Of a stretch of DNA of 10,745 nt, positions 1 through 10,745 are shown piece by piece. The stretch spans positions 1 through 10,745 of the forward strand of contig NZ_JAQFIQ010000064.1 of the NCBI RefSeq assembly GCF_029504745.1. The letters run 5' to 3'. Made by a program: the position numbers and the translations under genes. The stretch comes from Breznakia sp. PF5-3 (lineage in GTDB: Bacteria > Bacillota_I > Bacilli_A > Erysipelotrichales > Erysipelotrichaceae). The notes below the pieces were generated by a model. That model did no database searches, was not told where the DNA came from, and saw only the letters and a program-made list of their open reading frames with translations. The number at the start of each line of letters is the position of its first letter. The first letter of the stretch is position 1.

Positions 1-3000
1 TACTGTAATTGCTACTTTTGATCCATCCACTGTACTACTTGCTTCCGCTTTCGCTAAGTCTATTACTTTCGCATTATTTAATCCTGCTACTTCTTCTTTA
101 CTAATTGCAAAATCATTTGCTCCTATTCGTTCTTTATTCGTTGGATTTTCTTCTATAGAATCTTTTACTGTTACCTTTACAGTTTTGCTTACTGCTGATG
201 CTCCACTTCCATAACTATATGTTACATTATAACTTCCTAGTGTTCCTGCTTTAATTGTTGTAAAAGTCATCGCTGTTACTACTGGTGTTGGATTGCTTCC
301 ATCTGCACTTGTTACTTTTGCATCATTTACTGTAATTAATGCTTCTTTGTTTGCTAATGCTTTCGCTTCAGCTACAGAAATAAATGCGTCTTTTGCACTA
401 AGTGCATTTGATCTATCATTTGATATTTCATTTTCATCTGCTACTACTGTTACTTTTACGGTAGTACTTTTTAAACCTGTGCCACTTCCATAACTATACG
501 TCACATTATAGCTTCCTAGCGTTCCTGCTTTAATTGTTGTGAAATCACTTGCTGTTACTACTGGTGTTACACTTGTTCCACCTGCTGTCGCTGTTGCACT
601 GTTAACATTTATCAATGCTTCTTTATTTGCCAATGCTTGTGCTTCACTTACTTTTATAATTGCATCTTTTGCATTTACTGATGTTTGGCTTCCATCATCT
701 GTTATCGTTACTACTACACTCTTTTCTACTAATGTAGCTCCACTTCCATAACTATAATTTAAGGTTACTGTTTTTGCTGTTGTCGCATTTTTTACTAATG
801 CATATTCAGTATCACTTAATTTTGGTTTATCTGTTGTTCCATCTACTTTTGTTACAACTGCTTTTGTTGCATCTAATAATGCATCTTTATTTGCCAATCC
901 ATTTGCTTGTGTTAATGTTAATGTCACATTTTCTGCATTTAATGAATTCTCTCCATTTGTTTTTGCATCATCTGCAATTACTGTCACCTTTACTGTTTTA
1001 CTTACAGCTGATGCTCCACTTCCATAACTATATGTTACATTATAACTTCCTAGTGTTCCTAGTTTGATTGTTGTAAAAGTCATCGCTGTTACTACTGGTG
1101 TTGGATTACTTCCATCTGCACTTGTTACTTTTGCATCATTTACTGTAATTAATGCTTCTTTGTTTGCTAATGCTTTCGCTTCGCTTACTTTAATAAATGC
1201 ATCTTTTGCACTAAGTGCATTTGATCTATCATTTGATATTTCATTTTCATCTGCTACTACTGTTACTTTTACGGTCGTACTTTTTAGAGTTGCTCCGCTT
1301 CCATAACTATACGTCACATTGTACGTTCCTAGCGTTCCCGCTTTAATTGTTGTGAAATCACTTGCTGTTACTACTGGTGTTACACTTGTTCCACCTGCTG
1401 TCGCTGTTGCACTGTTAACATTTATCAATGCTTCTTTATTTGCCAATGCTTGTGCTTCACTTACTTTTATAATTGCATCTTTTGCATTCACTGATGTTTG
1501 GCTTCCATCATCTGTTATCGTTACTACTACACTCTTTTCTACTAATGTAGCTCCACTTCCATAACTATAATTTAAGGTTACTGTTTTTGCTGCTGTCGCA
1601 TTTTTTACTAATGCATATTCAGTATCACTTAATTTTGGTTTATCTGTTGTTCCATCTGCTTTTGTTACAACTGCTTTTGTTGCATCTAATAATGCATCTT
1701 TATTTGCCAATCCATTTGCTTGTGTTAATGTTAATGTCACATTTTCTGCGTTTAATGAATTCTCTCCATTTGTTTTTGCATCATCTGCAATTACAGTTAC
1801 TTTTACAGTTTTACTTACTGCTGATGTTCCACTTCCATAACTATATGTTACATTATAACTTCCTAGCTTTCCTGCTTTGATTGTTGTAAAGTCACTTGCT
1901 GTTACTACTGGTGTTGGATTACTTCCATCTGTACTTGTTACTTTTGCATCATTTACTGTAATTAATGCTTCTTTGTTTGCTAATGCTTTCGCTTCGCTTA
2001 CTTTAATAAATGCATCTTTTGCATTTATTGCTTTTGTTTTATCTGGTGATACTTCCCAACCTTTGTCTAACACGACATATGTTTTTGCTTTCGTCTCAGT
2101 TAAATTTGTTCTTGTGTCTTTTAATGTATAACTTACTACATATGTTCCAGGACTACTTGTATTAATTGCTGTCGTTGGTGAGTAAGTTAATTTCAAATTC
2201 GTAGGATCGCTTGCCAAAGAAAGTAAACTACTTCCATCATAAGTTTTTCCTTTAAGTCCATCTCTTAAATTTATTGTTGCACTTCCATATTCAATAAACA
2301 CCTTTTCTACACCTACATTCAATGTAGGGCGTCCCACCACTTTAAACTGTGCACTTGTTGATGTTATTGGGTCAAAAGGCATCTGTCCAAAGGTTGCTAC
2401 CTCGGTAATTGTTGTTTGACCATTTCCTACATCTGGTGCTGTCATTTCATAAGTAAATGCGGTCTTTCCTGAATTTACATTTGATGCACTTAGTGGTACT
2501 ACTAAATTGTTGGAAATATCAGTTGTATTGTATGCATTAACATTGTTAGTTATACTAGTTCCGTTTGATTTTGGATTATTTCCAGTAAAAAGATTTCCTT
2601 CGCTATCTTTTAATTGCTCAATACGCGTATTTGCATTAATAGTTGCTAGTGCTGTACTACTTACTGTTGTCAACTCATGTTTCACTTGAATCGTTTCATT
2701 AGGGTATGCAAAACTTGTTGTTGTATTTACTTGTGTCTCAAAAATCCCATCCTTATTTCTATCAGCCCAAAATGATGTAGCATCATGAGTAGGTGGCCAA
2801 TCTGTATAATATGTAGAATTGAAAGTAAGCGACGCAGTTCCTACCGGTGTAGAAGTACCATCTGGATGTACTTCTGGAACCCAGCTACTCATAGCAAAAT
2901 ATACATTTTTATAATCGGATCCAAATACAGTTTTACCTCCAATAGAATAGATTCTTTGAAATCCCCCTATACTTACTGTCAATTGACCATCGCCTGTTTC

Positions 3001-4002
3001 TGGATTAGTACACACAAAATTCATTTTAAAATCTTTTGCGTTACTGCCTCCCACAACGTTTCTCTCATAACTTTCACCACTTATTGGTTTTAATACACTA
3101 TGGGTTGTACCCTTCATATAATATCCATAAACCCCATTACCAAAAGCACTAGTTGAATAAGCAGAATCTAGGGTAAACATTGCATTCCACAATAATCCAT
3201 TTGGCATTTGTGATTGATTTATATTTGACAAAGTATAACCATTTTGTCTTTCCACAGTATATAAGTTTTTATCTACCATCCCTGTGTTATACATGATGTG
3301 ACCTGCTGTTACTTCTTTATTAGGGTTTGTATGTAATGCAAAACTAACTCCATCTGCTTCTGCTGCAGTAAACGTTCCTTCAATTACAAAACTACGTGAA
3401 AAATCTAAGGTAAACTTTGAATTTACTAATCCTGCTGTATATTTGGAAAAACTTATTGTGTTCCCATTGATAAATGGAGAATTTGTATCTTCTGATTTTG
3501 ATATTTTAAATGCTTCAGATAAGCCTCCTGAAGAGAATGGTGTGACTAATTTTGTCATCACATCTGTCGAAACTTGATCTGACTTTTCTTTTTGTACTGA
3601 TTGAATATTATCTACTTCTACACTAATTGTCGTATCTAATTTTTCATATCCATCGTCAGATGCGTTTTCTTCACTATCTCCTGCTTTATTTATTTTTTTT
3701 ATATAACTTACATTAAAGTTAAATGTTCCGTTTTCATTTGCCTCATAAGTAGGATTACTCAAATCAACTTGCACACCTAAGTCATCTTTAATTGCAACAA
3801 TTTCATACATTGTTGTATCAACATCAGATAAATCAAAGTTGATTGATGCCTTCGTCTTATCATCACTGTACTCAACGTCACTGCGTATCTGTGGTATATT
3901 TTCATTTTCATTTGCTACCACATTTGAATACAAAGATGAAACACTTGTAATTCCTATCATGAAAGCAATTAAAACTTTCGTAAATTTACTAATTTTTTTC
4001 AT
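1..4002 (-). CDS. Large secreted / cell-surface protein, 5'-complete and 3'-truncated by the window edge (at least 1334 aa): signal peptide, N-terminal beta-rich region, ConA-like (L-type lectin-like) domain, unassigned beta region, DUF5011-like Ig domain, then Big_3-like Ig repeat array. Putative lectin adhesin.
   Basis: Absent from the supplied track, presumably because no stop lies inside the window. I read every + strand triplet in phase 1,4,7... from 1 to 4002 and none is tta/cta/tca, so the minus frame is open throughout. ATG is at 4002..4000, AGAAAGG at 4016..4010 (7 nt upstream), and an in-frame TAA at 4020..4018. The N-terminus MKKISKFTKVLIAFMIGITSVSSLYSNVVA/NENEN looks like a Gram-positive signal peptide. 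The translation is non-degenerate and domain-like along its whole length. The C-terminus (any LPXTG or other anchor) lies outside the window. Confidence 0.88.
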   Translation of the reverse strand, partial: MKKISKFTKVLIAFMIGITSVSSLYSNVVANENENIPQIRSDVEYSDDKTKASINFDLSDVDTTMYEIVAIKDDLGVQVDLSNPTYEANENGTFNFNVSYIKKINKAGDSEENASDDGYEKLDTTISVEVDNIQSVQKEKSDQVSTDVMTKLVTPFSSGGLSEAFKISKSEDTNSPFINGNTISFSKYTAGLVNSKFTLDFSRSFVIEGTFTAAEADGVSFALHTNPNKEVTAGHIMYNTGMVDKNLYTVERQNGYTLSNINQSQMPNGLLWNAMFTLDSAYSTSAFGNGVYGYYMKGTTHSVLKPISGESYERNVVGGSNAKDFKMNFVCTNPETGDGQLTVSIGGFQRIYSIGGKTVFGSDYKNVYFAMSSWVPEVHPDGTSTPVGTASLTFNSTYYTDWPPTHDATSFWADRNKDGIFETQVNTTTSFAYPNETIQVKHELTTVSSTALATINANTRIEQLKDSEGNLFTGNNPKSNGTSITNNVNAYNTTDISNNLVVPLSASNVNSGKTAFTYEMTAPDVGNGQTTITEVATFGQMPFDPITSTSAQFKVVGRPTLNVGVEKVFIEYGSATINLRDGLKGKTYDGSSLLSLASDPTNLKLTYSPTTAINTSSPGTYVVSYTLKDTRTNLTETKAKTYVVLDKGWEVSPDKTKAINAKDAFIKVSEAKALANKEALITVNDAKVTSTDGSNPTPVVTASDFTTIKAGKLGSYNVTYSYGSGTSAVSKTVKVTVIADDAKTNGENSLNAENVTLTLTQANGLANKDALLDATKAVVTKADGTTDKPKLSDTEYALVKNATAAKTVTLNYSYGSGATLVEKSVVVTITDDGSQTSVNAKDAIIKVSEAQALANKEALINVNSATATAGGTSVTPVVTASDFTTIKAGTLGTYNVTYSYGSGATLKSTTVKVTVVADENEISNDRSNALSAKDAFIKVSEAKALANKEALITVNDAKVTSADGSNPTPVVTAMTFTTIKLGTLGSYNVTYSYGSGASAVSKTVKVTVIADDAKTNGENSLNAENVTLTLTQANGLANKDALLDATKAVVTKVDGTTDKPKLSDTEYALVKNATTAKTVTLNYSYGSGATLVEKSVVVTITDDGSQTSVNAKDAIIKVSEAQALANKEALINVNSATATAGGTSVTPVVTASDFTTIKAGTLGSYNVTYSYGSGTGLKSTTVKVTVVADENEISNDRSNALSAKDAFISVAEAKALANKEALITVNDAKVTSADGSNPTPVVTAMTFTTIKAGTLGSYNVTYSYGSGASAVSKTVKVTVKDSIEENPTNKERIGANDFAISKEEVAGLNNAKVIDLAKAEASSTVDGSKVAITV
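166..2025 (-). repeat. In-frame tandem repeat, period 813 bp (271 codons), about 2.3 copies. Each unit encodes three different ~83-94-aa Big_3-like Ig domains, each with a YSYGSG core, giving the order 1-2-3-1-2-3-1.
   Basis: The shadow ORFs in the supplied track recur at an exact +813 offset: 774..1067 vs 1587..1880, ends 751 vs 1564, ends 493 vs 1306, starts 1064 vs 1877. Direct comparison of 241-300 with 1054-1113 gives 4 mismatches in 60. Homology fades left of ~166 and right of ~2025. Approximate copy boundaries are 2025-1213, 1212-400 and 399-166. Confidence 0.9.
2070..2330 (-). other. DUF5011-like bacterial Ig-like domain of the surface protein
   Basis: RPTLNVGVEKVFIEYGSATINLRDGLKGKTYDGSSLLSLASDPTNLKLTYSPTTAINTSSPGTYVVSYTLKDTRTNLTETKAKTYVV follows the pattern P-x-I/L-x-x-G ... 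hE-x-G-S ... D-G ... GTY-x-V-x-Y-x-h-x-D ... h-x-V-x-V typical of these domains. Confidence 0.5.
2800..3545 (-). other. ConA-like / L-type (legume-like) lectin domain of the surface protein (about 248 aa, boundaries approximate)
   Basis: The translation FSSGGLSEAFKISKSEDTNSPFINGNTISFSKYTAGLVNSKFTLDFSRSFVIEGTFTAAEADGVSFALHTNP...NAMFTLDSAYSTS...LTVSIGG...VYFAMSSW fits the remembered L-type lectin pattern: F-x-F-x-F/I strand followed by xDGhxFhh, then a later hhEFDT-like strand. Length also fits. Assigned from memory of the family, not from an HMM. Confidence 0.5.
3913..4002 (-). other. Signal peptide of the large surface protein (about 30 aa)
   Basis: MKKISKFTK (basic n-region), VLIAFMIGITSVSSL (hydrophobic core), YSNVVA|NE (A-x-A-like cleavage context). 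The cleavage site is approximate. Confidence 0.7.
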
Positions 4003-4155
4003 TTTTTTTCCTTTCTGTTAATAATTCTTTAAACTATTCCTATGCGTTTCTTTTATCGCCCTTCATTCCCTCCTTTAACGCAAAAGCAATTTCATTAAAA
4101 AAACGAAAACCCCAATTCGTTGATTTAAGTAATAAAATTGCTTTTTCAAACGTTA

Positions 4156-4182
4156 GACGGTCTCTTCTCAATACTGGTTTTA
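4156..4182 (-). promoter_or_regulatory. Candidate ECF-sigma-type promoter upstream of the surface-protein gene: TTAAAAC-N17-CGTCTAA
   Basis: On the minus strand AAAC is at 4180..4177, the 17-nt spacer at 4176..4160 and CGTC at 4159..4156. Core and spacing are the same as the site upstream of the sigma gene (5616-5642). Lies ~154 nt upstream of the ATG at 4002. AAC at -35 and CGT at -10 is the general ECF promoter signature. Confidence 0.45.
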
Positions 4183-4291
4183 AATTTCTTAAAATAATTT
4201 TCACTATTCGTTTACACTATAAAAATAGTGTTACTGTTTTAACTTTATATACGCACTATATTTTCAAATTTTAAATAGCTTTGTAATATGA

Positions 4292-5569
4292 TTAATCAAT
4301 ATTGATAACGTATCGTTCATAATTCCCTGCAATATTATACACATATAGTTCAAGTATCCCATTAAAAGGCCCTTTGATTTGATGATCATTTGATAAACTC
4401 TCTTTCTTTTGGTCATGAACATAATAAGATTTTTCATAATCAATTTTAATATCGTCAATAATATCAAATGTAAGTACATTATTTTTATACTTAATATTTT
4501 CTAATTTTGGCTCATCACGATAAATATTTGTAATCTTTATCGTCTTGTAATCTTCTTCAGTTGAAACTATATATGTTCCATTTTCATTCACAATAAAACT
4601 AATATAGTTTTCTTTTTTATCGCGGATATTCAAACTTTCTCCATCTTTATTTTTTATTTTAACTTGTTGTCTTGCAACTGGTTGATTAAAATACGCGTAT
4701 ACAATTACATCTTGATTTGTTAAAGCTGTATCATAGGTAATAGTCTCTAACATAAGACTGATATCTTCACTTTGATTTGTATAATTATAATAAAGTATCC
4801 CTGCTGTTGAAAACACGCCCAACGCAAGGAGCGCTCTCCCTATTTTTTCAGTAATTGAAACAATCCCCATCTTAGCTGAACTTGGTAATGCTTTTTCGGT
4901 GATTAATCCAAAAATAAACTTACTTTTATCCGCTGGCATTGAAATATTTTCCACCATGTAGGAAAAAAACTGAAAATACATTAATGGAAATACAATATTC
5001 ATGTTCTTTGTTGTCAGCCCCTTTTTATATAAATCTGGTTTAATCATATCGCGTACGATTTTTAACCTTGTTTTTACTGTACCCTCTGGCATCTGCATAA
5101 CTTCAGCTATTTCTTTGACACTTAAATCATCAAAATATTTTAATTTTGCAATTTGTTCATAATTAGTAGGCATCTTTGCAAATTCTGTAGCTATGGTGTT
5201 CCATATTTCATTGCGATTAAATAAAGTAGCTGAATTTTCTTTATTTTCAAGTGTATCAATGATTCCATCATCACTATATGTCTGTTTTAACGTTCTACTA
5301 TTTTTTCTTAAGATTTCAATAATTTGTCGATATGCAACTGAAAAAAGCCATGAATGAAATGCAGAAAAATTATTGAGTGTATGAATTTTTGTGTATACTT
5401 TAATAAATGTTTCTTGAACAACCTCTTCTGCGTCTGCATTGTTTTTTAAATATGAAACAGCAAAATAATATATTGTTGATTCATAGTGTGCATAGATTTT
5501 CTCAAAAGCTTTCTGATCCCCTTTCATTAACTGCAATACAGTTTCATCTTCAATCTTTTTTGTTTTCAT
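4292..5569 (-). CDS. ECF-family (sigma-70 group 4) RNA polymerase sigma factor fused to a C-terminal extension with a transmembrane helix and a ~165-aa beta-rich domain (membrane-tethered, one-component sigma)
   Basis: 425-aa ORF with GAGGG 9 nt upstream of the ATG. Residues ~1-90 match sigma region 2 (DQKAFEKIYAHYESTIYYFAVSYLKNNADAEEVVQETFIKVY...FHSWLFSVAYRQIIEILRK). Residues ~125-178 match region 4 (PTNYEQIAKLKYFDDLSVKEIAEVMQMPEGTVKTRLKIVRDMI). A clear TM segment IGRALLALGVFSTAGILYY covers residues 243-261 (nt 4787-4843). Residues 262-425 have a beta-sandwich-like composition. No HxxxCxxC zinc anti-sigma motif is present. Confidence 0.85.
   Translation of the reverse strand: MKTKKIEDETVLQLMKGDQKAFEKIYAHYESTIYYFAVSYLKNNADAEEVVQETFIKVYTKIHTLNNFSAFHSWLFSVAYRQIIEILRKNSRTLKQTYSDDGIIDTLENKENSATLFNRNEIWNTIATEFAKMPTNYEQIAKLKYFDDLSVKEIAEVMQMPEGTVKTRLKIVRDMIKPDLYKKGLTTKNMNIVFPLMYFQFFSYMVENISMPADKSKFIFGLITEKALPSSAKMGIVSITEKIGRALLALGVFSTAGILYYNYTNQSEDISLMLETITYDTALTNQDVIVYAYFNQPVARQQVKIKNKDGESLNIRDKKENYISFIVNENGTYIVSTEEDYKTIKITNIYRDEPKLENIKYKNNVLTFDIIDDIKIDYEKSYYVHDQKKESLSNDHQIKGPFNGILELYVYNIAGNYERYVINID
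4787..4843 (-). other. Transmembrane helix within the sigma-factor fusion protein
   Basis: Nineteen uncharged hydrophobic residues, IGRALLALGVFSTAGILYY, preceded by EK and followed by the acidic/polar NYTNQSEDIS. A weaker aromatic hydrophobic patch, IVFPLMYFQFFSYMV (residues 192-206), leaves the topology formally ambiguous. Confidence 0.7.
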
Positions 5570-5615
5570 ACTTTCGCCCTCACTTTTTACTTTAAACAGA
5601 ACCTGTCATAAATAG

Positions 5616-5642
5616 GACGAAGTAATTGTAGATTTCGTTTAA
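5616..5642 (-). promoter_or_regulatory. Candidate autoregulatory ECF-type promoter upstream of the sigma gene: GTTAAAC-N17-CGTCCTA
   Basis: On the minus strand AAAC is at 5640..5637, the 17-nt spacer at 5636..5620 and CGTC at 5619..5616, ~47 nt upstream of the ATG at 5569. I saw no convincing sigmaA -35/-10 pair between the pot terminator and this gene. Confidence 0.5.
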
Positions 5643-5661
5643 CTTTTTTTTATTTTCATAA

Positions 5662-5720
5662 TTTTTATAAAAAAATACCATGATGAATACTCCTTATACG
5701 AAATATTAATCATGGTATTT
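5662..5720 (-). terminator. Rho-independent terminator of the pot operon
   Basis: Begins 10 nt after the potCD stop. 12-bp arms AAATACCATGAT (5673-5684) and ATCATGGTATTT (5709-5720), with an inner AATA/TATT extension (5686-5689 / 5704-5707). On the minus strand the downstream arm runs into a continuous 7-T stretch (ATCATGGTATTTTTTTAT: 3 T's in the arm, 4 beyond it). Confidence 0.6.
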
Positions 5721-5729
5721 CAAGTAACC

Positions 5730-7592
5730 TTATTTTGCTTTCACTTTTATCCAAAGCTCAGCTAATACCTTTTTCATTTTCTCATTATAGTTAAAGATTT
5801 CATCTTTTTCATATCCGCTACGAGGAATATAAGCACTGTTCCCTTTAAACTCATTATTTGCTAATTTTTCTCTTACCTTTTCTACACTTGATGTATAGCC
5901 TACATAAGCAGAATTGCCTTCTGCTACACTCTCTTCAAGATTGTAGTTAATATATTCCTCAGCTAGTAAAGGACATGTACTATTCTTAGGAATTACCATT
6001 CCATCTGACCATAGATTTGTCCCTTCTAATGGTTCAAAATATTGCATCTTAGAATTTTCATCATGGATATAAGCAGCATCGCCACTATAAACAACAGCAA
6101 TATCCTTTTCACCATTGATCATTCCATCAATAACTTCATCTGTGACAATAACTGGATTATTTTCTTTCAACTCTTTAAGCCATTCATAAGCTTCATTGAT
6201 TTCTTTCTCATCCGTTGTATTCATAGAATATCCCAATGCTTTCAATGCCATCATGAAAGAATCTCTTTCACTATCATAAACATATATTCTACCCTTATAC
6301 TTAGGATTTTTTAAAACATTAAACCCTTCTTTTTCAACATCTTCTTTCTTCACTGTTTCACTATTGTAGATAATTCCTACACTTCCCCAAAAATATGGAA
6401 TACTATATTCATTTTTAGGGTCATAAGACAAATTCAACACTTCAGAAGATAATCCACCATAATTGGTAATATTTTTTAAATCAATCTTTTTCAACATGTC
6501 TTCTTGAATCATTCTTTCTATCATATAATCTGATGGAATTAATACATCATAACTCTCTCCACCTAACAGTTTTGTATACATTTCCTCATTGGAAGCAAAA
6601 ACAGAATAATTTACAGTTACATTATATTTTTCTTCAAACCCTGAAATTGTGTCTTCTCCTACATACTCCCCCCAATTAAATACATTTAACGTATTACAAC
6701 CATATTCTTTGATTGGATCTATCTCACTTGAAGCATTTCCTCGCAATGCATTCAATCCAGCAATCCCCAATCCTAAAACAATCGCTGAAATTACAAACAC
6801 ATGACGATATGATCGATTGGTATATCTCTTTTTTCGCATAGACACAAGGTTCACCACAACAAGAGCAACTGTAATAAATAGGACTATGATAGTTGATAAA
6901 GAGTTAATCGTTGGATTTACCCGTTTTGACATTGTATACACCATTATTGAAATATTATTAACGCCTTTTCCGGTTACAAAATAAGAGATAATAAAATCAT
7001 CAAATGACATTGTAAAAGCAATCAATGCTCCTGCTACAATTCCAGGCATCAATTGAGGTATCACTACTTTGCGAAGTGCATAAAAAGGGGTAGCTCCCAA
7101 ATCCATTGCAGCCTCTGCTAAATTTGGATCTAAACGTCGTATTCGTGGCATAACACTTAGCATCACATAAGGGATACAAAAAATAATATGAGATAAGAGT
7201 AAAGTGAAAAAACCTTTTTCAATATGTAATGAAGTAAAGAATAACATCAATCCAATAGCGGTAACAATCTCTGGATTCATAATTGGTAAATTATTGATTT
7301 GTATTACAATCTCCCGTAATATTTTCTTTGATCTTGAAAGTCCAATACTAGCCAATGTTCCAACAATCGTTGATACAACAGTTGCAATAATTGCAATCAA
7401 CAATGTATAGTAAATCGATTCCAGCATTGTCTTATTAGCAAACATTTGCTCATACCAACGAAGTGAAAATCCTGTAAACTTTGATAATGACTTAGAACTA
7501 TTAAAAGAAAAGAACATCATATATATGATAGGTAAATAAAAGAAGACAAGCATTCCACCTAAAAAGATTTTTGATCCAATTCGCTTTTTCAT
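5730..7592 (-). CDS. potCD: Spermidine/putrescine ABC transporter permease PotC fused to the substrate-binding protein PotD (620 aa)
   Basis: Residues 1-~255 form a six-TM permease with the EAA loop EAAMDLGATPFYALRKVVIP. An extra TM, HVFVISAIVLGLGIAGLNAL, covers residues ~263-283. Residues ~296-620 are PotD-like (NVFNWGEY..., YDVLIPSDYMIERM..., IPYFWGSVGIIYN..., LWSDGMVIPKNS...). The start overlaps the potB stop (TAATG). Confidence 0.85.
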   Translation of the reverse strand: MKKRIGSKIFLGGMLVFFYLPIIYMMFFSFNSSKSLSKFTGFSLRWYEQMFANKTMLESIYYTLLIAIIATVVSTIVGTLASIGLSRSKKILREIVIQINNLPIMNPEIVTAIGLMLFFTSLHIEKGFFTLLLSHIIFCIPYVMLSVMPRIRRLDPNLAEAAMDLGATPFYALRKVVIPQLMPGIVAGALIAFTMSFDDFIISYFVTGKGVNNISIMVYTMSKRVNPTINSLSTIIVLFITVALVVVNLVSMRKKRYTNRSYRHVFVISAIVLGLGIAGLNALRGNASSEIDPIKEYGCNTLNVFNWGEYVGEDTISGFEEKYNVTVNYSVFASNEEMYTKLLGGESYDVLIPSDYMIERMIQEDMLKKIDLKNITNYGGLSSEVLNLSYDPKNEYSIPYFWGSVGIIYNSETVKKEDVEKEGFNVLKNPKYKGRIYVYDSERDSFMMALKALGYSMNTTDEKEINEAYEWLKELKENNPVIVTDEVIDGMINGEKDIAVVYSGDAAYIHDENSKMQYFEPLEGTNLWSDGMVIPKNSTCPLLAEEYINYNLEESVAEGNSAYVGYTSSVEKVREKLANNEFKGNSAYIPRSGYEKDEIFNYNEKMKKVLAELWIKVKAK

Positions 7593-8416
7593 TACGAATC
7601 ACCACCATTCTTATCTAAGCGTTTCGTTAGATACATAGATACCATAATCAAAAGTGCCATGATTAAAGAAATTGCACTTCCAAAATTCCAATCTCCTGTC
7701 GAAACAAAATAGTTTTCAATCAGATTTCCAATTAGCAATTGTCCTCCCCCCAATAATTTTGGAATAAAGAAACTACTAACTGCTGGTAAGAATACAAGGG
7801 TAATTCCTGAAATCACACCTGGCAAGGACAATGGGAAAATAACTTTTTTAAATGTTTCAAAAGGAGTAGCTCCTAAGTCACTACTTGCTTCCAACAAACT
7901 TTTATCTAGTTTTGCCAAAGATGAATGAATTTGAAGAATCATAAATGGTAGAAAGTTATATACCATTCCTAAAATCACTGCAAATTCAGTATGAATCATA
8001 TGAACTTTTCCAACCCCAAAAAAACTTAAAATATTGTTGATGACACCATTGTCATTTAAAATGCCAATCCATGCATAAGTACGAACAAGCATATTAATCC
8101 ACATTGGTAATGTTATCAACAAAATAAAGAAACCATTGTGTTTTACATTCATTTTTGAAATTAGATATGCTGCTGGATACCCAATTAAAATACAGATTAC
8201 AGTTGTAATTAGAGCGATTCGAAACGAATCAATTAATACACCTAAAAATACATTATCTTGAAAAAAACGAATGAAATTCTCAAAAGTGAAATGAAATGTC
8301 ATAACATCATTTCCTTGTGAAGTAAAAGCATAAAGCAAAATTAATAGCATTGGTACAACCAAAAAAATACTAATCCATATAACATATGGTTGTATGAGTT
8401 TTTTATAACTTTTCAT
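7592..8416 (-). CDS. potB: Spermidine/putrescine ABC transporter permease PotB (274 aa)
   Basis: Multi-TM permease with the EAA loop EASSDLGATPFETFKKVIFP. Position between potA and potC. The ATG lies 1 nt after the potA stop. Confidence 0.85.
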   Translation of the reverse strand: MKSYKKLIQPYVIWISIFLVVPMLLILLYAFTSQGNDVMTFHFTFENFIRFFQDNVFLGVLIDSFRIALITTVICILIGYPAAYLISKMNVKHNGFFILLITLPMWINMLVRTYAWIGILNDNGVINNILSFFGVGKVHMIHTEFAVILGMVYNFLPFMILQIHSSLAKLDKSLLEASSDLGATPFETFKKVIFPLSLPGVISGITLVFLPAVSSFFIPKLLGGGQLLIGNLIENYFVSTGDWNFGSAISLIMALLIMVSMYLTKRLDKNGGDS

Positions 8417-8417
8417 G

Positions 8418-9989
8418 TTAGAACCCCATTTTTTCCATCACATGGATATCTTCTGGATCAAAATCAATTCCTACATGTGTATCAACAGTTGCATTTCTAG
8501 TTGTATGAATTTTAAACTCTCTACCTATTGTTGAAAACGATACAATATATTTTCCTGGTGTTAGTTCATCAACATCAAAATCATAATCAACATTTCTGAC
8601 TTCAATATCTTCATCTGTATCCAAATTCCAACTTACCGCATCTGCCCAAGTTCTCAAATCTGTATCCAACGCTTGGCTTTCCTGAATTTCATCTAGGGTA
8701 GTAAAAAAATCAAAAGCTGCAATCCCAATCCGCTTCTTTTCATCTGTTACATATTTTTGCTTTACCACAAAAATATCAACTTGAATCTTAGTACCTTTGC
8801 TCGTTGAGAAAGTAACTGGATAAGTTCCTGCTTCTGCTTTTATATCATACTCTATATTGGCAATCGACAAATAATCTTCACTTTCCGCATCCCATGCCTG
8901 TGCATCTGCTCTAGCGATAATATCGTCATCATTCAATTCTTCTAAATCTTGAATATCTAAATAGAAATTATTTGCTGATATGTATTCACCTGCTTCTTCA
9001 TTATATATAGGTTTCTTTTCATACACAGTCAATGTGACATCAACATGGCTTCCTCTCGATGTTTCGACAATAATTTCATTGTGCACGCCCTTAAACAAAA
9101 CAGATAATACTTTCCCATTCAATTTTCCTTTTCCCTTTTTCACAATATCTATATCTTCAGGACGAATCACAATATCAACATCTTCATTCTTTTTAAATCC
9201 AAAATCAACACATTCATAGTTATGCTCATCAAAAGCAACTAGATAATCTTCTTTCATGATTCCATCAATAATATTACTATCCCCAATAAAATTTGCCACA
9301 TATTCGTTTTCTGGCTCATTATAGATATCAGTTGGTGATCCAACTTGTTGGATTTCTCCATCTCTCATGACAACAATTTTATCTGACATTGTTAATGCCT
9401 CTTCTTGATCATGCGTCACATAGATAAACGTTATTCCTACTTCTTGTTGAATCTTTTTAAGCTCTAATTGCATTTCTTTTCTCAACTTTAAATCAAGTGC
9501 CCCTAAAGGTTCATCCAATAGCAAAACCTTTGGTTCATTTACAAGCGCACGAGCAATAGCAATACGTTGTTGTTGCCCACCAGAAAGTTGATCGACATTT
9601 CTCTCCTCGTACCCTTCCAAGCTTACTAGCTTCAACATTCTTGTAACTTTTTGACGAATAACATCATCACTCATTTTTTTGATTTTTAAGCCAAATGCTA
9701 CATTATCATAAATATTCATATGTGGAAACAATGCATATTTTTGAAATACGGTATTGAGTTCTCTTTTGTATGATGGAAGCTTTGAAATTTCTTCATTATC
9801 AAAAACAATACTGCCTTCATCTTGTTCCAAAAAACCTCCAAGAATTCTAAGTAATGTGGTTTTACCACAACCTGATGGTCCTAGTAAAGTTACAAATTCA
9901 TTTTCATAAATATCCAAATTAATACCTTTAAGAACCAATGTATCATCAAAGTTCTTAACGATATTTTTAAACTGTATCAATTTTTTCAT
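8418..9989 (-). CDS. potA: Spermidine/putrescine ABC transporter ATP-binding protein PotA with a ~175-aa insertion in the C-terminal TOBE domain (523 aa from the preferred start)
   Basis: Walker [10 protein letters not shown], signature LSGGQQQR, Walker B LLLDEP, H-loop VTHD. TOBE-like strands follow: [11 protein letters not shown]...[18 protein letters not shown]...[16 protein letters not shown] prefer the start at ATG 9989..9987 ([10 protein letters not shown]...) with GAGAGGA 8 nt upstream. The track start at 10031 would overlap the upstream gene by 28 nt and has no RBS that I can see. Confidence 0.88.
8487..9017 (-). other. Insertion in the PotA TOBE domain made of two tandem ~75-85-aa Ig-like (Big_3-like) repeats
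   Basis: Repeat 1 (~8763-8987): [73 protein letters not shown]. Repeat 2 (~8499-8732): [77 protein letters not shown]. Shared columns: ADA-x-x-W, D-x-x-x-x-N-[IV]-[ED]-YD-[IF], G-x-Y-x-V-[TS]-FST. Confidence 0.6.
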
Positions 9990-10003
9990 TTCCAAATCCT
10001 CTC

Positions 10004-10537
10004 TTAAAAATTTGGTGGCGAAATAATCCATAGAATTTCTGCTGTTCTATCTCCTTTATTTTTTAAATAATGGGTATGCTTCCCATTCAAATAAAATGTT
10101 TCTCCCTTATTCATCTTTTCTATTTTGCCACCATTTATTAGTTCTATTTCTCCATTTAAAACAAAGCCAAACTCTTCACCCTCATGTGGTTCAATCGGTG
10201 AAGATTCTGCATTCGGTGCTAACTTTAATATAATTGGTTCCATATCATTCTTTTGTGCGTTAGGAACAATAAACTTCGTGGTGGCACCATCTTTTTCATT
10301 AATATAGTAATCATCCTCGCCAAAGACAAAACGAGTATTCTTTTCCTCTTTAAAAAATTCACTTAAATTGGTTCCTAGTGCTTCCAATATATCTTCTAGT
10401 GTTGCAATAGAAGGAGAAGTAAGATCACGTTCTAGCTGACTTAAAAAACCTTTGGTAAGCTCACTTCGAGCTGCCAATTCTTCTAATGTTAAGTTATTTT
10501 TAGTTCTCAATTCTTTAATTTTTAAGCCGATATTCAT
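10004..10537 (-). CDS. XRE-family HTH + cupin-domain transcriptional regulator (PuuR-like architecture), first gene of the pot operon
   Basis: The N-terminal [54 protein letters not shown] is a typical HTH_3 motif. The C-terminal [44 protein letters not shown] is a cupin motif. AAGGAG precedes the ATG. The stop at 10006..10004 lies 14 nt before the potA ATG. Confidence 0.85.
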
Positions 10538-10550
10538 ACGTCTCCTTTCT

Positions 10551-10567
10551 GTTTAGTAATACTAAAC
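10551..10567. promoter_or_regulatory. Perfect 17-bp palindrome GTTTAGTA-A-TACTAAAC, candidate operator between the promoter and the regulator RBS
   Basis: Read directly: 8-bp arms with one central base. It sits between the putative -10 (10598-10603) and the RBS (10541-10547). A 1-nt loop rules out a full-length RNA hairpin, so a dimeric DNA-binding site is the better reading. Confidence 0.4.
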
Positions 10568-10597
10568 TTTCTTTGATTGTTTATTAAACCAATACTT

Positions 10598-10625
10598 ATT
10601 ATATATTCTTTTCAAAAAAATGCAA
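10598..10625 (-). promoter_or_regulatory. Candidate sigmaA promoter of the regulator-potABCD operon: TTGCAT-N16-TATAAT
   Basis: On the minus strand the -35 TTGCAT is at 10625..10620, the 16-nt spacer at 10619..10604 and the -10 TATAAT at 10603..10598, ~60 nt upstream of the ATG at 10537. Confidence 0.5.
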
Positions 10626-10745
10626 TATAATTACCATTGATTCTTATTTTTCCTTGATTATTAAACTTAAAGCAACAGGTTGTTGCATTAAGATGAAACC
10701 GGTATAGTAGAAGGAGCTTTGTGTTTTGTGAGAAAGGATAATATT

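Follow-up and report, generated by a model that had tools for sequence, protein, structure and literature searches.

A candidate ECF promoter type shared by a predicted membrane-tethered sigma factor gene and an adjacent giant surface-protein gene in Breznakia

ECF sigma factors and their membrane sensors

In Bacillus subtilis, ECF promoters, which as a rule serve autoregulation, have AAC in the -35 and CGT(A/C) in the -10 element, and several of the ECF sigma factors of this organism recognise promoters of the CGTC type (PMC5758882). An ECF sigma factor that is fused to its own regulator is known from Pseudomonas putida, where IutY (ECF243) is a sigma/anti-sigma hybrid whose sigma part is released through proteolysis by Prc and RseP (PMC8999054, PMC5411451). 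Proteolytic activation has also been proposed for the actinobacterial groups ECF52, ECF48 and ECF53, which include SCO4117 of Streptomyces coelicolor (PMC8999054, PMC5826349). In cellulolytic clostridia, multiple paralogous, autoregulated SigI/RsgI systems combine an extracellular sensor domain with paralogue-specific promoters (PMC10575876).

Here we analyse a 10,745-nt stretch of DNA from Breznakia sp. PF5-3 (hereafter the window) that encodes an ECF sigma factor of 425 aa extended by a fused C-terminal part (4292-5569, minus strand) and, next to it on the same strand, the 5' 4 kb of a giant surface-protein gene, recognised from its translation, which runs off the window (1-4002). To our knowledge, very little has been described about the control of giant adhesin genes in the Erysipelotrichales.

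In the sigma protein, regions sigma2 and sigma4 (residues ~1-182) are followed by a linker that is conserved (~183-240), a helix predicted to span the membrane (242-265) and a pair of Ig-like beta-sandwich domains (270-425). Pfam identified Sigma70_r2 (residues 25-93), Sigma70_r4_2 (130-170) and Sigma70_ECF, so that the protein has regions 2 and 4 without 1.1 or 3, as is characteristic of ECF (group 4) sigma factors, and it passed the NCBIfam ECF superfamily threshold, scoring 94.9 bits with TIGR02937 against a cut-off of 42.9. A profile search of the PDB returned ECF sigma factors only, with SigW (5wuq) at E = 1e-41, and Foldseek matched the AF2 model to SigW, AlgU and sigmaE as well as to NCAM Ig1-2 and intimin, the pLDDT being 86-96 across the Ig-like domains (residues 270-425). 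The helix at 242-265 was predicted by AF2; the hydropathy peak at 243-261 is moderate (mean Kyte-Doolittle 1.41), and K/R residues flank the helix on its N-terminal side only. These results identify an ECF sigma factor whose sigma domain is closest to that of B. subtilis SigW, although its scores with the SigW equivalogs NF007223 and TIGR02948 (108.1 vs 209 and 93.2 vs 243 bits) fall below the cut-offs, indicating that it is not a SigW orthologue. No FecR or other anti-sigma Pfam domain was found in the window protein or in 51 homologues, linker included.

Like IutY, this protein unites in a single polypeptide an ECF sigma domain at the N-terminus, a lone membrane-spanning segment (predicted here) and an extracytoplasmic C-terminal domain, and it has a neighbouring surface-protein gene as its target (likewise predicted here). 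IutY, however, carries a FecR-type anti-sigma/signalling domain in place of the two Ig-like domains that make up the ectodomain here, and it operates in a Gram-negative bacterium with a TonB-dependent outer-membrane receptor and a siderophore-receptor target, as opposed to a Gram-positive-type host and a giant adhesin. ECF52, ECF48 and ECF53 also have a long C-terminal extension, theirs with membrane helices and an extracellular domain of the carbohydrate-binding type, but they differ in having an anti-sigma motif of the zinc-finger type and a proline-rich region, in phylum and sigma clade, and in a regulon that is both pleiotropic and developmental. The nearest sigma domain by both sequence and fold is that of SigW (ECF01), which shares the promoter grammar (tGAAAC at -35, CGTA or CGTC at -10) and is autoregulated (PMC5758882). 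SigW differs in that its anti-sigma factor RsiW, which crosses the membrane once and is removed by regulated proteolysis, is a protein of its own and has a zinc-binding domain, and in a regulon devoted to antimicrobial resistance and envelope stress. As with SigI/RsgI, paralogous sigma systems occur in one genome and appear dedicated to large extracellular or surface-protein genes, but SigI is not an ECF sigma factor, RsgI is a separate membrane sensor and the targets are cellulosome components. Finally, one-component activators such as ToxR and CadC similarly link a cytoplasmic DNA-targeting domain through one membrane helix (predicted here) to a sensor domain outside the cell and offer a possible model should the sigma factor act unreleased, although they are activators of the winged-helix type, not subunits of RNA polymerase. 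The protein described here is a further form of an already known class, ECF sigma factors that carry their own (here predicted) transmembrane sensor; few such proteins are known, and to these it adds a Gram-positive group whose ectodomain is Ig-like.

Two AAAC-N17-CGTC sites in the window

Upstream of the sigma gene, positions 5612-5642 read ATAGGACGAAGTAATTGTAGATTTCGTTTAA on the + strand, the reverse complement of which, TTAAAC-gaaatctacaattactt-CGTCCTAT, comprises a -35 element TTAAAC (5642-5637), a 17-nt spacer and a -10 element CGTC (5619-5616) that extends as CGTCCTAT to 5612. This exact pattern match (5612-5642, minus strand) is a candidate autoregulatory ECF promoter of the sigma gene, with a predicted transcription start near 5608. 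The candidate ECF promoter of the giant surface-protein gene (4152-4182, minus strand), identified by exact pattern match and by the family matrix described below, reads TAAAAC-cagtattgagaagagac-CGTCTAAC, with the -35 element TAAAAC at 4182-4177, a 17-nt spacer, the -10 element CGTCTAAC at 4159-4152 and a predicted transcription start near 4148.

The original prediction that both sites contain AAAC and CGTC cores with an exact 17-nt spacer was confirmed by the sequence and by a pattern search of both strands of the window, in which AAAC-N17-CGTC matched twice, at 5640-5616 and 4180-4156 on the minus strand, where 0.10 matches were expected. None of 200 dinucleotide shuffles of the window contained two or more. 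Both matches are intergenic and have the orientation of the genes that follow them. The count of six minus-strand CGTC tetramers in the window also proved right, as did five of their positions (2831, 4156, 5616, 9161 and 9653), the remaining one lying at 6803 and not at 6804; those at 4156 and 5616 are indeed the sole intergenic ones and the sole ones with AAAC 17 nt upstream, the other four being inside the adhesin, potCD and potA coding regions. Relaxing the pattern to AAC-N17-CGT yielded a single extra minus-strand site, at 9571 within potA, and no further promoter-like sites were found on the coding strand of either upstream region. We rejected the idea that the two sites represent a DNA duplication, since their spacers are unrelated; the dissimilarity of the spacers indicates a bipartite motif instead.

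The sigma-upstream site is located between the terminator of the pot operon and the ribosome-binding site, with CGTC 46 nt from the sigma ATG (5569), and the corresponding distance to the adhesin ATG (4002) is 153 nt. The intrinsic terminator of the upstream potABCD operon (5666-5720, minus strand), predicted from a 20-pair hairpin of approximately -24 kcal/mol (z = -6.2) followed by a U run, is the element that, judged from its sequence, insulates the sigma gene from the pot operon. Within the predicted 5' leader of the adhesin mRNA (~146 nt; 4003-4150, minus strand; fold z = -2.1), a hairpin AACGAA...UUCGUU followed by U7 could constitute an attenuator; an Rfam scan of 3900-5800 found no relevant family, leader included. 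No terminator was found between the sigma and adhesin genes, such that read-through may add to transcription of the adhesin gene and a second promoter is perhaps unnecessary for co-expression.

Homologous loci and the identity of the sigma factor

The order of SigW-like ECF domain, predicted membrane helix and tandem Ig-like domains is common to 22 full-length homologues and is uniform across this Erysipelotrichales family. A scan of genome contigs recovered one true full-length relative, from Breznakia pachnodae, and a metagenome scan with the family alignment recovered almost exclusively generic ECF sigma factors because its search patterns derived from the sigma core. Among 11 independent loci the sigma gene is always upstream of surface-protein genes, even though the giant proteins are of at least three unrelated types. 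The motif of the family, tGAAC-N17-(C)GTCTaAc, precedes the sigma operon in 9 of the 11 loci and the giant gene in all 10 examined for it (L001, L016, L019, L020, L022, L024, L106, L107, L108 and L109), and comparison of upstream regions across relatives, which had been proposed as a check, found the paired motif conserved. Across the 11 loci, five of the eight exact AAC-N17-CGTC matches fall within the 1.4% of sequence directly upstream of a sigma operon or giant gene (P = 2.8e-8, approximate, as are the P values that follow, because the loci are related). The -10 element takes the forms CGTC, TGTC, GGTC, GAAC and xxACTA in different loci, yet the tetramer is identical within the locus in six of eight cases (P = 0.0012) and the -35 blocks likewise match (P = 0.023), some of the homologue sites having been picked partly by eye prior to the permutation test. 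Variants that differ between loci and match within them point to a cognate sigma factor, this being the pattern that would be expected from a dedicated, co-evolving sigma/promoter pair.

We then scored 21,428 window positions with a family matrix built from loci other than the window. The adhesin-upstream site ranked first with 14.4 bits, the next match reaching 7.6 bits, and a top score at least as high arose in 9.5% of shuffles. The sigma-upstream site obtained 5.2 bits and rank 9, where 9 such matches are expected, and is thus at chance level with this matrix; its -10 element departs from that of the family (CGTCC, within CGTCCTA, vs CGTCT), and the -35 elements of the window are TAAAC and AAAAC vs the GAAC of the family. 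Support for this candidate comes from its position and from analogy with other loci. A closely related strain (assembly GCA_029504775.1) contains a window-type module, L110, in which the -35 and -10 blocks of the sigma-upstream site are unchanged amid 16 differences across a 160-nt region (spacer and flanks). Upstream of the adhesin gene the window and L110 are identical, which we rejected as a sign of constraint since the flanking 1.2 kb is identical too and divergence along the locus is mosaic.

The chance-level score of the sigma-upstream site would fit a situation in which only the adhesin-upstream site works, the sigma-upstream match being fortuitous and the sigma gene being transcribed, without autoregulation, from an unrecognised housekeeping promoter. 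Neither L108 nor L109 has an ECF site ahead of its sigma gene, and in L108 that region contains an extended -10 of the housekeeping type, TGATATAAT. We nevertheless consider this situation unlikely: an exact AAC-N17-CGTC is expected approximately 0.001 times in the ~100 nt from terminator to start codon (estimated from base composition), the distance from the site to the ATG equals that in L001, L019 and L024, both blocks of the site persist in L110 despite 10% local divergence, and the search of that strand upstream of the sigma gene revealed no promoter of the housekeeping type. Autoregulation, as it had been proposed for this sigma factor, is favoured by an exact motif in the right position and disfavoured by the CGTCC -10 element and the matrix score.

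A different sigma factor could also be responsible, with both motifs being true ECF promoters read mainly by a paralogous module or by a general envelope-stress sigma factor. A -10 of CGTC is read in B. subtilis by sigmaM, sigmaX, sigmaV and sometimes sigmaW (PMC5758882), and GCA_029504775.1 holds, in addition to L110, a second paralogous module (L024) whose promoters end in GCGTC(A/T)TAC, making cross-recognition between CGTC-using modules possible; the modules of this assembly are represented by P0001, with TAAAC...CGTC, and P0014, with GTGAAC...GCGTCTTAC, while the L107 module has GAACTAA. We regard another sigma factor as improbable, however, because the agreement of -10 and -35 variants within loci, their divergence between loci, and a linkage of sigma and giant genes that is retained in 11 of 11 loci despite the unrelated types of giant protein all favour a dedicated cognate sigma factor. 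That both matches are accidents of AT-rich intergenic DNA, with expression from housekeeping promoters or by read-through, is very improbable in light of the comparative data, for although weak promoter-like sequences abound in AT-rich spacers and nearly one shuffle in ten attains the top matrix score of the window, the excess of exact matches over expectation and over all shuffles, their placement on the right strand at plausible positions, and the recurrence of the paired arrangement in independent loci with covariation inside each locus all speak against it.

A proposed circuit and its giant surface protein

We think it likely, on the strength of sequence comparisons, that the window encodes a compact module in which a tethered ECF sigma factor drives its own gene and the adjacent giant surface-protein gene through a shared promoter type. 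The existence of such a shared type served by this sigma factor, which was the core of the original prediction, is supported by enrichment, the matrix, covariation and the likeness to SigW, and at the level of sequence the sites have the AAC -35 and CGT -10 of ECF promoters, one of them before the sigma factor's own operon. RNA polymerase containing the sigma domain would recognise (t)G/AAAC-N17-CGTCTaAc promoters; the one 46 nt before the sigma start codon would provide positive autoregulation, and the second, ~150 nt before the giant gene, is nearer to consensus, which suggests that, locally, the giant gene is the principal target and perhaps the sole one. A linker of ~60 residues and one predicted membrane helix would connect the sigma domain to the two extracellular Ig-like domains, which may act as the signal sensor. 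The likeliest activation step would be cleavage of the tether by site-1 and site-2 proteases in response to a signal, in the manner of IutY and RsiW/SigW, freeing a soluble part of about residues 1-185; less likely, the sigma factor would be active while tethered by virtue of its long flexible linker. With sensor-sigma and both promoters inside 1.6 kb, the circuit is testable.

The description of this system as one-component fits the window but does not extend to its relatives: between the sigma and giant genes, every one of them has a gene for a membrane-anchored partner, in many cases together with an LRR gene, and the window has neither of these additional genes. We can only tentatively entertain the wider view that the Erysipelotrichales harbour an undescribed group of self-contained ECF sigma factors, predicted to be tethered, with a tandem Ig-like ectodomain and without a recognisable anti-sigma domain, each dedicated to one giant adhesin by its own co-evolving promoter variant, with several and possibly orthogonal pairs per genome. 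The approximately ten natural sigma/promoter variants, which have apparently co-evolved, could become orthogonal expression parts and amount to a natural experiment on shifts in the -10 specificity of ECF sigma factors. In the furthest form of the self-contained view, the ectodomain may be related to the N-terminal module of its adhesin (hhalign E = 0.001 with a probability of only 22%; BLASTP between the ectodomain and the N-terminus of the adhesin gave no significant match), in which case the sigma factor would receive feedback from its own adhesin by sensing when that protein is exported, assembled or engaged.

The adhesin itself starts with a signal peptide and an N-terminal module, followed by a ~260-aa domain (residues ~165-425) that may be L-type-lectin-like and then by long repeats. 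No Pfam or NCBIfam match above threshold was obtained for the window protein. A word-indexed homologue search with the ~260-aa domain found nothing, an exhaustive search found 13 homologues, the majority of them giant and bearing SLH, MBG or Big domains, and a profile of the domain had no match in the PDB; its single-sequence AF2 model (pLDDT 32) was unusable. The label of lectin given to this protein earlier is left unconfirmed: PF18483 (L-type lectin; gathering score 78.3 bits) gave sub-threshold matches in three of eight homologues of the domain (best E = 2e-4; 16.9 bits in P0053) but none in the window adhesin even at E = 10. Giant adhesins are costly, and they determine where gut and insect symbionts attach. 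The Breznakia host is an insect-gut bacterium of the Erysipelotrichales.

Genes and promoter-like sites of the window

All genes of the window (32% G+C; Breznakia, Erysipelotrichales) lie on the minus strand. An HTH-cupin regulator (10537-10004) is followed by a potA-like ATPase (10031-8418), potB (8416-7592), a potC-potD fusion (7592-5730), the gene for a 425-aa ECF sigma factor (5569-4292) and, after a spacer of 289 nt, a very large surface-protein gene, here called the adhesin gene, that starts at 4002 and extends beyond the window. The potA-like ATPase (8418-10031) has an extra C-terminal region of ~200 aa beyond its TOBE domain, and the potC-potD fusion (5730-7592) specifies one 620-aa protein comprising permease and solute-binding domain.

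The original prediction held that a tethered sigma factor activates its own gene and the adjacent adhesin gene from the same ECF-type motif, and both motif sequences it quoted were present in the window as described. Searching both strands for AAAC-N17-CGTC returned two matches, exactly at 5640-5616 (-) before the sigma gene and at 4180-4156 (-) before the adhesin gene, compared with an expectation of 0.10; none of 200 dinucleotide shuffles gave two. The tetramer CGTC does occur six times on the minus strand and is intergenic only at these two sites, as had been claimed, although one of the coordinates quoted for it was one base off. Because the spacers of the two sites are unrelated, their similarity is restricted to the two functional blocks. 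The distance from CGTC to the ATG is 46 nt for the sigma gene and 153 nt for the adhesin gene.

An intrinsic terminator of the potABCD operon (5666-5720, -), consisting of a 20-pair hairpin (z = -6.2) and a subsequent U-run, is placed 25-80 nt upstream of the predicted sigma promoter. With the pot operon closed so strongly just upstream, the sigma gene needs a promoter of its own. A simple scan of both spacers detected no usable housekeeping promoter on the coding strand of either, nor did the same scan detect a terminator in the spacer that separates the sigma gene from the adhesin gene, so that read-through into the adhesin gene is possible. The predicted adhesin leader (4003-4150, -; 146 nt) contains a long hairpin with the inner stem AACGAA/UUCGUU, followed by U7; it matched no Rfam family and may act as a transcription attenuator or an antitermination target.

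A protein annotated in 'unclassified Breznakia' shares 99% identity with the sigma factor, and contig JAQFIR010000063.1 (GCA_029504775.1), which carries a near-identical module (L110), matches the window at 98.4% identity. Compared from end to end of the window, the two strains differ in a mosaic pattern: long identical tracts at 10745-7750 and 5245-3996 alternate with patches of 7-11% divergence at 5745-5496 and 3745-2500 (adhesin N-terminal domains), which is suggestive of recombination, or of diversifying change, in both the adhesin head and the sigma promoter region.

Promoter variants across related loci

Placing full-length sigma homologues (28-36% identity) on their contigs yielded 11 independent loci (L001, L016, L018, L019, L020/21, L022, L024, L106, L107, L108 and L109). 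We searched these for AAC-N17-CG[TA]C, then scanned them with a leave-one-locus-out matrix and examined the spacers. Sites were found before the sigma gene or the head of its operon in 9 of the 11 loci (L001, L016, L018, L019, L020/21, L022, L024, L106 and L107), and before the giant or surface-protein gene in all ten loci having such a gene (L001, L016, L019, L020, L022, L024, L106, L107, L108 and L109). The family consensus is AGTGAAC-N17-CGTCTAAC, often with a T-tract after AAC, a feature known from ECF promoters of B. subtilis as well (PMC5758882). For the enrichment test we used only the exact core originally proposed, AAC-N17-CGTC, on the 11 other loci. Five of eight matches fell within 150 nt upstream of a sigma operon or giant gene (binomial P = 2.8e-8); these regions account for 1.4% of the strand-bases covered.

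When the window was scored with a matrix from the other loci only, the adhesin site came top among 21,428 positions with 14.4 bits, compared with 7.6 bits for the runner-up; the top score is, however, attained by 9.5% of shuffles. The sigma site ranked ninth (5.2 bits, chance level), because it reads CGTCC versus the family CGTCT and has TAAAC as its -35. Support for the sigma site as a candidate promoter thus comes from the exact ECF core, from where it lies, from sites similarly placed in L001, L019 and L024, and from its conservation in L110. In L110 both blocks are unchanged and 16 of 160 surrounding positions differ, four of them in the spacer; this block conservation is not significant alone (P about 0.2).

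The -10 element varies between loci, being CGTC in the window, L001, L019 and L024, TGTC in L016 and L018, GGTC in L020, GAAC in L107 and xxACTA in L106. Both sites of one locus usually have the same variant: tetramers are identical in 6 of 8 cases (permutation P = 0.0012), and within-locus likeness extends to the -10 octamer distance (P = 0.003) and the -35 distance (P = 0.023), values to be read in light of some sites having first been picked by eye and of the loci being phylogenetically related. This covariation is the strongest evidence that both promoters would be read by the adjacent sigma factor rather than by a general ECF sigma factor. Further high-scoring copies of the family motif lie off the expected positions (L018 6138, L016 11040, L019 115, L024 6685), downstream of the final module gene, where a contig begins or within the LRR gene, and could be further targets or remnants.

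A predicted membrane-tethered sigma factor

Residues 1-182 of the sigma protein belong to the ECF family (Pfam, NCBIfam); the best named model is SigW, scoring below the SigW equivalog cut-off (NCBIfam), and a profile of 22 full-length homologues matched B. subtilis SigW (5wuq) at E = 1e-41. An AlphaFold model built from the 22-homologue alignment comprises the sigma domain, two low-confidence helices (187-227), a helix at 242-265 and, in residues 270-425, two beta-sandwich domains (pLDDT 86-96). Foldseek matched the N-terminal part to SigW, AlgU and sigmaE, and the C-terminal part to tandem Ig domains, namely NCAM Ig1-2 and intimin. Hydropathy is highest over residues 243-261, where it averages 1.41, and basic residues flank this segment on the N-terminal side only. 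On the basis of the model helix, the Ig-fold matches and this hydropathy pattern, the protein is predicted to be membrane-tethered, with the sigma domain inside and the Ig domains outside.

By sequence and by comparison of loci, an ECF sigma factor with a fused C-terminal extension is established, as are two rightly placed promoters of ECF grammar and an arrangement that is conserved and covaries across loci. Through its sigma domain the protein would bring RNA polymerase to the sigma and adhesin promoters, giving positive feedback on its own gene as well as expression of the adhesin, and its activity would be gated by the membrane tether. Within this main explanation we lean, by a modest degree, towards stimulus-dependent proteolysis that would free about residues 1-185, by analogy with RsiW/SigW, with IutY (ECF243) and with actinobacterial sigma factors of the ECF52 group (for the latter two, PMC8999054, PMC5411451). 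Alternatively, the sigma domain may act while tethered, through the ~60-residue linker, which is Gly/Ala-rich in the sigma relatives. The linker contains a conserved motif (G184, P187, F202), and no known anti-sigma domain was found in it.

An ECF sigma factor that regulates its own gene and a neighbouring target follows the standard pattern of these factors. ECF sigma factors fused to a transmembrane sensor are already known, namely IutY, ECF48/52/53 and ECF263, the last with 5-7 helices (PMC8999054, PMC7826278). Our literature searches, with the official ECF group tables outside the comparison, returned no SigW-like sigma factor in which a membrane helix is combined with tandem Ig domains, no description of the restriction of such a sigma factor to Erysipelotrichales (Breznakia, Coprobacillaceae), and none of its systematic pairing with giant surface-protein genes via locus-specific promoter variants. 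The sigma-adhesin prediction is solid and directly testable, its logic would not surprise a specialist, and the natural set of co-varying sigma/promoter pairs is attractive.

Surface proteins of the module

Surface-protein genes lie downstream of the sigma gene in all 11 loci. The sigma gene is usually followed by one for a membrane-anchored protein (220-440 aa), often by one for an LRR/Ig-like protein, and then by the giant gene, whose product reaches 4841 aa. In every relative the immediate partner has a signal peptide, Flg_new (Listeria-Bacteroides) repeats and a membrane anchor at its C-terminus, and in many an LRR and Bact_surface_Ig-like protein (814-891 aa) precedes the giant gene. The window has neither the Flg_new-repeat anchored protein nor the LRR/Ig-like protein; since these partner genes are absent, its module is either a minimal version or relies on partners encoded elsewhere. 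The giant proteins are of at least three unrelated N-terminal types, so that what the loci conserve is the combination of a sigma factor with a giant surface protein and not any single adhesin.

The adhesin had been described as being of lectin type. Sequence searches of Pfam, NCBIfam and the PDB gave no match for the window protein. An exhaustive search with residues 140-420 found 13 homologues, mostly giant SLH- or MBG-containing surface proteins, and PF18483 (L-type lectin domain) matched three of eight homologues, only sub-threshold (best E = 2e-4). The stretch FTLDFSRSF...ADGVSFALH appears to resemble the L-type lectin core. The lectin label is thus plausible but unproven, and the protein is safely described as a 'giant surface protein or adhesin'.

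The first Ig-like ectodomain of the sigma protein (4292-4780) weakly resembles the adhesin N-terminal module (3586-4002) of the type shared by the window, L001, L020 and L106 (hhalign E = 0.001, probability 22%), with the common pattern 'I.Y...T..V.V ... eNGtY.f.V'; BLASTP of ectodomain against adhesin N-terminus was not significant. This likeness could hint at self-recognition between sensor and target protein. Adhesin residues 2-61 (3820-4002) gave a sub-threshold match to Pfam DUF4179 (E = 6e-4, 20.7 bits versus a cut-off of 30.1), a domain typical of Firmicutes anti-sigma factors; the match is probably driven by the signal peptide. BLAST self-matches through L110 revealed long direct repeats in the adhesin gene (1-2100, minus-strand coding), with a period of ~815 bp and 88-96% identity, which are invisible to TRF because of its period limit of 500. 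Finally, GCA_029504775.1 carries two paralogous sigma/giant-adhesin modules, L024 (contig 19), which encodes a 4841-aa giant protein with a pectate-lyase-like region, and L110 (contig 63); as both have a CGTC-type -10, cross-talk between them is possible.

Follow-up and report, generated by a model that had tools for sequence, protein, structure and literature searches.

Several described systems join an ECF sigma factor to a membrane-spanning regulatory part in a single polypeptide, and ECF extensions that contain a transmembrane (TM) helix are, as the earlier note on this DNA had it, a recognised class (PMC8999054; PMC7826278). In IutY of Pseudomonas putida, an ECF243 hybrid, an ECF sigma and a membrane-spanning regulatory and sensory part form one protein, and sequential proteolysis by Prc and then RseP frees the sigma domain (PMC8999054; PMC5411451). 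IutY is a Gram-negative protein of the FecI/FecR type with a FecR-like anti-sigma domain, signalled by a TonB-dependent outer-membrane receptor and involved in iron uptake. In the actinobacterial groups ECF52 (SCO4117), ECF48 and ECF53, too, a C-terminal extension containing one or two TM helices follows the ECF core, and there is no separate anti-sigma gene. In these groups the extension includes a zinc-finger (ZAS-type) anti-sigma domain, to which SCO4117 adds a proline-rich region and a carbohydrate-binding domain. SCO4117 has an extracytoplasmic domain, and proteolytic activation has been proposed (PMC8999054; PMC5826349). In Bacillus subtilis, by contrast, SigW-RsiW and SigV-RsiV are pairs of separate sigma and anti-sigma proteins. 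RsiV is cleaved first by signal peptidase and next by RasP, and RasP-dependent regulated proteolysis, with signal peptidase as the site-1 protease of RsiV, is the standard Firmicute route (PMC6066255).

The window analysed here, a stretch of 10,745 nucleotides from Breznakia sp. PF5-3, contains a gene that encodes, from N- to C-terminus, an ECF sigma, a two-helix linker, a TM helix and a tandem Ig-like ectodomain (Table 1). The protein can be placed among the TM-fused ECF sigmas of the IutY/ECF48/ECF52/ECF53 type, since core, TM helix and extracytoplasmic part share a single ORF and no anti-sigma gene adjoins it. It differs from IutY in having no FecR domain, no outer membrane, an Ig-like ectodomain and a likely adhesin target, and from ECF48, ECF52 and ECF53 in its linker of about 50 aa, which forms two helices and contains neither Cys nor His, in its two Ig-like domains and in its occurrence in Erysipelotrichales. 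It shares with the B. subtilis systems a core nearest to SigW in sequence and structure and a promoter of the same general type, whereas it has neither zf-HC2 nor DUF4179.

Table 1. Features of the sigma-fusion locus, with positions in the window.
Feature	Residues	Coordinates	Strand	Details
Giant repeat surface protein (adhesin)		1..4002	(-)	Partial, more than 1334 aa; signal peptide; ATG at 4002
Candidate ECF-type promoter of adhesin gene		4156..4180	(-)	AAACCAGTATTGAGAAGAGACCGTC; second AAAC-N17-CGTC match
Sigma-fusion gene (Breznakia)		4292..5569	(-)	ATG start, 425 aa + stop codon
Ig-like domain 2	about 348-425	4295..4528	(-)	pLDDT 94-98
Ig-like domain 1	about 270-347	4529..4762	(-)	Membrane-proximal; pLDDT 88-97
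Single TM helix	about 243-265	4775..4843	(-)	N-in/C-out; Gly-, Ser-, Thr-, Ala-rich
Conserved cytoplasmic two-helix module	183-232	4874..5023	(-)	Helices 187-208 and 213-227; candidate built-in anti-sigma element
Sigma region 4	130-170	5060..5182	(-)	Pfam PF08281 Sigma70_r4_2, E 1e-9
Sigma region 2	25-93	5291..5497	(-)	Pfam PF04542 Sigma70_r2, E 1.4e-15; pLDDT above 90
Candidate ECF-type promoter of sigma gene		5616..5640	(-)	AAACGAAATCTACAATTACTTCGTC; just downstream of pot terminator
Intrinsic terminator of pot operon		5665..5721	(-)	~21-bp stem then U-run; -23.4 kcal/mol, z = -5.8

The first 180 or so residues had been read as a complete ECF sigma, and this holds. The Pfam families of regions 2 and 4 and Sigma70_ECF (PF07638), which covers residues 13-177, all score above their gathering scores on the 425-aa protein, and NCBIfam TIGR02937 (sigma70-ECF) scores 94.9 against a cutoff of 42.9. 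Neither Pfam nor NCBIfam gives a region-3 match on this protein; with sigma-2 and sigma-4 present and no sigma-3 or sigma-1.1, it belongs to the ECF (group 4) sigma-70 factors. Foldseek and PDB sequence searches with the sigma core match ECF sigmas only, the nearest solved structure being B. subtilis SigW (E 1.8e-21 in the PDB sequence search). The SigW equivalog models (NF007223 / TIGR02948) score below their cutoffs, at 108.1 bits against 209 and 93.2 against 243.1, and by sequence the protein is SigW-like, not SigW.

The TM helix had been placed at residues 243-261, where the Kyte-Doolittle maximum of the 425-aa protein does lie, at merely 1.41. We find the helix convincing despite this value because an uncharged run of 16-33 residues occupies the same position in all 24 aligned homologs and because of the charge pattern around it. 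The net charge summed over the 24 homologs is +43 in the 15 residues before the helix and -31 after it, which therefore indicates an N-in/C-out orientation and puts the C-terminal domain outside the cell, in line with its proposed extracytoplasmic position. About 8-10 residues separate the helix from Ig-like domain 1 (Ig1). A conserved AxA signal-peptidase site was looked for by eye in the alignment after the TM helix and no convincing one was found, the -3 position often being Asn or Asp; small residues often precede Ig1. There is also no match to DUF4179, the amphipathic-helix region that in RsiV-type anti-sigma factors follows the TM helix and masks a signal-peptidase site.

Between sigma-4 and the TM helix lies the two-helix module, in which the family motif KPxLxKRGxxPxxYxSxxFxPxxxxxF is kept across the homolog alignment. 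It had been asked whether residues 192-206 form a second TM helix. We reject this because most homologs have charged residues there; this segment is instead an amphipathic helix within the module. In AlphaFold models the linker rises from a pLDDT of about 40 with a shallow alignment to 70-81 with a 69-sequence alignment, and in the latter model sigma-2 and sigma-4 adopt a closed, anti-sigma-bound shape. The modelled sigma-2/sigma-4 pair superposes on anti-sigma-bound SigW (TM 0.72, RMSD 4.0-4.5 A), on RpoE-NepR (TM 0.72-0.73, RMSD 4.7-4.8 A) and on CnrH-CnrY (TM 0.73, RMSD 6.6 A). It gives no such fit with sigma-E, sigma-H or sigma-L in their RNAP-bound state (TM 0.31-0.43, RMSD about 26 A). 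NepR and CnrY are two-helix anti-sigma domains, and the candidate inhibitory element predicted here also consists of two helices, although NepR and CnrY are separate proteins that act in trans and have no sequence similarity to the Breznakia module. From these models, the two-helix module probably acts as a built-in anti-sigma element. The shallow-alignment model shows neither the linker confidence nor the closed arrangement, and AlphaFold may be biased towards the closed shape, since anti-sigma complexes make up many of the solved structures of ECF sigmas. Also against this reading is the lack of a sequence match between the linker and any known anti-sigma domain: no Pfam, NCBIfam or PDB sequence match was found in 17 to 31 family members, and no ZAS (HxxxCxxC) or FecR-like anti-sigma domain is recognisable between sigma-4 and the TM helix.

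Residues 270-425 are beta-rich, as had been noted of the C-terminal region, and confidently folded. The further remark that this domain resembles nothing that can be named does not stand, as AlphaFold and Foldseek together identify two tandem Ig-like beta-sandwiches (pLDDT 88-98). The Foldseek matches are tandem Ig domains, among them NCAM Ig1-2, sDscam, Kit D4-D5 and intimin, at E values from 1e-5 to 1e-3. In sequence the extension is without a counterpart in the databases searched: none of the 17 members scanned has a significant Pfam family there, and Pfam, NCBIfam and PDB sequence searches with the whole extension return no match. The second domain (Ig2) carries the family motifs NIDKxAP, DDxSGIDY and YDxxGN, and the Ig2 module is repeated up to 32 times in giant surface proteins of 1000-4500 aa. 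These giant proteins score above the Pfam cutoff for BiPBP_C, and some also match DUF7743, Big_3_2 or Big_13.

A relationship between Ig1 and the adhesins is visible solely by profile-profile comparison with the pooled adhesin N-terminal domains, in which hhalign gives a probability of 88%, P 3e-6 and a score of 34.8; the maximum score in 200 column shuffles is 17.6. Profile-profile comparisons that involved Ig2, other segments of the giant proteins or the partner proteins described below showed no relation (P at least 0.04). A profile of the sigma C-terminus finds no adhesin or partner by hmmsearch among all ORFs of the related loci, pairwise BLASTP is not significant, and a homologue search to deepen the adhesin N-terminal alignment returned no matches. 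The profile-profile match suggests that the membrane-proximal Ig1 and the domain at the N-terminus of the cognate surface proteins are related.

On its upstream side the sigma gene is bordered by a fused potC-potD gene that ends in the strong terminator of Table 1, and on its downstream side by the adhesin. The first 100-135 aa of this adhesin share homology with the N-terminal ends of surface proteins encoded downstream of sigma genes in the related loci L001 and L011 (E about 5e-9). The intergenic ORFs that flank the sigma gene are of 24-54 aa only, with no TM helix and no known domain, and we agree that no anti-sigma gene is adjacent. The 54-aa ORF (4040-4204), considered as a hidden anti-sigma, overlaps the promoter, has neither a TM helix nor a ribosome-binding site and is probably spurious. 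No known RNA families were found in 3900-5800. The statement that the sigma has no separate partner is true of the window, in which a partner HMM detects no partner or partner-like domain, but it is atypical of the family. Each of the other 11 distinct loci of the family has, beside the sigma gene and mostly at tight spacing, a gene for a membrane-anchored partner of about 220-440 aa. Genes for sigma, partner and giant surface protein occur together in ten of these, and L093 has sigma and partner only; the giant proteins are homologous between loci. A signal-peptidase (Peptidase_S26) gene is found in two of the 12 distinct loci, inside the sigma operon of L007 and adjacent to that of L096, and none is found in the window. 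A gene for the cytoskeletal protein bactofilin adjoins the cassette in L007, L009 and L096.

Within the window the promoter pattern AAAC-N17-CGTC has exactly two matches, one ahead of the sigma gene and one ahead of the adhesin, against 0.10 expected, and none of 200 shuffles reaches two. An ECF-type motif ahead of the sigma gene implies autoregulation. L001, L003, L007, L092, L094 and L096 have homologous motifs ahead of the sigma gene or of the operon that contains it; no motif was recognised in the other four of the 12 distinct loci (L009, L011, L093 and L095). L003 and L092 have paired sigma and surface-protein promoters of the form AAC-N16-GCGTCNTAC, and in L096 both -10 elements of the pair are changed together (TGAAC-N17-GAACTAA). 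Across the 96 loci compared, the L003/L092 and L096 patterns occur at those positions only. A contig scan with the full-length alignment had hit the sigma core, and thereby yielded generic ECF sigma loci and one true family locus, and we reused these as motif background. The sigma factor probably switches on its own gene together with the adjacent giant surface protein gene, and the downstream adhesin is the likely regulatory target.

Such a protein most likely works as a sigma, anti-sigma and sensor in one polypeptide that is released by regulated proteolysis, a reading that on the whole of our analysis we would back at about even. At rest, the two helices would hold sigma-2 and sigma-4 in a closed, RNA-polymerase-incompetent state and the TM helix would anchor the protein in the membrane. 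A signal perceived by the Ig-like ectodomain would then open the juxtamembrane region to a site-1 protease. The signal could be a ligand, contact with the partner protein (whose gene is adjacent in most relatives) or contact with the related N-terminal domain of the adhesin, and the protease could be type I signal peptidase, as for RsiV. The site-2 protease RasP would next cut inside the TM helix, and the freed sigma, with the two helices lost or displaced, would bind RNA polymerase and transcribe its own gene, in positive feedback, and the giant adhesin gene. The precedents are the fused IutY, released by Prc and RseP, and the ECF52 protein SCO4117, for which processing is proposed (PMC8999054), together with the two-step cleavage of RsiV (PMC6066255); the Peptidase_S26 genes at the sigma operons of L007 and L096 also speak for this reading. 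Against release, a RasP cut in the TM helix would leave the inhibitory helices covalently attached to the sigma, so that they would have to be taken off with the sigma kept intact, the window has neither a partner gene nor an S26 peptidase gene, and the AxA site is wanting.

More tentatively, and with considerable doubt on our part, we speculate that the sensor is matched to its target. Each Ig1 would be a relative of the N-terminal domain of its own surface protein, and the paralogous Breznakia cassettes would be private circuits in which the sigma detects either the ligand of its adhesin or the adhesin N-terminal domain, with a new two-helix anti-sigma module acting in cis. If so, a shared ligand would mean ligand-induced adhesin expression, and adhesin sensing would mean feedback on export or surface occupancy.

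It seems unlikely that the sigma acts from its anchor, on the model of ToxR or CadC, such that an ectodomain signal or partner binding reshapes the two-helix module and the core, still uncleaved, opens and brings in RNA polymerase at the membrane. The linker is a conserved segment with a predicted structure and not a passive tether, and relatives have a long, low-complexity Gly/Ala-rich spacer ahead of the TM helix that could give reach, whereas in the 425-aa protein only about 12 residues lie between the second linker helix and the TM helix, a distance that would keep the sigma core tight against the membrane. Because sigma leaves core polymerase after initiation, elongation need not be blocked by a tether. 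In ECF41 and ECF238, C-terminal extensions are known to regulate by conformation, yet for both TM-fused sigmas that have been studied in experiments proteolysis is reported or proposed (PMC8999054). The Gly/Ser/Thr-rich TM helix may, in addition, resemble a site-2 protease substrate. Were the sigma active at its anchor, the giant adhesin would be transcribed, translated and secreted near the membrane as a by-product.

That the extension mainly meets a positive or structural need, and is not an inhibitor, is quite improbable. The helices and anchor would then serve stability or polymerase activity, partly as in ECF41 and ECF42, control would act mostly through sigma-gene transcription, and the role of the Ig domains would be to localise the protein beside the adhesin secretion site. 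The C-terminal extensions of ECF41 and ECF42 can have both positive and negative roles. An autoregulatory promoter would permit transcriptional control, and the bactofilin (L007, L009, L096) and signal-peptidase (L007, L096) genes hint at a localised secretion apparatus. However, the predicted closed arrangement of sigma-2 and sigma-4 is the inactive one, an ungated promoter under positive feedback would leave the system locked on, and the conservation of an extracytoplasmic domain whose surface motifs are invariant speaks for sensing. ECF41 is classed under conformational change and ECF42 under protein interaction (PMC8999054).

The single-ORF plan is common to 24 aligned full-length homologs (21-35% identity, 417-446 aa) from independent assemblies, isolate genomes of Breznakia pachnodae among them, and to a 99%-identical NCBI protein annotated in unclassified Breznakia. 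About 70 clusters at 50% identity, mostly from Erysipelotrichales, have the same plan, and Breznakia genomes contain 2-3 paralogs each. In a Pfam scan of ten tandem-Ig proteins of 255-459 aa, both sigma domains were found in each of seven (417-459 aa), region 4 only in a 349-aa protein and no Pfam match in fragments of 283 and 255 aa. No stand-alone C-terminal part occurs among the best 150 matches. That a frameshift or assembly error joined the sigma gene to a separate membrane-protein gene, for which we found nothing in favour, is so remote a prospect in view of this family-wide conservation that we set it aside; the architecture is kept in the 99%-identical protein and the 24 homologs, and the union of sigma and sensor in one polypeptide, as first proposed, is therefore genuine. 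A fusion of sigma, TM helix and sensor is of a kind already known from IutY and ECF52; the Breznakia-type family itself is undescribed.

How a membrane-anchored sigma reaches RNA polymerase has been studied in the Gram-negative IutY and partly in the actinobacterial SCO4117. The family described here is a compact Gram-positive system with sensor, gate and sigma in one 425-aa protein. Its activity has an obvious read-out in its own promoter and in that of one adhesin, its natural paralogs lend themselves to specificity swaps, and at this locus no partner gene complicates the genetics. The two-helix module after sigma-4 and the tandem Ig module both lie outside Pfam and NCBIfam, and each could be made a new family. 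If the resemblance of Ig1 to the adhesin N-terminus is functional, the sensor domain would be derived from, or shared with, the protein that it regulates. Our results also suggest how Erysipelotrichales of the insect gut may control very large adhesins, each via its own dedicated sigma factor.

The 425-residue protein begins as an ECF sigma factor with regions 2 and 4, as an earlier note had said. Its Pfam matches, Sigma70_r2 (residues 25-93), Sigma70_r4_2 (130-170) and Sigma70_ECF (13-177), all exceed gathering scores, and it passes the NCBIfam ECF superfamily model TIGR02937. The solved protein nearest to this core is B. subtilis SigW (E 1.8e-21). SigW is also the best of the NCBIfam equivalog models, all of which the protein fails (108 vs 209 bits), and by its sequence the core is SigW-like, outside the SigW equivalog. 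Past about residue 185, Pfam and NCBIfam give no match. The single-ORF plan recurs in a 99%-identical protein from unclassified Breznakia (Erysipelotrichaceae), labelled 'RNA polymerase sigma factor', and in 24 homologs of 417-446 aa that align full-length with 21-35% identity. This excludes a frameshift joining two genes, which had been raised as a possible artefact. Breznakia genomes have at least 2-3 paralogs of the fusion.

The hydropathy maximum lies at residues 243-261, exactly where a TM helix had been proposed, though it is modest (1.41). An uncharged run of 16-33 residues occupies this position in 24/24 aligned members, and the net charge summed over the family is +43 in the 15 residues before it and -31 in the 15 after. 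On sequence grounds, this asymmetry places the sigma core in the cytoplasm and the C-terminal domain outside, in agreement with the extracytoplasmic location first suggested. Residues 192-206, considered earlier as a possible second TM, include charged residues in most aligned members, so that candidate is rejected and the segment is read as an amphipathic helix. The C-terminal domain had been described as beta-rich and as resembling nothing that could be named. The first part holds: AlphaFold2 predicts two beta-sandwich domains, Ig1 (residues ~274-346) and Ig2 (~355-424), with pLDDT of 87-96 from 24 sequences and 88-98 from 69. The second part does not, the Foldseek matches being generic tandem Ig domains (NCAM Ig1-2, sDscam, Kit D4-D5, intimin). 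No Pfam model was significant for this domain in any of the 17 members scanned. Residues 178-425, used as a profile in an exhaustive search, retrieved 1482 proteins; the best 150 comprise about 60-70 sigma fusions of 410-460 aa, the rest being giant proteins of 900-4500 aa in which the second Ig module is repeated in tandem, in up to 32 copies. Giant proteins with this module have BiPBP_C above the Pfam cutoff, and some have DUF7743, Big_3_2 or Big_13. A Pfam scan of ten tandem-Ig proteins (255-459 aa) revealed no stand-alone anti-sigma version: both sigma domains were present in 7/7 proteins of 417-459 aa, one of 349 aa had region 4 only, and fragments of 283 and 255 aa had no match.

The neighbours of the sigma gene are as first described, a strong terminator upstream and the adhesin gene 289 nt downstream. 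The terminator ends a same-strand series of an HTH-cupin regulator gene, potA, potB and a fused potC-potD. The ECF-type pattern AAAC-N17-CGTC, expected 0.10 times in 10.7 kb, is present exactly twice, a count reached in 0/200 shuffles. Both copies are on the coding strand, ~70 nt 5' of the sigma ATG and ~180 nt 5' of the adhesin ATG. This pairing of candidate sigma and surface-protein promoters recurs among relatives with locus-specific sequence. The extended patterns of the relative loci L003, L092 and L096 match at those positions only, across all 96 fetched loci, and the form common to both L096 promoters indicates that the -10 element has changed in the two together. The motif lies 5' of the sigma gene in L001 and L094, where the giant gene starts 38-50 nt behind another cassette gene, the partner gene. 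It lies 5' of a bactofilin-unknown-S26 peptidase-sigma operon in L007, and degenerate copies precede the surface-protein genes of L007 and L005. None was recognised in L009, L011, L093 or L095. A further motif, AGGTCTAAT, occurs both in the sigma leader and in the short stretch 5' of the giant gene in L001 and L094, and is extended in L001 to ACAGGTCTAAT..AATGAA.

Features of the window and of related loci
Feature	Locus	Position	Strand	Description
Sigma-fusion ORF	window	4292-5569	-	425 aa
Terminator	window	5665-5721		strong, ends pot genes; z = -5.8
Adhesin gene	window	start 4002, off window end	-	giant repeat protein with signal peptide
Adhesin residues ~150-1334	window	1-3550	-
Adhesin leader	window	4003-4150	-	~145 nt
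Leader hairpin	window	4082-4145	-	z = -2.2
Upstream ORF	window	end 4040	-	MKGDKRNA, 8 codons
Intergenic ORF	window	4040-4204	-	54 aa, GTG start
potA	window	8418-10031	-	537 aa
potC-potD	window	5730-7592	-	one 620-aa ORF
Promoter pair	L003			GTGAACTTTTTCGCTGACTTAAGCGTCATAC and ATGAACCTAAATTTTGACTTATGCGTCTTAC
Promoter pair	L092			TGAAACCCTTTTTCTAAGTTGTGCGTCTTAC and GAAAACCTGTTTTTTTACTCGTGCGTCTTAC
Promoter pair	L096			TGAAC-N17-GAACTAA in both
Regions sharing AGGTCTAAT	L001	7826-8000, 10474-10523		equivalents in L094
Partner gene	L001	9274-10473		equivalents in 10 other loci
Bactofilin module	L007	5283-7955		same operon as sigma
Bactofilin module	L096	173-2488		divergent from sigma
Bactofilin gene	L009	5575-6561		alone of module

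The adhesin leader contains a long hairpin enclosing a terminator-like AACGAA-N8-TTCGTT, then T7, and 3' of it an upstream ORF with a perfect Shine-Dalgarno; Rfam gave no match to this leader, which may be a second regulatory layer. The basic intergenic ORF overlaps the adhesin promoter candidate, has no TM helix, ribosome-binding site or known domain, and is probably spurious. Adhesin residues ~150-560 look lectin-like by eye (DGVSFALH), with no significant Pfam match, and near-identical repeats of ~260 aa each begin at about residue 600. In PotA, the ABC and TOBE domains extend to ~residue 335 and are followed by ~200 aa that include two beta-rich ~70-aa repeats and give a weak SdrD_B match, an extension unusual in a cytoplasmic ATPase. 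The permease PotC and the solute-binding protein PotD are fused.

A partner gene (product ~220-440 aa) lies next to the sigma gene in 11/11 other distinct family loci, with a gap of <=20 nt or an overlap in ten and 73 nt in L093. The partner protein combines a signal peptide with a beta-rich domain and Flg_new (Listeria-Bacteroides) repeats, and also has an acidic linker and a C-terminal TM anchor; lacking an N-terminal cytoplasmic domain, it is not a classical anti-sigma factor. The window has no partner gene, so the fused sigma here stands alone beside its likely target. Large surface-protein genes (724 to >4800 aa; LRR, Bact_surface_Ig-like or SdrD_B) are found in 10/11 of the other loci. 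The downstream surface proteins fall into groups of homologs that span loci, and the N-terminal 100-135 aa of the window adhesin match those of L001 and L011 (E ~5e-9). A module of bactofilin, an unknown ~300-aa protein and Peptidase_S26 (type I signal peptidase) adjoins some cassettes and could supply either a site-1 protease or a localised site at which giant adhesins are secreted.

We compared the ectodomain with a pool of N-terminal domains, taken from the first surface protein downstream of sigma in the window, L001, L011, L003 and L092 (an LRR protein in the last two). With hhalign, the Ig1 profile matched this pool (probability 88%, P 3e-6, score 34.8-37.5), against a maximum of 17.6 in 200 column shuffles and 13.7 for the reversed alignment. 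Ig2 did not match it (P = 0.13-0.17), and P was 0.04 or more for every other segment of giant or partner proteins. Ig1 and the N-terminus of the downstream surface protein probably share a domain, with the proviso that the alignments are shallow.

Directly C-terminal of sigma-4 is a conserved linker with the family motif KPxLxKRGxxPxxYxSxxFxPxxxxxF....LS, lacking Cys and His in the window protein. Its profile matched nothing in Pfam, NCBIfam or PDB sequences. AlphaFold with 24 sequences gave a linker pLDDT of ~40, and a sigma-2/sigma-4 pair fitting all structures poorly (RMSD ~16 A). With 69 sequences, linker helices 187-208 and 213-227 reached pLDDT 70-81, and the sigma-2/sigma-4 unit fitted SigW-RsiW (TM 0.72, RMSD 4.0-4.5 A), RpoE-NepR (0.72-0.73, 4.7-4.8 A) and CnrH-CnrY (0.73, 6.6 A), while RNA-polymerase-bound sigma-E, sigma-H and sigma-L fitted badly (0.31-0.43, ~26 A). 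This fit to anti-sigma-bound rather than polymerase-bound sigmas supports the linker as a candidate built-in two-helix inhibitory element, with the proviso that AlphaFold may favour closed ECF structures.

We infer regulated proteolysis as the activation route, from the fused precedents IutY, cleaved by Prc and then RseP, and ECF52 (PMC8999054), from the Firmicute route of RsiV, cleaved by signal peptidase and then RasP (PMC6066255), from the Gly/Ser/Thr-rich TM helix, and from the S26 peptidase gene, only occasional in the cassette. Proteolytic cleavage would be followed by removal or displacement of the covalently attached linker helices. Alternatively, the sigma may be active while membrane-tethered, or the extension may be chiefly structural or for localisation. 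The Breznakia fusion would act in the manner of IutY and ECF52-type sigmas; however, it lacks the ZAS or FecR-like anti-sigma domain that defines them, and differs in taxon, ectodomain and target. We found no paper on a Firmicute fused ECF of the Breznakia type. The fusion could still belong to an existing numbered ECF group. A similar motif after sigma-4 (…YEKKNGIKL…PLLLWLF…), joined by a low-complexity spacer to a single TM helix, is found in ECF sigmas of more distant Firmicute relatives (P0026-P0041; Clostridia, Erysipelotrichales), whose ectodomains are quite different and unrelated (LRR_5, propeller-like repeats, others). This common plan with unrelated ectodomains suggests that the fused sigmas of the wider Firmicute clade form a modular 'plug-in sensor' family.

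Follow-up and report, generated by a model that had tools for sequence, protein, structure and literature searches.

Surface-protein-type repeats interrupt the TOBE regulatory domain of the polyamine transporter ATPase PotA in the Erysipelotrichales

The cytoplasmic ATPase PotA of Breznakia sp. PF5-3 carries an insert in its TOBE-type regulatory domain that consists of two units, in tandem, from a repeat family of surface proteins. By sequence comparison, these units are domains homologous to the repeats of giant surface proteins, here placed in a different cellular context, and the insert is under purifying selection. The DNA analyzed in this study is a stretch of 10,745 nucleotides (contig NZ_JAQFIQ010000064.1, positions 1 to 10,745), referred to throughout as the window, in which all of the genes of interest are located on the minus strand. 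Breznakia is a genus within the Erysipelotrichaceae. An earlier model-made reading of the same letters and their open reading frames (the sequence-only reading) had drawn attention to the insert, and the fate of its claims is given alongside the results that bear on them.

Results

The potA gene and its operon

The potA coding sequence (8418..9989, minus strand) encodes 523 aa plus a stop codon, though the ORF reaches upstream to an ATG at 10031 (8418-10031, minus strand; 537 aa), such that the NCBI start corresponds to Met15 (9989). Residue numbers for the domains, the units and the insert of PotA are those of the 537-aa ORF. The 523 aa are 100% identical to the deposited 'spermidine/putrescine transport system ATP-binding protein [Breznakia sp. 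PF5-3]', and the exact protein also occurs on two independent Logan contigs. Two curated PotA models were passed, NCBIfam NF043075 (563.4 bits versus a cut-off of 550) and TIGR01187 potA (374.6 bits versus a cut-off of 355.6). The ABC nucleotide-binding domain (NBD; 9282..9989, minus strand) holds a complete Pfam ABC_tran match (residues 34-176, E 9e-38), and the Walker A (GPSGCGKT), ABC signature (LSGGQQQR) and Walker B (LLLDEP) motifs all read as intact in the translation. The gene is the PotA ATPase of the Breznakia potA-potB-potCD polyamine importer and, apart from the insert, is ordinary in every respect. In the databases, deposited insert-bearing proteins are annotated merely as ABC transporter ATP-binding proteins.

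Directly downstream of potA are the potB permease ORF (7592..8416, minus strand; Pfam BPD_transp_1) and a potC-potD fusion that joins a permease to a substrate-binding protein (5730..7592, minus strand) and matches NCBIfam PotC, PotD and the Mycoplasma fusion MMSYN1_0195. This operon is retained across the 83 loci compared, with potB syntenic and potC present in all 83 and potD in 82. Upstream, a regulator with HTH and cupin domains (10004..10537, minus strand) overlaps the first ATG of the potA ORF; its NCBIfam PuuR match (E 1.7e-21) is below the cut-off, and it is referred to here as PuuR-like. A PuuR-like gene is found directly upstream of potA, overlapping the ORF, in 77 of the 83 loci, while the remaining six keep the insert with no adjacent PuuR-like gene. 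The window also encodes an ECF-type sigma factor with a long extension (4292..5569, minus strand) and a large secreted surface protein (1..4002, minus strand), which runs past the window edge and whose start, MKKISKFTKVLIAFMIGITSVSS, is signal-peptide-like.

An insert splits the TOBE domain

The first part of the TOBE regulatory domain (9018..9281, minus strand) includes the Pfam TOBE_2 match at residues 288-334 and was modeled by AF2 at a pLDDT of 81-88, while the last TOBE strands lie at 8421..8486 (minus strand). Between the two is the insert, 177 residues (339-515; 8487..9017, minus strand) made up of two adhesin-type units with their linkers and bearing a net charge of about -22. The native protein matches TOBE_2 (PF08402) over profile positions 2-48 of 76, at 31.7 bits (gathering score 21). 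When residues 339-515 were excised in silico, joining residue 338 to residue 516, the match ran from position 2 to 76 of 76 and the score rose from 31.7 to 35.8 bits. The restoration of an end-to-end match by excision indicates that the TOBE domain is intact but split by the insert.

The insert is absent from the known PotA proteins compared. E. coli PotA (8y5f/8zx1, 378 aa) is colinear over query residues 10-347 (chain residues 9-356), and beyond the end of this alignment about 22 residues are left in E. coli PotA versus 190 in the Breznakia protein. The Mycoplasma-type PotA profile NF043075 (341 positions), which is without the insert, was matched in two separate stretches. Where the E. coli protein and the Mycoplasma profile have a short connection, the Breznakia PotA has 177 residues and two extra domains. 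The final segment of the protein (VDTHVGIDF...IHVMEK) forms strands with a pLDDT of ~80 in the full-length AF2 model and is disordered in the model of the insert alone, as would be expected of a segment that folds back into the TOBE barrel. Over the NBD, the quality of the full-length model is poor, a result of the shallow, low-diversity alignment in that region.

The sequence-only reading had described an ABC core and TOBE strands that are all present, with about 175 extra residues placed before the final strand. The complete ABC_tran match and the TOBE_2 match, partial in the native protein and full after excision, confirm that description, and with the insert absent from E. coli PotA rather than colinear with ordinary PotA sequence, the insertion point and the coordinates (8487-9017) given by that reading are correct.

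Two repeat units and their predicted fold

The insert consists of two beta-rich units of ~80 aa each. Unit 1 (8760..8990, minus strand; residues 348-424) was modeled at a pLDDT of ~90, and unit 2 occupies 8496..8735 (minus strand; residues 433-512), essentially the boundaries that had been drawn by the sequence-only reading (~8763-8987 and ~8499-8732). The internal repeat that it had noted is significant, both by BLASTP of unit 1 against unit 2 (E 2e-8, 29% identity) and by hhalign of unit profiles built from 81 orthologues (probability 98%, E 2.4e-13). AF2 predicts 6-7 strands in each unit, with two short helices between strands 3 and 4; the insert-only model has a pLDDT of 80, and the units themselves reach about 85-95.

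A structural search of the insert model against the PDB with Foldseek returned no match at E <= 1e-3. The best match was to a Big_3 domain (2KPN; E 6.8e-3, probability 0.99, TM 0.49), and the other top matches were to Rib (6S5X; TM 0.51), SlpX domain II (7QFJ) and the ZmpB INT domains, all of which, like the first, are bacterial surface beta-sandwich domains. Neither Pfam nor NCBIfam gave a significant match to the insert, to its single units or to 26 unit sequences. There were weak Pfam hints from PF16403, Big_3 and MBG: PF16403 (Bact_surface_Ig-like) gave E 0.067-0.16 and 12-14 bits, under its gathering score of 27, and Big_3 (PF07523) matched one of the 26 unit sequences, at E 0.044. A search of PDB sequences with the unit profile gave a chance-level match only. 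With no significant match in either Pfam or NCBIfam, the repeat family lies outside both libraries and the Big_3 label is not assignable by sequence. The fold matches reach a TM of only ~0.5, no significant sequence match was obtained to Big_3, Rib, SlpX domain II or PF16403, and the PotA units differ from these domains in the two short helices between strands 3 and 4. Given the weak Foldseek matches, an Ig-like fold for the PotA units is plausible but not proven. Of the earlier description of two tandem Ig-like units, the tandem arrangement and the surface-repeat type therefore stand, whereas 'Ig-like' is limited to weak fold matches.

A large family of surface-protein repeats

A 77-position profile of the unit was searched with HMMER against 1.84 billion cluster representatives and matched 491 clusters at E <= 1e-3, 81 of these at E <= 1e-30. 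The top matches are to giant proteins, 1,000-6,700 aa long, that carry as many as 36 copies of the unit; one of them (P0241) matched the profile in 34 stretches with 1286 bits. Matches were characterized for 146 newly returned proteins among the 150 best-listed of the 491 clusters. About 30 of the 146 are PotA or PotA fragments, and 102 are at least 600 aa in length and lack a Walker A motif. Crude pattern tests picked out a signal-like N-terminus in 69 of these 102 proteins and a hydrophobic and basic C-terminal tail in 63. Among the listed matches, the unit occurs outside of PotA only in large proteins. A Pfam LPXTG anchor was confirmed in one of the family members (P0243), Bact_surface_Ig-like and adhesive pectate-lyase-like domains co-occur with the unit in another (P0250), and Listeria-Bacteroides repeats are present in a third (P0306). 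Named family members belong to Culicoidibacter and to Breznakia, strain PF5-3 among them.

The closest link between the insert and this family was found in a Breznakia surface-protein fragment (P0246), which BLASTP aligned to the insert over 163 residues at 35% identity (E 2e-20). The alignment runs across both units and the linker, with up to 44% identity over a single unit. Both PotA units keep the family core (E2, I4, A6, F9, A28, A30, G55, Y57, V59, T60, F61, T63 and G66), while PotA itself has no signal peptide, no anchor and two copies only. The P0246 alignment and the unit-profile search uphold the central proposal of the sequence-only reading, that surface-protein repeats are present inside a cytoplasmic ATPase.

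That proposal had been based on the adhesin encoded in the window (1..4002, minus strand), and a likeness is indeed detectable, as the PotA-unit profile matched this protein at E 3e-13 in six domains, though most of the in-window repeats are distant. The last, truncated unit of the adhesin, ERIGANDFAISKEEVAGLNNAKVIDLAKAEASSTVDGSKVAITV (1..135, minus strand), is the closest in-window relative of PotA unit 1 (i-E 3.4e-7 against the PotA-unit profile), and a near-identical copy of it, with two substitutions at the start, is repeated in P0246. The three other unit types of the adhesin are distant relatives only. In hhalign comparisons, the window adhesin repeats reached a probability of 87% against PotA unit 1 and gave nothing against unit 2.

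Distribution, conservation and selection

One genome per GTDB species was scanned for the insert-bearing gene, yielding at least 103 loci, of which 80 were retrieved. These 80 loci are nearly all from the Erysipelotrichales, and in every one of the 80 species genomes the insert is present in an intact potA of 506-529 aa, with no case of insert loss seen among them. Loci labelled Angelakisella, Lachnospiraceae and Bacteroidaceae may reflect either mislabelling or horizontal transfer. The carriers include Breznakia, Merdibacter, Amedibacillus, Massilimicrobiota, Sharpea, Eggerthia, Faecalicoccus, Holdemanella, Faecalibacillus, Catenisphaera, Bulleidia, Dubosiella, Faecalibaculum, Thomasclavelia and Faecalitalea, among others. 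Several candidate variants were rejected. Longer architectures, such as P0122 (683 aa), P0145, P0146, P0346 and P0307, are chimeric or internally duplicated metagenome assemblies. A search with the insert alone returned fragments of <320 aa that could be read as split genes, but full-length proteins of ~506-545 aa are intact, and the one gene that was split (L001) owes this to a frameshift in a MAG.

Among 81 orthologues, the NBD has a mean pairwise identity of 85%, the TOBE core 71%, unit 2 70% and unit 1 62%, with variable linkers (35-53%). In unit 2, 31 of 78 columns are at least 90% conserved, and compared to unit 1 this unit is both farther from the surface repeats and better conserved among the PotA orthologues. 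Within Breznakia, the insert has a dN/dS of about 0.1-0.2, close to that of the TOBE core; these values are indicative only, because dS is saturated (>= 1) even within the genus.

The two PotA units are considerably more acidic than the surface repeats, about -10 versus -4 per unit. Net charge is -10.8 ± 1.6 for unit 1 and -9.9 ± 2.0 for unit 2, against -3.9 ± 3.5 for 666 surface units, and the acidification is consistent across 81 species. With the insert, the net charge of the regulatory region shifts from about -11 to about -34 per monomer. Unit 2 additionally carries PotA-specific invariants: 18 of its positions reach a conservation of 90% or more in PotA but are rare in surface repeats. 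They cluster in the helices (FNFFKT.DEI.ES.ALDTDLKTWA), in DYDFDP and in the last strands (GREFK.HTT). In this unit, the last strand of the family is replaced by the return into the TOBE domain.

Discussion

Origin of the insert

The sequence-only reading had offered domain shuffling from adhesin genes as one source of the insert, and this is strongly supported, as the listed relatives of the units outside of PotA are large, mostly signal- or anchor-bearing proteins that include Breznakia adhesins. The same reading treated the insert as an internal duplication. While the repeat itself is significant, a recent duplication is unproven: the PotA units are 27% identical to each other, compared to 28% for random surface repeats from different proteins, and each unit has closer relatives at the surface, with the best averaging 45% identity for unit 1 and 39% for unit 2. 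Since the units are no closer to each other than random repeats, and the P0246 alignment is colinear with the pair, the sequence comparisons suggest that a pair of neighboring repeats captured together is no less likely than a single captured unit that was then duplicated. The absence of the insert from the Mycoplasma model, the closest curated PotA, is consistent with the insert having been gained at, or close to, the root of the Erysipelotrichales. In the scenario proposed here, a two-repeat piece of an adhesin gene would have entered potA a single time, in an ancestral member of the Erysipelotrichales, and would then have been recruited to a cytoplasmic role. In the process, the insert would have become strongly acidic and unit 2 would have gained its lineage-specific invariant polar and aromatic residues.

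Comparison with known systems

The ABC core and its motifs, the TOBE-type domain and the potB/potC/potD operon are common to the Breznakia PotA, the E. coli PotA (8Y5F/8ZX1) and the Mycoplasma type. The regulatory domains of MalK, MetN (C2) and ModC occupy the same position in the protein as the interrupted TOBE domain and have the same fold. In type I ABC importers, these regulatory domains bind partners or bring about trans-inhibition, and it is by analogy to these precedents that a role of the insert in substrate sensing or regulator docking is proposed. We know of no inserted Ig-like tandem in the regulatory domains of MalK, MetN or ModC, and a literature search found no description of the PotA insert. 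On the side of the surface proteins, homologous repeats with up to 45% identity per unit occur in sortase-anchored giant proteins of the Bacillota and Actinomycetota (e.g., Breznakia MDF9838263.1 and WP_346780369.1, and Culicoidibacter larvae WP_138189976.1). There the repeats form long extracellular arrays, in contrast to the two copies in PotA, which are cytoplasmic and embedded in another domain.

Possible roles of the insert

According to a cryo-EM study of the E. coli transporter, the regulatory domain of PotA is extensively negatively charged, and the authors propose that cytoplasmic spermidine, by binding to this domain, keeps the transporter locked and inhibited (PMC11414716). The insert would further enlarge this acidic domain, with an approximately three-fold net negative charge, and may act as a cytoplasmic sensor through which polycationic polyamines exert feedback (trans-)inhibition; on binding, the polyamine would keep the two regulatory domains, and with them the ATPase dimer, inactive. 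The preferred reading, to which we assign a rough probability of 45%, is that the captured adhesin repeats form an enlarged acidic module for polyamine sensing and feedback. It is preferred because of the E. coli proposal, the tripled negative charge and the conserved aromatic and acidic patches. However, the proposal for E. coli is itself unproven, the acidity may be owed to cytoplasmic adaptation or to general solubility instead, and the invariants of unit 2 include K, R and H, which a protein interface would accommodate equally well. In the main rival reading, the insert would be, by analogy with MalK and MalT, a docking platform for a cytoplasmic protein, with the co-encoded PuuR-like repressor as the obvious candidate and another regulator as an alternative; docking to the repressor would couple the activity of the transporter to transcription. 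The 18 mixed-charge and aromatic invariants of unit 2, in the helices and last strands, are what would be expected of a specific interface, the PuuR-like gene overlaps potA in the large majority of loci, and Ig-like repeats are typical protein-binding modules. The regulatory domain of MalK, for its part, binds MalT and EIIA-Glc. Against docking, the marked acidity of both units is not required for it and the insert is kept in the six loci that have no adjacent PuuR-like gene, and overall a docking platform appears unlikely, if worthy of serious attention.

A role without specific regulation is more improbable still. The insert could be a structural passenger that stabilizes or spaces the dimer of regulatory domains, or one that is retained as its loss would unfold the TOBE domain. 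Its location in a loop between strands of an otherwise ordinary TOBE core would suit such a passenger, as would the variable linkers and a unit 1 that is less conserved than the TOBE core. It is the conservation pattern that makes this less likely, as unit 2 is as conserved as the TOBE core, dN/dS is low, many surface-type polar residues are invariant, the acidification holds across 81 species, and no loss is seen among 80. Lastly, chimeric and duplicated metagenome assemblies of potA and the one frameshifted MAG gene raise the question of whether the architecture could be an artefact, be it an assembly chimera joining potA to adhesin sequence, an annotation affected by a frameshift, or else an element of a mobile or intein-like kind. 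The same in-frame architecture, however, is found in isolate genomes of many genera (including Breznakia, Holdemanella, Faecalitalea, Sharpea, Eggerthia, Bulleidia and Dubosiella) with ORFs of 506-529 aa, and the exact window protein recurs on independent contigs. Features of inteins or transposases are absent, and the composition is uniform. Isolate genomes with an intact, insert-bearing potA effectively exclude an artefact.

Significance

The regulatory domains of ABC importers are a small and well-catalogued set (TOBE-like, C2 and CBS), and to our knowledge an Ig-like tandem within one of them is undescribed. It is possible, although on balance unlikely, that the insert constitutes a new allosteric accessory module for ABC importers, either a polyamine sensor that would brake PotA or a docking site that would sequester a PuuR-like repressor, derived from an adhesin fragment captured at the root of the Erysipelotrichales. 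The units also define a large surface-protein repeat family with no representative in Pfam, NCBIfam or the PDB, and offer a clean, datable case of an extracellular adhesin repeat that would have been reused in a cytoplasmic enzyme. The insert is characteristic of an entire order of abundant gut commensals, with Holdemanella, Faecalibaculum, Dubosiella, Thomasclavelia and Faecalitalea among them, and the polyamine uptake of Erysipelotrichales gut commensals matters in host-microbe metabolism. For these organisms, the insert may provide a direct handle on how PotA senses cytoplasmic polyamines for feedback inhibition.

Gene neighbourhood of the insert-bearing potA

The genes that flank and follow potA form an arrangement that is largely shared among the related loci. 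Upstream of potA in 77 of the 83 loci is a gene for a PuuR-like regulator with a helix-turn-helix and a cupin domain (10004-10537, - strand, in the window; NCBIfam PuuR E 1.7e-21, below the cut-off), and there is a 28-nt overlap between this gene and the first ATG of the potA ORF. At the other end of the operon, a single 620-aa ORF (5730-7592, - strand) joins the PotC permease to the PotD substrate-binding protein. Its top NCBIfam match, MMSYN1_0195 of Mycoplasma, is likewise a PotC-PotD fusion, and in nearly all 83 loci, as scored by adjacency, PotC is followed by PotD in the order seen in the window.

The pot operon is separated from the adhesin gene by the gene for a 425-aa ECF-type sigma factor (4292-5569, - strand), which was found only in contigs of the window's own strain. 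Its sigma domain occupies approximately residues 1-185, and the remaining ~240 aa form an extension that contains the hydrophobic segment RALLALGVFSTAGILYY. The adhesin itself (1-4002, - strand) is built on a super-repeat of ~813 nt comprising three unit types of ~90 aa each, and because the copies are near-identical the region is liable to assembly collapse. The seven + strand ORFs listed at 293-2131 are not genes, but shadow ORFs of this super-repeat.

Distribution and reliability of the related loci

Recovery of homologues depended on the query. When the insert by itself was the query, a word-indexed protein search gave nothing but fragments <320 aa and did not recover the identical full-length protein, while full-length PotA returned hundreds of homologues of 523-545 aa; the fragment-only result stems from the search tool and not from biology. 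Longer or otherwise odd 'PotA' proteins from metagenome data (P0122, P0145, P0146, P0346 and P0307) were rejected as new architectures, being internally duplicated or chimeric assemblies. Locus L001 (GCA_011262095.1, 5256-6846) carries potA as two ORFs with a 29-nt overlap, one of 257 aa that encodes the ABC part and one of 281 aa that encodes the TOBE domain with the insert. The split results from a frameshift in a MAG, and none occurs in the other 80 genomes.

Erysipelotrichaceae bacterium OPF54 has the entire operon twice, with ~113 kb between the copies (L075 and L078; BQKD01000001.1, 2.76 Mb and 2.88 Mb) and equal identity values for both against the window. The insert-bearing operon also occurs at loci labelled Lachnospiraceae, Angelakisella, Bacteroidaceae, Segatella copri and Tannerellaceae (L017, L021, L026, L046 and L069-L071). 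The contigs are probably mis-binned or mislabelled, with horizontal transfer as the less likely alternative.

Potential regulation

The pot operon has a candidate polyamine-responsive repressor in the PuuR-like protein. The ECF-type protein may be a sigma/anti-sigma-like fusion that controls the adhesin.
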